From: a virus
Taxonomy: Duplodnaviria > Caudoviricetes
DNA length: 64,000 nt
IMG/VR virus record: IMGVR_UViG_3300034062_006701
Direction: 5' to 3' (one strand)
Shown: in pieces, positions 1 through 64,000 of the stretch
Numbering within the stretch: the stretch's first letter is position 1
Layout of the letters: every line of letters begins with the position of its first letter
Notes under the pieces: model-generated
Seen by the model: the letters and a program-made list of their open reading frames with translations, nothing else
Told to the model about the DNA's origin: nothing
The model's database searches: none
Translations under genes and position numbers: made by a program

Positions 1-2
1 AA

Positions 3-3000
3 AGAAAGCTTATTACCCTCGATCAAGGTGAAATCGGATACACTATAGACTCAAAGCGTCTGTTTGTTGGTGATGGCATCATGCCTGGTGGTATTAGTGC
101 AGGTGTTAAGTTTTATAATGCTACAGACATTACCACAGATACAACTCTTGCAACAGCAATAACAGGCGACGTTGTATATGATCAGAGTCAAACCCTATAT
201 TATATCCTAACAGGTGGTAGTTATAATGTTAGAGCTTCGTATAAACCATTAGCGCAAATAACACTAACACAGACTACAAATACACTAAATTTCTCTGGTG
301 CACCCTATGTGGAATCCGGTGTAACTGGTGGTATACGGCCTATAAGTGGTTCCAATACTGCTTCCGGTACTTATTCTAATGTAGTTGGCGGTTGTTGCAA
401 TATAGCTTCTGGTAATTATTCATTTATAGGTGGTGGCTCCCTCAATACTGCTTGTGGAACTAATTCTAATGTAGCCGGTGGTGTTTGTAATATTGTTTTT
501 TGCGGCTCTTCCAATGTAGCAGGTGGTAGCCGTAATATAGCTTGTGGAAATACCTCGACTGTAGCAGGTGGTTGTTGTAATACTACTGTTGATTGTTTTA
601 CTAATGTAGCTGGTGGTCTTTGTAATAACGCTTGTAGTGCTGGTTCTAATGTTGCTGGTGGATTTGTAAATAGAGCTTCTGGACGTACTTCCAATGTAGC
701 TGGTGGTTGTAATAATACTGCTTCTGGATATTTCTCTAATGTAGCTGGTGGACGTTTTAATGTAGCTTGTGGATGTGCGTCTAATGTAGCTGGTGGTGCT
801 TATAATACAGCTTCCGGTACATATTCATTTATCGCAGGCAGTTCCGCCAATGACACCAAGGGGTTTGCTAATACCTTTATTCTCGGTACAGGGTTAAGTG
901 CTTCACAGGCAAACACTACATACGTTAATAATATTAGTTCAAGAGGGTTTATATATGGCGACGGTTCTCAACTAACCGGTATTACCGTAGCTGGTGTTGA
1001 TACCGGTGTAAGAGCATTAACCGGTAACTGGCAAAGTACCTACGGTACAGTATCAGCTTTAAGTGCTTCATGGGGTACCGGTGGGGGTAGTGGTATTGAT
1101 ACTGGTGTAAGAGCGTTAACCGGTAACTGGCAAAGTACCTACGGTACAGTATCAGCTTTAAGTGCTTTATGGAGTACAGGTGGATATACGACAGATTCCG
1201 GTGTAAGAGCATTAACTGGTAACTGGCAAAGTACCTACGGTACAGTATCAGCTTTAAGTGCTTCATGGGGCACAGCTTATTCATCATGGAACAGTGCCTC
1301 AGGGACATCTGTTCTAGAATTCAATGACACAAGATTTTCAAAATTATCAAGTCAGGCGTATTGTATAAATTCTGCCGGCTTAAAATCAATTCAGCCTATT
1401 AATGGGTTTAATACAGCTTCTAACTCATACTCTAATATTGCTGGAGGTGAATGCAACATTGCCTCTGCAAACTGGTCTAGTGTAGGCGGTGGTGAGTGTA
1501 ATAGAGCCACCGCAGATTATTCTACTATCGTCGGCGGCTTTAGTTCACAAGCTACGGGTAATAATTCTAGTATAGGCGGTGGTACCCTCAATATAGCAAG
1601 TGGAAATTGTTCTAATGTAGCTGGTGGTTGCAAGAATACAGCTTCTGGATGTTATTCTAACGTAGCTGGCGGTAAAGCAAATAGAGCCTCTGGACCGAGA
1701 TCAAATGTAGCAGGTGGTGAAAGCAACACAGCTTCCGGTTATTGGTCTAACGTAGCAGGCGGTGACGCTAATACAGCCTGTGGTAGTCGCTCTAATATAG
1801 CAGGTGGAAGCAGTAATACTGCTTCTTGCGGCTTTTCCAATGTAGCTGGTGGTAGTGGTAATATAGCGTGTGGAGCTAACTCTAATATAGCTGGTGGTTG
1901 TAATAATACAGCCTCTGGTTGTAATTCTAGTGTAGGTGGCGGTGAGTGTAATAGAGCTTCTGGAGTCAATTCAACTATCACCGGCGGTTTTAGTTCACGT
2001 GCTACTGGATGTGCTTCCAATGTAGCTGGTGGTAATAGTAATACAGCTTCTGGAAATTATTCTACTGTATCTGGTGGATATAATAATACAGCTTCAGGAT
2101 ATCATGCTAATGTAGCTGGTGGTAATAGTAATACAGCTTCTTCATCTTACTCTAATGTAGCTGGTGGATGTTGTAATCGAATACTCGGTGCTAGTAATTG
2201 TAATAGTAGTATTACCGGGGGTACTCTTAATGTAATTTGTGAAAGCACTTCTTCAGGGTATTACACAACCGGTGGTCACTATATCGGCAGTGGTTCTACT
2301 AATACTATATCATCTGTGTACGGTGATAACCGGAATAATGTACTAGTAGGCGGTGAATGTAATACAAATTCTGCTGCCTATAATGCTTTTATCGGCAGCG
2401 GTATACGCAACTGTATTGATGTGTCAGGGATCGAGTCTGCAATAGTCGGCGGTAGCTGTAATTTTATATGTCAGGGCTCTGGCTTTATAGGTGGTGGTGC
2501 TGTTAACTGTGTCACCGGCATCGGTGCATCTGTTGTAGGGGGTGCTTGTAATAGAGTTTCAGGTTCCTTTGGTAGTATTGTTGGCGGGTGTCGTAATGCA
2601 GCTTGCGGCAACTTTACATCTGTTGGCGGAGGATGTCATAACATTGTTGGACTCGGTGGAGCCGAAAGTGCTTCTACTATTGTAGGGGGTATCAGCGGGT
2701 GTATTACTCGTGGTCTAGCCTTTATCGGGGGCGGGTGTTTAAATAGAGCCAGTGGATGTGCATCATCTGTCGTAGGTGGTTGTTGTAATATCGTTCTTTG
2801 TGCGAATTCAACTATCGTGGGTGGAATTAGTAGTTGTAATAATGGCACTAATTCATTTATTGGAGGTGGTAGGTGTAATAGTATTGCTACTGGTGGAGGA
2901 CCTTCCGGTGGTTTTATACTTGGTGGAACTCTTAATAGAGTCACAGGCCTCGGTGGGTTTATCGGTGCAGGTTGTACTAATTGTGTTAGCGGTACTAATA

Positions 3001-3974
3001 GTGTAGTAGCAGGCGGTGAGTGTAATACATCTAGCGGTACCACTAGCTTTATCGGCAGTGGTGGGTGTAATAGAGCATCGTTTTTTTATTCCACTGTGGT
3101 TAACGGATTTTCAAATACAACTTGTTGTCAATATTCTACTGTAATCAATGGATTAAGTTCACAAGCTATAAATGATTATGCAATTATCGGTACCGGTACA
3201 TGTAATAATGCTTCCGGTAGATATTCAACTGTTATCAATGGATTCAGTTCTTGTGCTACTGGATACGCCACTTTCGTAGGAGCAGGTTCTGGAAATTGTG
3301 CTACCGCAGCTTATGATGTGGTTATTGGTGGAGCTCTCAATACAGCATGTGGATCTTTTTCTAATGTAGCTGGTGGGTGTCGTAATACAGCTAACGGATA
3401 TTCTAATGTAGCTGGTGGGTATTGTAATACTGCTTCTGGAAATTCTAATGTAGCTGGAGGTAGTAGTAATATAGCTTGCGGCTTAAATTCTACTATATCT
3501 GGTGGATATAAAAATACAGCTTCTGTATATTTTTCAAATGTAGCTGGTGGGTTTTGTAATACTGCTTCTGGAAATTATTCTACTGTATCTGGTGGATATA
3601 ATAATACAGCTTCAGGATATCATGCTAATGTAGCTGGTGGTCTTTGTAATAACGCTTGTGGAGTTAGTTCGAATGTAGCTGGTGGTAGAAATAATACTGC
3701 TTCTGGTACTTATTCTTTCGTAGCTGGTGGCTCTGCTAATAACACAAGTGGTTTTGCTAATACCTTTATTCTCGGTACAGGTTTAAGTGCTTCACAGGTC
3801 AGCTATACATATGTTAATAATATTAGCTCAAGAAACGTGGTATCCGCAAATATATTACGTATAGGTAATGCTGTTACATCTGCATCGGTTACAACAGTCG
3901 CACGTACAATAGAAGTGTTTGATCGTGACGGCGGATCGCTAGGGTTTATTCCTATATATAGTACAAGAGCATAA
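3..3974 (+). CDS. Tail fibre/adhesin-like Gly-Asn-Ser-Cys repeat protein (5'-partial; frame open from window start)
   Basis: Frame is open upstream of the ATG at 81 (RKLITLDQGEIGYTIDSKRLFVGDG, an N-terminal fibre-type motif). Dozens of ~14-aa SNVAGGxxNxASGxY repeats. Confidence 0.75.
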   Translation, partial: RKLITLDQGEIGYTIDSKRLFVGDGIMPGGISAGVKFYNATDITTDTTLATAITGDVVYDQSQTLYYILTGGSYNVRASYKPLAQITLTQTTNTLNFSGAPYVESGVTGGIRPISGSNTASGTYSNVVGGCCNIASGNYSFIGGGSLNTACGTNSNVAGGVCNIVFCGSSNVAGGSRNIACGNTSTVAGGCCNTTVDCFTNVAGGLCNNACSAGSNVAGGFVNRASGRTSNVAGGCNNTASGYFSNVAGGRFNVACGCASNVAGGAYNTASGTYSFIAGSSANDTKGFANTFILGTGLSASQANTTYVNNISSRGFIYGDGSQLTGITVAGVDTGVRALTGNWQSTYGTVSALSASWGTGGGSGIDTGVRALTGNWQSTYGTVSALSALWSTGGYTTDSGVRALTGNWQSTYGTVSALSASWGTAYSSWNSASGTSVLEFNDTRFSKLSSQAYCINSAGLKSIQPINGFNTASNSYSNIAGGECNIASANWSSVGGGECNRATADYSTIVGGFSSQATGNNSSIGGGTLNIASGNCSNVAGGCKNTASGCYSNVAGGKANRASGPRSNVAGGESNTASGYWSNVAGGDANTACGSRSNIAGGSSNTASCGFSNVAGGSGNIACGANSNIAGGCNNTASGCNSSVGGGECNRASGVNSTITGGFSSRATGCASNVAGGNSNTASGNYSTVSGGYNNTASGYHANVAGGNSNTASSSYSNVAGGCCNRILGASNCNSSITGGTLNVICESTSSGYYTTGGHYIGSGSTNTISSVYGDNRNNVLVGGECNTNSAAYNAFIGSGIRNCIDVSGIESAIVGGSCNFICQGSGFIGGGAVNCVTGIGASVVGGACNRVSGSFGSIVGGCRNAACGNFTSVGGGCHNIVGLGGAESASTIVGGISGCITRGLAFIGGGCLNRASGCASSVVGGCCNIVLCANSTIVGGISSCNNGTNSFIGGGRCNSIATGGGPSGGFILGGTLNRVTGLGGFIGAGCTNCVSGTNSVVAGGECNTSSGTTSFIGSGGCNRASFFYSTVVNGFSNTTCCQYSTVINGLSSQAINDYAIIGTGTCNNASGRYSTVINGFSSCATGYATFVGAGSGNCATAAYDVVIGGALNTACGSFSNVAGGCRNTANGYSNVAGGYCNTASGNSNVAGGSSNIACGLNSTISGGYKNTASVYFSNVAGGFCNTASGNYSTVSGGYNNTASGYHANVAGGLCNNACGVSSNVAGGRNNTASGTYSFVAGGSANNTSGFANTFILGTGLSASQVSYTYVNNISSRNVVSANILRIGNAVTSASVTTVARTIEVFDRDGGSLGFIPIYSTRA
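993..1272 (+). repeat. Three near-identical in-frame tandem repeats (GVRALTGNWQSTYGTVSALSA)
   Basis: ggtgtaagagc(a/g)ttaac(c/t)ggtaactggcaaagtacctacggtacagtatcagctttaagtgct occurs three times. Confidence 0.95.
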
Positions 3975-4023
3975 TAATAATAATACCTGTTGTTTTCTAT
4001 ATTTTTAATATTAAAATATAGAT

Positions 4024-4965
4024 ATGTCAGACAAATATATTGTATTTCACATAGATGGTGGAGCTGGTAAAAACGTTATTGCAACAGCAGTATGCCGTTC
4101 AATTAAAGCAGCTTACCCTGAACACAATCTTGTAGTTGTAACAGCTTACCCAGAGGTGTTTCTTCACAATCCTAACGTTTATAGGGTGTATAAGTTTGGT
4201 AATTTACCGTACTTTTATGATGATTATATTAAGAATAAAGAATCAAAGATCCTAAGACTTGAGCCTTATCATACGGAAGATTTTCTTTATCGTCGCAAGC
4301 ATCTAAGTGAAATTTGGTGTGATCTTTTTAATGTACCGACAACAGGTGAAAAGCCTGAGATTTATCTCACCCAGCGTGAACTGATGTTTATTAGTCGTCA
4401 GTATCAAGACACTCGCCCTGTTCTATTGATTCAACCCTCTGGTGGTGCAGACACCCAGCCTCATCCCTATAGCTGGGCTCGTGACCTTCCACCGTCAATA
4501 GCACAAGATGTAGTAAATGGTGTGAAGGATAAATTTAAATCTATTGTACATGTAAGACGTGAAAATCAAACACCTCTTGAAAATACAATAGCGCTAACAG
4601 ATAATCTAAGACACCTCTTCTGTCACGTTGCTCTTGCTGATAAGATTCTCGGTGTAGATTCTCTAATCCAGCACGTTGCAGCAGCTCTCAATAAACCAGC
4701 AACTGTATGTTGGATTACAAATTCACCAAAGGTTTTTGGGTACAGTATTCATAACAATATCCTAGCAAAAGGACATAAGAGCTTTAGTCATCAGATTGAT
4801 CATTATCTTGATCAGGCAGATTGGGTAGGTAATAATTTCTACCAATGTAATTATACAGACTTAAACACTATTTTCGATAGACAGCAAATTATTGAATCTC
4901 TTCTTGGATCTAAGAAAGAGCTACTCTTTGATATTGATGTCAACAAACACTCTATAACCCTATGA
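4024..4965 (+). CDS. Glycosyltransferase, GT9/heptosyltransferase-like
   Basis: N-terminal GGAGKNVIATAVCRSIK and C-terminal ILGVDSLIQHVAAALNKPATVCW resemble the GT9 GT-B fold. Confidence 0.7.
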   Translation: MSDKYIVFHIDGGAGKNVIATAVCRSIKAAYPEHNLVVVTAYPEVFLHNPNVYRVYKFGNLPYFYDDYIKNKESKILRLEPYHTEDFLYRRKHLSEIWCDLFNVPTTGEKPEIYLTQRELMFISRQYQDTRPVLLIQPSGGADTQPHPYSWARDLPPSIAQDVVNGVKDKFKSIVHVRRENQTPLENTIALTDNLRHLFCHVALADKILGVDSLIQHVAAALNKPATVCWITNSPKVFGYSIHNNILAKGHKSFSHQIDHYLDQADWVGNNFYQCNYTDLNTIFDRQQIIESLLGSKKELLFDIDVNKHSITL

Positions 4966-5780
4966 TATTCTTTAATTCATCAATGCCAAGGTCCATGTCG
5001 ACCTTGCTACAATGTATACTCAATCAGAACCCACAAGTATGTGCTACTCCAACAGACGGTGTATTAGAGTACCTATATGGTGCACGTGCTAACTATACTT
5101 CAACACCAGAGGTTAAAGCCATAGATAAGGAACTAGCTTTAAAGACTTGGCGAGGGTTTTGTTGGGGAGGTCTCGAGGGTTATGCAAAGGCATATACCAA
5201 TAAGGATCATATTTGTATTAAAACAAGAGGTGCTACAATTCACCATGATTGGTTTAATTCATTTATGCCATATGATATGAAGTGCATTGTAATGGTGAGG
5301 AATCTTAAGAGTATTGTCTCCTCTATGGAGAAGCTCTATAGGTCAAATCAAGAAAACCATCAAGAGATACAAAACCACGCAGCGATGACCGGTACGAGTA
5401 CCGCTAAGAGAGTCGATTCATGGTTTGCAAGTCCACCGGTTGGATTGGCGTTAGAACGTCTACAGCAGTGCTTCCTTGAAGGTACAAACAAAAACTTTTT
5501 ATACGTACGAGCTGAAGATCTTACTAGCTACCCTGATCGGGAGATGAATAAGATTTATAATTATCTTGGTCTTGACCCGTTTAAGCATGACTTTGATAAT
5601 GTAGAGCAAACAATAAAAGAAGATGATTCTGTATACGGTCTATCATCTACATTACACACAATTAGAAAATCTGTAAAACCCCTGACACCGGACTATACAC
5701 AGGTACTAGGACCACAGATATGTGATTGGATTGATAATACATTCCAGAACTATCAAAGAATGTTTGGCTATATTAAATAA
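4962..5780 (+). CDS. Sulfotransferase family protein
   Basis: PAPS-binding-like loop SSMPRSMSTLLQCIL, VMVRN motif, YVRAEDL...P.REMNKIYNYLGL. Confidence 0.8.
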   Translation: MIFFNSSMPRSMSTLLQCILNQNPQVCATPTDGVLEYLYGARANYTSTPEVKAIDKELALKTWRGFCWGGLEGYAKAYTNKDHICIKTRGATIHHDWFNSFMPYDMKCIVMVRNLKSIVSSMEKLYRSNQENHQEIQNHAAMTGTSTAKRVDSWFASPPVGLALERLQQCFLEGTNKNFLYVRAEDLTSYPDREMNKIYNYLGLDPFKHDFDNVEQTIKEDDSVYGLSSTLHTIRKSVKPLTPDYTQVLGPQICDWIDNTFQNYQRMFGYIK

Positions 5781-5788
5781 TATAGCCA

Positions 5789-5962
5789 ATGACATTTAAA
5801 GAATACCTGAAGACACCAGAAGCAAAACGCAAAATTAAACAGATTATAAAGAAGAGACACGCTTTGCCTGTATGCACTAAATCACGTCATATGGATACAA
5901 GCAATATGGGATCAACTGCAGCATTACCTGCTGCATCACCTACACAGCCTTCTTTAAGTTGA
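5789..5962 (+). CDS. Small hypothetical protein (57 aa, MTFKEYLK...)
   Basis: Translated by hand; follows a TTAAATA box. Confidence 0.55.
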   Translation: MTFKEYLKTPEAKRKIKQIIKKRHALPVCTKSRHMDTSNMGSTAALPAASPTQPSLS

Positions 5963-5995
5963 AAAATCAAATAAACAGAATAAATCTTATTATAT

Positions 5996-6190
5996 ATGTC
6001 AACAAACACATCCAACACACTAACAGAACTCGTAGCTTCTTTTGCTCTTGATGCAGAGAAATTTTACAGCGGAAATAACGCTGCTGGAGCTCGCGCAAGA
6101 AAGACTCTTCAGGAGATCATTAAGTATGGTCGCACGGAGAGAAAGACAATACAAGAGACAAAGAACGCACGTAAGGCAACTAAGGAGTAA
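5996..6190 (+). CDS. Histone H1-like Hc1-family small basic protein
   Basis: FALDAEKFYSGNNAAGARARKTLQEI pattern. Confidence 0.7.
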   Translation: MSTNTSNTLTELVASFALDAEKFYSGNNAAGARARKTLQEIIKYGRTERKTIQETKNARKATKE

Positions 6191-6443
6191 TTTCTCTCCA
6201 TTTTGGCTGCGGTAGCGGGCATTCTGTTGTCACTAATGGTAATTTAGCAATAGTAGAACAACCGCAAACCTTACATAAGCCAGTATTAACAAAGCCTGTG
6301 GGATCCCAATGCTCACAGGCTTTGCACTGTTTAATGCGCTCCTCATACTGCTCGTCCGTTACAAGACCAAAGTCATTCTTTGACCACTTAATAACCTCTT
6401 CGGTTACACTTTTTATTTTCGATGTAATAGACGGCTTATTCAT
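6180..6443 (-). CDS. Hypothetical protein with CxxC pairs (possible Zn/Fe-S binding)
   Basis: CKAC...CKVCGC...ECP. Confidence 0.65.
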   Translation of the reverse strand: MNKPSITSKIKSVTEEVIKWSKNDFGLVTDEQYEERIKQCKACEHWDPTGFVNTGLCKVCGCSTIAKLPLVTTECPLPQPKWREITP

Positions 6444-6627
6444 CGTATTCTACAAATCCCTCTTCAACGAGGTATTGGGTTAATTTTAGTAAATCTTCTT
6501 CAGCTATATCATCATCGATATCTGCATACTCCACATAAACAGACGTCCTACCGTTCCACTCCATGACATCAACAATATATTGTATGCCCTGAAAAGTTAT
6601 ACGAAAGGTAGTGCCGTCGTTGTTCAC
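6436..6627 (-). CDS. Hypothetical protein
   Basis: ORF track; tightly packed operon. Confidence 0.65.
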   Translation of the reverse strand: MNNDGTTFRITFQGIQYIVDVMEWNGRTSVYVEYADIDDDIAEEDLLKLTQYLVEEGFVEYDE

Positions 6628-6839
6628 ACAATTTTCTGAATAAACTGTAATGCTTTAGGTGCTGAATTAATATTCAAAAAGAACTGTCTACCATCCTTTT
6701 GGTAGATTGTCCCCCATGCATGTGTATTGCTCATTGGTTCACGCTGCACTGAACCAATATTTTCCCAGTTATTTGTTTCAAATGCTGTTTGAGCTGCAGC
6801 TAAAACCTGAAGATCTTTCTTGAGTGTTTCGTTTAACAT
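6624..6839 (-). CDS. Hypothetical protein
   Basis: ORF track. Confidence 0.65.
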   Translation of the reverse strand: MLNETLKKDLQVLAAAQTAFETNNWENIGSVQREPMSNTHAWGTIYQKDGRQFFLNINSAPKALQFIQKIV

Positions 6840-6872
6840 ATATAATAATTTATGATATGCTCGTTTACAGAT

Positions 6873-7133
6873 CTACTTTTTTCTTAGTTGTATCTCTGTT
6901 TTTTCTAACTTATCACCCTTATCCCATGTCTTACCGTCCTGATCACATTTATACTCGATCTTATTGCCGATAATATTGTCTTTCTTACCCTTTATCTTAC
7001 TAACCTTTGTAACAACACCTTTACTTTTATAGTGTTTGCATTCTTTATTACAATCCTCGACATTATCTCCAACCTTTAATTCATTAGGTCGGAGATTTGT
7101 CTTTTCTATAAAGGTCTTAAACGTGATAGGCAC
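6873..7133 (-). CDS. Small basic protein with capsid-targeting-like N-terminus
   Basis: GTG start 5 nt after an AATAAATA box; MPITFKTFIEK. Confidence 0.65.
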   Translation of the reverse strand: MPITFKTFIEKTNLRPNELKVGDNVEDCNKECKHYKSKGVVTKVSKIKGKKDNIIGNKIEYKCDQDGKTWDKGDKLEKTEIQLRKK

Positions 7134-7144
7134 GTATATATTTA

Positions 7145-7639
7145 TTATTTACGCTTCTTTGCTTTAGTGAATCTCCCCTTCTTGTCGCGCGCTGGACCGG
7201 TCTTCTTCTTTACATTAGAGGGAACACGTTGAAACTTAACTGAATGAATAGCGTTCTGAATACGCTGGAGCCATTCCTGATGTGCTTGATCATATAGTGC
7301 ACTGAGTCCTTCATTTACGAGATAATCAATACGGCTAAAGGTAAACTCTTTGTTATCACTGTATCTACCACCGCGTACGAGTGATTGGATAGCTAGCAAA
7401 GCATTCTCTATATCCGTCTCACCTCCTTGATCGTATGGTGCCTTTACAAGGTCATCTGAGTGATATGCTAGCTTATAAGCTACAAATGCCTTACTATTAA
7501 TTTTCTTAAGGATGCTACTATTATGTAAATTGAGCTTACAAAAAATAGGGTGTGTCGATGCTTTAATAACAGTATCTGTAATACCGTTATAAACTGCTTT
7601 AGCGATTTTTGCCTTAATGGTTGGTGTTGTATTACTCAT
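7145..7639 (-). CDS. Hypothetical protein with basic C-terminus
   Basis: ORF track. Confidence 0.65.
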   Translation of the reverse strand: MSNTTPTIKAKIAKAVYNGITDTVIKASTHPIFCKLNLHNSSILKKINSKAFVAYKLAYHSDDLVKAPYDQGGETDIENALLAIQSLVRGGRYSDNKEFTFSRIDYLVNEGLSALYDQAHQEWLQRIQNAIHSVKFQRVPSNVKKKTGPARDKKGRFTKAKKRK

Positions 7640-8088
7640 TCTGTATAGAGATTAGATTCTTTAGAGAGTGATGGCAACTCAATTCTTATACAATCTATAT
7701 TATAGAACTTAAAAATATCCAGAGCACTCATATCTTTAGTGTATATATCCCTATACACTACTCGCTTAATACCATGCGCTATGATTTGTCTTGCGCATGA
7801 TGAGCATGGTAGCAATGTACATGCAAGTAAACGCCCTTCCCCTCTCTTAAAGAGAGATAACAAATTAGTCTCCGAATGCAAAATAAATGGACGTCTACCA
7901 TCTCTATCTGCCCAGAAGTAGTCTGATGCTGCTGTACCAGGTGCTAATCCATTATAAGCTACACCAAGGACGCGATTGTTATGATCGAGAGCACATGAAC
8001 CAACTTGCACATATGGGTCTTCTGATCTCAGTGCAGCAACTTCCGCTAAGCGTAAAGCATAAACATCCCATGACAATCGTTCTTTCAT
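7636..8088 (-). CDS. dCMP deaminase
   Basis: HSETN and PCSSC zinc motifs; RSEDPYVQVGSC. Confidence 0.9.
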   Translation of the reverse strand: MKERLSWDVYALRLAEVAALRSEDPYVQVGSCALDHNNRVLGVAYNGLAPGTAASDYFWADRDGRRPFILHSETNLLSLFKRGEGRLLACTLLPCSSCARQIIAHGIKRVVYRDIYTKDMSALDIFKFYNIDCIRIELPSLSKESNLYTE

Positions 8089-8092
8089 TATA

Positions 8093-8674
8093 TTATTTTA
8101 TATGGTCTAAGAAGAGATTCCATTCTGGAATTTGATGATAGTTCTTTATATAGAATGTTATTGGAAGACACTTCGGCTCTTTAGGTGGTCGAACCAGACG
8201 TAGATTAGCTTCCTCCGGTGTCATGTTAGCCTTCCGTGCGTTAACCTCTCTATGGGTAACAACACAGTTCGTCCATGATGTCTTACCTCCTCGACTCCTT
8301 GGGATAATATGATCGATATTAGCCTCGTTGGGTGTAAGTTTTTTATTTGTATACTGACAAATACCACCATCTCGTTGCCATAGGGCTTTAAACGAGAACT
8401 TAGGTCTCTTTTGCGGTACTCTATCGTATTTGCATAAGATGATGACCTTGGGAATTTTTATATCCCCTCTTACAGTTTTAATGTAATTAGAGTTTTCATC
8501 ATAAGGAAGCTTAATCCAATCTTGCCACTTATTTGGAATCATTGTTTCTGAACTTTGTATATCTAAACCTGTAGCAGAATCTGAATACATCATAGAAAGG
8601 GCATCTGCCACGGTCTTAGTACCAATAGCCTGCCAGCAACGATTCAACACAAGAACTATTTCTCCCTTTGTCAT
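8093..8674 (-). CDS. HNH endonuclease (McrA-like)
   Basis: RDGGICQYT...IDHIIPRSRGG...WTNCV...N..K. Confidence 0.9.
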   Translation of the reverse strand: MTKGEIVLVLNRCWQAIGTKTVADALSMMYSDSATGLDIQSSETMIPNKWQDWIKLPYDENSNYIKTVRGDIKIPKVIILCKYDRVPQKRPKFSFKALWQRDGGICQYTNKKLTPNEANIDHIIPRSRGGKTSWTNCVVTHREVNARKANMTPEEANLRLVRPPKEPKCLPITFYIKNYHQIPEWNLFLDHIK

Positions 8675-8723
8675 AGAATTAATCCACCTATTGTAAAACT
8701 CTTAATTTAAGATAGCAATAAAA

Positions 8724-8879
8724 TTAATACCGCTTAAAGCTTTTTTTCTTTTTGTGGTTGAAAGTTCTATACGGAGTTAATGTTGTGTCGTAAACTTTGC
8801 ATTCCTTTCTACGTTGCTGATACCAGATAAAGTCTTCCTTAGAGAGGACTACTTTATCTGCATCTGGCTCCCAACGCAT
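8724..8879 (-). CDS. Small basic hypothetical protein (51 aa)
   Basis: ATG at 8879 just after the nrdA stop; replaces the overlapping 8724..9008 call. Confidence 0.5.
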   Translation of the reverse strand: MRWEPDADKVVLSKEDFIWYQQRRKECKVYDTTLTPYRTFNHKKKKSFKRY

Positions 8880-8889
8880 ATACGTATCC

Positions 8890-10539
8890 TTATGATTCGC
8901 AATTGGAGCAAGCCAAGATGGAGCGAGCAAGTTCTTGGGCAGGGTTAGCCGAACGCTGATAGTATAAAGCTTTGATTCCCTGCTCCCATGCAAATATAAT
9001 AAGTTCATTTACATCCTTAGGCTTTGTATTAGGAGGTATCATTACATTCAATGACTGACCTTGATCAATATACTTTTGACGACCTGCAGCTTGGATGATA
9101 ATCTCTTTTTGTGGAATTTCACCGAAAGTCTTGAAGACATCCTTTTCATGCTGCGTTAGAAAATCTAAATGCTGAACCGAACCGCCCTTCTTGAGAATAG
9201 ACATCCATGTCTCATCATCATGCTTACCCTTCTCCTTAAGAAGCGCTTTAAGATACGGATTCTTATAGGTAAATTTACCCTTAGCAAGATCCTTAACATA
9301 GTAGTTTGAATTTTGAGGTTCGATAGACGGGCTTACCTGACCGAGAATAAACGAACTCGATGTCGTTGGAGCTACAGCTAATGTCGTTGTGTTGCGACGA
9401 CCATAACCCTTAAGTAGAGGTGGTTCGCCAAATTCCTTAGCTAGAGATTCAGAAGCTCTATCTGCTTTCTCTCTAATAGTCTTCCAGATCTGAGTATTGA
9501 TAATCTTCGCCTGCATTGACTCGAACGCAACCATCTTTTGCTGAAGTAAGGAATGCCAACCTAGAACACCAACGCCAATAGCGCGCTGATTGATAGCAAA
9601 GTTTCTAGGATGATCCATAAACTTCATTCCTTCGGTCTTATTAATAAACTCTGTCATTACAGCATCAAGGAAGTATACAAGTGTTTCGACAGCATCTGTA
9701 TCCTTCCAATCTTCCCAACGCTCAAGATTAAGCGAAGAAAGATCACACACAAAAGACTCATCAATACCATTTGATAACATAATTTCGCTGCAAAGGTTGC
9801 TGTGGTGAATCTTTAATCCCTTATCCTTATAGACTTGCGGGGCCTGGTTATTAGCGTTATCGGTAAAGAAGATATAAGGATATCCAGATTCAAAACGCTT
9901 CTTAATAACAGAGGCCCAGATAGTACGCTTTTCCCTGTCACCTTCCTTCATGGACTTCATCCATTCATCCGATACACAGACACCAATTGAAAGATTCTGA
10001 ATATCATCACCTTCTCCTCTAATCTTCAGGAACTCTTCAATATCAGGGTGATCAATAGGAAGATAAGCTGCAAAAGAACCACGGCGGACATTACCCTGGG
10101 AGATATAATTTGTTAATGACTCAAACACTGTTAACTGATGATGGACACCGGTTGCTTCGCCCCCAGAAGAAATCTTAGCACCTCTCGGTCTAATTGCACC
10201 AAAATATCCAGATGTACCACCGCCAACCTTAGACATAACACCGACCTCTGACATCTTATAAAGAATATCATCCATGTCATCGTTAACATAAGAACCGAAG
10301 CAAGAAATTGGTAAGCCGCGATCACGGCCGAAATTACTCCAGATAGGACTTGAAAGTGAATAGTAACCTAATTTTAAATATTCTTCGAACTTGTCTGCAA
10401 AACCTTTAATCTTTAGAAGCTTTTCAGCAGTCTTTGCGATGTCAGTAATGCGTTGTTCGGCAGTTTCTCCTTCTAGAAGGTAACCACGTTCTAGAAACTT
10501 TCTAGAATCCTTATTAAGCCAATAGATATCCTTATGCAT
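8890..10539 (-). CDS. nrdA: Ribonucleotide reductase class Ia alpha subunit (short form, no obvious ATP cone)
   Basis: PISCF, SNLCSEI, VCDLSS, AVAPTTSSS, IDQGQSLN, KALYY motifs. Confidence 0.97.
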   Translation of the reverse strand: MHKDIYWLNKDSRKFLERGYLLEGETAEQRITDIAKTAEKLLKIKGFADKFEEYLKLGYYSLSSPIWSNFGRDRGLPISCFGSYVNDDMDDILYKMSEVGVMSKVGGGTSGYFGAIRPRGAKISSGGEATGVHHQLTVFESLTNYISQGNVRRGSFAAYLPIDHPDIEEFLKIRGEGDDIQNLSIGVCVSDEWMKSMKEGDREKRTIWASVIKKRFESGYPYIFFTDNANNQAPQVYKDKGLKIHHSNLCSEIMLSNGIDESFVCDLSSLNLERWEDWKDTDAVETLVYFLDAVMTEFINKTEGMKFMDHPRNFAINQRAIGVGVLGWHSLLQQKMVAFESMQAKIINTQIWKTIREKADRASESLAKEFGEPPLLKGYGRRNTTTLAVAPTTSSSFILGQVSPSIEPQNSNYYVKDLAKGKFTYKNPYLKALLKEKGKHDDETWMSILKKGGSVQHLDFLTQHEKDVFKTFGEIPQKEIIIQAAGRQKYIDQGQSLNVMIPPNTKPKDVNELIIFAWEQGIKALYYQRSANPAQELARSILACSNCES

Positions 10540-10575
10540 ATAGTTTTATTTTAATACCTGGTTTCTAGATAACAA

Positions 10576-11547
10576 CTAGAATAGATCGTCTTCAGAAAAA
10601 GATTGATTTTTCTTTGAGTACTCAACTGGACGAGAGCTAAAAAAATCGGTCATGTTGTTGCCATGTAATTCCTCTTCGAACCAGGTCGAAGCTTTTAGTA
10701 ATTCAGTATCAACTTCAAAGGGCTTTTGAAAGCCAATGCCTTCTAATGAATGATTAATTCTGTTCTTGATAAACTCCTTGAGAAGAAGAGCATTGAGATT
10801 CTCCTCGTTGATATCATTTAACATCCAATCAACAATCTTAGCCTCTGCTTTAAAGGCTTCATGAGCTTCGTGAATAATCTTATCTTCAAGCTCTTGATCA
10901 AATAAATCAGGGTATTCTTCTCTAATTGTATTAATTATCTTTGTACCTACAAGCCCGTGAATGTTCTCTTCATTACGAGTGTACTTTACTTGCTGGTCGG
11001 TATCCTTGAGAACGTTCTTAAAACGTGCAAACCAATTAATAACATAGAACTGACTAAAGAGCGATACGTTCTCAATAAGAAGAGTAAAGAGAGCAATAGC
11101 ATAAAGGTACTGCTTCTTTGAATCTTTAAAACAACGTTTAGTATACTTCTTAAGATACTTTACTCGACCCTGGATCCAAGGGAGCTCTAAGTTCTTTTCG
11201 AAGATATCCTCTAATCCAAGAACGGAAAGCAAACGTTCGTAGGCATTATTATGAATGACTTCTGTATTAGCCATAACATAACCGAGATCATAGATAGATG
11301 GATGAGGTAGATTATCACCTAGACGTGCCCAGAATGTCTTAACTGAGACCTCTATCTGACCGATAGCTGAAAGAACCCTGATTACTGCTTCTCTTTCCTG
11401 TTCGGTTAAATTTACTTTAAATTGTTGGACATCAGCCTTAAAGCTAAATTCCTTATCTGTCCAGAAGCCATTGTGCATGGCCTCTATGAATTCTTCTGTC
11501 CAGGGATAGTTATTCGGTTTACGTGAGATTTGTTCGTTGAAAATCAT
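10576..11547 (-). CDS. nrdB: Ribonucleotide reductase class Ia beta subunit
   Basis: EVIHNNAY, IENVSLFSQF and RNEENIH di-iron motifs; C-terminal DFF...EY. Confidence 0.97.
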   Translation of the reverse strand: MIFNEQISRKPNNYPWTEEFIEAMHNGFWTDKEFSFKADVQQFKVNLTEQEREAVIRVLSAIGQIEVSVKTFWARLGDNLPHPSIYDLGYVMANTEVIHNNAYERLLSVLGLEDIFEKNLELPWIQGRVKYLKKYTKRCFKDSKKQYLYAIALFTLLIENVSLFSQFYVINWFARFKNVLKDTDQQVKYTRNEENIHGLVGTKIINTIREEYPDLFDQELEDKIIHEAHEAFKAEAKIVDWMLNDINEENLNALLLKEFIKNRINHSLEGIGFQKPFEVDTELLKASTWFEEELHGNNMTDFFSSRPVEYSKKNQSFSEDDLF

Positions 11548-11706
11548 GGCTTTGGTCGAGTTTATTTATTATTGTTTTACAAGGCATCTTACATCAAAAG
11601 AGAAACTTTTGTTGTAAAATCTACATCAATAATAGCCTAAATACCAGCTAAAGCAATTATTTTTTACGAATAAAAAAATAGCTATAACTAATTTATAATA
11701 ATGTAT

Positions 11707-11949
11707 TTAAACGAATCGAATATTCCCAGAATTAATAAGCTCTTTAGCTCTTTGAAGAGCTGATTCGTTTGTCCAGATTCCTGCTTCTTCGTATTCTACT
11801 GGTCCATACCAGAGGTAGATATCTCTTCCTAAAGCAGGTATTGTTGTCCAGATTGTCTGACTTGACGAGCTATCGATAACCTTCTCTAGCATAAGAGAAT
11901 TTGTATCTATATCGACTGTCTGTTCGGGTTGTAGTATAATTGTTGCCAT
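11707..11949 (-). CDS. Small late protein, paralog of 16971..17210
   Basis: Shared W.G..EY..AG.WTNE..L..A.E..NSGN.RF motif. Confidence 0.7.
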   Translation of the reverse strand: MATIILQPEQTVDIDTNSLMLEKVIDSSSSQTIWTTIPALGRDIYLWYGPVEYEEAGIWTNESALQRAKELINSGNIRFV

Positions 11950-11957
11950 AATAGTAT

Positions 11958-14900
11958 TTAGTTAATCTTAAAGACTTCAACCTTTGTCCAAGCTCCATCA
12001 GATGTACCTATAATACTTTGAGCAGCATTGCTTGAATAGGCTATAAATTCAAGGTAATCAGTCGTACCATTAAGGAAGGCAATATCTGCTGTATTCTGTG
12101 TTGTGTTAACATTAGAGTCACTAATAGGTTGCTGAGCTAGAGCCACCGATGTATCATTTCTTCTAATTTGAATGTTATTTTGATTACCTGAACCTGAAGT
12201 GCCACCGACCCAGGCTACTTGATAATCAACATGATAATAACCAGGGATGGTTGGTGTAAGTCTGCGGGTGCTTCTATCAAACCAATTATTTGGATCATTT
12301 AAAGGATCGAGAGTTACAGTAGTATCAGAAGCGTTATTAGCTGTTTGATTTGCTGTTAAAGATAAAGTGACAACGTAGTTTGTATTTGATTCAATATTTC
12401 CTTGAACCGATAAGTTATTAACGTATGTGTAATTTGCTTTAGATGCACTTAAACTTGATCCTAAGATAAAGGTATTAGCAAATCCCTTTGTATTATTAGC
12501 AGACCCACCAGCAACGAATGAGTAGTTACCAGATGCTGTATTACAGAAACCACCAACGATAACGGAGAAACCACTAGATACAAGATTTCTACAACCTGCA
12601 CCTATGAAAATACATCCGCCAGAAGCTATATTATTTCTCCCGCCAATAACTGTTGAGGCACCACCACTTGTGATACAATTTGTATAACCTGAAACAGTAT
12701 TTCTGCTACCGCCACATATTGCATTACCACTTCCGCCTAAAATCGTATTAACATCATTTGCAGGCGAATTGACTGTGTTAAAAAGCCCTCCTAAAATAGA
12801 GTGATAACTGCCTGCACATATTCTATTTGTGAGACCACCGACAATGTTATTATAGTTGCCTGTACTTATTGTATTTGTGATACCACCGACAATGTTATTA
12901 TAACTTCCTGTACTTATTGTATTTGTGTCTCCACCTCCAACAAAGCTAAAGCTACCAAATGATGTATTTCTAAAACCACTTCCCACAAAATTATAACAAC
13001 CGGACGCTGTATTTAAAATACCTCCGCCAATAAAACTGTTTCGCCCGCCGATGTTTAAGCATCTATCATAAACAAAGATACTACAAGCACTCAATCCTGT
13101 TCTGCATGCACTATAGTCTTCATTAATAATAATGCAGTTCGCAGCATTCGTAACGACATTGGCTGTAGTAAAACATGCTGATGATAGGGTACTATTAGCT
13201 GTACCTGATGTCATCCACATTAAGGATACTGCTCCTGTTGTACCTGATGCACTAAAGCACGATCCGATGCCTGTAGCTATTAAAGCTGTATTAGTTCCAT
13301 TACCTGATAGGTTAGCACCAAAAGTGATATTAGCTGGAGTAAAGCCACCAGTATGGTTAAAAGAACCACCAACAATACTAGAATTAAAGAGAGGGTTATG
13401 ATTGAATTTACCACCGGCGATAGTTGAGAAAGCACCTAATACAGTATTACATAAACCACCTGCTATATTTGAATAGTTTCCAGAAGCCGTTTGTCTATAA
13501 CCCCCTGAAATCGTAGTACGAGCTCCGCATGTTGTATTTGCATGTCCGAGAACTACGTTAACACTTCCGCATGCTCTATTTGATGCTCCCATTGCAACAC
13601 CAATATTTCCAATGACCTGATTCAGATATCCTGATGCGGTTCCAGCAGCACCACCAGTGCAAATAATATTACCTCTCCCGCCTAGTATACTTGCACAGTT
13701 AGCAATAACAGTATTAGCACAACCGCCTACTATAACAGAACAGCTACCAGTTACTGTATTACTTGCACCTCCACCGATAAAACTATAGCGCCCTGAAGCT
13801 GTATTAAGTTTACCACCAGCTATAGTATTAACGTACCCTGTCTGGTTTATTGTTCTGTCATAAACATATACAGATGTAGCACTAAGACCAGATGAGGTAC
13901 AAGTACTATAATCATTATTAACTACAATAAAGTTAGTACCAGTTGCTGCAATTGTAGCTGTTGTAAATATACCAGAGCTTAGAGGTACAGTAGGTGTAGC
14001 ATAGTATAGAGAAACATTACCAGTAGTAAAAGGAAAAGAGAAACAGCTTTGGATACCAGTACCAGTTAATCTGGTCTGGGTACCATTACCTGAAATTGAT
14101 GCTGTTGTGATATTAAAAGGAGCAAATCCACCGGTATGATTAGCAACGCCTCCACCAATAATTGAGTCTCGAAGAGGGTTAAAGTTACCGAGACCGCCAA
14201 CGATAATAGAATAGGCTGAAGAAGCTGTAATAGCATTACAACTACCTCCAGCGATATTGCTAGGTGCGGCTAATGCACAATTCTGCAGACCTCCGCCTAC
14301 AGAGCTGCAATTACCAATAGCACAATTTGAATTACCAGCAGCTACAATTGATGCTCTACCTTGAGCTAAATTAGATAAACCACCAACAACATTAGCAAAT
14401 GTACCAACAGAAGCAGTGTTGTTTCTACCTCCTACAACTACATTATAAGCAGCTGAAGCTGTATTACAACATCCACCGTTTATAGAGCTATAATTACCCG
14501 AAGCTGTATTCTTATTACCACCAACAGCTACAGCATAGTTACCTGTAGCTCTATTTCCTGAACCAGCGCCTACAAATGTTGCATAGCCTGTTGCACGTGA
14601 ACTAAAACCGCCAACGATTGATGAATAGGTTCCAGATGCTATATTACAATCACCTCCTAAGACACCAGAGAATATACCAGAAGCTATATTATCACCTAAA
14701 ACTGTATCAATTGATGACGTTAAAGAAACAATTGTAAAGGGATTAGTTGAAACTGCTTGATACGCTGTATTCCATTGATCTGAATTTCCGTCTCCTTGTA
14801 TGTAAATCTTGCCACTCGTCGTGATATCCGACGTCGCTGATATTTCACCGACTACAGTTAATGTCTTATTAGGTGTACTCGTCTTAACACCTACATTAGG

Positions 14901-16877
14901 ATGCGAACCATTATTACCACCAACATGAAGTACTTCAATACCTTGATCCAAATCATAGAATGAAGCAATGTCACCATCTCCATTGTTACCAATATATAAT
15001 GCAGGACCACTCCCTATGTGAACAACGCTCAAAGCACTTGTAACAGAAAAGACAGTGTTTGCAAACGTTGTAGTGCCTGTCGCTGTCAAGTTACCAAAGA
15101 CAGTTAAATTATTATTGATTCTTACAGGACCTGAAACTAAGCCACCAGTGAGATTGAGAAAGTTACTATCTACATAGTTTGTTGTAGCATATAATGCAGA
15201 ATTGCTAGCGTATACAGTAGAGATATTATATGCAGTATCCCAATTAGCACTCGTACTAATAACAAGAGCATTAACGTTAGGGTTACCAGCACCGCCTCCG
15301 CTCCCAGATAGAATATTAAATAAACTAACGCCACCAGAGAGATATTGACCGGTAACGTTCAGATCGCCATTCATCGTACCGCCATTAGCGTATTGTACAG
15401 CATTTGAACCACCACCGCCTCCGAGGTCAAGAATGCGTCTAGCGTACGACATGACCTCTTCTGATACCTTAGCTACCTTAGCGTCTGTATATTTTCTTGC
15501 GTCATCAACTAGTAACTGGACGTTCTTCTTCTCAGTGACAAAAGATTGTATTCTCTTGTTTATATCTTTAATGGTGGTGTTGAGCTCGGGGAGCTTTCCG
15601 TCTACTTCGCTCTTAAATTTATCAATTGAATACCCGACAGTGTTGAGTTTATCTGTTATTGTATTGTTTAAATTCTGCTTATGTTCATCAAGTAATACAG
15701 TTACAGCCTTATTTAACTCCTCTGTCTTTTCGTTAAAGATCCTTGAGGCTGTCTCCGTAGAGGAGGTTTTAAACTCACGAGACAGGTTGTTTTTATATTC
15801 AGCTAAATCTGTAGCTACCTTTTCACTAAATTGATCCTGTAAAATACCAGCTCTATTTACAAGAAGCACATCAACATTATCATTGTTTAAAGTTATTTTT
15901 TCAGTAACAATAACATCAAGTGACTTAGTTATCGTATCAATCTCTGAACCGATATTACGCTTATGCTCTTCTAGTTCTGTAATGATTTTTTCTGTAAAAA
16001 CAGCTTCAAGCTCAGAAGCACGTTCAAGAAGTAGCTTATCATTCTCAACAGAGGCCTGCTCTAATCTCTCTGCTAGAAGAGAATTAATGCTACTCTTAAT
16101 CTCATTTACTTGATTATCCTGATATTTCTTAACTTCCTCCAGATTGGCAGAAGATAGTGTTTCAAGATATTTACCGACATTAATTTGCTGATCATCAAAC
16201 TGTCCTTGTATAGATGCAACAGCTTCGTTAATTGCTTGCTCAAGAAGCTCTTTCTGTTGTTCACTAATACGAAAGGTTTCATGTAATAACTCTGACTTAT
16301 AATCCTCAAGCGTTTTTTGTATTCTACGATCATCCTCTAACACTATACGCTCTCTATTCAATCGCTGTACTTCAGCCTTAATTCTTGCTTGCTCCTCAAT
16401 AAGATGTGCTTCATATGATTTAACCCTTTCTACATATTCGCTAACATCTTCTGATACAGGTATTATCTGAAGATCATCAATCGAGTCCTCTATATTCTTT
16501 TCGTTACCGATAGTTACATCATAACTCTCTTCGATGAAATTAGGTAGTGTTGTGTGTTCGCTTATTGACGAATAAGAACCGAGTAAAGAGAGATTAATGG
16601 TTGATTGAGGTAGCTCTTTACTGCCTTCAACAGTGACGAGCTTAAAGCGGACACTAGGGTAAACACGACCATCAGGGAGCTGGATATCAGTCTCTAAATA
16701 GTTGTTGGTTGATTCTTGTATGTAGCTATGAATAAACTCATTATCCTTTGTAGAGATAATAGATACATTATCGAGACTCTCTTCGAGAGGTCGACAGAAT
16801 ATAACATTTTCAATACTCGAACTCTCGATAAAGGAACACGATATTCGATTATCAATGACTATATCAATAAGCTGCAC
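11958..16877 (-). CDS. Large fibre protein: acidic coiled-coil N-half, GG-repeat fibre, C-terminal C1q/TNF-like beta domain
   Basis: Heptad-rich aa ~150-490; GGxxN repeats; FANTFILG cassette; TPTIPGYYHVDYQVAW; GTG start after CATAAATA. Confidence 0.75.
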   Translation of the reverse strand: MQLIDIVIDNRISCSFIESSSIENVIFCRPLEESLDNVSIISTKDNEFIHSYIQESTNNYLETDIQLPDGRVYPSVRFKLVTVEGSKELPQSTINLSLLGSYSSISEHTTLPNFIEESYDVTIGNEKNIEDSIDDLQIIPVSEDVSEYVERVKSYEAHLIEEQARIKAEVQRLNRERIVLEDDRRIQKTLEDYKSELLHETFRISEQQKELLEQAINEAVASIQGQFDDQQINVGKYLETLSSANLEEVKKYQDNQVNEIKSSINSLLAERLEQASVENDKLLLERASELEAVFTEKIITELEEHKRNIGSEIDTITKSLDVIVTEKITLNNDNVDVLLVNRAGILQDQFSEKVATDLAEYKNNLSREFKTSSTETASRIFNEKTEELNKAVTVLLDEHKQNLNNTITDKLNTVGYSIDKFKSEVDGKLPELNTTIKDINKRIQSFVTEKKNVQLLVDDARKYTDAKVAKVSEEVMSYARRILDLGGGGGSNAVQYANGGTMNGDLNVTGQYLSGGVSLFNILSGSGGGAGNPNVNALVISTSANWDTAYNISTVYASNSALYATTNYVDSNFLNLTGGLVSGPVRINNNLTVFGNLTATGTTTFANTVFSVTSALSVVHIGSGPALYIGNNGDGDIASFYDLDQGIEVLHVGGNNGSHPNVGVKTSTPNKTLTVVGEISATSDITTSGKIYIQGDGNSDQWNTAYQAVSTNPFTIVSLTSSIDTVLGDNIASGIFSGVLGGDCNIASGTYSSIVGGFSSRATGYATFVGAGSGNRATGNYAVAVGGNKNTASGNYSSINGGCCNTASAAYNVVVGGRNNTASVGTFANVVGGLSNLAQGRASIVAAGNSNCAIGNCSSVGGGLQNCALAAPSNIAGGSCNAITASSAYSIIVGGLGNFNPLRDSIIGGGVANHTGGFAPFNITTASISGNGTQTRLTGTGIQSCFSFPFTTGNVSLYYATPTVPLSSGIFTTATIAATGTNFIVVNNDYSTCTSSGLSATSVYVYDRTINQTGYVNTIAGGKLNTASGRYSFIGGGASNTVTGSCSVIVGGCANTVIANCASILGGRGNIICTGGAAGTASGYLNQVIGNIGVAMGASNRACGSVNVVLGHANTTCGARTTISGGYRQTASGNYSNIAGGLCNTVLGAFSTIAGGKFNHNPLFNSSIVGGSFNHTGGFTPANITFGANLSGNGTNTALIATGIGSCFSASGTTGAVSLMWMTSGTANSTLSSACFTTANVVTNAANCIIINEDYSACRTGLSACSIFVYDRCLNIGGRNSFIGGGILNTASGCYNFVGSGFRNTSFGSFSFVGGGDTNTISTGSYNNIVGGITNTISTGNYNNIVGGLTNRICAGSYHSILGGLFNTVNSPANDVNTILGGSGNAICGGSRNTVSGYTNCITSGGASTVIGGRNNIASGGCIFIGAGCRNLVSSGFSVIVGGFCNTASGNYSFVAGGSANNTKGFANTFILGSSLSASKANYTYVNNLSVQGNIESNTNYVVTLSLTANQTANNASDTTVTLDPLNDPNNWFDRSTRRLTPTIPGYYHVDYQVAWVGGTSGSGNQNNIQIRRNDTSVALAQQPISDSNVNTTQNTADIAFLNGTTDYLEFIAYSSNAAQSIIGTSDGAWTKVEVFKIN

Positions 16878-16914
16878 GTGAGTATTTATGCGTTATTAGA
16901 AGTATTCAATCTAT

Positions 16915-16949
16915 AAAAATGGAGAGAGAGCATATATATGCTCTCTCTC
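16915..16949 (-). terminator. Rho-independent terminator
   Basis: GAGAGAGAGC-ATATATAT-GCTCTCTCTC hairpin followed by a U-tract on the minus strand. Confidence 0.8.
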
Positions 16950-16970
16950 GTTGTAGACTCTTAAAGTTTA

Positions 16971-17210
16971 TTAGAGAAATCTAACGTTACCGGAATTTAA
17001 AATTTCAGTAGCTTTACTGAGGACTGTCTCGTTAGTCCAGTTTCCAGCTGCAGTATACTCCTCTTCACCATCCCAAAGGACGACCGGGGAAGGGAGACCC
17101 TTAACTCTTGCAACAATCTTCTTCTCGAGGAAGAGATCTCTTACTGCTAAAACTTCAACTTCATCAATGGTAACGGTTTCTGCCGGTCTAAGTGTAAATG
17201 TAATGCTCAT
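16971..17210 (-). CDS. Small late protein, paralog of 11707..11949
   Basis: See paralog; AATAAATA box upstream. Confidence 0.7.
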   Translation of the reverse strand: MSITFTLRPAETVTIDEVEVLAVRDLFLEKKIVARVKGLPSPVVLWDGEEEYTAAGNWTNETVLSKATEILNSGNVRFL

Positions 17211-17233
17211 ATTGAGTATTTATTGTTTAAAAA

Positions 17234-17581
17234 TTATAATACTACAGAAATCAATTGATTTCTATTGGATAATTTTGTATATCCTGCTTTATTGTAAAAC
17301 ACTACATCAACTATACCGGTACCTGAAAGAGCGAATCCTGGTATAGTTACGCGTAAATTGTTGTTATCGATTGCTGCAAAGTATTTTTGTGGTAGATTAT
17401 AACCAGAAAATGGTGGACAAAAGCTTGATACCACTCTGTTTGTGGTAAATGTATTTACCGCTGTTAGACTTGGAAATCTAACAGTTCCAGAGCTTAAAAA
17501 AACATTTAATGTATAATTATACTGATAACCTTGTACATTAAGATAAGCGGTAGTGAGAGGTGATAATGTTATGAATTCCAC
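17234..17581 (-). CDS. Hypothetical late (possibly structural) protein
   Basis: GTG start 5 nt after AATAAATA; beta-rich composition. Confidence 0.6.
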   Translation of the reverse strand: MEFITLSPLTTAYLNVQGYQYNYTLNVFLSSGTVRFPSLTAVNTFTTNRVVSSFCPPFSGYNLPQKYFAAIDNNNLRVTIPGFALSGTGIVDVVFYNKAGYTKLSNRNQLISVVL

Positions 17582-17611
17582 GATATTATTTATTAATATC
17601 GAGTAGGTACA

Positions 17612-17845
17612 TTAAATCTTAACCACCATACCTTCATCTGAATTCCAGCGATGAAATGGGTTTGTGTATTTACTAGGTTTTTTCTTAGGCTTGGAATTTA
17701 CGACACGGTATGGGTTCTCTGCTGTATAGTGCCATGAATACGTTTTTAAATGCTTAGAGACTTCCGACATTGTTTTAAAGGACAAACCAGGAAAAGAATC
17801 CCACGCACGCCCTGTCCACCTCTCAACGACAAATCTCATCGACAT
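17612..17845 (-). CDS. Hypothetical protein
   Basis: Start reassigned to ATG 17845 (MSMRFVVERW) to avoid overlap. Confidence 0.55.
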   Translation of the reverse strand: MSMRFVVERWTGRAWDSFPGLSFKTMSEVSKHLKTYSWHYTAENPYRVVNSKPKKKPSKYTNPFHRWNSDEGMVVKI

Positions 17846-17846
17846 T

Positions 17847-18056
17847 TTAATTATTCTTTTTATTTTGCCAATGCGTTGCACCTCTCCACGTGAAATACAA
17901 AAACGACATAGCTCCCCAGTTAGTAAGGCTGTAAGCAATATGTAGATTGAACAGTGTATTTAAAGACCAGATAACACAGAGTGGAATAAAAATTATAAGT
18001 GCGAGAGCAATTATACATACGGTGAGTAAGCTAATAATTTTACTAATCATATCCAT
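17847..18056 (-). CDS. Small membrane protein
   Basis: Two hydrophobic segments. Confidence 0.65.
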   Translation of the reverse strand: MDMISKIISLLTVCIIALALIIFIPLCVIWSLNTLFNLHIAYSLTNWGAMSFLYFTWRGATHWQNKKNN

Positions 18057-18094
18057 ATGATAATTTTAAGAAATTAAAATGCAAGCTTAAAAAA

Positions 18095-18170
18095 TGGTGG
18101 AGCATGTCGGGATCAAACCGACGACCTGAAGCTTGCAAAGCTACCGCTCTATCAACTGAGCTAATGCCCC
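18095..18170 (-). tRNA. trnA: tRNA-Ala(UGC)
   Basis: GGGGCAT acceptor with G3-U70; loop TT-TGC-AA; CCA encoded. Confidence 0.95.
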
Positions 18171-18177
18171 ATTAAAA

Positions 18178-18251
18178 TGGTAGGAGATGACGGTAACGCT
18201 CCGCCGAATCCTGAGTGTAAATCAGGTGTTTTACTTTTAAACTAATCTCCC
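18178..18251 (-). tRNA. trnV: tRNA-Val(UAC) with atypical D and T loops
   Basis: CCTGA-TTTACAC-TCAGG anticodon arm; CCA encoded; T-loop AGCGTTA. Confidence 0.85.
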
Positions 18252-18313
18252 TTATTTGTCTTTAGTATATAGACAGAAAGATAGAAAATCAAGATTGTAA
18301 TAATTCGAACTTT

Positions 18314-18386
18314 TGCCTGTAGTAGGATTCGAACCTACCCTTGATGGCTTCTAAGACCATTGCCTCTTCCGCTGGGCTATACAGGC
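18314..18386 (-). tRNA. trnL: tRNA-Leu(UAG) with short variable loop
   Basis: ATGGT-CTTAGAA-GCCAT; A73; no CCA. Confidence 0.85.
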
Positions 18387-18393
18387 TTAAAAA

Positions 18394-18470
18394 TGGTACA
18401 ACCGGAGGGACTTGAACCCCCATAAGCCGAGGTAGAAGCTCGGTACTTTATCCAGTTAAGTTACGGTTGC
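18394..18470 (-). tRNA. trnR: tRNA-Arg(UCU)
   Basis: CCGAG-CTTCTAC-CTCGG; CCA encoded. Confidence 0.95.
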
Positions 18471-18493
18471 ATAAAAACCTATTATATAACCCC

Positions 18494-18700
18494 CTACGAT
18501 TTAAACAAGTCAAAAATTCCTTTTCTTTTATCAATTTCTTGAATAAAACCTTCGTCTTCGAGATAGTTCCTCAATGAGGCATAATGCTGTTCATCTATAG
18601 GTCCCCAGCCTTCAATCGTAACGTTCGTACCTACAACGTCGCACTTATATGGCTTGCCAAGAAATTGAATGTAGACGGTGTAATCGTTGTGTTGCTTCAC
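18494..18700 (-). CDS. Hypothetical protein
   Basis: ORF track. Confidence 0.6.
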   Translation of the reverse strand: MKQHNDYTVYIQFLGKPYKCDVVGTNVTIEGWGPIDEQHYASLRNYLEDEGFIQEIDKRKGIFDLFKS

Positions 18701-18964
18701 TTATAGAGTTGTAGAATAAGAAACTATAGAATCATGTCTAAACGATCGCCAAGCAGCCTTTTCCAGGTCCCAGACTGCGATACTTTCATCGTTCTGCTTC
18801 TTTTCCTTCTTAACCTCATCATCTTCCTTCTTTTCAATAACAGGAAGAAGTGACGGATTAAGTGTACAGAGCATGGTACGCACTGTACCGTCCTTCTTAG
18901 TGAAACAGACAGTAAGTGTATTTTCGTGAAGAAGCTTCTTAAGATGTTCTTTATCGTGAATCAT
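18701..18964 (-). CDS. WYL-like/DUF2693-type SH3 beta-barrel phage protein
   Basis: VCFTKKDGTVRTMLCTL...VWDLEKAAWRSFR; start reassigned to ATG 18964. Confidence 0.75.
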   Translation of the reverse strand: MIHDKEHLKKLLHENTLTVCFTKKDGTVRTMLCTLNPSLLPVIEKKEDDEVKKEKKQNDESIAVWDLEKAAWRSFRHDSIVSYSTTL

Positions 18965-18968
18965 AAGG

Positions 18969-19307
18969 TTACTTCTTAGTCCAGGAACGAATACCAGCTG
19001 TCCATGCCTTACAGCCCTTTTCGTTATTAAATTTAGTTGCATTGCCCCACGTGCTATTAGGATCGAGAGCCTTAAGCTTGTAATTTACAATAGGCCAGAT
19101 TTTATTAAAACGTAGCTTTTGTCCAAAGTACTTGTAGCTATGACCGAGACCATACTCAGTATCGTTATAATAAGCAGGCGGTAGATAGTCTTCATTAGGG
19201 AAAAGAACCTTGAATGTCTTTTCAATAATATTATCGATCTCAAATTTATTATGAAGCTCAGATCGATTGTAGAACTTCTTCCAGGTTGTTGGTGTTCTTT
19301 TTTTCAT
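18969..19307 (-). CDS. Hypothetical protein
   Basis: Start reassigned to ATG 19307 (MKKRTP). Confidence 0.6.
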   Translation of the reverse strand: MKKRTPTTWKKFYNRSELHNKFEIDNIIEKTFKVLFPNEDYLPPAYYNDTEYGLGHSYKYFGQKLRFNKIWPIVNYKLKALDPNSTWGNATKFNNEKGCKAWTAGIRSWTKK

Positions 19308-19311
19308 ATTT

Positions 19312-19467
19312 TTATTTCCGCTTCCTACCGGCATCACTACGCTGGGCACGGCTCTTCTGTCCGAACATACGCTGACGAGCTGCGGTAGCTTTTTGTTCTT
19401 TAGCTGCAAAGCTGTTCTTTGAGGTTGTAGCACCCCACACCTTAATTATTTTGTTTTTTGTTGTCAT
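19312..19467 (-). CDS. Small basic protein (51 aa)
   Basis: Hand translation MTTKNKIIKVWG...GRKRK. Confidence 0.55.
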   Translation of the reverse strand: MTTKNKIIKVWGATTSKNSFAAKEQKATAARQRMFGQKSRAQRSDAGRKRK

Positions 19468-19479
19468 AGAATGTTAATA

Positions 19480-19567
19480 TGGTAGTGCGGGTGGGATTCG
19501 AACCCACAATGTTTCTAATGTAAGGGATTTTAAGTCCCTTGCGTTTCACCAATTTCGCCACCGCACC
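19480..19567 (-). tRNA. trnL: tRNA-Leu(UAA)
   Basis: AGGGA-CTTAAAA-TCCCT; long variable arm; CCA encoded. Confidence 0.95.
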
Positions 19568-19641
19568 ATATTTTTAAAAGTTATTCATACCTCCAAATTA
19601 GATCTATATAATATATCTTATTATACTGGAACGCAAGCATT

Positions 19642-19818
19642 TTATAGAGCTTCCAAAGCCTTCTTATAGTCATCTCGTTCAATAAGAGCGTGTCCATAAG
19701 CTTCAGCAAGTTCTACCAACTGCTTATCTTTGTACTTGATCTGATCTTCAAGTACTTTAATATGAAGATTCTTCTCTTTTAGAATATATTCGTACTCAGC
19801 TTGAATAGGAGTTGTCAT
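19642..19818 (-). CDS. Small coiled-coil protein (58 aa)
   Basis: Hand translation MTTPIQAEYEY... Confidence 0.55.
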   Translation of the reverse strand: MTTPIQAEYEYILKEKNLHIKVLEDQIKYKDKQLVELAEAYGHALIERDDYKKALEAL

Positions 19819-19821
19819 AAG

Positions 19822-20076
19822 CTATTGTGGAAGAGGAGGGCTAATAACAAAGATCTGATTGGTTTCAGTATCCAAAGCCTTAGCAACCCAATCATTTGGA
19901 TCAGCTTTGAATTCTGAGAATTGAGATATAGCCGAAAGAAGAGGTTGATTCCAGCTTACAACACTATCATATTCTTCTTTTGACCACTTCTTAGCATCAT
20001 CCATCTTAATAGGAATCATCAATCCTTCTAGGATATCGATGACCTCTTGGTTGTCCCATCCATTACGCTTAAGCAT
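19822..20076 (-). CDS. Hypothetical protein
   Basis: ORF track. Confidence 0.6.
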   Translation of the reverse strand: MLKRNGWDNQEVIDILEGLMIPIKMDDAKKWSKEEYDSVVSWNQPLLSAISQFSEFKADPNDWVAKALDTETNQIFVISPPLPQ

Positions 20077-20278
20077 TGATTGTCTCCTTAACTAGTTCAA
20101 TAATGTCTGGGTTATGAATATGAGGTCCAAGATGGTAATCGGAGAAGACAAAGTATTGGTCTCCAGCTGCCGATCGAATCCTATTAACCTTATACCTGCC
20201 TTCATAAGCTCCTTTAAGCTCAACCTTATAGGTAGTTACATCAGCCCTATAAGCATCTGTAATTGTGAATGTACTCAT
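20069..20278 (-). CDS. Hypothetical protein
   Basis: ORF track. Confidence 0.6.
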   Translation of the reverse strand: MSTFTITDAYRADVTTYKVELKGAYEGRYKVNRIRSAAGDQYFVFSDYHLGPHIHNPDIIELVKETINA

Positions 20279-20283
20279 ATGTT

Positions 20284-20583
20284 TTATTTTGGTGGTTCTT
20301 GTCCTGGTGATCCGTCAGTTCTCCAATTAATATAGATGCCTTCATTAAAGGCGTCAAGATTAATATAGTTATGAATTAAACTATAATCATGTTTCATCTG
20401 AAGGAAGGCTCCAATAAGCATTATAATAATTGGAACAATAAAGAAGATAGGCCAAACTTTAAGCCACATTCTATTAGCCCATCTAATGAGTTTCATCTTA
20501 TTATAGATGACATGGGCCTGGAAGTAGATCTTAGCCTTCCTCCAATGACCATGGGATAGATAATATAGAAGTTCTTTAATCAT
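20284..20583 (-). CDS. Membrane protein
   Basis: One hydrophobic segment. Confidence 0.6.
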   Translation of the reverse strand: MIKELLYYLSHGHWRKAKIYFQAHVIYNKMKLIRWANRMWLKVWPIFFIVPIIIMLIGAFLQMKHDYSLIHNYINLDAFNEGIYINWRTDGSPGQEPPK

Positions 20584-20995
20584 TTAGGTACTCCAAACCC
20601 TTCTTATACTTCTCAATCTGTTTCTGAGATGGTGTATCATTCAGGTTATAGGTCATATCGGCAATCTTTACTGCCCTGGCTATAGCATTCTCCTTTACCT
20701 TCTTTAGATACTCTTCATATGAAAGATGATCAAACTTTGTTAGAATCAAGACTGCGTCAACTACCATCTTAGGCATTCCAATCTTCTGAAGATCCATGGA
20801 GTTATAATTCGTATCTTCAATGACATCATGAAGGTAGGCGGTAGCAATGTACTCAGGCTTCTGCGGCTTAACTAGCCTGGCGACACCATCAACATGCTTA
20901 AAGTATGGAGTAGTACCATCTCTACGGAACTGACCCATATGGGCTATCTGGGCAAAGTTCCTGGCCGTTGCTATAAGATCTAATCCGTCTTTCAT
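20576..20995 (-). CDS. HD-domain hydrolase, SpoT/Mesh1-like small alarmone hydrolase
   Basis: AHMGQFRRDGTTPYFKH, LHDVIEDT and VKIADMTYNL motifs. Confidence 0.85.
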   Translation of the reverse strand: MKDGLDLIATARNFAQIAHMGQFRRDGTTPYFKHVDGVARLVKPQKPEYIATAYLHDVIEDTNYNSMDLQKIGMPKMVVDAVLILTKFDHLSYEEYLKKVKENAIARAVKIADMTYNLNDTPSQKQIEKYKKGLEYLND

Positions 20996-21001
20996 ATTAC
21001 C

Positions 21002-21030
21002 ATAATAGATTCCAGAAGAAGGAATGACAA
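21002..21030 (-). promoter_or_regulatory. Sigma70-like early promoter
   Basis: TTGTCA-17-TATTAT, 6 nt before ATG 20995. Confidence 0.7.
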
Positions 21031-21033
21031 GCT

Positions 21034-21201
21034 TTATTTCTCTATCAAAGTAAGCTCAGAGGCCGATCGATACATCTTCGAAGGCTGAATAGGTATGAGC
21101 TGAATAAGCGGATCATCCGGTCGATCAGAATCATTAATTGTATCCAATACAATATAATCCCAACCATCATACTCTACCCTATCTCCTCTTTTGAATTTCA
21201 T
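21034..21201 (-). CDS. Small hypothetical protein (55 aa)
   Basis: Hand translation MKFKRGDRVEYDGW... Confidence 0.6.
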   Translation of the reverse strand: MKFKRGDRVEYDGWDYIVLDTINDSDRPDDPLIQLIPIQPSKMYRSASELTLIEK

Positions 21202-21205
21202 ATTA

Positions 21206-21532
21206 TTAATAGTATTTTAATTGTACAGGCTTATTTGTGCAATCTAAAAACTCATTATTTTTAAATTCTACACACTTATATGTCCCTATTTCTTCAAGAT
21301 AGAGTTTATCGCCCAATGTCATGGGGTTAACATATCTTTTACCGTCTTTTGTAATGGGTGAATGGTTACAGATAAATCCAAGCTCACATGCTGCTTTGAG
21401 CAAGGATTTATCTTTACCTGTTCTTGATACTTTCTTTTGAGCTCGCTCTATAATCTTATGCGCTTTTTTAAAAGACCGTTCCAGGTCCTTAGCTTTTACA
21501 GCAACGTCTTTAAGAATATATTGCTTGGCCAT
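21206..21532 (-). CDS. Hypothetical protein
   Basis: ORF track. Confidence 0.6.
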   Translation of the reverse strand: MAKQYILKDVAVKAKDLERSFKKAHKIIERAQKKVSRTGKDKSLLKAACELGFICNHSPITKDGKRYVNPMTLGDKLYLEEIGTYKCVEFKNNEFLDCTNKPVQLKYY

Positions 21533-21540
21533 ATTAGATA

Positions 21541-21699
21541 TTAATCTTCTGGATCAATTAGCTCTTTAATCTCTTCGTTAATCCTCTTGATTTCTTCGTT
21601 AAATCCCTTTGCAGCTGCCTTTTTACGGAGCTTCATGTCCTCGAGCTCTGTACAGAGTTGAAAAACGCGTGCTTCTTTTGTTGTGTTTGTTTGTGTCAT
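21541..21699 (-). CDS. Small coiled-coil protein (52 aa)
   Basis: Hand translation MTQTNTTKEARVFQLC... Confidence 0.55.
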   Translation of the reverse strand: MTQTNTTKEARVFQLCTELEDMKLRKKAAAKGFNEEIKRINEEIKELIDPED

Positions 21700-21838
21700 A
21701 AATTCTTGAATATATTAATAGCTTAGCCACAGGCATTCAAGTATAAAAATTATAAAACATACACATATTGTAATCATGATTATACGGTCGTGGTTCCAAA
21801 AATTTAACCAAGCTCGGTATAATTGATTTTTGTTCATA

Positions 21839-22603
21839 TCATGTTAAAGTACCTATTGAGGCTTGAGACTGTCTCTCATTTAATATTCTTTTATAGATGG
21901 TTTTAAGCACCGGCGCCGTATTAAAATCTAACCAAAGCATCTTATACCCTTTATCGTCGCAGTATTTTTCTAACGCCAGTTGCTTATAAGGTATAGTTCT
22001 ATTATAAGGGTGCTCTGATTGTATATTCCACTTTTGCTTTACCTCGACAATGCACGTTTTACTATCTATCCTACAAATAAAATCAGGATTAAATGTTCGA
22101 TGTGACCCGTCTTCCCAATAATTTAAAATACTTATAAATCGCTCAATACGATTCGCACCTAATTCATCAATGAGATATACAATACCAGCTTTTTCTAAAT
22201 TTGAATCAACATCTATTACCACATCTTTATAATTAAATGTTTCTCTTAATGTAGAGAAATTACCGTGCTCTTTGAGATAATTTTGCCTATTAATAGAACG
22301 TAAATAGCTCGCACATACCTTACTACATGTCTTTTTTTCGTAACCAGCTTGTGCTATAAAAGTATCACCACACGTTACACAAACACAATCGATGTACGTC
22401 CTTGGCCTATATCCCGGTGATCCTGGAATATTTCGCTTTCTACCTTTGAGGGACCGAGAGATTTTTAATTTTGTTGCTTCTGAGCGCACTCCCCTGTTAT
22501 TAGCGCAATTGCGCGAACAATATAATAAAGGTTTTGTTTTACGAACAACCCTATCCTTACGCCAATCATCAACTATTTCTTCTTTACAAGTTATACATTT
22601 CAT
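21839..22603 (-). CDS. Free-standing homing-type endonuclease (Zn fingers + PD-(D/E)XK, TnsA-N-like)
   Basis: CxxC repeats; FNPDFIC...IVEVKQ catalytic motif. Confidence 0.75.
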   Translation of the reverse strand: MKCITCKEEIVDDWRKDRVVRKTKPLLYCSRNCANNRGVRSEATKLKISRSLKGRKRNIPGSPGYRPRTYIDCVCVTCGDTFIAQAGYEKKTCSKVCASYLRSINRQNYLKEHGNFSTLRETFNYKDVVIDVDSNLEKAGIVYLIDELGANRIERFISILNYWEDGSHRTFNPDFICRIDSKTCIVEVKQKWNIQSEHPYNRTIPYKQLALEKYCDDKGYKMLWLDFNTAPVLKTIYKRILNERQSQASIGTLT

Positions 22604-22652
22604 AAGATTTGAACCTATAATTATTTAGTCTCTAGGTTCGAGTCCTAAAGAG

Positions 22653-22907
22653 CTCCGGGGGCAGGATTTGAACCTGCGACCAATCGGTTACATCTACCCT
22701 TAAGTTTTAATTCCTTAAGGAATGGACTTTGTCTTCATCCTGTTAGGATGTGTCGTGTAAAGTCTCTACACTTGCCCGGTCTTTCGACCTGCTAGCTCGG
22801 CGTTAGCATTTCAGCTTTCACCGACTTAGCGACATTTTTCAATCAACATTACTGCTGAAAGCTGCAACTTAATACAGCCGACCGCTCTACCGCTGAGCTA
22901 CCCCGGA
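22653..22907 (-). tRNA. trnN: tRNA-Asn(GUU), split by an intron between anticodon positions 35 and 36
   Basis: 5' exon 22907-22874 (TCCGGGG...CGGCTGT) joined to 3' exon 22690-22653 (TAACCGAT...CCCCGGAG) gives a complete cloverleaf with G73. Confidence 0.92.
22691..22873 (-). mobile_element. Group I self-splicing intron, 183 nt, ORF-less
   Basis: P1 with U-G (exon GGCUGU / intron GCAGCU); P2 GUAA loop; AACGCCGAG; R GUGUAGAGACU; P8; S AAGACAAAGUCC; P9; terminal G. Confidence 0.92.
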
Positions 22908-22959
22908 TCGGTAATTATATTAATCTCTAAAAGAAAATATGCAATAAAATTTTAAAAAA

Positions 22960-23054
22960 TGGAAGTGGGTATGGGAATCGAACCCATGCTCGTCCCTCAT
23001 CTAGGGAACACAGATTATAAGTCTGTCGGTGCTATCCAGTTACACTAACCCACC
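22960..23054 (-). tRNA. trnI: tRNA with UAU (Ile) anticodon and a long variable arm
   Basis: ACAGA-CTTATAA-TCTGT; extra arm TTCCCT-AGATG-AGGGA; G1-U72, U73, CCA. Confidence 0.85.
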
Positions 23055-23125
23055 GCAATTGTTTAGCATCCTCCTTTTGTTGAGTTAGTTGCATGAATCA
23101 TTATTCACGTAATATATATACAGTC

Positions 23126-23416
23126 TTATGAAGATGCAAGCATCTTAAGCGACTTAAATTCGTTTTTAAAAAACAACTGACCAACAATTGTCAGTCTTTG
23201 CTTAAGCAGAGGCATAAAGGTAATAACATCACCGTTCTCAAGTGCTTGAATAATATCGCGGATATAATCACGATCACTCTCGTAGTGCTGACGAATTTTC
23301 TCGTTATTGTCTAGCATAGAAGATAGCATTCGCTCGAGAGAAGCTTTCTTATATTGAATTAATCTCTGACCAAACGTAATTGAGAGATCAATTTCTGCTA
23401 TTTCTCTGTCAGTCAT
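23126..23416 (-). CDS. Hypothetical helical protein
   Basis: ORF track. Confidence 0.6.
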   Translation of the reverse strand: MTDREIAEIDLSITFGQRLIQYKKASLERMLSSMLDNNEKIRQHYESDRDYIRDIIQALENGDVITFMPLLKQRLTIVGQLFFKNEFKSLKMLASS

Positions 23417-23454
23417 AAAAAGAGAATATACTCCTTTAAAGGAAGATGCAAGAT

Positions 23455-24201
23455 TTATATCTCAACAATATTACCAGAAGCCGGTACACGATCAACTAGC
23501 ACGATCCTTCGACCGCTATCTCCCTTTGTCGGGCTTTTACCTAGAATCAACGGGTTACCGTCTTTATCTTTTAAATCCGGTTCATATGGTTGATCTTCTC
23601 TACGCTTTCTTAGTCTTAAAAAGATTGAATGTCCTTTCGCATATTGATCAATATCTGTAAACACACCGTTGAGATTTAATTGATTGCTCTTAAAGGATCC
23701 AACAACATCCATAGGACCAATATACATGTAATCAACCGGTCCACCCATAGCTGGTGTTCCTTTTAAAACAGTGAGAGTATCTTTTTCATTCAGACGACCA
23801 TATACATCTGGAATTAAATCACCTCTCTTAAACCCTTGCTTTTTATACCAAGCATTAGCGTTATTTAAAAATCTTTTAGTTATATCAGGTATTAAAGTCT
23901 GTAAGCCGACAAGACCACCTCCTCCTACGCTCGGTGCTGCAGATACACCGCTCTCGGTACCTCCTTTGAGGCTAACGTTAATACGCTTTTTACCCGAACC
24001 AATTGTAAGAATTACATCTGTGTATGGTTCAGTGCCTAGTTCATTAATGCCTTCCATCTTCTCTGCAGAAGATACGTTCTTTATTTGATTAACAGAAATA
24101 GGCCCTTTTTTAGCATATCTGTTAATAGCATCAATGACTCCACGTTCTTGACGCTCAGCTCCGACGCCGCCTTCAATGAGAAATGTTTTAAATGATACCA
24201 T
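23455..24201 (-). CDS. Restriction-endonuclease-fold (PD-(D/E)XK-like) protein with capsid-targeting-like N-terminus
   Basis: Start reassigned to ATG 24201 (MVSFKTFLIE), 5 nt after AATAAGTA; YTDVIL...VSLKG. Confidence 0.55.
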   Translation of the reverse strand: MVSFKTFLIEGGVGAERQERGVIDAINRYAKKGPISVNQIKNVSSAEKMEGINELGTEPYTDVILTIGSGKKRINVSLKGGTESGVSAAPSVGGGGLVGLQTLIPDITKRFLNNANAWYKKQGFKRGDLIPDVYGRLNEKDTLTVLKGTPAMGGPVDYMYIGPMDVVGSFKSNQLNLNGVFTDIDQYAKGHSIFLRLRKRREDQPYEPDLKDKDGNPLILGKSPTKGDSGRRIVLVDRVPASGNIVEI

Positions 24202-24217
24202 AAATGTACTTATTGTT

Positions 24218-25057
24218 TTAAAACCCTTCTTCAGGAATTGCAACATCTTTTTGTGGTCGTTGGTTTAATTTTTGGTAATAGTGTTGAAGAGCTAACTTAA
24301 ATTTTCTATATTGTTTTCTGAATTCAGGCTTTTCTTTAATACGAAAGAGAGTACGAATAAAGTCTTCCTGATACTTCAAATAACTCGGGAGAGGGAAATC
24401 TTTAGGTAGATTAGATGACCTTATAAAGGTATCAAGTAATCGGAGAAAACCGATACGCTGCTTTTCCCAAAACTTCTTATTATCACCTCGTTTCAAATGC
24501 TGAAGAATGAGACTGTATTGACGCTGAAGTTCTTCAGTAATTGAAGCGAGTTGTATTGGAAATTCGTTCGGTGATGTATAATAACCCTGCTTACTTCTTA
24601 TAGAAACTTGACCGGTAGGGAGGGTTCTCTGATTAGTAGCACGTATGTCTTGAGGCCTTAGTTTCTTATAGTGCTGTCTGGCGTGAAGGACTTCATGTAA
24701 TATTGTATTACGCTGTTCGTTAGGTGATAAATTACTGAAATAGTTATAAAAGAGAATTACAGAATTCGTGCTCTCTCTATATCCCGCTGCAGCAGACGCC
24801 TTTTGACCGAAGCTTACCTCTACATGAAGCTTTTTTTCTTTTCTATCTACCTGGTCTATATAGGTAACCGTCCCGAGAAAGAAAGTACCATCTCCCTGTA
24901 GTTTTTTTCTATAAACAGCTTCAGGTGATTTACCTTGCAGCTTATCATCATTAAAATAAAGCTGATATCTATCGAAGATATCCTCGATTTGCTTTCTTTC
25001 TTTTGATGTAACGCTGTAAGTCTTCTCCGTTACAAATTTTTTAAACGGAACAAGCAT
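24218..25057 (-). CDS. Putative zincin metalloprotease
   Basis: ILHEVLHARQH (HExxH) and downstream Y...PNE; N-terminus MLVPFKKFVTE. Confidence 0.6.
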   Translation of the reverse strand: MLVPFKKFVTEKTYSVTSKERKQIEDIFDRYQLYFNDDKLQGKSPEAVYRKKLQGDGTFFLGTVTYIDQVDRKEKKLHVEVSFGQKASAAAGYRESTNSVILFYNYFSNLSPNEQRNTILHEVLHARQHYKKLRPQDIRATNQRTLPTGQVSIRSKQGYYTSPNEFPIQLASITEELQRQYSLILQHLKRGDNKKFWEKQRIGFLRLLDTFIRSSNLPKDFPLPSYLKYQEDFIRTLFRIKEKPEFRKQYRKFKLALQHYYQKLNQRPQKDVAIPEEGF

Positions 25058-25062
25058 ACGTA

Positions 25063-25263
25063 TTATCTCCTACGCTTATATTTACGGTCCTGAGCCTTTT
25101 GTTTACGTTTCTTCTTTTGGGCCTTTGTCTCAAAGGAACGACGATTTTTTACCTCTTCGAGGATATTACCAGCGTCGAGCTTTGTTTTAAGTCTCTTAAG
25201 AGCACGATCTATATCCTCTCCTTGATAAACCTTTATAGAGTAAAGCCCGCCTCGTCTAATCAC
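25063..25263 (-). CDS. rpsU: 30S ribosomal protein bS21
   Basis: IKVYQGEDIDRALKRLKTKLD...EVKNRRSFETKAQKKKRK; GTG start overlaps the TGA of the upstream ORF. Confidence 0.88.
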   Translation of the reverse strand: MIRRGGLYSIKVYQGEDIDRALKRLKTKLDAGNILEEVKNRRSFETKAQKKKRKQKAQDRKYKRRR

Positions 25264-25343
25264 AGGAAAAATATTATGTTGCAAGCAGTTAGAAATATTT
25301 CTAAACCGCTAATTTGGTTAATAAAAGAGTGAACACCGTTCAT
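25260..25343 (-). CDS. 27-aa upstream ORF coupled to rpsU
   Basis: MNGVHSFINQISGLEIFLTACNIIFFL; GTGA stop/start overlap. Confidence 0.4.
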   Translation of the reverse strand: MNGVHSFINQISGLEIFLTACNIIFFL

Positions 25344-25352
25344 ATGTTCGAA

Positions 25353-25360
25353 TATTTATA
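25353..25360 (-). promoter_or_regulatory. T4-type late promoter for the bS21 unit
   Basis: Perfect TATAAATA. Confidence 0.7.
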
Positions 25361-25386
25361 TAATAAATACCTTCTATTTACAATAA

Positions 25387-25584
25387 TTATTCTATTGGCT
25401 TTTTCCAAAGAAGGTAACCTGCTCTTTCGTCATAATCAAGAGATAACGACATGAACTTTTGATAAAGAGACCAGGAAGGCATAGCAATAAGATGACGAGT
25501 CACTGTATTCCAATCTGTCCAACAGACTATTCGCCAACAAAAATCACCAAGATAGTAAAATATATACGCTAAAAGTCTATTCAT
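25387..25584 (-). CDS. Hypothetical protein
   Basis: ORF track. Confidence 0.6.
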   Translation of the reverse strand: MNRLLAYIFYYLGDFCWRIVCWTDWNTVTRHLIAMPSWSLYQKFMSLSLDYDERAGYLLWKKPIE

Positions 25585-25602
25585 ACAGATATATAATCAT
25601 TT

Positions 25603-25833
25603 CTACCTCTTCTTTTTACGAACAAAGATATTAACTTTCGCAGACTTCATATCCTTCTCTGCAATAATAAAGCGAAACGGTCTACCTTCATACTTGTTAT
25701 TCTCTCTGATGAGAGCACGACGTAGAATACCTTCACGCTCTTCATACGTACACTCCTTAATAAAAGGAACAGTAATAGTATACATTTCTTCGTTTTTTGG
25801 CTTAGACTTTGCTTTGATAGGTGCTTTAGGCAT
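25603..25833 (-). CDS. Hypothetical basic protein
   Basis: ORF track. Confidence 0.6.
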   Translation of the reverse strand: MPKAPIKAKSKPKNEEMYTITVPFIKECTYEEREGILRRALIRENNKYEGRPFRFIIAEKDMKSAKVNIFVRKKKR

Positions 25834-25850
25834 TCCTATAGTATAAAGAG

Positions 25851-25991
25851 CTATTTAAATTTAACAAGAATAAACTTCCATAATTTCTGTACTGCGAGAA
25901 ATGTAAAGAAGATCGTCCAGTATAAAGCACCAGTCGCTAGAAAAGGCAAAAGAATTAATGCAAAAAAAATACCTTCTTCAGCGGTAAGCAT
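25851..25991 (-). CDS. Small membrane protein (46 aa)
   Basis: Hand translation; ATG 5 nt after ATTAAATA. Confidence 0.5.
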   Translation of the reverse strand: MLTAEEGIFFALILLPFLATGALYWTIFFTFLAVQKLWKFILVKFK

Positions 25992-26008
25992 AAAGATATT
26001 TAATATTT

Positions 26009-26767
26009 TTATATCTCTACTTTAAATACTTTCTCAAAAACTTTAGGATCCTGCTTGTATCCTTCTTTTGATTCATCGTATGCATCTGTAGTATACTGCC
26101 AGTTAAAGAAAAGCTGATTCGGTGTCTTGAATCCAAAGAACTTTAAAACTTGTTGTTGCGTCTCCACGACGACCTTACCATTCCAGTTATGACCAAGACC
26201 GATAAAGCCTACATCAATATCCTTCACGACGTTTGCTTCACTGAGAGTTGTATGCCTATTCTCTATCCAGTTTAGTCTTTCGATTAGTTTTTGATATATA
26301 GCGTTTGTCTGGCCCCAGCGAATACTAGAGAAAAACACAACACAGTCTGACTTAAAAAGTTCTTTTGATATCTTCCAAAGCTCATCATCTTTATTACCAT
26401 ACGATACCCAGCAACGATGATAACCGGAAGGGTTTTTATCCTTATCTTCTAAAAGCGCACCTTTGAGACCACACGAATTCCCGTCTTTTGTCGATACATT
26501 ACCAACACAGGGTAGAATATTGAGATCCGGTACTTCAATAATTCTAATATTTTTGCTCGGAAATTCATCTTTTAAGTGATAAGCGAAAAGAGTACTCTTA
26601 GGTCTTTCTTCATCCTGACCAGGCCTTCTGTTTGAGGTAGTTAAGAATAAAATGTTTTCTTTTGTATTGAGGTATTCTTTGAGGTCAGAGATTTTCTTCT
26701 GAATAGGCGCAGGAGATGAGTTAATTCTCTCAAGAATTATTTGATTGTATGCTTGTTCTAGACTCAT
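26009..26767 (-). CDS. Flavodoxin-fold NAD(P)H-dependent FMN reductase-like protein
   Basis: LFLTTSNR, DCVVFFSSIRWG and KLIERL motifs. Confidence 0.75.
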   Translation of the reverse strand: MSLEQAYNQIILERINSSPAPIQKKISDLKEYLNTKENILFLTTSNRRPGQDEERPKSTLFAYHLKDEFPSKNIRIIEVPDLNILPCVGNVSTKDGNSCGLKGALLEDKDKNPSGYHRCWVSYGNKDDELWKISKELFKSDCVVFFSSIRWGQTNAIYQKLIERLNWIENRHTTLSEANVVKDIDVGFIGLGHNWNGKVVVETQQQVLKFFGFKTPNQLFFNWQYTTDAYDESKEGYKQDPKVFEKVFKVEI

Positions 26768-26768
26768 A

Positions 26769-27503
26769 TTAGCAATGATAATTTATAAATCTTTGAGCTC
26801 CCTTTGCTGTAGCGTTAGATTTATTCTTTTGTTTTGATTTTAAGGCTCGAGCCTTAGCACAGGTTACTTTACCCTTTATTTGACGCTTGAGAATACCAGG
26901 ACGAACTGGATCATGTATATTCTTCTTCTCTGTAACTTCTGCAAGACCTGGTTGGGTATTAAAACGGTTTGAAGCTCGTACACCTCTACCAACTTTCTTG
27001 ATTTGCCGTGCACCTGCTACTACAGCCCGAGCTATCGGCTTTGCTTTTCGTAATTTAAGAACTTTGATGATATCAGCAAACGGAATCAAAGATATAGCAC
27101 TGATCCCTGCATTGATTATATGTTTCTTTCGTTCGTCAGTTGTCTTGGATAATCCAGCTCGTAGCCCTGATATTAAGACATTTGCAGCATCGGCAAACGT
27201 ACCGAAAGTAGGTTCAAAGCCTATTACATCTAAGGCGGCTTGAAGTGTGTTTATTGCTTGCTGTGTGCCTTCTACAACATTAGAAAGCTTTGTATAATAG
27301 TCGGGGTCTTCAAACAAGTGATCCATAGCAATCTTTCTTGCAACACTATCATCCTTTGTATGTTCGTGCTCTATTTTAATACCCTTCTTTAACTGACTGC
27401 TAATATGCTCTATAGAAACCTTGTGCTTCTTAGCGAGATCATCAATGCTTTTACCTTTAGCTAGACCACTAAATGTCTGTTCGTAAAAAGTCTTGAAAGT
27501 CAT
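26769..27503 (-). CDS. Multidomain hypothetical protein (DUF5661-like + pre-toxin-TG-like helices + basic tail)
   Basis: KGIKIEHEHT...IAMDHLFEDPDYYTKL; LDVIGFEPTFGTFADAAN...AGISAISLIP. Confidence 0.6.
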   Translation of the reverse strand: MTFKTFYEQTFSGLAKGKSIDDLAKKHKVSIEHISSQLKKGIKIEHEHTKDDSVARKIAMDHLFEDPDYYTKLSNVVEGTQQAINTLQAALDVIGFEPTFGTFADAANVLISGLRAGLSKTTDERKKHIINAGISAISLIPFADIIKVLKLRKAKPIARAVVAGARQIKKVGRGVRASNRFNTQPGLAEVTEKKNIHDPVRPGILKRQIKGKVTCAKARALKSKQKNKSNATAKGAQRFINYHC

Positions 27504-27514
27504 AAAAGTATTTA

Positions 27515-27599
27515 TGCTAGATAGGTCTTCGTTGGCTACCGGGTCTTTAACCCGCTGGACGAAGCGCTCTAGTTGCCCCCTGCCTACTCGGGTCTAGCA
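27515..27599 (-). ncRNA. Unassigned 85-nt structured RNA candidate
   Basis: Nested helices TGCTAGA/TCTAGCA, TAGG/CCTA, CTTCGT/ACGAAG, GGGT/ACCC; no ORF. Confidence 0.55.
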
Positions 27600-27622
27600 A
27601 AATTATTTAATGAGCTGCGTGC

Positions 27623-27700
27623 TGGAGCGTAGAGCCAGATTTGAACTGGCGATTTTATCCTTTTGCAGAGGATTGCCTTTGACCACTCAGCCATCTACGC
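27623..27700 (-). tRNA. trnC: tRNA-Cys(GCA)
   Basis: ATCCT-CTGCAAA-AGGAT; U73; CCA. Confidence 0.95.
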
Positions 27701-27709
27701 ATTAAAAAT

Positions 27710-27798
27710 TGGCGGGCAGCTGAGGTGTCGATCCCCATACCTTTAACAGTATCACCCGATTTCAAGTCGGAGCCCAGGGCCGCCTGGGGTAACTGCCC
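27710..27798 (-). tRNA. trnS: tRNA-Ser(UGA) with extended D-stem
   Basis: TCCGA-CTTGAAA-TCGGG; long arm; G73; CCA. Confidence 0.9.
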
Positions 27799-27816
27799 GT
27801 ATAAATCTATATTAAT

Positions 27817-28563
27817 TTATTTAAGAGACATTATATCTTCTTTTTTCCACACAATCAAGCTTTCCTTAAATTGATTCCATTTACATCGATCAAGCTCTGT
27901 TTCAAATCCTTTTACTTCCAAATAACCACCAAGTTCTTCTACCCAAAAATCAGGTGTATAATAAGCATCTCTACCGTTCAAGTGAACATATTTAAACCGT
28001 TGCGTATTTCTCTTCCAATTATAATTTTTACTATCTAACCATTTTGCAACTCTAAGCTCCCACGTGCCATCCACAGTTATATCACCAGCGATTGGACTCA
28101 AATACGTGTATTTTTTGCATCTACCGGCTTTATTGTCCCACCCTTCAGCGTGTCTACGTAATGCGCTTTGTCTAATAAGTTCTTTAGATTTTTCTGTATG
28201 TTTACGACCAGTATATACCGTCCTACCGGTAATATAGTTTTCACGCTTAGTATTTAAAAGTTTTTGAACGCGTGGATCTTCAGCTGTTAAACCCTTGTTC
28301 CACGCCGTGCTTCCTTTTTGTCTGCCTGCATTAGGTGACCGCTTTCCAGGTATTCTATTGGGATTTAATTTACATCTTTTAATATGTACGATAAGCGATC
28401 CCTTGTTAAGAATTTCCTTATTACAGAAATTACACTTTGTATCATTATATTGTGCATATAGCCTTTTACCGCACTGTTTACCATTTAAATGACGCTGTAT
28501 CGTTGATAAAGATATTTTTTTATTGCAACCAGGGCAATCTGTGTAGTTTCTTTTAATTTTCAC
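27817..28563 (-). CDS. Free-standing homing-type endonuclease (Zn fingers, NUMOD3-like, PD-(D/E)XK)
   Basis: CPGC, CNFC...H...C, GRKHTEKSKELIR, YTPDFWV...YLEVKG; GTG start at 28563. Confidence 0.8.
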   Translation of the reverse strand: MKIKRNYTDCPGCNKKISLSTIQRHLNGKQCGKRLYAQYNDTKCNFCNKEILNKGSLIVHIKRCKLNPNRIPGKRSPNAGRQKGSTAWNKGLTAEDPRVQKLLNTKRENYITGRTVYTGRKHTEKSKELIRQSALRRHAEGWDNKAGRCKKYTYLSPIAGDITVDGTWELRVAKWLDSKNYNWKRNTQRFKYVHLNGRDAYYTPDFWVEELGGYLEVKGFETELDRCKWNQFKESLIVWKKEDIMSLK

Positions 28564-28609
28564 CAAAGATATTTAGTCTAGACGGTCACTTTTAACCACT
28601 CTTACAAAC

Positions 28610-28696
28610 AAGAGGTGGAGGGATTCGAACCCCCGAGACCGGTTATGGTCTGGCGATTTAGTAAATCGCTCTCGTCGACCGCTTGAGTACACCTCC
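28610..28696 (-). tRNA. trnS: tRNA-Ser(ACU), A34 anticodon
   Basis: GCGAT-TTACTAA-ATCGC; long arm; GGAGGTG acceptor; no CCA. Confidence 0.88.
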
Positions 28697-28725
28697 GTGT
28701 TATATAAGAAAATTTTATTATAAGT

Positions 28726-29306
28726 GCTCCTGGTCGCTCAATCCAGAGCTAAATTAAACTTTTTTAATTAACCTTCACGTCGATAGAAACGACCTCCGGT
28801 TTTACGACAGGGACCTTAACTCGAAGAAGGCCGTCTGTGTATGTTGATGAGATGTTCTTAATGTCCGTATTGTCATTGAGGGTGAAGGACAATTGTCCCT
28901 TCCTCCTACTAATGCCCTTACGGTGGAAGTGGACGGTCTCATCATGTTCCTCTTCCTCTTTATTAACATTAATGTGGAGTCGACCCTCCTTAACATTAAC
29001 GGTAATATTGTCTTTACCGACCCCTGCCAACGCTACTTCAATATAGTATGCGTATGGATTCCCATCAGGATCGGTTTCCGATACGATGTTATAAGGATAT
29101 GTAGCATTTGGAATATCAAATGCTTTATCAAAATCCTTGATAACGCTGCTTAGCCAACTTTCGTTAAACAGGCCTGGAAGATGGCTATAACCAGTACCTG
29201 CTGCCGGGATTACCCGACCTAGTGTGTATGTGTGTGTTGTCATATATGTTCTCCTTTGTTAAGCGAGTTAATATGTTTACTTTAGTCCTGTTTGAGCGAC
29301 CAGAGC
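28726..29306 (-). repeat. 15/16-bp inverted repeat bracketing hsp20
   Basis: gctcctggtcgctcaa (28726-28741) versus ttgagcgaccagagc (29292-29306). Confidence 0.85.
28764..29243 (-). CDS. hsp20: Small heat-shock protein Hsp20/IbpA family
   Basis: YPYNIV, IEVALAG, HRKGIS.R.F.L, TYTDGLLRVKVP. Confidence 0.93.
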   Translation of the reverse strand: MTTHTYTLGRVIPAAGTGYSHLPGLFNESWLSSVIKDFDKAFDIPNATYPYNIVSETDPDGNPYAYYIEVALAGVGKDNITVNVKEGRLHINVNKEEEEHDETVHFHRKGISRRKGQLSFTLNDNTDIKNISSTYTDGLLRVKVPVVKPEVVSIDVKVN

Positions 29307-29311
29307 AAATA

Positions 29312-29319
29312 TATTTATA
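29312..29319 (-). promoter_or_regulatory. T4-type late promoter for hsp20
   Basis: Perfect TATAAATA. Confidence 0.75.
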
Positions 29320-29343
29320 TACGACTATTCTTATTTGGCAATA

Positions 29344-30021
29344 CTAGAATTTAATTTTTTTCTTAAAATCTTTAAAATTACTCTTAAGCTCAAGAACAAC
29401 ATCGGTAATATTCTCGAGTTCCTTTTTATTGAGTTTTGTTTTACTCTTCAGAGATAAGAATTCGGTAGAAAAGTACGCCTGTAACTCATCATTGATAACA
29501 GACTTATCGTATCCCAATTCAAATAAAACACCGACTGCTTTCTTTTTAGCGGAAGGTATAAGCTTTTTTAGAATTGAATTTGCCTTCTTTTTATACTCTT
29601 CATCTAAGAAATATAAAGCATGACATACTTCGTGCTCCACAGTCTTCTTATTATCATCTGAACCTATTAGGTAGTAGTGATTAGGTATGGGTATCTCTTT
29701 ATTAATCTTCTTGTGTATATTCTCAATAATCTCATCATATACATTATAATCTTCAATACCGAGCTTAAAGAGATTGGCTATAACCGGGCCAGGAACATTG
29801 AAACCACCCCAATCCTCAGGGTACGTAAAAACACCTCCGTTCTTTTTAGAATACAGTGACATGAGCTCAACAAGCGTGAATTTCTGTCCCTTTATCTGCT
29901 TAATAGGCGATTCATAGAACTCCTGAACCCTACAGAACGTCATCGCTAAATCATACATATCCTTAATTGAACAGAGATAGATACCGGGATAGAGGTTTTT
30001 AAGTGTGTAGTTGACGTTCAT
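29344..30021 (-). CDS. Hypothetical phage protein
   Basis: ORF track; HEVCH motif; late box upstream. Confidence 0.65.
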   Translation of the reverse strand: MNVNYTLKNLYPGIYLCSIKDMYDLAMTFCRVQEFYESPIKQIKGQKFTLVELMSLYSKKNGGVFTYPEDWGGFNVPGPVIANLFKLGIEDYNVYDEIIENIHKKINKEIPIPNHYYLIGSDDNKKTVEHEVCHALYFLDEEYKKKANSILKKLIPSAKKKAVGVLFELGYDKSVINDELQAYFSTEFLSLKSKTKLNKKELENITDVVLELKSNFKDFKKKIKF

Positions 30022-30037
30022 TTTGTATTTATTAAGA

Positions 30038-30112
30038 TGGCAGTCTCACGGAGACTCGAACTCCGATTCTGCGGATGAAAACCGCATGTCCTAGCCGTTA
30101 GACGATGAGACC
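30038..30112 (-). tRNA. trnE: tRNA-Glu(UUC)
   Basis: TGCGG-TTTTCAT-CCGCA; CCA. Confidence 0.95.
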
Positions 30113-30124
30113 GTTATTAGTTTG

Positions 30125-30201
30125 TGGTCGGCGAGACAGGAATTGAACCTGCAACCACGTGCTCCCAAAGCACGTGCTCTACCAAGTTGAGCTACTCGCC
30201 G
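30125..30201 (-). tRNA. trnP: tRNA-Pro(UGG)
   Basis: CGTGC-TTTGGGA-GCACG; C1-G72; CCA. Confidence 0.95.
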
Positions 30202-30216
30202 TTGATCACGATAAAT

Positions 30217-30291
30217 TGGTGCGCTATGACAGAGTCGAACTGTCCTCTCAGCCTTGGCAAGGCCACGTATTAGCCGATATACGAATAACGC
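30217..30291 (-). tRNA. trnG: tRNA-Gly(GCC)
   Basis: TGGCC-TTGCCAA-GGCTG; CCA. Confidence 0.93.
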
Positions 30292-30334
30292 GCTTATTAT
30301 ACTTACATCATAGAATGGCTCAAGCAAATACTTT

Positions 30335-30982
30335 CTACCAATTTAAGGCCTGAAATGTACATGGAAAGTGTTCTTTAAAGATATCTCTAATAGCGTACGC
30401 GATTTCACGATGCTCCTTCTGCGTATCCTCTTTTGCTCTAATATCAATATAATGAATCCATGAACGGATTGTACCTGACATATAGATTGTAGTAGAAGTA
30501 TTGAGAGGAAGAACCATTCTCGCACACTCTTTAGCAATTCCACCATCTACCAATTTACTATATGCATACGTCGCCCACTTTTGAGCACAATTAATAGCTT
30601 CTCTTTGCTCGTTTGTTAATGACTCAAGAGGTATGACATCGTCACCGACCTGTCTATTAGTTTTTCCCTGCATTCTCCATTCAATATCTTCAAGCTCCGT
30701 TGTTGATGAATACCTCTGACTAAATTCCTGAAAAGAAAAACTACGATGGCGGAGAATTTGTGCTGCAATTGCCCGAGAGGTTTTGATCTCTACAGTCATG
30801 CTTACCATCTCATAAGGTGACCAATGTTTATGTTTAATCAAATAAGCAAGAAGCCTTGGTGCTGTCTCGGTATTAAGCTGGTTTGTAGGATTTGAGACTC
30901 TAGCACAATAGCTAATAAGCTCTTCAGCCGTTGTAATACCTTCAATCTTTGGTTCAGTAATTGATATGAGTTTAACGTTCAT
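30335..30982 (-). CDS. thyX: FAD-dependent thymidylate synthase
   Basis: HWSPYE, RHRSFSFQEFSQRY, KECARMVLP. Confidence 0.97.
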   Translation of the reverse strand: MNVKLISITEPKIEGITTAEELISYCARVSNPTNQLNTETAPRLLAYLIKHKHWSPYEMVSMTVEIKTSRAIAAQILRHRSFSFQEFSQRYSSTTELEDIEWRMQGKTNRQVGDDVIPLESLTNEQREAINCAQKWATYAYSKLVDGGIAKECARMVLPLNTSTTIYMSGTIRSWIHYIDIRAKEDTQKEHREIAYAIRDIFKEHFPCTFQALNW

Positions 30983-30987
30983 TATAT

Positions 30988-31020
30988 AAAAAGAACAACC
31001 CCGGTGCTACACACCGGGGT
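30988..31020 (-). terminator. Rho-independent terminator
   Basis: ACCCCGGTG/CACCGGGGT hairpin followed by a U-tract. Confidence 0.75.
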
Positions 31021-31034
31021 GTTACTTTGATTGT

Positions 31035-32132
31035 TTAGGCTTCCAGGTTAGCTGGAGCAACTGACCGGAAAGGGTCTGGTGCAACTGCTGCGAAGTCAGG
31101 TCCGGTGAAGAACATGTCTGAAGCCAGACGATTAAGTTCCATTCGGAGAGCGATATCCTGATCAGTAGTCCTATGGGTAGCGACGTTGGTCAGGTTATTG
31201 AACAAGTCGTAAGCGTTGACGTTTGAATTAGCAGTCGCCATCCAACGATTACCCTTACCCTTGAGAGCGATACCAGCGTCAGTGTAGCGGCGCTTGATCT
31301 CCTGATCGTTGAACATAGTAGCACCGAGCTCCTTATCAACCCTCATAGCGATTGCACGTGCTGTATTGAACTCACGGAGTGAGGCGTTATGGTTGCGGAG
31401 GCGGTTACCAGCCATCTGTACCTCTTCCTTGATAATGTCACCGGATAGGAACTTACGGACCTGGGTATCGAAGGTCTTCTGGGTGAAGTCTGCGCTATCA
31501 ACAAAACGCTGAGCCATACGATGTACAGCAGTCATTCCGTTAGAGCAGACAAGACGGAGAAGATAAGGATAGAACTGTGACTTGTTAAGCGAGAAGTTCA
31601 TACCAAACCCGCTCTTCCAGACATCCTTTCCATCACCAAATACATCGATGTCAGCGTCAGGGTTCTTGAAGTTGATGGCGATACTGATGTTCGTGGGATC
31701 GAAGTAGAAATCCCTCAGCTCGAGGTTGTTGTTGTTCTCACGGAGATACTCCTCCGTATAGCGTAGACCATTGGAGAGATCTACCGCACGCTCTTCCTTA
31801 ATAGAACGATCGAAGATATTGTTAATCTCATTACTCTGACTATTTAGAACAGCGGTCACGCGCTTGTTCTTCCTAATGTTCGAGAGAGCATTGTGAAGAG
31901 GTGCCCACTGAGAGCTATCATCGCTAATCTCATTAACAAGCTGCTCCTTAACTCCAAGAACATTGATAAGGCTCTTAAGAGACTCCTGACGGAGCTGGTT
32001 ACCATTGTAGAAGAAGCTGTTACCCTTCTTTTCGATGTTTTCGACATCCAGAGGAACAAGGCTGTAACCTTGAAGCGTCTGGCGAATATTGTTGCTTTGG
32101 GCAACGAACTTATCTAGTGTTGTTGTACTCAT
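31035..32132 (-). CDS. DUF932-like phage protein
   Basis: LLRLVCSNGM and AYDLFNNLT motifs; start reassigned to ATG 32132 (MSTTTL). Confidence 0.65.
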   Translation of the reverse strand: MSTTTLDKFVAQSNNIRQTLQGYSLVPLDVENIEKKGNSFFYNGNQLRQESLKSLINVLGVKEQLVNEISDDSSQWAPLHNALSNIRKNKRVTAVLNSQSNEINNIFDRSIKEERAVDLSNGLRYTEEYLRENNNNLELRDFYFDPTNISIAINFKNPDADIDVFGDGKDVWKSGFGMNFSLNKSQFYPYLLRLVCSNGMTAVHRMAQRFVDSADFTQKTFDTQVRKFLSGDIIKEEVQMAGNRLRNHNASLREFNTARAIAMRVDKELGATMFNDQEIKRRYTDAGIALKGKGNRWMATANSNVNAYDLFNNLTNVATHRTTDQDIALRMELNRLASDMFFTGPDFAAVAPDPFRSVAPANLEA

Positions 32133-32217
32133 GACCCCCTTATAATACGGGCACGAGAAAAGGAACTCCAGAAATTTCTTTAGGATTCCGGAAGTACTTT
32201 GTAATTCCTTGATTTTA

Positions 32218-32265
32218 AATAAAAAAACCGGAGCTGGAATGTGACTAGCACCCAACTCCGGTTTT
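32218..32265 (-). terminator. Rho-independent terminator closing the tRNA/ncRNA transcript
   Basis: AAAACCGGAGTTGG...CCAGCTCCGGTTTTTTTT. Confidence 0.75.
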
Positions 32266-32269
32266 CTCT

Positions 32270-32928
32270 TTTATACGATCCTCTCACCAACGCGCTGGTA
32301 TCAACAAGGCATCGAGTCTGCTTTTCTTTATTCCCTCTGCATTTGTGCTGGGGTTACAACACGATTAGGACTTGAGACCTTTGGCGACTACGGATAGCTA
32401 ATCCATTCACCAGTAGCATTACTAAAGAAATTATTGGTATTGAAAGATTTTATTCCGGATTTTGTTCTTTCCTCAACGGGTACCGGCATGGAGCCAGCGC
32501 GCCGTCCAGTCTGTGTTTATTAAAGCAAGGGATCAAAGCTGTACGCAGGTTTTTGGCTCCCCCTCTGAAAATACGTCTACTAACTTACCAACAGACAACT
32601 CAACGCATCTCTCCCACGGATTATACCTACAACGCGGGAACTTATTTTAATGATTACTGGCCTATCGGAGCTAGGAAGTTTATAGCTCCCGTTCTTTAAG
32701 ACTTGTGAAACTCTTAAAACTACTAGGTCGCTACTACCCGCGGCTTCGGACTAGTATTGCTACTACCGAGAACTATACGCAGTAATCAAATTATTATGAC
32801 CGGGGTGGTTGTAATCCATCCTAGTGCACCGGTTGATGAAGGCCTTTCAGAGCGAACCTAGTCACGCACACGTACGGTTCAGACCTTAGATGGTCTTCGG
32901 CTCTTTCGATCGAGCCTGCGAACGGTCA
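32270..32928 (-). ncRNA. Large structured non-coding RNA locus (one large RNA or three modules)
   Basis: No credible ORF; closing helices TGACCG/CGGTCA (32797-32928) and TGATTACTG/CAGTAATCA (32651-32788); many internal hairpins. Confidence 0.6.
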
Positions 32929-32932
32929 AATT

Positions 32933-33005
32933 TGGCAGGGCCGGGAATCGAACCCGGAATCTTGTGGTTATGAGCCACACGACTTAACCGTTTGTCCACC
33001 CTGCG
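32933..33005 (-). tRNA. trnfM: tRNA-Met(CAU), initiator-like
   Basis: C1:C72 mismatch; A11-U24; loop CT-CAT-AA. Confidence 0.85.
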
Positions 33006-33081
33006 TTAAAATGTACTATCAAAGATCAATTCTTATTCCATTAATATATAGTCTATAGTAGGGACTGGCAAGAATAAAAAA

Positions 33082-33158
33082 TGGCACGTGGTGAAAGAAT
33101 CGAACTTTCCCAATCGCTTTTGGAGAGCAATTCGCCTATCCTTGGAACATTACCACGC
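33082..33158 (-). tRNA. trnW: tRNA-Trp(CCA)
   Basis: TTGCT-CTCCAAA-AGCGA; G73; CCA. Confidence 0.92.
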
Positions 33159-33164
33159 AAAAAG

Positions 33165-33247
33165 TGGAGCCTGTGGAGGGACTCGAACCCCCGTTGTTTG
33201 TATACCACTTTACAAAAGTGGTGCTGTCGCCGCTGAGCCACACAGGC
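33165..33247 (-). tRNA. trnT: tRNA-Thr(UGU) with a 12-nt variable region
   Basis: CCACT-TTTGTAA-AGTGG; G1-C72, C2-G71, U73; CCA. Confidence 0.88.
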
Positions 33248-33262
33248 GTGAAAATTATTTAG

Positions 33263-33347
33263 ACCGCAACTAGAGCGAATTCAATCTTTCGGAGGATTGC
33301 TAATACCTCGTTCCTAACAGGAATTCTACCTGCTCTCTAATTGCAGT
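33263..33347 (-). ncRNA. Unassigned 85-nt structured RNA candidate
   Basis: 13-bp closing helix ACTGCAATTAGAG/CTCTAGTTGCGGT; its two G-U pairs favour the minus strand; inner hairpins. Confidence 0.55.
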
Positions 33348-33351
33348 AAAT

Positions 33352-33800
33352 TGGTGGAGGCGTCGGAGATCTGCCCTCCGAGTCCTTATAATATTTCTCT
33401 TATATTTTCTACACGCTTATGTAAGTTTAGGATTTGATTGACTACAGGCTCCTATGGCTTACCAGCCTATCTTTTTAAGTCTGCCTATATAGATGAAGAG
33501 TTCTATACAACCCCTTGTACTGAGTTTTCTAGGAGTCACAAGTACCTCCATAACCTATTGGTTTAGCTCCCTAAGATCTTTAATAGGATCCAATCTTAGT
33601 TTTTAGGCAGCGAGGAGTGACTCTTCTTCGCAGCTGGCGAGGATATCGTCAGCGTTGTTGAAACAGTACTCAGCTTCTGCTAAGAGCGCATCGATGTTAT
33701 CTTCTGCGTTTAGTTTTTTAGAAGGCTTTTATAGTGGCCAACCTTCCAACCACTGCGTGCAATATAAAACCAGACTATAAGTCGATTCTATGTCGCCCCC
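33352..33800 (-). ncRNA. ssrA: tmRNA, 449 nt
   Basis: 5' GGGGGCGACATAGAATCGAC; 3' CGCCTCCACCA with G3-U70; internal tag ORF 33707-33603 ending LLAA. Confidence 0.95.
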
Positions 33801-33918
33801 ATAAATTTCAAAGATCATTGAGCGTATATGCTCTTATTTCCTATAATATATATGCTCTAGAGAGTGTGGCAAGTCTTAATCTGCTTGGTTTTTAGCTATT
33901 TTTTACTAAATACCTATA

Positions 33919-35652
33919 ATGCCTGATTATAACCCTAATGTTATTGCAAATCCTCAAGTAGCGGAATACGGAAAGTTTACACAATTGAATGGTTCACGCT
34001 TCCCTGCTGTTTCTGTTACAAGGGTTCAATATCCAGATAAATCACAAGCATTTCCAGGGAATACTAACGCTCTCCCTGTAACAACCATCGACATATATCC
34101 AAAGTTTGGCGTATTAAGCTATATAACTAATACTGATGACTTCGCAGTATCACTGAGTGCAGGTCAGATCAATCTCGATACATCGCTAATTGAATTTCAT
34201 ATTTCAAATATAGATGCGGAGACTACTATCATGGCTAACGCTCTCACGGCGACAGAATGGAACACATTTGATGCAGCTTCTGGTATTAATGAGTTGAATT
34301 TTAATTTTCTCAACGCTGTATCGGCGCTAAGTACAACCATTGTCAATCCTGTGATTATCGGTAATAGAGGTAACGGTAATACAGCTACCGTTTATGCTCC
34401 GACTTCCTCTCTTAACGTCAATGTTACAAATACAATTAACAGCATTACAACACCAGAGCCAACACAACTTGATGCTTTTGGTCGTTTAAGAGTCTCAACA
34501 CCTCTCACACTTTTTGATTCTTCCCACCGTTATAGAGATAATAATCTTTGGTCATCATTAACTGCTGTAGGTGGGACCTATGCATTTAATGCAAATCAGG
34601 GATTGATAGATCTAACAGTAAGTTCGTTATCAGGTTCTTCAGTTATCAGAGAAACAACAAAAGTGTTCTCATACCAACCTGGTAAAAGTTTACTCGTAAT
34701 GAATACGTTTGTAATGGCTTCTTCTGCTACAGATTTAAGACAAAGAGTAGGTTATTTTGGAAGTCAGAATGGAATTTATTTTCAATTAGATGATGGTAAT
34801 ATTGGTCTGGTTAAAAGATCTCTTGTGTCGGGTTCTGTTGTAGATACTATAGTTTTAAGGTCTAGTTGGAACGGAGATAAGTTAGATGGGACAGGAGCCT
34901 CTGGATTAACTCTTGATATAACAAAGGCTCAAATATTTTGGATGGATATTGAATGGCTTGGTGTTGGATCAGTTCGTACAGGTTTTATTATTAACGGACA
35001 GTATATTGTTTGTCATTCCTTTCATCATGCTAATATAATTGATTCTACATACATAACAACAGCATCTCTACCTTTAAGATATGAGATTACAAATAAAGCT
35101 GCTACAGGTGTTTCTAAAACTTTAAAGCAGATATGTTCTTCTGTTGTTTCCGAAGGTGGTTATGAATTAAGAGGTCTTCAACAGGCAGTAGGTACCGCTA
35201 TAACAGCACCAAGAAGTCTTGGAACACCCGCAGGAACCTATCGCCCTGTTGTTTCAATTAGATTAAAAACATCTCCAAATAGATTAGATGCAATAGTAAT
35301 ACTAACAGCTTTATCTGTAATGGGTGTTGATACAGGGATATATAGTTGGCGAGTAATTGCTTCTGGAACAACTGTTGATGGTACTTGGCAGGATGCAGGA
35401 GTTGATTCAGCAGTTGAATATAAATTAGATGGAACAAGCATTACTGGCGGAAGAATCTTAGCACAAGGATATCTTACATCAAACGCACAGGGCGCAACAA
35501 CAGTTGATATTTTAAAGGAAGCTCTTTTTAAATTTCAATTAGAAAGAAATGGACTTACAGGTGTTCCTTATGAACTTACTTTAGCAGTAGCAGCAAGTAC
35601 ACAAAATGAAGTTGTACATGCTTCAATGGATTGGGAAGAGATTAGCAGGTAA
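33919..35652 (+). CDS. Probable virion structural protein (cyanophage-like family)
   Basis: TQLDAFGRLRVSTPLTLFDS, FSYQPGKS, WNGDKLDGTG, WLGVG motifs; ACTAAATA box upstream. Confidence 0.75.
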   Translation: MPDYNPNVIANPQVAEYGKFTQLNGSRFPAVSVTRVQYPDKSQAFPGNTNALPVTTIDIYPKFGVLSYITNTDDFAVSLSAGQINLDTSLIEFHISNIDAETTIMANALTATEWNTFDAASGINELNFNFLNAVSALSTTIVNPVIIGNRGNGNTATVYAPTSSLNVNVTNTINSITTPEPTQLDAFGRLRVSTPLTLFDSSHRYRDNNLWSSLTAVGGTYAFNANQGLIDLTVSSLSGSSVIRETTKVFSYQPGKSLLVMNTFVMASSATDLRQRVGYFGSQNGIYFQLDDGNIGLVKRSLVSGSVVDTIVLRSSWNGDKLDGTGASGLTLDITKAQIFWMDIEWLGVGSVRTGFIINGQYIVCHSFHHANIIDSTYITTASLPLRYEITNKAATGVSKTLKQICSSVVSEGGYELRGLQQAVGTAITAPRSLGTPAGTYRPVVSIRLKTSPNRLDAIVILTALSVMGVDTGIYSWRVIASGTTVDGTWQDAGVDSAVEYKLDGTSITGGRILAQGYLTSNAQGATTVDILKEALFKFQLERNGLTGVPYELTLAVAASTQNEVVHASMDWEEISR

Positions 35653-35657
35653 CCGTA

Positions 35658-35855
35658 TTAATACTTACGGGTACTGTGAGTGTGTCGCTTTGGCAGATAC
35701 GCGCTTCTTCCCTCTGAAATAAGCTGGGAGCGAGTCTTGAGAACAGGTGTCGTTGGCTCAACTACCCTAATACCGAACAGGTTATTTGCAAATTTTTTTA
35801 CGGTATTAATGAGTTTAGTCATAAGCCTACAAATAATTAGTCTGCATAAGGACAA
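35658..35855 (-). CDS. Hypothetical protein
   Basis: ORF track. Confidence 0.45.
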   Translation of the reverse strand: MSLCRLIICRLMTKLINTVKKFANNLFGIRVVEPTTPVLKTRSQLISEGRSAYLPKRHTHSTRKY

Positions 35856-35875
35856 TTTTTTATAAAAAGGAAAAA

Positions 35876-36478
35876 TTAAAGTTTTTTCATACCTTTTATC
35901 TGATAATTAATATTCATTACCACTCTTCTCGGAACTGTTGTCGGTGTGGTACCTGTGTGATAGTGTACCCCTTCGAATATAAAAAGTCTGTTAGCTTTCG
36001 GTGTAACTGCTGTAAGTTGTGTAAGCTGTGTTATCTTTTCTTTATAGAAAGAGTTCGTATCTGGACCGTAATCTGGATCAAACCGCTCATTATATACAAT
36101 TGTATCGCCGTCAGAGTCGTTAAAATAGAATAATGCTGTACGGTGTTCATAGCTTATATCAACATGAGCACCATTTTCATAATTTTTGTCTGTAGCTGTA
36201 TTGAGAATCAATCTAACCCGTAATAATTCTTGAAGATCTTCTCCTGCCTGTATAAGAATATTTTCAGCTGCCTTGAGAAGAGTGTTATTAGGATCGTACA
36301 TTACCTGTTCACGAAACAATACCGTATTACCCCAACCATGTAAGAATATATCATTTACACCTCCATGTGATGGTGGTGTTCTATTAAAGAACCACGGGAA
36401 ATTTCGAGAAAGAACCTCATCACTAAGATTATTAAATTTCTCTTCAGGTAATATATTGTCAATAATAGTTGCAGACAT
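35876..36478 (-). CDS. 2OG-Fe(II) oxygenase
   Basis: HVD...TALFY...DGDT...YHTG...RRVVMNIN. Confidence 0.85.
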   Translation of the reverse strand: MSATIIDNILPEEKFNNLSDEVLSRNFPWFFNRTPPSHGGVNDIFLHGWGNTVLFREQVMYDPNNTLLKAAENILIQAGEDLQELLRVRLILNTATDKNYENGAHVDISYEHRTALFYFNDSDGDTIVYNERFDPDYGPDTNSFYKEKITQLTQLTAVTPKANRLFIFEGVHYHTGTTPTTVPRRVVMNINYQIKGMKKL

Positions 36479-36508
36479 ATAATAGCTTATTACTGCTACT
36501 GCTTGTTA

Positions 36509-37144
36509 TCAAGACTTTAAGTCTAAAAGATATTTCTGAACGCAATGATCAAACGATTCTTTCACGTTATTCTGCTCTATTTGGTTCTTAGCTTCATTGA
36601 GCTTAGCAGTTAAATAACTCTCGACCTCACCTGCACTACTAAAACCATCCGTTCTCATCTCTACAGCAATACCGCCGGCGTTTCTCCAAGCAGCTAGATA
36701 CGGTGGAAAATCATCGATGAGTATATTAGGGTTACCGTTACTATCAATAGCATATATAGCTTTATTTTTCGGGAAATATGATTCTGAAGGCTGAGGTGAT
36801 AGGTGTTTTTTTATCCACGTTATCTTACCTCGTTTACAGGCTTCAGGGTCAATGCTCGCCGGGTGAGAGCAAATACTATATGCACCAGCGAATTTAACGA
36901 CTGCTTGAATGATAGCATTTGTTACCTCTCCGTTTTTACCAAACGGTGGAAGATTAGCGAAGAATTGTTCAACATCACCGAAATTATCTAAAAAATGCTC
37001 TCTATCGTACCAAATCTTCTTTGCTTCTGTCTTTTCTTCTACCGTTAGCTGTTTATAAGGCTTATTAAAGAATCTAAAGCTAATAGCTCCGAAGAGATCA
37101 GCGACGGTACCATCCATGTCGACCAAGCAGTTTAGATTACTCAT
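36509..37144 (-). CDS. HAD-family 5'(3')-deoxyribonucleotidase
   Basis: VDMDGTVAD, GKITWI and ILIDD motifs. Confidence 0.85.
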   Translation of the reverse strand: MSNLNCLVDMDGTVADLFGAISFRFFNKPYKQLTVEEKTEAKKIWYDREHFLDNFGDVEQFFANLPPFGKNGEVTNAIIQAVVKFAGAYSICSHPASIDPEACKRGKITWIKKHLSPQPSESYFPKNKAIYAIDSNGNPNILIDDFPPYLAAWRNAGGIAVEMRTDGFSSAGEVESYLTAKLNEAKNQIEQNNVKESFDHCVQKYLLDLKS

Positions 37145-37380
37145 GATAATACAATAGTAAAGCGAAACAAATACTTATTATGTTTCTGTGTATCAACAAA
37201 TTCTTTTTTCGCAGAGACAATTCTCTTTGTCGTACCGTATTTTGCTATTTCTTTGTCGAGATGCGCTTGCGCAGCATCAGTGCTTTCGAAGAAGCCACTC
37301 CATTTAATAATGTTGCGATCGACATTAGGCACAATAATATTTAAGCCTTTTTTGAGATGTATTCCTGTTACTAAGAGCAT
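37141..37380 (-). CDS. Hypothetical protein
   Basis: ORF track. Confidence 0.6.
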   Translation of the reverse strand: MLLVTGIHLKKGLNIIVPNVDRNIIKWSGFFESTDAAQAHLDKEIAKYGTTKRIVSAKKEFVDTQKHNKYLFRFTIVLS

Positions 37381-38228
37381 AGAAAGTCGCTTAGCTTTGA
37401 TTTCATAAAAAATATGCTATACCAGCTATCTATATTTTTAAGAATTTGATAGAAGTTCAACTCTTCGCATTTATGCTTGAAGCTATCGTAATTTAGCACC
37501 GGTTTTATATTGAACTGTTCCTTTACGTAATTTACTTCATCCTGATCGTTAAGAGTCAGAGAGAGATCAACTAGCTTAAGATTTGCATTGAAGTGATCTT
37601 CTTCTGCTTCTGACATCGTATATTCACCGTTGAAAAATTTTGATATCTTTACCTTACCAAATCCCTTTATACCGGGTATGTTATCAGACTTATCGCCTGT
37701 AAGCGCTTTAAGCTTAACAAAATCCACTATTTCATAGCCTATAAGCTCTTTAAAGTTTCTATGATTAAATTCTATTTTACGAATAGGGTCATATACAACT
37801 GTCTTATCATCAATAAGCTGACACATATCCTTATCAACGGTGATAATAATCTTCTCGTCTTCTGGGAAGAGATGATGAAAGATGGCGATTACATCGTCTG
37901 CTTCGTATGCACGTGGCAAAACATTCTTTATGCCTAATAGCTCAAGTAGTTCTTTAATTATATAATTCTTGCTATGTACCTGTTGATTGCGCTCGGTGTC
38001 TCTATTGCCTTTATATTCTTGTAGCAATTCCTTTCTCTTATTAATCTGAAAGTCTTCCTTCTCATCCCAGGTGCAATACACGACATCAGGATTGTACTGT
38101 AATATGTGGTTTTTAACACTAGTTAAGAAAAGATGAATGTGAAAATGCTCATTAAAGTTGGGTTGGTTTTTAGCTACCCAAAATACCCTGTGAACAAGGT
38201 TATTACCATCGACAATAAGACGTCTCAT
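37371..38228 (-). CDS. rnh: 5'-3' exonuclease / flap endonuclease (T4 RNase H-like)
   Basis: IVDGNN, EADDVIA, DKDMCQL, GDKSDNIPGI. Confidence 0.92.
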   Translation of the reverse strand: MRRLIVDGNNLVHRVFWVAKNQPNFNEHFHIHLFLTSVKNHILQYNPDVVYCTWDEKEDFQINKRKELLQEYKGNRDTERNQQVHSKNYIIKELLELLGIKNVLPRAYEADDVIAIFHHLFPEDEKIIITVDKDMCQLIDDKTVVYDPIRKIEFNHRNFKELIGYEIVDFVKLKALTGDKSDNIPGIKGFGKVKISKFFNGEYTMSEAEEDHFNANLKLVDLSLTLNDQDEVNYVKEQFNIKPVLNYDSFKHKCEELNFYQILKNIDSWYSIFFMKSKLSDFLCS

Positions 38229-38872
38229 GACCAGAAGAAGAAACGATACTTGACAAGCTGTGTTAAAATTTCTGTATCCTTATCCTGAATAAGCTGTTCA
38301 AGACGATTTACTTCACCGTACTTTTCTTCGTATGTTCTACCATCATCAACCATTTTTAGCATCTTGACTTTACCCTTATCGTCATATTCACAAGGCACAA
38401 ACATTTCCTTAAGAGGTGGAAGGACAGGATAAGCGTCATCCATCTGCTTTTCAAGAGCAGGTCGTTCAATAGTAATATAGTCGTAAGCTGATTCGAGCCA
38501 CTTAGCGAATTCTACTGCGCGTTCTCCGGTACCCTCCCAGTCAGTATGACCATGAAGATACTCATCTTCATAAAAACCTTTAATAAATTCGAAGTTTACA
38601 GTCTCAATAAGACCGGAAACATCAGACCAGGTACGAGGAATAACTTTACGATAGCGTTTGTTCTGCGGACTAAAGATTGGGCGAATCTTCTCGTAATAAT
38701 AAATGTCAGCCCAGCGAGGTACAAACGGAATAAGCTGCCAGAGTTTTCTTGTACCAAATTTATCTTCTAGGAATCTATCGAACTTACACCGAAATGACTT
38801 TTTATAATTTTCCATATCAGCAAAATCACAACGGAGTTTATGATTACGCGCTTCGAATTTCTCAGGTGTCAT
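38225..38872 (-). CDS. Hypothetical phage protein
   Basis: ORF track. Confidence 0.7.
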   Translation of the reverse strand: MTPEKFEARNHKLRCDFADMENYKKSFRCKFDRFLEDKFGTRKLWQLIPFVPRWADIYYYEKIRPIFSPQNKRYRKVIPRTWSDVSGLIETVNFEFIKGFYEDEYLHGHTDWEGTGERAVEFAKWLESAYDYITIERPALEKQMDDAYPVLPPLKEMFVPCEYDDKGKVKMLKMVDDGRTYEEKYGEVNRLEQLIQDKDTEILTQLVKYRFFFWS

Positions 38873-38878
38873 ATTATG

Positions 38879-38907
38879 ATTATAATAAAATTATTTTAGG
38901 ATTGCAA
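38879..38907 (-). promoter_or_regulatory. Sigma70-like promoter
   Basis: TTGCAA-17-TATAAT, 6 nt before ATG 38872. Confidence 0.75.
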
Positions 38908-38914
38908 TAAAAAC

Positions 38915-38987
38915 CTACGAGGGAAAGGCTCGAACTTTCAACCGGCAGATCCAAATTCTGCTGCACTACCAATTGTGCTACCTCGTA
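38915..38987 (-). tRNA. trnQ: tRNA-Gln(UUG)
   Basis: GCAGA-ATTTGGA-TCTGC; U1-A72; G73; no CCA. Confidence 0.88.
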
Positions 38988-39128
38988 ATAGGTTAATATT
39001 TCTTTACAAGCTTTCCTTTTATCTTGACAAAGCCTTCCAGCTTACCAGATGGTTTAATCTTGTCAAAGTTATCGTTGTATTGCTTCTTGTTTACTTTTCT
39101 CGGTGTATCGCCTTTTCCTGCGCTCATA

Positions 39129-40037
39129 TTAATGCTTAGTGATTGTAGCTTCGATCTTATTTACCTTCCAGCGAGTCTTAGATCCACGCTTATTATTCTT
39201 CTTAAGCTTACCTTCGAGAGTAAGCTCCCTGAGAAGATATCCAGCACGAGTTGCATCAATACTCAACTCAGCACATACATCAGTAATACCGAACAATCCT
39301 TCGAGCTTAAGAATGCTCTCCTTATTCTTTTCCTTACGATCGGCTTTGCTGTTCTTCTTTTCAGTAGCTTCAGCCGTAACAGCGGTAAAGACATATCCCC
39401 GGCTAGTGAACGAACAAGTATAGTCGATACCAGGTCCGAAACGATTCTTAGAGAAGTAAATGCGACGGAGATCAGGAGTCTCACCCATCTCAACGAACAT
39501 ATTCACGTCGACAGCGTAGGTAAGATGATTACTTCCGCGCATCGCACCGCCCTTGGTAAGGTGGCAGATGATGATCACGGCACACTCTGTCTCCTTAGCC
39601 CTTTCAATAAGTCGCTCAATAGCAGAACGCTCGTCGAAGGACCCCTTATCCATAGCCTGGAATGAGTCGATAACAATAAGATCCATTCCATCCATAAAAG
39701 AAAGAATCTTATTGAACTTCGATTCGTTACAGATGCCAACGTCATCGATACCGAGTCGACGGCAGCTAAAAGCGACCTGATGGATAGACTCCTCAGCGCT
39801 AATATAGCCGATATTCTTATCGTTCTTCGACATACCGTCGAGAATCTGGAGAACCATTGTACTCTTTCCTACACCTGCTTTACTCGACAAAGTGATGCAC
39901 GATCCAGGGAGAATACCACCCCCGAACATCTCATCAACTTCAGGGATGTTTGAGCGAATGCGACGGAAATAAATTTCCGGAATCTGCACATCTTTAACAG
40001 CTGTGAACGAAGTGGATACGATATGATTAAGTTTCAT
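39129..40037 (-). CDS. RadA/Sms-like RecA-superfamily ATPase with C-terminal HTH-like region
   Basis: Walker A SKAGVGKS, YISAEES, Walker B IVIDSFQ, HLTKGG, KNRFG. Confidence 0.85.
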   Translation of the reverse strand: MKLNHIVSTSFTAVKDVQIPEIYFRRIRSNIPEVDEMFGGGILPGSCITLSSKAGVGKSTMVLQILDGMSKNDKNIGYISAEESIHQVAFSCRRLGIDDVGICNESKFNKILSFMDGMDLIVIDSFQAMDKGSFDERSAIERLIERAKETECAVIIICHLTKGGAMRGSNHLTYAVDVNMFVEMGETPDLRRIYFSKNRFGPGIDYTCSFTSRGYVFTAVTAEATEKKNSKADRKEKNKESILKLEGLFGITDVCAELSIDATRAGYLLRELTLEGKLKKNNKRGSKTRWKVNKIEATITKH

Positions 40038-40043
40038 GCTATT

Positions 40044-40072
40044 ATTATGTGGGAATTGAAAAGGAATTACAA
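40044..40072 (-). promoter_or_regulatory. Sigma70-like early promoter
   Basis: TTGTAA-17-CATAAT, 6 nt before ATG 40037. Confidence 0.7.
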
Positions 40073-40074
40073 GC

Positions 40075-40344
40075 TTAAATTTTCTTAAACTTTACTTCCG
40101 CGTCTTTCAGGTTCTGGAACGTCCAGCCTGAGGTGCCCCACTGCGATGTACCTGGATAGGCCTCACCAGGTGGGATCTTCTGACCACCAAGCTCATAGCC
40201 ATTATGCTTTGAGATCTTCACTACTTCAAAAGAAACACCCTCCTGGTCCTTTTTAGATTGTTCGAAGATAGCTTTCATCCCTTCGCGTTTAATTTGCTTA
40301 TAGGTAAATCCTTTTTTTGTGAATGTTTTAGGTATTGTCTTCAT
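40075..40344 (-). CDS. Hypothetical phage protein
   Basis: ORF track. Confidence 0.7.
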   Translation of the reverse strand: MKTIPKTFTKKGFTYKQIKREGMKAIFEQSKKDQEGVSFEVVKISKHNGYELGGQKIPPGEAYPGTSQWGTSGWTFQNLKDAEVKFKKI

Positions 40345-40384
40345 GATTCCTTAATATTATAGGTACCTTTAAGGGAACGCAAGC

Positions 40385-40687
40385 TTATTTCCCGTTAATC
40401 TCAAGCGCCCGTTGAATGAATGAATCACCTAGCGCTATAGTAACACCTTCTACACCAAGCTCCTCTCGAACCTCAGAAGGCGATTTACCTGCTTTCAACA
40501 GCGTAAGAGCATCCCTACAAATATAATGCTTGAGGAACTCTTCTTTTGATCCTGCGATCTTTGCCTTCTCCTCCAGATACTGACTGTTTGTAGGTCGTGT
40601 CCTACCTGTAATAATACAAGTAAGAACGGTAGGGTCTTTGGCTATAGCTTTCTTGAATCGTTTATTAATTTCTGCGATATCCATCAT
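40385..40687 (-). CDS. Hypothetical protein; domain shared with 41624..42214
   Basis: CIITG...F..HYI..DA..LLK..SP.EV...L. Confidence 0.7.
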   Translation of the reverse strand: MMDIAEINKRFKKAIAKDPTVLTCIITGRTRPTNSQYLEEKAKIAGSKEEFLKHYICRDALTLLKAGKSPSEVREELGVEGVTIALGDSFIQRALEINGK

Positions 40688-40732
40688 TATTCGATAATAT
40701 AAAATTGTTTAATTAAATGCAATAAAAAGTTG

Positions 40733-40772
40733 AAAAAAAGAGACCGACTCCTAAATCATAGCAGCCGGTCTC
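40733..40772 (-). terminator. Rho-independent terminator
   Basis: GAGACCG...CGGTCTC stem followed by T7. Confidence 0.65.
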
Positions 40773-40790
40773 CTCATTGTTCATTTGAGA

Positions 40791-40985
40791 TTAAGCAACG
40801 GTAATCTCGTTAGTGTTAATGGCGCGGGTCAGGTCTCTTGCGTCAATACGCTTAGCCGTACGCTTGAACTGGTTCGTGCGGTTGAGCACACGAGCCTTCT
40901 TAACGGTAAAGCTACCATCGCGGTTACGCTCCATCTGGACGAAGAACGTCTTAGGACGTAGATTCTTGTTTGTGTAGTCGATCAT
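40791..40985 (-). CDS. Small basic protein
   Basis: Strong SD AAAGGAGGTG upstream. Confidence 0.7.
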   Translation of the reverse strand: MIDYTNKNLRPKTFFVQMERNRDGSFTVKKARVLNRTNQFKRTAKRIDARDLTRAINTNEITVA

Positions 40986-41049
40986 TTTATATTCACCTCC
41001 TTTCGTTTATAGTTCTAATAGTGGATTCTTTTTTTAGGAATATCAACTA

Positions 41050-41247
41050 TTAAATTTTAAAATTTTCTGGAAGAGTAATCTCTTCGGGGTTCGGGAGAAG
41101 GAAAGTATCGGTTTTGGCTTTCCTGCTCTCTGACTTACGACGATACCCCATAAGAAGGTGATTCCCGTCGTTCGTGCTCTTGATAATTGGTACCAGTCGG
41201 CCCTTTTTAATTAGCTTCTGGATATTTGCTGGTGACATCTTTCCCAT
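41050..41247 (-). CDS. Hypothetical protein
   Basis: Start reassigned to ATG 41247 (GAGGA SD). Confidence 0.6.
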   Translation of the reverse strand: MGKMSPANIQKLIKKGRLVPIIKSTNDGNHLLMGYRRKSESRKAKTDTFLLPNPEEITLPENFKI

Positions 41248-41282
41248 ATGATTCCTCAATAGTATATCGGTTAAAAAATAAA

Positions 41283-41549
41283 TCAAGAATTACTTTCAAA
41301 TACATCGCCGTTAGCTTGGATCTTTTGCTCTTCATATGGAGCAACCATACGACGATAGAACTCCTGCTTACACCCCTCAAGGGCGCCTATAATGTCGTTA
41401 AACGTTTGATAACACATACCGTTATCGACAATATAATCTTTACAAATCATAGTAAGAGCATAATTGAGCTCACCGGCAGTGTTTATTTCAGGTATGTTGC
41501 AGAACATATCTAAGAACTTTGATCTATCTTGCTGATTAATGTATGGCAT
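41283..41549 (-). CDS. Conserved-looking phage protein (MPYI...GELNY...GAL.GCKQEFYRR type)
   Basis: Motif pattern. Confidence 0.7.
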   Translation of the reverse strand: MPYINQQDRSKFLDMFCNIPEINTAGELNYALTMICKDYIVDNGMCYQTFNDIIGALEGCKQEFYRRMVAPYEEQKIQANGDVFESNS

Positions 41550-41623
41550 AAAACAGATAGTAAAATTAAATTTTCATAAAATCAAGCTTGAACTTAATTT
41601 TTGCATATATAATATAACAAATC

Positions 41624-42214
41624 ATGAAACGCGCTAAGGTTAAAAAACTTCCAAAGCAAACTAAAACAAGCACATTACCTAAAGCTAAGAATAAGCCTGT
41701 AGCTGTGGTTGATGATAGTAAGCCTAAGAGTCGAGTTATGGCATGTATCGTTACTGGTATAGAGAAGAGAGTATCGAAAGCCGGTATGGCAAAAGGTATT
41801 AAGAAATTCGGTGATCTAGCGGCCTTTATCGAACACTATATAAGCAATGAAGCAAAGAGACTACTCAAACAACGCGTATCCCCGGAGGAAGTACAAAAGC
41901 AACTTCGTCCATCGAATCTCAAGCCATTCACTATTGACAAACAGATTCTTGCTCGTCTCAAGCTCCTCAAGAAGCCAAGAAACAAAAAACTTACAATAGA
42001 AGAGGTTCAGCAAATTTCTGTAAAATGGGTACCTAAAGAGCCTAAATCGTATCCCTCAAAAGAGGCGTATATCATAGACAACACAAAAAACGGGTCCTGC
42101 ATTGCACCTCAACTCTTTCTAGATTCTGATCGCTGCTGTGACCACTGTCAGTATACAGAGCATTGCCTCTCTACAGCTAAGACATTCTCTAAGCGATATA
42201 AAGCCTCTCAATAA
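41624..42214 (+). CDS. Basic protein with the shared CIVTG domain and a C-terminal Cys cluster
   Basis: CIAP...RCCDHCQYTEHC. Confidence 0.7.
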   Translation: MKRAKVKKLPKQTKTSTLPKAKNKPVAVVDDSKPKSRVMACIVTGIEKRVSKAGMAKGIKKFGDLAAFIEHYISNEAKRLLKQRVSPEEVQKQLRPSNLKPFTIDKQILARLKLLKKPRNKKLTIEEVQQISVKWVPKEPKSYPSKEAYIIDNTKNGSCIAPQLFLDSDRCCDHCQYTEHCLSTAKTFSKRYKASQ

Positions 42215-43338
42215 CCTTCATATGTTTTTGAATACCTGACTTCACGGCTATATCCGTTGTGATCGTCGTTGATTACTTTCTTTGGCTTCGGTTTTTCGTA
42301 TCTCATTGTAAACGTAATGATGATATCACCGATCTCCATAAGAAACGCTAACAGAAAGCAAATAAGAGCTGTAATGTCAGCACACATTAATGCAGTAAAT
42401 GATACTTTGATAATATTATCAGTCCCTATTATTTTAACAGGGATAAATTTTATGTTTAAATTCGATGCAATAGATGATATCAAACTATTTGCATCGATTA
42501 CCGATGTCTGGAGTTCACTAAAATTACTAGCCGCATCAATACTCTTTTTACAGGTTATAATCTTATCTCCAAGTAGATTACTTGATTGTTTAAGTGCTTT
42601 TAGACTTTCCTCCATCTCTTGATCTAAGGAATCAATTCGCTTTTTAAGTTCGTTTTTTGTGCTCTGAAGTTCAATGTCGGATTGCGCTTGCAGTTTACGA
42701 GCTTCTGCTTGAAGCTCTTTCGCACGTGGCCCATCACCGGCTTTACCTCTCACACCTTGTCGCTCGCTAATAGCTTCTTGATTTATCTCCTCTATTTGTT
42801 TCTTGGTTTCTGTAGATTTTACTAGTATTGTCTTTTCAATTTCCACTTTTCTATCTCTATTGCTATTTCTAATGTCAGAATCTTGTATTTGTACAGCTTT
42901 TTTACTCTCAGCTTCAAAATATGATAGAGTTTCTGTTATTTTATCCTTACTGTTTTTAAGACTATCTTGAACACCAGTTTCAGAGTAGAGTCCTGCAAAG
43001 TCAAAAATGGTCGGTATAAGACTAAGGAATAAGCAGAGTAATGCAGCCTTAATCGGGAACTCTTTTCTACCAAAAAGAATAATTTTTACACAATATGGTA
43101 GACCTACAACAGCAAAACTCGCTAACGCTGTTAATGTCCAATGCCAGGTAATGAGAATAGCACCTAATGCATGGAAGGCAAAACAATACGCAACGAAAAT
43201 AACAAACCAATACACTATATCGATAGTGATAGCTGCAACCTTACTACCTGTATTAAAACCAAAGATAGTATGATATGAGTCGGCTACAGTATGATCTGTA
43301 ACCGGTTCACGAGTTAGCAAATTCTTAATAAACTCCAC
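42208..43338 (-). CDS. Membrane-anchored coiled-coil protein (DUF4407-like architecture)
   Basis: Three N-terminal TM segments, coiled coil containing GPRAKEL, C-terminal TM. Confidence 0.7.
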   Translation of the reverse strand: MEFIKNLLTREPVTDHTVADSYHTIFGFNTGSKVAAITIDIVYWFVIFVAYCFAFHALGAILITWHWTLTALASFAVVGLPYCVKIILFGRKEFPIKAALLCLFLSLIPTIFDFAGLYSETGVQDSLKNSKDKITETLSYFEAESKKAVQIQDSDIRNSNRDRKVEIEKTILVKSTETKKQIEEINQEAISERQGVRGKAGDGPRAKELQAEARKLQAQSDIELQSTKNELKKRIDSLDQEMEESLKALKQSSNLLGDKIITCKKSIDAASNFSELQTSVIDANSLISSIASNLNIKFIPVKIIGTDNIIKVSFTALMCADITALICFLLAFLMEIGDIIITFTMRYEKPKPKKVINDDHNGYSREVRYSKTYEGY

Positions 43339-43549
43339 TTTATTATTTAATGGATGTCAGGAGCGCTCGAATATCTTCCTTTAAAATACGGATTTGTACT
43401 TCAAATACAACGGAAAGCACCACAAAGAGTAGTTTCATATATATGTCTAGTAGACACGTGTATATTTATTCTCTTTTAGCACCAATATTGTCTTTTCGAG
43501 TTCTTGTATAGTTATTTCATAGAGGTACCCATAAATAATTTCAGTCACC

Positions 43550-45982
43550 ATGTCTGATAACGCACGTTTTCATAATAAGCTACATAGAAAAAATCACCAT
43601 ACCACACCAACAGATGGGTATCCTGATTCCGCTACAGATCCAATTGCTTCAGAATCTGAGCCGTTTACAGGCGATTTTTTCTTAAACGGTAATTTAAATG
43701 TCTCTGGTGCAATAAACACAGTCTATAACACGCTTTCAAATATTAGCATACCTGTTCCGGTGTTATCAGCACAAATAGGCTTTCAACCGTCAAATTCACT
43801 CGTTGTTCAGCTTTCCGGTGTAAAGTATGCCATACCTGTTACATTGGTTGGTGATAATACCTTTAATAACGGGACATCTGGTATTAACTCTCTAGCTAAC
43901 TATGTTACCTATCTCGGTAATGTATCATCAAGCGGTACATTATCTGGAAAAGACAGTGATAACTGGAATCTAATCTATTCAACTGTAATAGCAAATAGCG
44001 GTAGTTGGAACGGTGGTAATAATGTTTATACCGCGGTCGGTACAAATAGCGGTAATTGGGACGGTACATATACCACAGTAAACACTAATAGCGGTAATTG
44101 GAATAGTAATGTAGCAGTATCAAATTATGTTATTACAAATAGTGCTACATTTGATAATTCATATACATCATCTGTCTATGCAAAGCTATCATCACTAGCT
44201 TACACATTTAACTATAGTAACAATTCTATACAGGCAAATTCTTTAAATAATTGTACCCCCGGTCAACTAGCTGGTGTTCTCGCTGGTCTCAATAATAATG
44301 CCTGTGGTTATGCAGCTGTTGTTGCAGGTGGCGGTACAAACACAGCATCTGGTAATTACTCTATAATCGGTGGTGGTGGTGGGAATATCGTTAGCGGAAA
44401 TAATAGCGGTATTCTAGGTGGACTTAATAATTCCGTTTCAGGTTGTAACTCATTTGCAATTGGATCTGGTATTATCGCTACGGCACCTAACTACGCATTT
44501 GTTAATAATCTATCCTCATTAGGCACGGTAAATGCACTGAGTGGTTACATGCAAATTATTAGTATAGGTAGAGCAGAGATCGGTAATCAGCTTTCTAACA
44601 CTGTCGGGCAATTCTTTTCTAATGTAAATACATTTTCACAAATAAATCACCAGAATGTCTGTAACGGTACAAATGCATCAACCGATTACATCGCTACTGC
44701 CGACAATGGTAATGATTCCTGTTATTACGCTGATCTCGGTATTAATAGCAGTTTCTATAGTAATTCAGCATACGACATAACAGGTCCGAATGATGCATAT
44801 CTCTTTACACATGGCTGTAATCTCGCCGTTGGTACAACTGGTGATACAGGTGATGTAATTATACATACAGGTGGCTCAAGAGCGCAGAATGAGCGTATGA
44901 GAGTAACCGCCCTAGGTAATGTTGGTATTGGTACTAGTGTACCGGGATCAACTCTTACAGTTATCGGAAGTATCTCCGCAACTGGTACAGTATGTTATTC
45001 TAATCCCATCTATTGTGTAGGTGCAGCTCCAAATTCTGTTGTTCCTGCTAATGGCTCTAATACAAGCTCGGGATGTTATAGTGTTGTTTTAGGTGGTTCA
45101 CAAAATATAGCTACAGGCACAAATAGTGTTATCGGCGGTGGTTTAATTAATTCTGCGCTCGCTGAATATAGTGTTATAGGTGGTGGTCAATTGAATAATT
45201 CTACCGCCAGCTACACATTTGTTGGCGGTGGTAATTTAAATACAACAGAATCATCATATAGTAGCATATTAGGTGGTAGATGTAATGAAATAACTTCAAA
45301 TTCAGGATATTCAGTTATCGGCGGGGGTCAGAATAATACCGTTACAGGTATCGGTTCCGTAATAAACGGAGGAACATCAAATACTGTTTCATCTAACTAC
45401 GGTATTATTGTAGGTGGTAATAGTAACAGTATATGTACAGGTGCAAGTGCATCCTTTATTGCTGGTGGTTGCAATAACCAGGTTTGTGCGACTGCAAATA
45501 ATTCATTCATACTCGGTTCAAGTATACAGGCAATCGAGCCAAATTATACATACGTCAATAACATTGTCTCACAAGGTAACATTTGTGGCAATAGCATTAT
45601 AGGAAATGCCGTATACGGCACAACACTAAACGGTGGTACTGTTAGCGGCACGAATTTTATAACATTTAACGAATACAATTATGGTAATAGTTTAGTAGCC
45701 GGTGACTTGACTGTCATTGGTACTATTAATGCTACAGCATACACCGGTCTTTCCTCAAATAGATTTAAGTATAGTACTATTATCGGTGATGGTATACTCT
45801 CAAGCTTTACTGTTAATCATAATTTAAGCACGGAAGATGTTTTCGTAACAGTCGTTGACTACACTACAAAAGAGGTGGTGTACCCATCTATAAGAATACC
45901 CAATCAGACACAAATTGATGTGGGGTTCTCCTTCATACCGCCAGCTTCAAGCTATAAAGTACTCATTTTAACATCACTTTAA
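43550..45982 (+). CDS. Fibre/adhesin-like GG-repeat protein
   Basis: GGxxN repeats; ERMRVTALGNVGIGT; C-terminal VNHNL...VTVVD domain. Confidence 0.7.
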   Translation: MSDNARFHNKLHRKNHHTTPTDGYPDSATDPIASESEPFTGDFFLNGNLNVSGAINTVYNTLSNISIPVPVLSAQIGFQPSNSLVVQLSGVKYAIPVTLVGDNTFNNGTSGINSLANYVTYLGNVSSSGTLSGKDSDNWNLIYSTVIANSGSWNGGNNVYTAVGTNSGNWDGTYTTVNTNSGNWNSNVAVSNYVITNSATFDNSYTSSVYAKLSSLAYTFNYSNNSIQANSLNNCTPGQLAGVLAGLNNNACGYAAVVAGGGTNTASGNYSIIGGGGGNIVSGNNSGILGGLNNSVSGCNSFAIGSGIIATAPNYAFVNNLSSLGTVNALSGYMQIISIGRAEIGNQLSNTVGQFFSNVNTFSQINHQNVCNGTNASTDYIATADNGNDSCYYADLGINSSFYSNSAYDITGPNDAYLFTHGCNLAVGTTGDTGDVIIHTGGSRAQNERMRVTALGNVGIGTSVPGSTLTVIGSISATGTVCYSNPIYCVGAAPNSVVPANGSNTSSGCYSVVLGGSQNIATGTNSVIGGGLINSALAEYSVIGGGQLNNSTASYTFVGGGNLNTTESSYSSILGGRCNEITSNSGYSVIGGGQNNTVTGIGSVINGGTSNTVSSNYGIIVGGNSNSICTGASASFIAGGCNNQVCATANNSFILGSSIQAIEPNYTYVNNIVSQGNICGNSIIGNAVYGTTLNGGTVSGTNFITFNEYNYGNSLVAGDLTVIGTINATAYTGLSSNRFKYSTIIGDGILSSFTVNHNLSTEDVFVTVVDYTTKEVVYPSIRIPNQTQIDVGFSFIPPASSYKVLILTSL

Positions 45983-45986
45983 GATC

Positions 45987-47957
45987 ATGCCAATCAAATA
46001 TCTCGATACATTAACGATAACAGGTGGTATTTCTGCTACAGCAGATATTACAACAACAGGTAGAATTCTTTCTGGTGGTATGGATATCACCAAAGCAATT
46101 GGTGATACTATCGGATTTGCATCTAATACATCTACAGGGTCTGTAGTTCCATTGACTGGTAATAATACAGCATCAGGTCGTTATGCAAGTATAGTAAACG
46201 GTCTTAGTAACTTCTCGAGTAGCTCGTTTTCTACCATTGGTGGTGGTAGCTATAATAGATCGTTATCTATAGATGAAAACAACACCAACACACCTGTCAA
46301 CCAGCCTTATAGTGCTAGTTATATATATTTTCACGGAAATTGTAATTCATTTATAGGGGGTGGATCGTGCAATAACATCTTTACATGCATACCACCTGGT
46401 GTATGCGTAGCATGCTCTACGAACCCTCTTGTCGCAGATACACGCAACTCTGCTATCGTTGGTGGATGCAATAATGTAATTAGATCTTCATGCTTTCCTA
46501 ACATAACAGCTTATTATACAGCTTTGTTACCACAAGGTGACCAGATATCACCCTTGCAACCGGTCAATGCTCTTGTTGGTACTGAAGCAAGAGATAGTAT
46601 TATCAATGGTGGTAGTGGTAACATCATTGATGGTAGTAGCTGTAGTCATATTATCGGTGGAGAGAATAATTGCGTCAAAGGAGCTCAAAGCGGTACAATA
46701 GGAGGTACCTGCAATATAGTGCAGGGATATGACAGTGAAATTATTGGTGGTAGTTATAACTTAATAGGTCAGGCTATATGGGGACAGGCTCCTGACGGTA
46801 AGTGTATATTAGATCCGACTGGAATGTATTCGTCAAGCCGACATGCTGTTATCATTAATGGTCACTATAACGCTATCTGCGGATGCACCGAATATAATAC
46901 TATAATTAACGGTGCAGATAATACCATATTTGGTGATTACAGCACCATACTCAATGGTATAGGACACAGGATTCAAAGCGGTGATTATAATACGTTAACG
47001 GGTGGTATAGGTAATACTATTGAAGGTGTAGCTTCAGGTATTTTTGGAGGGTTCTGTAACACTGCTAGTGGCGGGTATAGCATGGGTATACTAAATGGTA
47101 TATGTAACACAGTTTCCTCTGGGTACGGCACTATACTTAACGGTGTTCGCAACCTTACGAGTGGGTTTTTTGATACTATTGGCGGTGGGTTATGTAATCA
47201 GATATTAAATTCTGAATTCTCTACTATCTTAAATGGTGTACAGAATAGTATATTTGGTAAGTGTTCTACTATTATAGGCCCCGGTAATAATAATAATGTC
47301 GCTGACTGTACGGTGACCATAGGTAATAGTGGTTTTAATGCAGGTACCGGTACGACTATAATTGGTAACAATATTGCAACAGCACTAAGTAGTGCTGTTG
47401 TTATTGGACAGGGATTAGGGTATAACGAGAATAGTATCACTATTCAGTCTAATTCCGGCATATCATCTAGGCATAGAACCGGTACATCAAGTACCGGTAC
47501 AAATTTAAAACAATACATTCAAACAAAAGAGTTGAACCTAGTAAATACACCTGCTCTTACATCGGTGTTGTTTGATACACCGGAGGGATATCTTTTCGTA
47601 ACAGATCGTATTGATTGTTATATTACAGCCTCTGCTGGTGTTACATCATTACCGTCCTTTACGCTTGGTGTTTCAGCAAATCCAAATAAATTCACAAATA
47701 GTAAATTCATAAGTGCTTTTAGTACAAATGCTGTATTCCCATCAATTAATATTGATACATTTTATATAACAGGTATAGCACTACCATCTGAACAATTAAT
47801 ATTAACAATTAATAATACCCGTGCGCTTTCTGCGAATTGCTTCTTCACCGTTGAAGGTAAATTAATAGACATTTCATCATCAATATCATTATCTGGTTAC
47901 AACGGTGTGTCAGAAGGTTTACCTGGAATATATACTGTTTACACAACATATGAATAA
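45987..47957 (+). CDS. Fibre-like GG/NG-repeat protein
   Basis: IxNGxxNxIxGxxS repeats. Confidence 0.7.
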   Translation: MPIKYLDTLTITGGISATADITTTGRILSGGMDITKAIGDTIGFASNTSTGSVVPLTGNNTASGRYASIVNGLSNFSSSSFSTIGGGSYNRSLSIDENNTNTPVNQPYSASYIYFHGNCNSFIGGGSCNNIFTCIPPGVCVACSTNPLVADTRNSAIVGGCNNVIRSSCFPNITAYYTALLPQGDQISPLQPVNALVGTEARDSIINGGSGNIIDGSSCSHIIGGENNCVKGAQSGTIGGTCNIVQGYDSEIIGGSYNLIGQAIWGQAPDGKCILDPTGMYSSSRHAVIINGHYNAICGCTEYNTIINGADNTIFGDYSTILNGIGHRIQSGDYNTLTGGIGNTIEGVASGIFGGFCNTASGGYSMGILNGICNTVSSGYGTILNGVRNLTSGFFDTIGGGLCNQILNSEFSTILNGVQNSIFGKCSTIIGPGNNNNVADCTVTIGNSGFNAGTGTTIIGNNIATALSSAVVIGQGLGYNENSITIQSNSGISSRHRTGTSSTGTNLKQYIQTKELNLVNTPALTSVLFDTPEGYLFVTDRIDCYITASAGVTSLPSFTLGVSANPNKFTNSKFISAFSTNAVFPSINIDTFYITGIALPSEQLILTINNTRALSANCFFTVEGKLIDISSSISLSGYNGVSEGLPGIYTVYTTYE

Positions 47958-49536
47958 TACAACATTAAATTACCTTTTAACGTCTACACCTAGTAATATA
48001 CACGGTGTCGGCTTTGCATATAAACTAAAAAACGGTCAACCGGTAGATATTATGTCTGTACAGTTTCTTGTAGAGAAAAAAGTGTCTATTACAGAGCTCA
48101 ATAAAGATGAATTATTACCATCTACAGTAATAATTGACGGGCACGAATATCAGACTGATGTTATTGAAGCTGATAGAATTGAAGCGTTACCTTGTATTGG
48201 ACCACGCGCCGGGGGGACCGGGCAACCTTTCTTTGGAAGTTACGGATGGCCGGTTGCAGAGCATAGATCATTACAGCGACCGGTTCGCGGTGGAATTCAA
48301 CTTATTGGACGAAATGCACAGACTAGACTAGGATTTGGTACCTTAGGTGGGGTTGTAACTGATACAACTGACGGAACTACTGTAGGAATAACAAATGCAC
48401 ACGTTGTAGGACTCGCATTAACAAATTTCGATATTAGACCAGTTGTGGAGCGAGGGTTAATACTAGAAGATTGTGCTAAGATGAGATTATATGCCGGTAG
48501 TAACCTTCCCAGACAAGAGGGTACTACTAGTTTTCCTCCTATTCCAAATAGGTTTGGTGATCCTGGATTTTTTCCTGGTGTGAACCTCTGCAATAGTGGT
48601 GTCTATCCTTATGTATGGAGTGCTCCTACAGTATCAAACCTATCATCTGTACCATCAACATACAATAGTAATTTAACAGCGTATTCTGTAAATCCGGATA
48701 TAGGATATATTAAACGTTATTCACCTATCACGACAAATCCTAGTTTATTTAATATTAATGATGTTGCTTTAGTTACTTTTAATACACGCACAAATGCTCA
48801 CTTATTGAGTTCTTCTATACCGATGCTTTCTGCGGGATACAGCCATCAACAAGCTAACTTCTACCATAAAGACGTTTGTGCTTTCGCTTCTACAGCAGAG
48901 ATAAATTCACTTGTAGTAGATAATGTCCCTCTCTTTAAAAGCGGTCGCACAACATATGCAACCGGTCAGCCTAACCCGATTGGTTCCGAGGTACGGTCTA
49001 ATCCGGTAACATGTAATCTACCAACGACAGCGGGCTGGGTACCTGCGTATTATTTTCTACCGGAATGTACTATGCGAGCAACTTCTGTCGATTGGTCAGT
49101 TGCGGTTGGATACTCTTTCGGTGTAGCAAACTTTCAAAATACTATTATGTTCACCTCATCGGCCACACAACCAGCCTTGGGTGGGGATTCAGGTTCACTT
49201 GTTTATGGTCTCTTCAACTCTAATTCCCCTTCTACAAGTGCATGGAAAATTGTAGGGTTGTTATTTGCCGGAAACAATAATGCCACAGCGTTTGCCATAC
49301 GTATCGATACTATAGTAAATACTTTTAGTATTTCTGCGTACGATGGTGGTCAACCGAAATACACCACTTTAAACAATGAAAAAAAAATATATCTACCCGG
49401 TAAATCAAATGTATTAACACTAACTGGAAGCGATAACAAGAAATACTGGCAAAGCGGTCTAGTGGGTATAGTGGACGGTAAACCAGTAGCGGGACCCGGG
49501 TGGGTACCTGCATGGCGCAGTGGTAACTATCCTTAA
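47950..49536 (+). CDS. Trypsin-like serine protease-domain protein
   Basis: GTLGGVV, TNAHV (His), NDVALV (Asp), GGDSGS (Ser); start reassigned to ATG 47950. Confidence 0.8.
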   Translation: MNNTTLNYLLTSTPSNIHGVGFAYKLKNGQPVDIMSVQFLVEKKVSITELNKDELLPSTVIIDGHEYQTDVIEADRIEALPCIGPRAGGTGQPFFGSYGWPVAEHRSLQRPVRGGIQLIGRNAQTRLGFGTLGGVVTDTTDGTTVGITNAHVVGLALTNFDIRPVVERGLILEDCAKMRLYAGSNLPRQEGTTSFPPIPNRFGDPGFFPGVNLCNSGVYPYVWSAPTVSNLSSVPSTYNSNLTAYSVNPDIGYIKRYSPITTNPSLFNINDVALVTFNTRTNAHLLSSSIPMLSAGYSHQQANFYHKDVCAFASTAEINSLVVDNVPLFKSGRTTYATGQPNPIGSEVRSNPVTCNLPTTAGWVPAYYFLPECTMRATSVDWSVAVGYSFGVANFQNTIMFTSSATQPALGGDSGSLVYGLFNSNSPSTSAWKIVGLLFAGNNNATAFAIRIDTIVNTFSISAYDGGQPKYTTLNNEKKIYLPGKSNVLTLTGSDNKKYWQSGLVGIVDGKPVAGPGWVPAWRSGNYP

Positions 49537-49549
49537 ATAAATAGTATAT

Positions 49550-50998
49550 ATGCCTACTACATTTGTTGATAATATCTTAGTAAACGGTGATGTAAACATG
49601 ACTGGGAGAATTCTCTCTGCCGGTCGTGATTTAAATAGCGTCTTCGGTACATCTACAGTCGTTTCTCTCAGCACTATCTCTCCGAATAGCCAAGTAACTG
49701 CAACAAGCGGTACGCTAGGAATTGACCCTGCCTCTAACCTATGGGTTAAAAAAGCAGGTACACTAACCTCTAATTGGGAAACAGTGTTTACTTCGACAAG
49801 CGGTCAATATTATGCAAACATTATTCTGCAAGATGCTACGGGCGTTGTACTTGACGCAGGTGAGCTTGGTACTGTTGACGGAAATCTTGTTATAGGAGAT
49901 GGTAGTACTGCTAGCGGTAATCGTGTTGGTTCTAGTTCCGGGTCACTTGCATCGGATGAGTTCCGTGATTATTCAGATAGTGCTGAAGGATATTCTGCTA
50001 TACAGAGACTTTCAATAATGTCATCAACGTCAGCGTTTTCTGCTACAAATGGGTTTATACTATCATCAAATACCCCAGGTACTTTATGGTTCACAGTCAA
50101 TAGCCCCGCTCTAGGTTTTTTAACTGGCGCAATAGGCAGTAGAGTTTTTAGACCTTTGACAAGCATAGTTCAAGTGCGTTCGACAACACAGCATGCCCGG
50201 GCACTACGCTGGGACGGTACATTCGGGCCTATATGTAGCGGTACTGCTTCGTTCAATTTACTTCACGGTGATCAACCAACTGGTGTATATACTATGATGC
50301 AGATTCCTGTCTGTGTATTTCCGTGTACACCTACAGGTGTACTGAGTGGGTCAGTAGGCAGTATATCAATTACCGGGGGTTCGTATGTAACAACGACAAT
50401 TATACCATCGGCTGTTAACACAAGCCCTGTTTCCGCAGGTACATCTACAAATTCTCTCGTCAATTCAAACATAACAAAAATAGATGTATCACGTGTACAT
50501 AACAATGTCTGGCTCAGCTTTCAAAATGGCAAAATTAGAGAAGTTAATATTCCTCCTAGTGCGTATGTACAAACATCACCGACGGGATCAAGGATAGGTT
50601 ATCGAATTGACGTGTCCGGTAATCCGATATCAACGTTAACAGTTCCCTACGGTGTCTCTACTATAATAGCGAATAACTGTGGATTGAAATCATTTAAAGC
50701 AGGGGAATATTCAATCGATGTCACGTGCGAGGGTATTAATCCTGTTAATTCTATCGACTTTAGTACTCTTGGTACTGTAAATGCAGCACAACAATCTGAA
50801 TTTCTCTTTCCTGGAGCTAATATGACAACCAATGCAGTTGATGCTGCGTTTAATTCGTTTCCAATGACGTATTTACAGCTTGCTTCTGCAGCTCCAATTG
50901 TTGTACAAATAACAGGGACAAGTCAGCCTCCGTCACCAAATTCTCAATCTGTGCGTGATTTAATTGTCGCAGGTGGTGGAGTAGTTATAACAAACTAA
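49550..50998 (+). CDS. Probable virion structural protein
   Basis: Ser/Thr-rich; GELG..DGNL.IGDG motif; late box upstream. Confidence 0.6.
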   Translation: MPTTFVDNILVNGDVNMTGRILSAGRDLNSVFGTSTVVSLSTISPNSQVTATSGTLGIDPASNLWVKKAGTLTSNWETVFTSTSGQYYANIILQDATGVVLDAGELGTVDGNLVIGDGSTASGNRVGSSSGSLASDEFRDYSDSAEGYSAIQRLSIMSSTSAFSATNGFILSSNTPGTLWFTVNSPALGFLTGAIGSRVFRPLTSIVQVRSTTQHARALRWDGTFGPICSGTASFNLLHGDQPTGVYTMMQIPVCVFPCTPTGVLSGSVGSISITGGSYVTTTIIPSAVNTSPVSAGTSTNSLVNSNITKIDVSRVHNNVWLSFQNGKIREVNIPPSAYVQTSPTGSRIGYRIDVSGNPISTLTVPYGVSTIIANNCGLKSFKAGEYSIDVTCEGINPVNSIDFSTLGTVNAAQQSEFLFPGANMTTNAVDAAFNSFPMTYLQLASAAPIVVQITGTSQPPSPNSQSVRDLIVAGGGVVITN

Positions 50999-51002
50999 TA
51001 TT

Positions 51003-51356
51003 ATGAATAGATATATCTTCATACCCAACGAACGTGGCAACCAAATACGTCAAGAAGACAACGTTTGCGGAAATCTTATAGAATTGGCTGACACCAATGT
51101 TATTCATGGTGATATCCCGGTATTTACATCTAAAGACGGATACATAGAAAAAGGGAGCATTCTTTCTCAAATACCATCCCCACCAACATTTGAAACTTCA
51201 TATATAGATAACCGAGCAGATGCTTACCGTAATAATGGATTAGATGAAAGGAAGCTTATCGTGGCTCTCTGGGAGGCACAAGTTGAAAATCGACCTGAAG
51301 CATTGAATGAAATACAAGCTAAGCGTCTTGCTATAAAAGAACAATTTCCAAAATAA
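51003..51356 (+). CDS. Small protein, possible fibre chaperone
   Basis: C-terminal helical IQAKRLAIKEQFPK. Confidence 0.5.
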   Translation: MNRYIFIPNERGNQIRQEDNVCGNLIELADTNVIHGDIPVFTSKDGYIEKGSILSQIPSPPTFETSYIDNRADAYRNNGLDERKLIVALWEAQVENRPEALNEIQAKRLAIKEQFPK

Positions 51357-51367
51357 GCTAAATTATT

Positions 51368-52750
51368 ATGCCGATTGTTATACAGAATAGATCGTTTCCT
51401 GCAATCGGTAACCCACCACAATCCAATCTTACTATAAGCGTTACAGGTGGTACACTCACCACCCTCCTTACCTCTGTCAATGTTATTAGTGGGTTTGATG
51501 CCGCTTTCACTCAACAGTTAGGAACTGGTGCCAGGCGTGAACCATACGTTGTTACAACAAATGATGCGTATGCTACCTTTCTTTCTCTTAATACAACTGT
51601 TGCAACTGTGACATCAGTCGGTTCTATCGGTACTGTTAACAGAACCACTACAAACGGACAAACAACAATACGTGTGACAGGTAATTCCGTTACAAAACTT
51701 GTACCTGTTAATATGACAGGTCAGATAAATCAATCCGTATCCAATACATTCATATCTACTGTTACCGGTACCCTTGCCGATCATTTATGTACGCAAGTTG
51801 ACAGTAGAATAGCAGGCAAAAACCCAACAGATGCTCGGTTTGTTCCAGTAACCGGTGGTCCTGGTGGCTCGCTATGCGGATTTGCAGACCCAAATTTCTG
51901 GCAACGTTGGCCGGCTCAAATACCTGAACCACTAACGTATACACGTAACCCCGGTCTTTGGTGTTCAGGTGTGGATGTGTCATTTATAAGCCCGTGGAAC
52001 TCTGATGGTGGTACTAATTTTTCTGGCTCTCTTATTACGCCAAGACATTTCATACGTGGTACACATTGGCCACCAAGAAACTTTACACCCGGTACACGCA
52101 TTCATTTTGTTGATATGGATAACAATATCTACGTAAGAACAATTGTTGGTGAGCAATCGGTTTGGGGTAGCGATCTAAAAGTCTGTACATTAAATGCAGA
52201 TATATCTGCAGGATGTAAGCCGGTTAAGTTATTTCCAAACGTGTATTCGAGTATAATTCGTGATCCTATGGGCATGGAGCTACCGGGATTGAGTGCGATT
52301 GTATATAATGCAATTATTACACCTCCTATGGTTATGACTACGCAAGATAAGAATTTTTATATCGCTGAATCCTTTAGATCCGATGGTACTCAAGGACAAG
52401 AGCCGGTTACTAATTTTAGTCGTGCGCCGTTTTTTTATGGTATACGCGGTGGTGATTCCGGTTCACCTGCTTTCTTTATTGTAAATGATGAGCCAAGTCT
52501 TGCTTTTACTTTGTATTCAGCTGGTGGTACATCAACGTATAACCCTAGTTGGTATTCTATTGGCGGTGGTAACGGGCAACCGGGACCATTAATTCATTTA
52601 ATTAACACTTTAGGCATCTCTGGAGCTGATACAAATGCTGGTTTATTATCAGGGTACGCAAATAGTGCTATATGGCCGGTCTCTGGTGGTAGGTATATAG
52701 CACAACTAACAGACATAAGTATGTTCCCTGTCTGTACCTCACTACCGTGA
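51368..52750 (+). CDS. Ig-like N-terminus + trypsin-like serine protease domain
   Basis: GSLITPRHF..GTHW, SDLKV, GGDSGSP. Confidence 0.75.
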   Translation: MPIVIQNRSFPAIGNPPQSNLTISVTGGTLTTLLTSVNVISGFDAAFTQQLGTGARREPYVVTTNDAYATFLSLNTTVATVTSVGSIGTVNRTTTNGQTTIRVTGNSVTKLVPVNMTGQINQSVSNTFISTVTGTLADHLCTQVDSRIAGKNPTDARFVPVTGGPGGSLCGFADPNFWQRWPAQIPEPLTYTRNPGLWCSGVDVSFISPWNSDGGTNFSGSLITPRHFIRGTHWPPRNFTPGTRIHFVDMDNNIYVRTIVGEQSVWGSDLKVCTLNADISAGCKPVKLFPNVYSSIIRDPMGMELPGLSAIVYNAIITPPMVMTTQDKNFYIAESFRSDGTQGQEPVTNFSRAPFFYGIRGGDSGSPAFFIVNDEPSLAFTLYSAGGTSTYNPSWYSIGGGNGQPGPLIHLINTLGISGADTNAGLLSGYANSAIWPVSGGRYIAQLTDISMFPVCTSLP

Positions 52751-52786
52751 AGTTCATTGAATTTATGGTATTCAAATTAAGTATCT

Positions 52787-53740
52787 TTGGTCATGTCATA
52801 TATACTACCATCTGATGCCATAGCTTCTGCGATCTATTTTTCCTTATATCTTGACATTAGGAAGGATATTATTGTATCGTTCGACTATGCATGTTATGGT
52901 CCAGATCTCATGGGATCTGAGGGATTCTGTGTATTTTTTAGCAATACTTTCGCAGAAGCAATAAGATCTGGTGGCCCTGGCCCGGGGCTAGGTTATAGCC
53001 CGGTTTCAGGTATTGGTGGTAGTGATTATTTTGGTATGGATGCAGGTATACTCGGTGTTGGTTTTGATATTACCGGTAATAATGGTAGTGATAGATTTTC
53101 AGACACCGGGTACCCGGATATAGTACCGAATAGTATAACACTACGGGAGGGGCAAGGTGACAATTATAATATTTCACAGCGAACTCTAAATCTTAACAAC
53201 GCGACCTTTAATAGGCCAATAAGTTTATATGAACAAATAACAGATAATAGAGCACCTACATTCAAGCGCGTACGTGTTCGTATAACAGATTTCGGACAGC
53301 GTATTGTTGTTGATATGAAAAAGGTTGGTGACTATGGTTTTACAAACTATTTAGACTATACCTATCCAGAAAAAAAGATTTGGCCAAAAACTGTTCGGTG
53401 TGGTGTATCGTTTGCTACCGGAAGTGTTACGAATACTGTTTTTAAAGTAAAGGGTCTCAATATTAATGGTATTTACAGTGCCGACCGCGGTGAAGAGACT
53501 AACACTTTTACATACACTGTCGATACAAATTCACTACCCGGTACTCTTACTTACGATAACCCTTCATTCGAGTTCTTTAACTACAACGACATTCTGCATG
53601 TAGAAAATGTCAACTATAACGACCTCACAAACCCTGCTCTCACCGGTAGACCACTCATTCTTGTCGATCCCGTTGAAGGTCCTCTTGGAGCCCCATATAT
53701 TCCAGGTGATGAATATGTGGGTATCACAAACCTTTTATAG
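52787..53740 (+). CDS. L-type lectin/ConA-like domain protein
   Basis: SFDY...GSEGFCVFF...LGVGFD; likely true start is ATG 52793. Confidence 0.7.
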   Translation: MVMSYILPSDAIASAIYFSLYLDIRKDIIVSFDYACYGPDLMGSEGFCVFFSNTFAEAIRSGGPGPGLGYSPVSGIGGSDYFGMDAGILGVGFDITGNNGSDRFSDTGYPDIVPNSITLREGQGDNYNISQRTLNLNNATFNRPISLYEQITDNRAPTFKRVRVRITDFGQRIVVDMKKVGDYGFTNYLDYTYPEKKIWPKTVRCGVSFATGSVTNTVFKVKGLNINGIYSADRGEETNTFTYTVDTNSLPGTLTYDNPSFEFFNYNDILHVENVNYNDLTNPALTGRPLILVDPVEGPLGAPYIPGDEYVGITNLL

Positions 53741-53779
53741 TCTTTTTCACATCAAACAGATAAATACTTGTAATAAAAT

Positions 53780-56164
53780 ATGGGTAATATCGCAGCAACT
53801 CTATCCTTAAATGTACCGGCAATTACCGCTCTATGTAAGGGAGCGAGAGGCGGGGTAATTCTTAAAGGTTCCGGGGCCCCTACTATTAGTGTTGGTCTGT
53901 CTGGAGATTATTATATAGATGTTTTAACAGCGAACATGTTCGGTCCGAAGGAGAATAATTGGTCAACACCGTTTTTAACCCTTAGTTACCCGGCTAGTAG
54001 TTCACCTTTTACTATTGTTAATAGTATTACATCTCTTATAGCGCCTATAAACGGTAATAATATTGTAAATGGCAGACTAGTGAATGTACTAGGTGGCGAG
54101 AATAATGTAGCGGATGGTATTAATTTAGGTGTACTCGGTGGTATTAATAATAATTTATCTGGTAATAATACGTTTATTATCGGATCGAATATTACCGCAA
54201 ATGTAAGTGGCTTCACGCTCGTCAACAACCTCTCTACACCGGGAAGTGTTTTCGTTCGCGGTGGTAATAGCAGTTTATGGAACACTGTTTATACAAATGT
54301 TAATGCAAATAGTGCAAACTGGGATAGTGGTGGTAGTGTAGCGACAGTTGTTCGAGCACAATCAGGAAATAACAACTCTGTCTTTTCTACAGTTTCTGCA
54401 AATAGCGCTAACTGGCAGAACACATGGACAGCCTTTAGCAATGCCTCAGGATCTTATGTAACAAACGTTAACAGTGTTACTGCTTTTGCGTATACATTAA
54501 CAGATTCTACATCTTCAATAAGACCGGTACGCGGGAGTAACATTGCATCAAGCTGTTATAGTAATGTACAGGGTGGTAGGTGTAATACTGCATCAGGATG
54601 TTATAGTAGTGTTCTTGGCGGCTTCTGTAATCAAGTTACAGGTAATTACGGTTCGGTGAATAACGGTGTTTGTAATACTGCTTCAGCTTACGGCTCAGTT
54701 GTTGTAGGTGGTACCTGTAATAGTGCCTTAAGTGCTTTTTCTAATGTAGCCGGTGGTCGTCTTAATGTAGCTTCAGGTTGTAATTCTATTATAGCTGGCG
54801 GTGCTTGTAATACAGTGTCCGGAAATTGTTCTACTATTGTTGGTGGTTTTAGTTCACGAGTTATATGTGGTGCAGATAGCTTTATTGGTGGCGGTACTTG
54901 TAATATAGTTAATGCCTCATTCGGTCGGACAGTAATTGCAGGTGGTTGTAGAAACGTCGCATGTGGATCAGCTAGTTTTATTGGCGGTGGTCGTTGTAAT
55001 ACAGCTTCTGGAAATTATTCTAATATAGTTGGAGGGCAGCAGAATTTAGCATCTGGAGCTAGCTCTAATGTAGCTGGGGGGTTTTGTAATATCGCTTGTA
55101 ATACTGGTTCGAATGTAGCTGGTGGTTCTTGTAATATCGCTTGTGGTGCTTGTTCGAATGTAGCTGGGGGGTTTTGTAATATCGCTTGTAATACTGGTTC
55201 GAATGTAGCTGGTGGTCGTTGTAATACAGCTTCTGGGACGTATTCAACTGTTGTTGGTGGGTGTTGTAATACAGCTTCTGGGACGTATTCTAATGTAGCT
55301 GGTGGTGCTAATAATATTGCTTCTGGATGTTATTCTAATGTAGCTGGTGGTGCTAATAATACTGCTTCTGGATCTTTTTCTAATATAGCTGGTGGTAATA
55401 ATAATACTGCTTGCGGTACTCATTCAGTTGTAGCAGGTGGTGCTTATAATTCTACTCCAGGGAATTGTTCCAATGTAGCTGGTGGGTGTTGTAATATAGC
55501 TTGTGGATCTTTTTCTAATATAGCTGGTGGTAATAATAACACTGCTTCTGGTGGTTATTCTAATATAGCTGGTGGCTCATGTAATAGGGCCTGTGGAAAT
55601 TGTTCCAGTGTAGCTGGTGGTAATAATAATACTGCTTCTGGATCTTTTTCTAATATAGCTGGTGGTAATAATAATACTGCTTCCGGGAATTATTCCTTCA
55701 TCGCAGGAGGGGCTACCAACGACACGAAGGGATTTGCTAATACATTTATTCTTGGTACAGGCTTATCAGCAACCCAAACCGATACTGTTTATACTCAAAA
55801 CATTATTAATACAGGTAATATTTTCTACACAACAAGCACGGAAGGTGTTTCAACACGACAGGTAACAGGAACTGCTTTAAACATTAATCTATCCATTGCT
55901 AGTTCCTTTATACTGGCAATGAGAAGCAATATTACTAGTTTAGTGTTTTCTAATCCCCCAGCGATCAATAGAGCATATACATTTACGTTACAAACGAGCG
56001 GTGACGGTACAGTAAGAGCTGTAACATGGCCGGCATCCGTTAGATGGCAGGACGGTTCACCTCCAGTTATTACCGGTACTCTAAATAAAGTTGATACTTA
56101 TGTGTTTATGTCTTATAATGGAGGCATTGACTATTTCGGGTACATAAGTGGTCAAAACGCTTAA
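53780..56164 (+). CDS. Tail fibre-like GG-repeat protein
   Basis: SNVAGG repeats, FANTFILG cassette, C-terminal TGTLNKVDTYVF...YFG domain. Confidence 0.75.
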   Translation: MGNIAATLSLNVPAITALCKGARGGVILKGSGAPTISVGLSGDYYIDVLTANMFGPKENNWSTPFLTLSYPASSSPFTIVNSITSLIAPINGNNIVNGRLVNVLGGENNVADGINLGVLGGINNNLSGNNTFIIGSNITANVSGFTLVNNLSTPGSVFVRGGNSSLWNTVYTNVNANSANWDSGGSVATVVRAQSGNNNSVFSTVSANSANWQNTWTAFSNASGSYVTNVNSVTAFAYTLTDSTSSIRPVRGSNIASSCYSNVQGGRCNTASGCYSSVLGGFCNQVTGNYGSVNNGVCNTASAYGSVVVGGTCNSALSAFSNVAGGRLNVASGCNSIIAGGACNTVSGNCSTIVGGFSSRVICGADSFIGGGTCNIVNASFGRTVIAGGCRNVACGSASFIGGGRCNTASGNYSNIVGGQQNLASGASSNVAGGFCNIACNTGSNVAGGSCNIACGACSNVAGGFCNIACNTGSNVAGGRCNTASGTYSTVVGGCCNTASGTYSNVAGGANNIASGCYSNVAGGANNTASGSFSNIAGGNNNTACGTHSVVAGGAYNSTPGNCSNVAGGCCNIACGSFSNIAGGNNNTASGGYSNIAGGSCNRACGNCSSVAGGNNNTASGSFSNIAGGNNNTASGNYSFIAGGATNDTKGFANTFILGTGLSATQTDTVYTQNIINTGNIFYTTSTEGVSTRQVTGTALNINLSIASSFILAMRSNITSLVFSNPPAINRAYTFTLQTSGDGTVRAVTWPASVRWQDGSPPVITGTLNKVDTYVFMSYNGGIDYFGYISGQNA

Positions 56165-56168
56165 TTAT

Positions 56169-56648
56169 ATGAAATTATATTGTCTTGTTGAGAACGGTAT
56201 TGTGGTGGACAGCGTAACGGAGTTACCCATGACATTTGCAAATGTGTCTAATTTTAATGTATTAGATGATAGTGAGTTAAAAACACATGGCTGGCTACCG
56301 TGCTACATTCTTTCAGAAAATAAGGATATTGTTGTATCAGTAGAATATGAAATCTATGATGAGTATGTCAATAAAATTATTATTACCCGTGATAAAACAG
56401 ATAATGAATGCAATCAAAAGCGATCTGACAAAGATATATTAAATGATATTCGTGCAAAAAGAGACGCACTCCTTTCTGAAAGCGATAAAGCTATAGTCAG
56501 TGATCTGTGGTCAGATATGGACGAGCATACACGTGAGAGCTGGAAAAAATATAGACAGTCATTACGTGATATACCTCAATTATATACGTCTACCCATGAT
56601 GTAGACTGGCCGATCTCACCTCTACTTCAAAAAGTAATAGATGTATGA
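56169..56648 (+). CDS. Tail fibre assembly chaperone-like protein
   Basis: IRAKRDALLSESD...W..YRQSLRDIPQ...WP; start reassigned to ATG 56169. Confidence 0.8.
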   Translation: MKLYCLVENGIVVDSVTELPMTFANVSNFNVLDDSELKTHGWLPCYILSENKDIVVSVEYEIYDEYVNKIIITRDKTDNECNQKRSDKDILNDIRAKRDALLSESDKAIVSDLWSDMDEHTRESWKKYRQSLRDIPQLYTSTHDVDWPISPLLQKVIDV

Positions 56649-59600
56649 GTATTATCGGCAAAAAGCTAATTATGTCTTCAGGGCAAAACGCATCAGGTCT
56701 TCTGTACGTCTGGGGCAATAACGCAGCTGGTTTATTAGGTGTAGGTACACCAGGAAATATACCAGGTAAGATTGACAGCCAAAGTTGGAAATCAATAGCA
56801 CTCGGTGACGAACATGCAGCTGCTATACGATCTGATGGAGCCTTGTTTACATGGGGATGCAATGGAGACGGTCAGCTAGGGTTAGGTGATTTAATTGATA
56901 GGCCCACTCCTACCCGTGTAGGAACTAGTTCTTGGACTGTAGTGGATGCAGGTGCATCTCATAGTGTGGCTATAGCTGCTGATGGTGGATTATTTGAGTG
57001 GGGTTGGCGCCATGGAAATAACTGTCGAGCCCTAGCACCTACGCGATTGAATACAAACTCATGGTCAGCCATTGCTGCAGGATGTGTTCATAGCCTTGCA
57101 GTGCGGATTGATGGTAAATTATTTGCTTGGGGATATAATAATGACGGTCAACTCGGTACCGGGAATACCGACTATAGCAGTTGCCCTATTCAAATCGGAG
57201 CAGAAAACTGGCAATGTGTTGCAGCGAGTGGCAGGACGAGTGGTGGCATTCGCGGGGATCAGCGAATATTCATGTGGGGAAACGCGTCATACGGTCAATT
57301 AGGCAATAATACTATATCCCTTAATCCTGGTAGATCTGAAGATTGCGGTGTTTGTTCACCTGTGCAGGTAGGTAGTGATCAATGGTCGCATTTAGCTATC
57401 GGTGGCGATTTTGCTGTGGCAGGTATTCGCACAGACAATATACTTTACACCTGGGGTTATAACAGACAAGGACAACTTGGTATACCAGGTAATATAAATA
57501 CAGCAGTAAACACCACATTTCTGTCAGCCGGCCCCTACGGTGGTACATGGAAAAAAATTGCTCTTTCAAAAGGAGTAGGTCAGGGACATGGAGCTGCACT
57601 TCGTTCCGATGGTGTGTTATTTATGTGGGGACGAAATGATTTCGGTCAAACAGGGGCTCTACCTAATGTACCGATAGCGTGTCAATCTCTCTTCATTAAT
57701 AGACCTAAACAGATATGTGCTACTGTTGGTGGTACAGTAAGTAGATGGTGTGATGTCTCTCTCGGTGCTTACCATACTATCGCTCTACCATCTCCTCCGA
57801 CTCATATCAGGTCATGGGGTAGAAACAATTACGGTCAATTAGGTCGCTCAACTACAGGTACAGCGGATCCAAGACCTAACTTCGTTAGCACACCAGCAGG
57901 TTTAAGTTGGGCTAGTGTTTCTGCGGGTACAAATCATAATCTTGCTCTGACTGACTTTGTAGGTTTATCTCCACGGTCAATATTTGCCTGGGGTGATAAC
58001 CGCTATGGTCAGTTAGGTGACTGTACAACAATTGCCAGATCTTGTGCTGTACCTGTTTGTGGTGCTACCGGTTTAACAGGATGTGGACGGAGTATTGCAG
58101 CTGGTGCTAACCATTCGCTGGCCCAAAGCCCTAGCTGTACGTTTTCATGGGGTAAAAACACACATGGTCAGCTAGGTCGAACCACGTTTATTGACCGTGC
58201 ATGTGTACCTGGATGTGTTACTGGCGGAGCCAATATTAACGCTGGTTTAATTGTTGCAGGGGGTGATCATAATCTCATGACCAGATTAGGTTGTTTGTTT
58301 ACATGGGGTAGAAATAATTTTGGTCAGCTTGGAAACGGAAATACCAACAATGTATCAGCCCCTACACAGATAGATACCGCTCTTGGTAGCTGGACGTTTA
58401 TCGGTACAGGTTTTTATAATTCTTTTGCATCAAAGGGTGCCACACTCAGTGGATGGGGGAAAAACGATTGTGGACAGCTAGGCGACGGTACAACCGTAAC
58501 GCGCTGTGTACCAACAACACTGACAGGTAGGTGCGCAATTAACAATCAGCAGTTTGGTAACGACTCTCAGAATCAGACGTTTCAAGGCAGTAATTACGGT
58601 GTTTTAGCTGTTCCCTTGCAAAATAACAGAGTTATTAACTCATGGGGTGGTAGTGTGTCGGAATTACGGTATATACAGCCTATGCCAGTGCAAGTAAATG
58701 CATCTTCGTGGACGTGTGTCAAAGCAACAAGTCAAAATATGATTGCAATTCGTAACGACGGAAACGTATTTACATGGGGTGATAACTGTAGCGGACAACT
58801 TGGTAACGGTACATTTGCACCACAGCCGCAGTCGGTATCATCTCCTGTTCAAATTGGCAATATTGGTGCGGGTTGTGCAATTGATATAGGCTGTGACCGG
58901 GTAGGTGCGATTAATACACAGTCATCACTATATACATGGGGACGTAACACAGATAGTTTACTCCTCGGGAGACAGACGTGTGCCCTTACACCTATTAAAC
59001 TAGATAACCAAAAATGGAAGGAAGTAAGTGTATCTCCTTTAAAGAGACAGGGGACATATAGGGTTACCCAGAATTACAGTCGTAAAACGTATAACATGTA
59101 TTATGCAGGCCATACCGTAGCTATAAGAAAAGACGGGGCGCTTTTTGCATGGGGATTTAATAGCTTTGGTCAACTCGGCGATAGTACATTTGTAAAACGT
59201 AATACCCCTGTACGTGTTACAAATCAGTCATGGACTGCAATTAGTGCTGGGACGTATCATACACTCGGTATTAGAGCAGACGGTGCGCTTTTTGCATGGG
59301 GGAGAAACAGTAGCGGACAAATCGGTGACCTATCTACCGTAGATAGATGTTCCCCTGTTCAAATTGGAACTCAGTCGTGGGTAAACGTAAAGAGCGGTAA
59401 AACCCACTCATTAGCTATACGGGCTGACGGTATACTCTTCGCATGGGGATCAAATCAATACGGTCAGCTCGGTAACGGAAGTACTATCTCTACATCCTCA
59501 CCTGTGCAAATTGGCACATGTTTATGGTCTTCTATTGAATCTGGCTTTAATTCATCTTTCGGAATAACAACAAACAACTCGCTATTTGGGTGGGGGTATA

Positions 59601-59920
59601 ACCGTAATGGGCCTATATGTAACACGAATTGCACTTGTTTTTCAACTCCCTCTCAGATAGCAGGTGCATGGAAATGTGTTGCTGTAGGATCTGCAGGGAC
59701 GATCTCAAGATTTGCAAGTATTAGTGCTACTGTTGATACCTGTATCGCAGTTGCGCGTGGATCTGGATATCGCTTTTGCGATTTATATGACCCTGTTCAG
59801 GCTATGATTACATCAGCCAATAAACTTTGTTTACAGGCGAATATGGATGCTGGGAGTTGCTCCTGGTCGTGGTCAAAAATCAGTATAGGCGGTGATACAA
59901 TAGCAGGTATAAGGTATTGA
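56645..59920 (+). CDS. RCC1/BLIP-II beta-propeller repeat protein
   Basis: Many LFAWGxNxxGQLG repeats. Confidence 0.92.
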   Translation: MSIIGKKLIMSSGQNASGLLYVWGNNAAGLLGVGTPGNIPGKIDSQSWKSIALGDEHAAAIRSDGALFTWGCNGDGQLGLGDLIDRPTPTRVGTSSWTVVDAGASHSVAIAADGGLFEWGWRHGNNCRALAPTRLNTNSWSAIAAGCVHSLAVRIDGKLFAWGYNNDGQLGTGNTDYSSCPIQIGAENWQCVAASGRTSGGIRGDQRIFMWGNASYGQLGNNTISLNPGRSEDCGVCSPVQVGSDQWSHLAIGGDFAVAGIRTDNILYTWGYNRQGQLGIPGNINTAVNTTFLSAGPYGGTWKKIALSKGVGQGHGAALRSDGVLFMWGRNDFGQTGALPNVPIACQSLFINRPKQICATVGGTVSRWCDVSLGAYHTIALPSPPTHIRSWGRNNYGQLGRSTTGTADPRPNFVSTPAGLSWASVSAGTNHNLALTDFVGLSPRSIFAWGDNRYGQLGDCTTIARSCAVPVCGATGLTGCGRSIAAGANHSLAQSPSCTFSWGKNTHGQLGRTTFIDRACVPGCVTGGANINAGLIVAGGDHNLMTRLGCLFTWGRNNFGQLGNGNTNNVSAPTQIDTALGSWTFIGTGFYNSFASKGATLSGWGKNDCGQLGDGTTVTRCVPTTLTGRCAINNQQFGNDSQNQTFQGSNYGVLAVPLQNNRVINSWGGSVSELRYIQPMPVQVNASSWTCVKATSQNMIAIRNDGNVFTWGDNCSGQLGNGTFAPQPQSVSSPVQIGNIGAGCAIDIGCDRVGAINTQSSLYTWGRNTDSLLLGRQTCALTPIKLDNQKWKEVSVSPLKRQGTYRVTQNYSRKTYNMYYAGHTVAIRKDGALFAWGFNSFGQLGDSTFVKRNTPVRVTNQSWTAISAGTYHTLGIRADGALFAWGRNSSGQIGDLSTVDRCSPVQIGTQSWVNVKSGKTHSLAIRADGILFAWGSNQYGQLGNGSTISTSSPVQIGTCLWSSIESGFNSSFGITTNNSLFGWGYNRNGPICNTNCTCFSTPSQIAGAWKCVAVGSAGTISRFASISATVDTCIAVARGSGYRFCDLYDPVQAMITSANKLCLQANMDAGSCSWSWSKISIGGDTIAGIRY

Positions 59921-59955
59921 TTTTTTTGTAGTGTTGTATATTTATAATAGATATA

Positions 59956-60993
59956 ATGCACTTAATAGATCAGCAGCTTAATATGATGTTGCGCGGTAGA
60001 TTTGATGATGGGTGGTCGATAAGTGAGAAACTTGAAGAAACAGAACCATCAAATCTACGACATATGTTTAATCGTGGATGGCTCTTAATATATAAAGGCT
60101 TCTTTCAAGAGGGTTATAAATGTCTTGAAGCAGGTAGACTTTTAAATGTATATGGAAACAACCGTATTCCGACGGAACAGCCTATTTGGAATCACGAAGA
60201 TCTCCACGGTAAGACCGTGTTATTGAACATGGAAGGTGGTCTCGGTGATCAAATCATATATATTCGTTTTGTAAAAGATATAAAGAGGCTCGGTGCTAGA
60301 TGTATTGTGTGCTGCTCCTCGTCATTAATACCTCTCTTCTCCTCAATAGAGGGGATAGATGAAATCATCGACTATACCGATATACCTTTAATTAATTTTG
60401 ATTTTTGGATACCGTCGTTTAGTTGTTCGTGGCTCTTTGGATACTCTCATCACGATTTACCTAACGATCCATATATAAAACCCATGGATATCAATACAGC
60501 TGTATGGAGCCAAGCTGTGATAAGTGACAAAATAAAGGTAGGAATAAGATGGAGTGGTAGTACTCAATTTGAACATCAGCAATTTAGAATCTTTCCGCCG
60601 GAGAAACTAATTAATTTATACCACAATACACAACTACAGCTATACAGTTTTCAGCGTGATAATGATGTTATAGAACTCCCTGATAAAATATTTGATTTAC
60701 AATATCTTTTAATTTCATGGATAGATACTGCAGCAGCTATAGCAAATATGGATTTAGTAATAACCTCATGTACAAGCGTAGCACACTTAGCATCAGCAAT
60801 GGGAAAACCGACATGGGTTATTGTTCCAATCTTACCGTATCATATTTGGGCGTATGAAGGCGAATACACACCGTGGTACAAAAAAACCACACGAATCTTC
60901 CGTCAGACCGTATTTGGTGAATGGGATGATGTATTTGAAAAAATACAACACGAATTAACACGAGTAATAAAAGGCGAAGTGAGCTTGATTTAG
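59956..60993 (+). CDS. Glycosyltransferase GT9-like (TPR-associated type)
   Basis: MEGGLGDQI, DLVITSCTSVAHLASAMGKPTW, PWY. Confidence 0.8.
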   Translation: MHLIDQQLNMMLRGRFDDGWSISEKLEETEPSNLRHMFNRGWLLIYKGFFQEGYKCLEAGRLLNVYGNNRIPTEQPIWNHEDLHGKTVLLNMEGGLGDQIIYIRFVKDIKRLGARCIVCCSSSLIPLFSSIEGIDEIIDYTDIPLINFDFWIPSFSCSWLFGYSHHDLPNDPYIKPMDINTAVWSQAVISDKIKVGIRWSGSTQFEHQQFRIFPPEKLINLYHNTQLQLYSFQRDNDVIELPDKIFDLQYLLISWIDTAAAIANMDLVITSCTSVAHLASAMGKPTWVIVPILPYHIWAYEGEYTPWYKKTTRIFRQTVFGEWDDVFEKIQHELTRVIKGEVSLI

Positions 60994-61015
60994 AGATATA
61001 TTTCATATATAATTA

Positions 61016-61807
61016 TTGTTAATGAAAACAATACATTTTGTCGCCGGCCTACCACGTAGTGGTTCAACGATGATGATGAATATTTTAAAACAAAATCCGC
61101 ATGTCGGTGCGGCACCGGTGAGCTCATTATGTACAGTTATAAACGCAGTTAACATTAACTGGGAGAGTGTGGAGGCGAATAGAGAGTACCCTAATGATAC
61201 TGCTAAGATAGACACACTTACGTCAATTTTGCAAGGATACCATAAATCTTCGAAAAAAGATATTATCTTTGATAAAGATAGATTGTGGGTAACGAAGATT
61301 GGTTTGATAGAAAATATTATTCAAGCTAAAATAAAGATTTTATGTCCTGTTCGTAACCCTGCAGAAATTATAACGTCATTTGAAAGAATTCGAAGAAATA
61401 ATCCACTACGGATTATAGGAGGCGATAGCGGTATTTCAAATGTATCAACTCGGGCTCTATATTACTCTGCTCCTGACGGTGTACTCGGTTTGTCGCATGC
61501 AGCTCATAAGGATGCTGTTATAGAAGGGTATCTAGATAGACTTTTATTTGTAGATTACAATAAATTTTGTAATACCCCTAAGTCTCAGTTAAAGCGTATT
61601 TATGAGTTTTTTGAGTTACCTAAATTTGAGCATAATATGGAAAGTATTGTTCAAAATGAACAGTATAATGATCACGCAACCGGTCATCCAGGGTTACATA
61701 AAATTAAAAATAGACTAGAACGCACTACTGTTAACTGTGTTCAGTTTTTAGGACTTGAGTTATATGAACAATACAATAGAGAAATCTTCTGGGATGCCTG
61801 GGTATAA
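61016..61807 (+). CDS. Sulfotransferase family protein
   Basis: AGLPRSGST, VRNP.EIITSF. Confidence 0.85.
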   Translation: MLMKTIHFVAGLPRSGSTMMMNILKQNPHVGAAPVSSLCTVINAVNINWESVEANREYPNDTAKIDTLTSILQGYHKSSKKDIIFDKDRLWVTKIGLIENIIQAKIKILCPVRNPAEIITSFERIRRNNPLRIIGGDSGISNVSTRALYYSAPDGVLGLSHAAHKDAVIEGYLDRLLFVDYNKFCNTPKSQLKRIYEFFELPKFEHNMESIVQNEQYNDHATGHPGLHKIKNRLERTTVNCVQFLGLELYEQYNREIFWDAWV

Positions 61808-63017
61808 AGATGAGCCAATAGATGTTTATTTTGATGTAATAGCTAAGTCGCTATATCAAAATAAAAGATTTGGTGATGCTGCTGCAATACTGGATATTGC
61901 AAGTAAATATGTGCAACCTAGCAATGTTTATTCTGTGCTAACAAGTGCAAGAGAATGCTATTTTCTAAGCGGTGACGTTGTTACTGCATATAATATTTTA
62001 TTGTATCAAGAACAGTTCATACCGTCTAATAACACAAACAATGTTTACGATAAAATTATATATCTCCGTTATCTCGGTAAATATGAAGAGTGTGAACATG
62101 TCATTAAAACACAAGCATCGGGTGAGATAAAGTATCGTGCTCTCGGGTGGTTTTCACATAAAAAAGGTGATTTCAAAGAAGCTTTTCTGTTGACAGAAAA
62201 AGGAAGAAATGGTAAGTATCGATTTAATTCGAATGTAAAAAACCCTTACCCTATCTGGGATGGTAAGACAATATGTGATAATATTGTAGTTTTTGCAGAA
62301 ACAGGATGTGGCAATGAAATTATCTTTTCACGTTGGTTAAAAGATCTACAGCCGTATTGTACGAATATATATTATTGTACAGCAACTTCACTCTCAATGG
62401 TTTTTGAGCGTGTCTTTGGTGTAAAATCATATACAAGCAACACCACGCTACCTGGTGATACACGGTTTATACCGATGATGAGCTTACCCTATCTTCTCGA
62501 TAAGGATAATATTGAAAATCGCACCTATTTAACATCCAATAATGAACATATTTCTCAGTATCTACCGAAATCCCGACCAAGAATAGGCATACAGTTAACA
62601 GGTGATTTAAATTACACAGAGAACAATCATAGAACAATACCTGAAAGTATTTTTATTGATACGTTTAAATTATTCGGTGAACTTGTTAATATAGGATCTA
62701 ATTACATGGAGGAGCGAAAAGATGTGACGTATTATATGAATGACACCTGGGAAGAAACCCTTGCATTAATTGATACATGTGATGTTATTGTTACATGTTG
62801 TACAAGTATAGCACACGCAGCTGGTGCATTAGGTAAGAAAACCGTGGTATTATGTAACATGGCAGATTATTTTACATGGTGCTCGACACCACATTTAGGA
62901 ATGTCGCCTTGGTATGAGAATGTTTGGTGTGTTAGACAGCAGCAGCCTGGTAATTGGAGCGATGCTATAGATCAAGCTGCCACTATTGTCAGTGATATTA
63001 TCGCTACTAATAGTTAG
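61755..63017 (+). CDS. TPR-like + GT9-like glycosyltransferase
   Basis: ETGCGNEI, DVIVTCCTSIAHAAGALGKKT, PWY. Confidence 0.75.
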   Translation: MSYMNNTIEKSSGMPGYKDEPIDVYFDVIAKSLYQNKRFGDAAAILDIASKYVQPSNVYSVLTSARECYFLSGDVVTAYNILLYQEQFIPSNNTNNVYDKIIYLRYLGKYEECEHVIKTQASGEIKYRALGWFSHKKGDFKEAFLLTEKGRNGKYRFNSNVKNPYPIWDGKTICDNIVVFAETGCGNEIIFSRWLKDLQPYCTNIYYCTATSLSMVFERVFGVKSYTSNTTLPGDTRFIPMMSLPYLLDKDNIENRTYLTSNNEHISQYLPKSRPRIGIQLTGDLNYTENNHRTIPESIFIDTFKLFGELVNIGSNYMEERKDVTYYMNDTWEETLALIDTCDVIVTCCTSIAHAAGALGKKTVVLCNMADYFTWCSTPHLGMSPWYENVWCVRQQQPGNWSDAIDQAATIVSDIIATNS

Positions 63018-63065
63018 GTATAAAAAGCACTGGTCATATGTTATCTAGTTAATTAAGTATAGATA

Positions 63066-64000
63066 GTGAGAAATTATCTAGTAACACTAAGTAGCATTCA
63101 ACCAAGCGACCCACCGCAGGTACTCGACCACTATCTCTTTCTAGATCCTCTTCTTGGTATTAACTTTGTTTATCCAAATTCAGCGAACGGTGGTTTTTTT
63201 GTCGGTACATCTTATACCGGTGCTCTTACCGCGGATAGCGAAAATATATACCCATGGGGGTACCCTATACAGACAGCTGTCACAAATATAGAGATAGGAC
63301 CACTCAAAGGACCGTATACACTTACCTTTTCACCTACAGGTCTCGACACAAGTAAGGCAGCGATATTGAAGATAATTTATAATTTCGGTGACGGTACTAA
63401 TACAACTGTTAATCGTAGTATTGTACCGAAATTCCGAATGGGTGACACACTATCTGCTGGTGATCCAAACGCTATATCTGTTAGCCATGAGTACTACCCT
63501 CAAAGTATAGATAGTACCACAGTTTATAATCCGATTATTACAGTAATAAACGGTAATATGGTTGAAAACGTTTTTAATATAACTCTTTCTACCGTACCTG
63601 CCTCAATTTACGACTTTAATAGTACACATCTTATTAGCAACACTCAGCAAAGCAGACTTTCAGAGACACAAAATGTATTTGAGGTAGAGCAGCCTAATTA
63701 TCTGACTGTAGCACGTGTTTTAAGTACCACAGACGCAAAATACACAACACCTCCCTTCTTTAGTCCTGAAACACTTGCAGGTTATGAAGATAATTTAATT
63801 TTATGGCTTGATGCACTAGATGCTTTAACCCTTTCACGTGATCGATACGAAAATGTTCTTATATGGTATGATAAGAGTTCATATCAAAATAACTTTTTCT
63901 CTGATATTCCGAATATACCCGGTGTAGGTGGTGTGGTAGGCACGAGTCCACAATTTCAATATCAAACACAGTCTACTTCACTAAGAAAGAGTGTATTATT
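63066..64000 (+). CDS. PKD-like + LamG/ConA-like virion protein (3'-partial)
   Basis: Hand translation from GTG 63066; YNFGDG and LWLDALD...WYDKS motifs; not in the ORF track because it runs off the window. Confidence 0.65.
   Translation, partial: MRNYLVTLSSIQPSDPPQVLDHYLFLDPLLGINFVYPNSANGGFFVGTSYTGALTADSENIYPWGYPIQTAVTNIEIGPLKGPYTLTFSPTGLDTSKAAILKIIYNFGDGTNTTVNRSIVPKFRMGDTLSAGDPNAISVSHEYYPQSIDSTTVYNPIITVINGNMVENVFNITLSTVPASIYDFNSTHLISNTQQSRLSETQNVFEVEQPNYLTVARVLSTTDAKYTTPPFFSPETLAGYEDNLILWLDALDALTLSRDRYENVLIWYDKSSYQNNFFSDIPNIPGVGGVVGTSPQFQYQTQSTSLRKSVL

Follow-up and report, generated by a model that had tools for sequence, protein, structure and literature searches.

A compact group I intron in the anticodon loop of phage tRNA-Asn genes, and an adjacent nuclease-like gene

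Group I introns of the IC3 type are already known from the anticodon loops of bacterial tRNA genes. In the preprint by Williams (2020; bioRxiv 10.1101/2020.01.27.920355), the number of bacterial tRNA intron types rises from four to 21; the four classical types, Leu.3Ug, Arg.5Ug, fMet.2Ug and Ile2.5Ug, are all IC3 and correspond to the Leu, Arg, fMet and Ile sites that the first-pass annotation of our locus had given as classical. The seed alignment in the same source includes “Pam37.Asn.4Ug”, from a bacterial assembly, and the Asn.4Ug site is thus already catalogued for bacteria. The annotation had also pointed to recently reported introns at tRNA-Asn 35/36 in Patescibacteria. The Pam37 entry confirms that the site has been reported, but the attribution to Patescibacteria was not confirmed, and our literature search on tRNA-Asn group I introns in that group and on a “smallest group I intron” record returned nothing usable. 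For phages, a review placed every group I intron then known in a protein-coding gene (Hausner et al. 2014, PMC3984707). Phages are not mentioned in the Williams preprint, and the literature searched yielded no group I intron described from a phage tRNA gene after the 2014 review.

Here we describe such an intron in a 64-kb stretch of viral DNA, referred to below as the window. The window encodes ribonucleotide reductase subunits, ThyX, tail-fibre-like proteins and a virion structural protein (phrog_1645, E = 2e-139), and its DNA was found in about 20 freshwater or lake metagenome runs from 16 studies. This gene content and the freshwater occurrence point to an uncultured large tailed phage. 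Several of its RNA genes, all on the minus strand, have features of their own. The tRNA cluster contains a 449-nt tmRNA gene (33352-33800; Rfam, 85.7 bits). An 83-nt tRNA-Thr(UGU) gene lies at 33165-33247, a tRNA-Ser gene with the rare anticodon ACU at 28610-28696, and a tRNA gene scoring 52 bits with Rfam and missed by ARAGORN at 18181-18251. At 22960-23054 lies a 95-nt tRNA gene with the anticodon UAU (Ile), whose variable arm of some 19 nt is atypical of tRNA-Ile; three other viral contigs, L018 (96%), L198 and L279, contain nearly identical copies.

The split tRNA-Asn(GUU) gene occupies 22652-22907 on the minus strand, as do all features below unless stated otherwise. With introns allowed, ARAGORN reports it as tRNA-Asn c[22652,22907], gtt, i(35,183), that is, a 256-nt precursor of a 73-nt mature tRNA with discriminator G and no encoded CCA. 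The 5′ exon (22874-22907, tRNA positions 1-35) comprises the acceptor strand UCCGGGG, the D arm GCUC/GAGC, the 5′ strand of the anticodon stem GUCGG, and then CUGU; it ends in GGCUGU at 22874, and its last base, U35, is the U of the P1 U-G wobble. The 3′ exon (22652-22690, positions 36-73) begins UAACCGA and consists of UAA, CCGAU, a 5-nt variable loop, the T arm GCAGG-UUCAAAU-CCUGC, the 3′ acceptor strand CCCCGGA and the discriminator. Together, the exons retain a canonical cloverleaf. Between them lies a 183-nt group I intron without an ORF (22691-22873), which starts with A22873 and ends with the omega-G at 22691.

Joining U35 (22874) to U36 (22690) yields the 7-nt loop CUGUUAA with anticodon GUU. 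Only one U-1/omega-G boundary pair, A22873 to G22691, restores this loop, and ARAGORN calls the resulting spliced sequence a 73-nt tRNA-Asn. The coordinates given in the first-pass annotation for a 183-nt intron, 22691-22873, are therefore exact by both sequence reading and the intron-aware ARAGORN call, and its proposed splice at 35/36, restoring GUU, agrees with the spliced exons. The prediction that standard tRNA finders would miss the gene was likewise borne out: neither default ARAGORN nor the Rfam tRNA model reported it in a scan of the window. No second tRNA-Asn was found among the 16 tRNA genes and one tmRNA gene of the window, and a promoter and terminator scan around the tRNA-Asn gene gave nothing above chance.

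We next consider the identity of the insert. The Rfam Intron_gpI model (RF00028) matches 22698-22883 along its full length (model positions 1-253) with 44.9 bits, corresponding to E = 4.3e-10 in an 801-nt stretch and 3.4e-8 in the whole 64-kb window, and this is the sole group I match in the window. The covariance-model check that the annotation had suggested thus gave a full-length match, with a score below the curated gathering score of 50. According to Williams (2020; bioRxiv 10.1101/2020.01.27.920355), none of the 12 Rfam seed sequences is bacterial, and a working threshold of 18-20 bits is used for tRNA introns. The precursor has a folding energy z-score of -6.2 relative to dinucleotide shuffles, and its minimum-energy fold shows P1, P2, P4/P5, the P6a hairpin, P8, P9 and the tRNA arms.

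To place the intron among its relatives, we gathered similar loci by exact-pattern core-motif scans of IMG/VR viral contigs and JGI metagenome contigs. The subfamily signature GAUGAAGACAAAGUCCAUUCC occurs in 17 loci besides the window, on viral and freshwater metagenome contigs, and the introns are 178-190 nt long where their boundaries were mapped. For the boundaries, every combination of a 5′ exon end CUGU and an omega-G followed by UAA was tried, and the spliced product was passed to ARAGORN. In 15 signature records (14 loci and the window gene), this produced a valid tRNA-Asn(GUU) with U-1 and omega-G at 35/36. A further locus, L048, was read by eye as the same tRNA-Asn site; L059 contains the intron in a gene whose anticodon stem is poorly paired, and L016 is cut off by the end of its contig. 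The annotation had presented the intron as a very compact ribozyme at a rare site in a phage. The phage setting and the compactness are upheld, but the intron is no one-off, being one member of a family that comprises at least 17 loci.

The annotation had proposed looking for the same intron in cellular genomes; among bacteria and archaea, with 185,579 species represented by one genome each, GAUGAAGACAAAGUCCAUUCC had no match. In 50,697 deposited phage genomes, neither the tRNA-Asn intron nor a related tRNA-Leu intron, described below, had a match; Arthrobacter phages alone gave hits, and these covered the 3′ half of the tRNA. An intronless tRNA-Asn whose anticodon arm (UCGGCUGUUAACCGA) is that of the window gene occurs in at least 101 viral contigs, and none of them shares the window flanks at the nucleotide level.

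Covariation was counted in an alignment of 14 distinct sequences (A2), on which the proposed P1-P9 were imposed with P7 as a pseudoknot. Overall, 96.5% of the 750 cells hold standard pairs, and compensatory changes on both sides were found in 18 of the 54 pairs (61 cells). The covariation score was 0.258 compared with 0.115 in shuffled alignments, none of 500 shuffles reaching the observed value, and in slid controls, with the 3′ partners moved by 1-3 columns, 33-38% of cells were paired and 2-4 pairs were doubly changed. RNAalifold, to which the proposed structure was not supplied, found P1, P2, P4, P5, P6a, P8 and P9, as well as the two innermost pairs of the exon anticodon stem, both of which covary. 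It gave invariant alternative helices where the P3/P7 pseudoknot, which it cannot draw, belongs.

The full-length RF00028 match, the fold and the covariation across relatives together indicate a conserved, selected group I fold. They also bear on the reading that the group I resemblance arose by chance inside an unrelated insert. A sub-threshold Rfam score is the one observation in its favor; it is refuted by the E-value of the match in the window, the folding energy and the covariation across the family, and we assign it a negligible probability.

The individual helices were examined against the same 14 sequences. P1 (22879-22873 with 22866-22860) is formed by the exon end GGCUGU plus the first intron base A with the internal guide UGCAGCU, and includes the U35-G wobble; both this wobble and the omega-G are present in all 14 sequences, and P1 shows little covariation because its exon side is invariant. 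P2 (22843-22858) has 6 bp, five of them with double compensatory changes, and is capped by a GNRA tetraloop in 14 of 14 sequences (GUAA in the window, GAAA or GCAA in the relatives). In P3, the 5′ strand UGUCG (22830-22834) pairs with the 3′ strand CGACA (22751-22755), and two of the five pairs covary, between GC and UA and between UA and CG. P4 (22824-22819 with 22802-22797) is 100% paired over 6 bp and invariant. It encloses P5 (22815-22806), which has 2 bp and a UGAAAU loop, and in which one pair varies among GC, GU and AU, with double changes in one of the two pairs. The GAAA-capped hairpin of P6/P6a (22770-22796) covaries in four of eight pairs.

In P7, the 5′ strand GACUUU (22759-22764), inside the R element GUAGAGACU, pairs with the 3′ strand AAAGUC (22725-22730), inside the S element GAAGACAAAGUCC (J8/7 plus P7′). 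This helix is identical to that of the Azoarcus-type core and, being invariant in all 14 sequences, is uninformative for covariation. P8 (22737-22749) consists of 5 bp and a triloop, with invariant CC:GG pairs and a double change in one of the five pairs. P9 (22698-22720) has 7 bp, four of which covary, and an A-rich 9-nt loop. Double changes in P2, P3, P5, P6/P6a, P8 and P9 thus back the P3-P9 core with its P3/P7 pseudoknot, and either covariation or pairing conserved among relatives speaks for every helix except the invariant P7 and the weak P10. P10 itself, for which the L1 loop holds the proposed GUU, is in the window a 3-bp GUU/AAC pairing that skips U36; in most relatives only 2 bp form (with U36 and A37), directly beside P1, and the register differs between relatives. 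P1-P9 and the omega-G are accordingly present as first annotated, but the 3-bp P10 is not conserved.

This pattern also speaks to the possibility that the intron is a decaying, non-splicing remnant and the tRNA-Asn gene a pseudogene. Such a decay would fit the RF00028 score under the gathering threshold, the absence of a homing endonuclease inside the intron, and the poorly paired anticodon stem of L059. However, compensatory substitutions preserve the helices across 14 diverged sequences, no variation is seen at U-1, at the omega-G or in the core elements, and the exon anticodon stem covaries too; purifying selection on such a scale does not fit a dead element. We thus regard decay as highly improbable. 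The sequence and fold instead argue, with high probability, for a functional group I intron that lacks an ORF, has a core of the IC3/Azoarcus type and separates U35 from U36 in a phage tRNA-Asn(GUU).

We then compared the intron with bacterial tRNA introns, of which at least 120 loci were fetched with the Azoarcus-type core motif. ARAGORN placed 111 of the fetched introns in tRNAs, mostly Leu(UAA) but also Met/Ile2(CAU), Arg and others, with lengths of 190-761 nt (median 234). Judged by its R and S elements, P4, J4/5 and anticodon-loop location, the window intron appears to have a core of the Azoarcus/IC3 kind. Like Azoarcus-type introns, it is ORF-less and compact and lies in the anticodon loop. 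With the Azoarcus-type introns of tRNA-Ile2, it has in common R (GUAGAGACU), S (GAAG.CA.AGUCC), the J4/5 AAA, P4 (UCGGNG/CGCCGA), the P6/P6a layout with a capped hairpin, and a GNRA L2. Aligned globally with a 204-nt Azoarcus-type tRNA-Ile2 intron (L124), it has identical bases at 115 of its 183 positions.

The two differ in host (a phage rather than a bacterium) and in insertion site, which is 35/36 of tRNA-Asn in the window and 36/37 of tRNA-Ile2 in Azoarcus. The Azoarcus intron measures 205 nt (PMC13168695), so that the window intron, at 183 nt, is 22 nt shorter, in line with the compactness first claimed for it. The shortening lies in trimmed peripheral helices. P2 has 6 bp compared with 9-10 in Azoarcus-type introns; P5 has 2 bp and a hexaloop, and no P5a receptor, where Azoarcus-type introns have a P5/P5a stem with a GNRA cap; P8 has 13 nt (5 bp and a triloop, without an 11-nt receptor) compared with 23 nt; and L9 is an A-rich 9-nt loop in place of the Azoarcus GAAA. 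The differences from Azoarcus-type introns in P2, P5 and P8 are all reductions, and the intron may be viewed as a bacterial tRNA intron trimmed to a 6-bp P2, a 2-bp P5 and a 5-bp P8, with neither P5a nor 11-nt receptors. The close similarity to Azoarcus stated in the first-pass annotation thus holds for the catalytic core, but not for P2, P5/P5a and P8, which are much reduced.

These reductions matter for autonomous folding. The Azoarcus structure has two tetraloop-receptor clamps, L2-P8 and L9-P5. Both clamp receptors are missing from the window intron, in which no 11-nt tetraloop receptor is visible, and autonomous folding at physiological Mg2+ is therefore not guaranteed. Hence, the intron could be a genuine group I intron that needs a phage or host protein (a chaperone or a maturase-like factor) or high Mg2+. 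In addition to the missing receptor, the short P2, P5 and P8 would be consistent with such a need, as would the length of the relatives, which at 173-190 nt (counting those in tRNA-Leu) form a shorter family than the 111 sampled bacterial IC3 introns (190-761 nt). Against it stand a core that is otherwise complete and the tRNA body itself, which would hold the exons together. CC:GG pairs in P8 are, moreover, a known docking site for GNRA loops, and the conserved GNRA L2 and the invariant CC:GG pairs of P8 may be docking partners here. We consider dependence on a helper improbable, though not negligibly so, and from the sequence we infer both splicing and splicing without protein help.

For an intron that splices on its own, the standard group I course would be expected. 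The pre-tRNA would be transcribed with the phage tRNA cluster, and P1 would arise by pairing of the internal guide with the 5′ half of the anticodon stem and loop, its U35-G wobble marking the 5′ splice site. The attack after U35 would come from an exogenous guanosine bound in P7. The omega-G (22691) would then take the G site, the free 3′-OH of U35 would attack after the omega-G, and the ligation of CUGU to UAA would release the mature tRNA-Asn.

We also examined RNA data for traces of this process. No RNA run was found among the runs that match the 801-nt stretch, and four metatranscriptome runs share a small part of the 256-nt gene. Two metatranscriptome contigs, X24 and X25, join 22690 to 22874 exactly. 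We rejected them as spliced products of the window phage, as they depart from the window at the ends of the acceptor stem and in the flanks (up to 255 nt); these differences point to other, intronless tRNA-Asn genes or their transcripts. A third contig, X22, is a relative of about 92% identity that spans both junctions unspliced, and could be precursor RNA or carried-over DNA. The three contigs thus count neither for nor against splicing.

By its insertion site, the window intron belongs to the Asn.4Ug class. In Williams (2020), Pam37.Asn.4Ug has the same isotype, a splice after the fourth nucleotide of the anticodon loop, U-1 and omega-G, and a P1 that starts with UGU followed by the intron base A. 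It differs in its core spelling (GCAGAGACUA and AUGAGAUAGUCC), in extra P2.1-like helices and in its greater length, and the window intron represents a different lineage at the same site. What is new, then, is the phage tRNA gene as a host class, which the literature searched does not cover, and a conserved phage family that is so far unpublished.

The same core extends beyond tRNA-Asn. In viral contigs, we found it in tRNA-Leu, tRNA-Lys, tRNA-Thr and other isotypes. Two introns of the same phage clade, in tRNA-Leu(UAA), are 173 nt (L036) and 176 nt (L018) long; both have the core AAGUGUAGAGACUUUACAC of the window, and L018 also has GGAUGAAGACAAAGUCC, but they are inserted at 34/35 and use a different internal guide from that of the tRNA-Asn intron. 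L018 (IMGVR_UViG_3300032323_002049) contains, at about 2700-5800, two intron-split tRNA genes called by ARAGORN with introns: the tRNA-Leu(UAA) gene with its 176-nt intron, and a second gene with a 182-nt intron, a candidate by ARAGORN alone. In six further phage loci (L023, L024, L030, L032, L033 and L035), the core AAGUGUAGAGACUUUACAC ... GAUGAAGACAAAGUCC occurs in introns with an HNH-type ORF, in which CPNCH is visible; these introns appear to lie in protein-coding genes. The occurrence of one core in protein-gene introns and in several tRNA isotypes of phages suggests that a single intron clade has moved across very different genes. Bacterial tRNA genes with same-core introns of 195-324 nt were also observed in MAGs of Omnitrophota, Planctomycetia and Poriferihabitaceae (L038-L047); according to ARAGORN, with unrefined splice sites, the isotypes are Ser(GCU), Glu(UUC), Arg(UCU) and Thr(UGU).

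A free-standing gene next to the tRNA-Asn gene may bear on how the intron spreads. An ORF of 254 aa (21839-22603), outside the intron, begins 49 nt downstream of the tRNA-Asn gene. It has an N-terminal Zn-ribbon/NUMOD3-like region and a putative C-terminal PD-(D/E)XK-like nuclease domain. Pfam and PHROG gave only faint matches, to NUMOD3, to an AHJR-like domain and to phrog_1271 “HNH endonuclease”, the last with E = 2e-5 over the N-terminal DNA-binding part. We found 49 metagenomic homologues, giving a family of about 50 uncharacterised proteins whose N-termini are Zn-ribbon/NUMOD3-like, and in an alignment of 30 homologues, E137, P173-D174 and E187-x-K189, the signature of PD-(D/E)XK, are invariant. 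The AlphaFold (AF2) model has a pLDDT of 90.5, and its top Foldseek matches in the PDB are nearly all PD-(D/E)XK nucleases (Bax1, Cas4/SSO0001, TnsA, XisH, MGME1, RecU and the R2 endonuclease among the matches), at weak scores (E at least 4e-3, TM at most 0.34).

In every one of the nine loci examined, a tRNA-Asn(GUU) gene adjoins the homologue of this ORF, whose orientation varies (downstream, upstream or convergent). The adjacent tRNA-Asn carries the intron in six of these loci (the window, L055, L053, L015, L049 and L180) and lacks it in three (L181/182, L183/184 and L185), whose tRNA genes are unusual in their long variable arms or their D arms. The intronless tRNA-Asn(GUU) genes of L183 and L185 are 83-89 nt long and have a class-II-like long variable arm, and in L181 the D stem has 3 bp. 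L014 equals L055 in intron and exon sequence, and only L055 contains the ORF. Two T-arm-like fragments were also observed at 22604-22651, between the 3′ end of the window tRNA-Asn and the start of the ORF: AGGUUCAAAUC repeats the T arm of tRNA-Asn directly before the AUG of the ORF, and CUAGGUUCGAGUCCUAAAG is an inverted T-arm-like sequence on the plus strand. Both fragments may be left over from tRNA genes that the inserting nuclease gene disrupted.

By its sequence and its constant neighbor, the 254-aa ORF is likely a free-standing homing-type nuclease candidate tied to tRNA-Asn genes. Comparable arrangements are the cyanophage psbA intron with F-CphI and T4 SegB in a tRNA cluster (PMC2330249), which serve as comparison systems for collaborative homing. 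As with the psbA intron and F-CphI, an ORF-less intron lies here beside a free-standing nuclease-like gene, always at the same type of target gene. In contrast to the GIY-YIG or HNH enzymes of the psbA/F-CphI and SegB systems, the nuclease here is PD-(D/E)XK-like, and unlike in the psbA/F-CphI comparison, three of its homologues adjoin intronless tRNA-Asn genes. By this analogy, the nuclease might cut intronless tRNA-Asn DNA and thereby mobilize the ORF-less intron, a proposal that we hold to be less likely than not.

Our analysis indicates that phage tRNA genes, too, are invaded by group I introns, as seen at this locus and its relatives. Since default annotation misses intron-split tRNA genes, phage tRNA repertoires are under-counted; here, the gene concerned is the sole tRNA-Asn found in the window. 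With its peripheral clamps lost and a length of 183 nt (173-179 nt in relatives), the intron lends itself as a minimal natural scaffold to studies of folding and structure. A bolder and rather doubtful reading would make the 173-190 nt family the smallest natural clade of self-splicing group I introns, devoid of tetraloop-receptor clamps, and the Asn intron and the PD-(D/E)XK gene a collaborative-homing pair. If so, the nuclease would act on co-infecting phages, cutting those tRNA-Asn alleles that lack the intron, and its own genome would be shielded by the intron or by diverged exon sequence. That the nuclease-like gene is constantly found with tRNA-Asn suggests homing directed to the anticodon region of a tRNA.

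Follow-up and report, generated by a model that had tools for sequence, protein, structure and literature searches.

The non-coding RNAs GOLLD and ROOL have recently been shown to form RNA-only cages. To our knowledge few such RNA classes exist, and we know of no function for either of these two. The tRNA cluster of phage T4 includes the stable RNAs species 1 and species 2 (rnaC and rnaD), ~140 nt in length, which derive from the same precursors as the tRNAs and are processed by host RNases. We know of no function for these RNAs and of no ribozyme among them. The twister self-cleaving ribozyme was reportedly described by Roth et al. in 2014, and the biology of bacterial-world twisters is largely unexplained. 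The fold features of the twister class, in which P3 and P5 are optional, have been documented (PMC6154101). GOLLD and ROOL adjoin tRNA islands, with which they are probably co-transcribed (PMC5737381), and they assemble into homo-oligomers through kissing loops, the palindromic words of which covary (PMC12286853).

We analyzed a 64,000-nucleotide piece of an uncultured T4-like phage from lake water, which we call the window. The stretch 32270-32928 is read on the minus strand and is flanked by tRNA-Met and by a hairpin followed by a U-run. An earlier note on this DNA had proposed that the stretch is one large non-coding RNA of ~660 nt. A structured RNA is indeed present. The stretch is not a single large RNA; it is a ribozyme-terminated unit made up of a 512-nt RNA that we call X, a twister, and a small hairpin element. 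Judged by sequence comparison, X constitutes a new family within a known general kind of RNA; at least four helices of its core covary, and several of the single-stranded blocks in the core are invariant.

X resembles GOLLD and ROOL in being non-coding and in lying beside a tRNA island, a likeness of context that is no proof of homology. As in GOLLD, the 3' region is conserved and the 5' region varies, and in the window X directly follows tRNA-Met, as does the GOLLD example env-38; palindromic loop words are a further shared feature (PMC12286853; PMC5737381). This layout would suit a compact or divergent member of GOLLD or ROOL, but such an assignment is very improbable. No GOLLD or ROOL model matched the window stretch at E ≤ 10 with lax filters or the 17 related loci at E ≤ 1. 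X has no match in sequence or structure to either RNA and is smaller, with a core of 230 nt against ~580 nt for ROOL and >800 nt for GOLLD. It reads as a string of closed domains, in contrast to the many multistem junctions and pseudoknots of GOLLD and ROOL; it is followed by a self-cleaving ribozyme, and it has so far been found only in one group of T4-like lake phages. The motifs UGGAU..AUCC..CCAAAG..UGUAACCCCAGC, which the earlier note had loosely likened to GOLLD 3' ends, are in fact twister stems P3, P4, and P5. The companion suggestion of a possible new class holds for the 5' 512 nt; no Rfam model matched X at E ≤ 10 in the window, and none matched it on the related loci.

The RAGATH motifs, RNAs found near twister or hammerhead ribozymes (e.g. 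RAGATH-24), share with X the placement of a structured RNA directly 5' of a twister in phage contigs. X nevertheless matches no Rfam RAGATH model, is several times larger, and sits in a stable-RNA unit of tRNA and tmRNA genes rather than between small early genes. Sub-threshold RAGATH-24 matches lie directly 5' of a twister at L051:174-311 (40 bits) and L047:3628-3735 (32 bits, against a threshold of 45.3), the same order of non-coding RNA then twister as with X. T4 species 1 and 2 are comparable as small stable RNAs inside the tRNA cluster of a T4-type phage but bear no sequence relation to X.

Genomic setting and organization of the unit

The virion structural protein encoded at 33919-35652 of the window is 67% identical to its counterparts in cyanomyoviruses of the Kyanoviridae, and DNA of the window is present across many lake metagenomes. 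The minus strand carries 14 tRNA genes and one tmRNA gene. Neighboring genes encode ThyX, ribonucleotide reductase, dCMP deaminase, Hsp20, and a 5'-3' exonuclease; the 20 neighboring ORFs are nucleotide-metabolism and replication genes, with no RNA ligase, RtcB, or Ro gene among them. An Rfam tRNA match at 18181-18251 (minus strand, 52.2 bits) is missing from the ARAGORN output. ARAGORN gives the tRNA-Ile at 22960-23054 (minus strand, anticodon TAT) a length of 95 nt, and its Rfam score is only 47 bits; this tRNA may contain an insert or a long extra arm.

The unit runs in the order promoter-like site and conserved leader, tRNA-Met, X, type-P1 twister, small hairpin element, and terminator. 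Coordinates of these features are given in Table 1. The piece 33006-33071, spanning promoter-like site and leader, is 80-90% identical in the relatives and lies directly upstream of X in most of them. A matching promoter form is found at 33872-33843 in the tmRNA unit 800 nt upstream, and the 10-mer TGATCTTTGA of the leader recurs in the tmRNA leader (33795-33885, minus strand), so that the tmRNA unit and the tRNA-Met/X unit have TTGCCA..TATATT, GGAA(A)TAAGA, and TGATCTTTGA in common. In the window, L014, and L027 the tRNA-Met gene separates the leader from X; in most relatives it is upstream of the promoter. In two of the other loci the phage tmRNA gene may be interrupted by an intron: L017:872-1492 (also L036) contains a group I intron match (RF00028, 84.6 bits, 1260-1492) that abuts or overlaps the 3' part of a phage tmRNA match at 872-1296, which itself scores only 53 bits.

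Table 1. Features of the unit and their positions in the window
Feature	Position	Strand	Basis or remark
Promoter-like site TTGCCA-17-TATATT	33043..33071	-	Consensus scan, 10/12 matches
Conserved leader with TGATCTTTGA (33028-33019)	33006..33042	-	Nearly invariant in all relatives
tRNA-Met (CAU), C1xC72 mismatch	32933..33005	-	ARAGORN; Rfam tRNA model, 60.9 bits
X RNA, predicted processed form, 512 nt	32421..32932	-	5' end, base after tRNA; 3' end, twister cleavage site
X domain D1 (form v1), closed by GACCG/CGGUC	32798..32927	-	
D1 hairpin GGUUCG/CAACC	32858-32853 and 32835-32831	-	Loop word AAGGCCUU, 32846-32839
X domain D2, optional insert closed by GAUUACUG/CAGUAAUC	32652..32787	-	Predicted structure
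X core (D3), ~230 nt	32426..32650	-	Covariance model R2, 241 bits; pair counts
X core H1	32640-32633 / 32618-32611	-	
X core H2	32610-32602 / 32577-32569	-	
X core H4	32509-32502 / 32479-32472	-	
X core H5	32471-32466 / 32447-32442	-	
X core invariant blocks	GGAGCCAAA, 32560-32552; GGCUCCAUGCC, 32495-32485	-	
Self-complementary word UCCGGA	32454..32459	-	Center of ~18-nt A-rich H5 loop
Type-P1 twister	32323..32430	-	RF03160 sub-threshold, model R1, pair count, minimum-energy fold
Twister P1	32430-32423 / 32330-32323	-	
Twister P2	32418-32416 / 32340-32338	-	
Twister P3	32412-32382	-	
Twister P4 and loop L4	32380-32367	-	
Twister P5	32362-32345	-	
Twister GAGGG	32337-32333	-	
Small stem-loop element, CGAU..AUCG around hairpin ACCA-GCGCGU-UGGU	32276..32316	-	After twister
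Terminator-like hairpin and U-run	32221..32263	-	Read from sequence and fold
365-aa gene, family unassigned	32132-31038	-	Downstream of terminator-like hairpin

The small element after the twister is, as read by eye, common only to the window and L065/L078, where CGAU/AUCG is replaced by CGUU/AACG with one compensatory pair (A-U to U-A). A different element occupies this place in other relatives, and most carry the 12-nt palindrome GAGTTCGAACTC before the terminator. A pairing of GCGCGCUGG in the H4 region with CCAGCGCG in the post-twister element was discarded because the two are not consistently co-present in relatives. The terminator-like hairpin has an A-run on its other side and is therefore two-way. 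The consensus scan gave no terminator hit at 32221-32263, where the loop exceeds the limit of the scan; a different hairpin and U-run occupies the equivalent place in relatives.

The 365-aa gene starts ~90 nt past this hairpin, with the 70 nt upstream of it kept in relatives, and its protein was used to collect the related loci. In the close relative L009, a match to the abiF RNA motif just below threshold (36 versus 37 bits) lies downstream of the gene, at 1573-1609.

The description of the stretch as an ORF-poor, helix-rich, non-coding region beside phage tRNA genes proved correct. No ORF of >62 codons overlaps it, and a 33-codon ORF (32388-32489) was rejected as a coding sequence because it is not kept: in L011 the same ATG runs into a stop codon after 5 codons. 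Folding of the minus strand yields -222 kcal/mol compared with -194 ± 5 for shuffled sequences (z = -5.2), and the plus strand has z = -2.7.

The twister ribozyme

An Rfam scan of 32100-33100 with lax filters matched the type-P1 twister model RF03160 over 32328-32425 with a score of 28.3 bits (E 1e-3), below the gathering score of 67.2 bits, as are the 25.8-36.1 bits of the relatives. RF03160 matches below threshold recur at the syntenic position of L001 and of over 12 lake-metagenome loci. A covariance model built from the relatives (R1) detected exactly one copy per locus, with 62.8 bits for the window. We read the sub-threshold RF03160 scores as the effect of a strict threshold and not as non-membership.

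The 108 nt at 32430-32323 have the architecture of the type-P1 twister: P1, P2, and P4 are accompanied by the optional P3 and P5, the predicted U-A cleavage site lies in the loop joining P1 and P2, L4 pairs with L1 (T1) and with L2 (T2), and GAG.G comes after P2. The minimum-energy fold of the window twister alone contains P1 to P5. Across 14 distinct sequences, 94.7% of the cells of P1-P4 and both pseudoknots are paired, compared with 31-49% when the positions are slid, and 13 of the 25 pairs show compensatory changes; none of 500 shuffles reached the observed values. By stem, pairing is 88% in P1 (5 pairs compensatory), 100% in P2, 98% in P3, and 95% in P4 (3 pairs compensatory). T1 (3 pairs) and T2 (2 pairs) are paired in all 14 sequences, the middle pair of T1 being U-A or U-G. 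The helices listed in the earlier note are all present: GTGTTG/CAGCAC is P5, GGAT/ATCC is the tip of P3, and CCAGCGCG belongs to the hairpin element after the twister.

The copies have their core letters in common and differ in their stems, with P3 and P5 coming and going. P1 is UUUCUUUA/UAAAGAAA in most, UUUUCAU/AUGAAAA in L018, and CGUAU/GUACG in L032; P2, of only 3 pairs, is UGC/GCA, or UAC/GUA in L028; and P4 takes the forms AGG/CCU, CCG/CGG, CCGG/CCGG, and CACG/CGUG. The invariant columns are AAU.CUAC, GUCUCAAGUC, AA, and G.AGAG.G, and the -1 base is U (C in L027). These agree with the letters conserved in the class, namely N-A with a further A at the cleavage site, AAG in L4, AA ahead of the P2 3' strand, and G-A-G past P2. 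Nested covarying stems, a double pseudoknot, and conserved core letters thus all point to membership of the class. The predicted cleavage site is most likely between U32421 and A32420. The differences from the type, apart from the score, are the 3-pair P2, a T1 of CUC+GAG (GGG in the window, GAG in most relatives) for the Rfam consensus CCC+GGG, and a T2 of AC+GU for GC+GC. Both of these T1 and T2 departures are compensatory, and they explain the low RF03160 score.

A first, narrow sequence pattern for the twister retrieved L001 only, and one that demanded GAGGG retrieved chance matches having neither P1 nor P2. A pattern for the twister form retrieved 48 loci in IMG/VR with diverse P1-P4. Neighboring twisters in IMG/VR contigs have T1 pairings of CAC/GUG, UCC/GGA, or CGC/GCG, and other phage-contig twisters score 32-57 bits. 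Because such pseudoknot covariation is common among phage-contig twisters, the window twister belongs to a known class as an ordinary, unannotated member. The Rfam gathering score lies well above the scores of phage twisters of this form, and these go unannotated. Several phage contigs are rich in ribozymes, every twister match in them being below the gathering score: L062 has four twister matches; L053 has three, together with a weak hammerhead III match and a sub-threshold RAGATH-4 match (73 versus 104 bits); and L059 has one twister and three hammerhead II matches.

A twister follows X in almost every member, the divergent L068 and L073 among them, with a different P1 in these two. At L032/L044, X lies between ORFs with no adjacent twister, the twister being 6 kb away, and L001, L029, and other loci have a twister without X. 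These exceptions show that X and the twister are separable modules. Ahead of the twister, L001:3533-3660 and L029:1249-1820 have another conserved segment in place of X. By eye this segment resembles the small RNA region after the tmRNA in other relatives, a likeness suggestive of recombination between the island's RNA modules.

The position of the 365-aa gene and the conservation upstream of it raise the question of whether the twister serves this gene, trimming or insulating read-through mRNA, with X as a long structured leader or spacer that has no role of its own. Twister processing of polycistronic transcripts has been proposed in a review (PMC6765202). We consider this role improbable at the present locus. 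The hairpin and U-run separate the twister from the gene both in the window and in relatives, X stands ahead of an unrelated small ORF in L032/L044, and the 365-aa gene is present without X or twister in L002 and L021-L023. Moreover, a mere spacer would not be expected to keep at least four covarying helices and invariant loops over 55-90% identity.

Conserved core and modular 5' domains of X

We infer the ends of X from the tRNA boundary and the twister cleavage site. The stretch is conserved in ~20 related lake-phage contigs. In BLAST comparisons the segment 32413-32633 of the window is common to nearly all relatives at 72-91% identity; the likeness extends over all of X in L015, to 32933, and as far as 32800 in L012. 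One X is present in each near-complete genome (177-218 kb). A pattern made from the invariant blocks of X detected further copies in IMG/VR and gave no match in 185,579 prokaryote genomes. A looser pattern, GAGCCAAA..GGCTCCATGCC, added one true member (L065/L078), its remaining hits being chance matches in coding regions. A 'distant' BLASTN search of the stretch against 50,697 phage records matched the tRNA alone. Models R2 (for the core) and R1 detected neither X nor twister in the cultured marine cyanomyoviruses S-RIM50, S-WAM2, and S-RIM8, with positive controls that worked.

The core is conserved, 16 distinct sequences having a mean column identity of 77% in a MAFFT alignment; in our own alignment the mean pairwise identity is 73% and the minimum 55%. 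The MAFFT alignment was not fitted to any structure. In it, 93.6% of core pairs are formed, against 35-55% when the positions are slid, with values of 100% for H1, 97.9% for H2, and 98.2% for H4. Model R2 gave 26 matches, including the divergent L073 and L068, and compensatory changes occur in 19 of the 34 core pairs across these matches. H5 covaries as GAAAG/CUUUC, GAAGG/CCUUC, and UUGAG/CUCAA, and one clade needs a shift of one base. Covariation, on which the earlier note had made its RNA proposal depend, is therefore present in the X core as well as in the twister.

The proposed long-range helix between GGAGCCA (32560-32554) and TGGCTCC (32496-32490) has a different standing. Both strands are present and invariant in the X family, so the pairing GGAGCC:GGCUCC is only a possible one; L073 has UUAGCC where the others have GGAGCC, its pairing partner being unchanged. 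The alternative given by alifold, GGGG:UCCC, is likewise invariant on both sides, and any pairing in the center of the core, from GGAGCC to AAACAC, is provisional. Two candidate functions for core segments were rejected. The H1 loop UAUAAU is not conserved as a promoter or sigma-binding mimic would be (AAUUAU, AAUAAU, and CCACUACGU in relatives). The segment GAGGAAAG..UCCGG, which looks like RNase P CR-I, is the covarying helix H5 (UUGAG in L031).

The 5' part of X is variable. X ranges in length from 240 to 512 nt, with 512 nt in the window and ~240 nt in L014 and L027, which have no D1. D1 exists in two very different forms, between which both its closing helix and its first hairpin covary: the closing helix becomes GACUAG/CUAGUC in form v2, and the first hairpin changes from GGCUC/GAGCC to AGUCU/AGACU or CAGAUCC/GGAUCUG. 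D2 is found only in the window, L012/L041, L015/L034, and L031, and no compensatory changes were seen among these four lineages.

A variable island of this kind could contain debris, and the movement of tRNA-Met, the coming and going of D1 and D2, and the absence of X from L001 and L029 all testify to rearrangement. That the stretch consists of non-functional remains, whether decayed tRNA genes or recombination scars, is nevertheless scarcely credible. The compensatory changes in core and twister and the invariant blocks speak against decay, as does the single-copy occurrence of X among genomes with core sequences up to 45% different; covariation brings the debris explanation close to refutation.

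Self-complementary loops and a proposed model for processing and assembly

The H5 loop carries centered self-complementary words that differ among lineages. Five such words occur (UCCGGA, UUCCGGAA, AUACUAGUAU, UUCUAGAA, and CUCUAGAG), in which three symmetric positions change and self-complementarity is kept. The word in the D1 loop is AAGGCCUU or AAAGGCCUUU and becomes AAACGCGUUU in relatives, GGCC being replaced by CGCG. Both loops thus stay self-complementary while their letters change, as seen across few independent lineages and, for D1, in one change. Adjacent bases within one loop cannot pair together. Palindrome-to-palindrome changes were used by Kretsch et al. in 2025 to support the intermolecular kissing loops of OLE and GOLLD (PMC12286853). 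Given this precedent and the inability of the loop bases to pair among themselves, we infer pairing between two copies of X. The sequence signature is like that of the symmetric kissing loops L9.3 of OLE and L21a of GOLLD, and it is suggestive of a symmetric contact between two X copies through the H5 word UCCGGA. With two such loops, X might form assemblies larger than dimers.

A different explanation of the loop words is that X works as a stable monomer in complex with a protein of the phage or its host. The words would then serve for protein recognition, or would be palindromic DNA sites of a dimeric DNA-binding protein. The structure and conservation of X are compatible with both explanations, and the invariant single-stranded blocks GGAGCCAAA and GGCUCCAUGCC and the loops of H1 and H2 would suit protein binding. 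The palindrome change in D1 is a single event, and a palindrome could likewise be preserved through co-evolution with a dimeric DNA-binding protein. The behavior of the H5 word makes this explanation rather unlikely, however, since the word takes five forms, varied at three symmetric positions, and in each remains self-complementary and centered in the loop of a covarying helix, whereas a fixed protein site would be expected to keep its bases and not to covary. A DNA operator amid a transcribed structured RNA would be unusual, and there is no consistently linked gene, the 365-aa gene being found without X in L002 and L021-L023.

We therefore retain self-association as the preferred reading of the loop words and tentatively propose that X is a new class of self-assembling phage RNA, a smaller and unrelated counterpart of GOLLD and ROOL, in which two kissing loops would lead to dimers, rings, or cages and whose 3' end would be a twister-made 2',3'-cyclic phosphate. 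As such it would add to the few known classes an independent, smaller, and modular one from T4-like lake phages with the same sequence signature of self-association.

For the locus as a whole, we think it reasonably probable that it is a stable-RNA unit of a T4-like lake phage, consisting of promoter and leader, tRNA-Met, a modular X that acts as a dimer or larger assembly, twister, hairpin element, and terminator. A sigma-70-like promoter and the conserved leader would drive a transcript running from tRNA-Met through X, twister, and small hairpin element to the terminator. In the window, release of the tRNA by host tRNA-processing enzymes would generate the 5' end of X, and self-cleavage of the twister between U32421 and A32420 would generate its 3' end. 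The type-P1 ribozyme is cut at its 5' edge, and X would therefore keep only the 5' strand of P1. By the established chemistry of self-cleaving ribozymes, X would end in a 2',3'-cyclic phosphate, and ribozyme, small element, and terminator would be discarded as a 5'-OH fragment (PMC6765202). Symmetric loop-loop contacts between copies would then hold X as a dimer or larger RNA assembly, which may serve as a scaffold or as a decoy that sequesters a host factor.

X offers a testable role for a bacterial-world twister, at the 3' end of a stable non-coding RNA made with a tRNA in one unit. If the self-assembly reading is true, the twister gains a defined job, that of making the end of a stable RNA. 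The same design of tRNA, insert, and ribozyme is used in synthetic biology to release exact RNAs.

Public sequencing runs, for which assembled contigs only were used and which we therefore do not count for or against a transcript, its ends, or its level, contained no RNA contig over 32034-32431 and one DNA contig that spans through. Metatranscriptome contigs cover parts of X at word depths of 3.6-11.9. In run X24, a library labeled metatranscriptomic that may be DNA, a 155-nt assembled contig of a relative's X core (window 32513-32581) had a word depth of 2662, and the tmRNA contigs of this run had word depths of 36-42.
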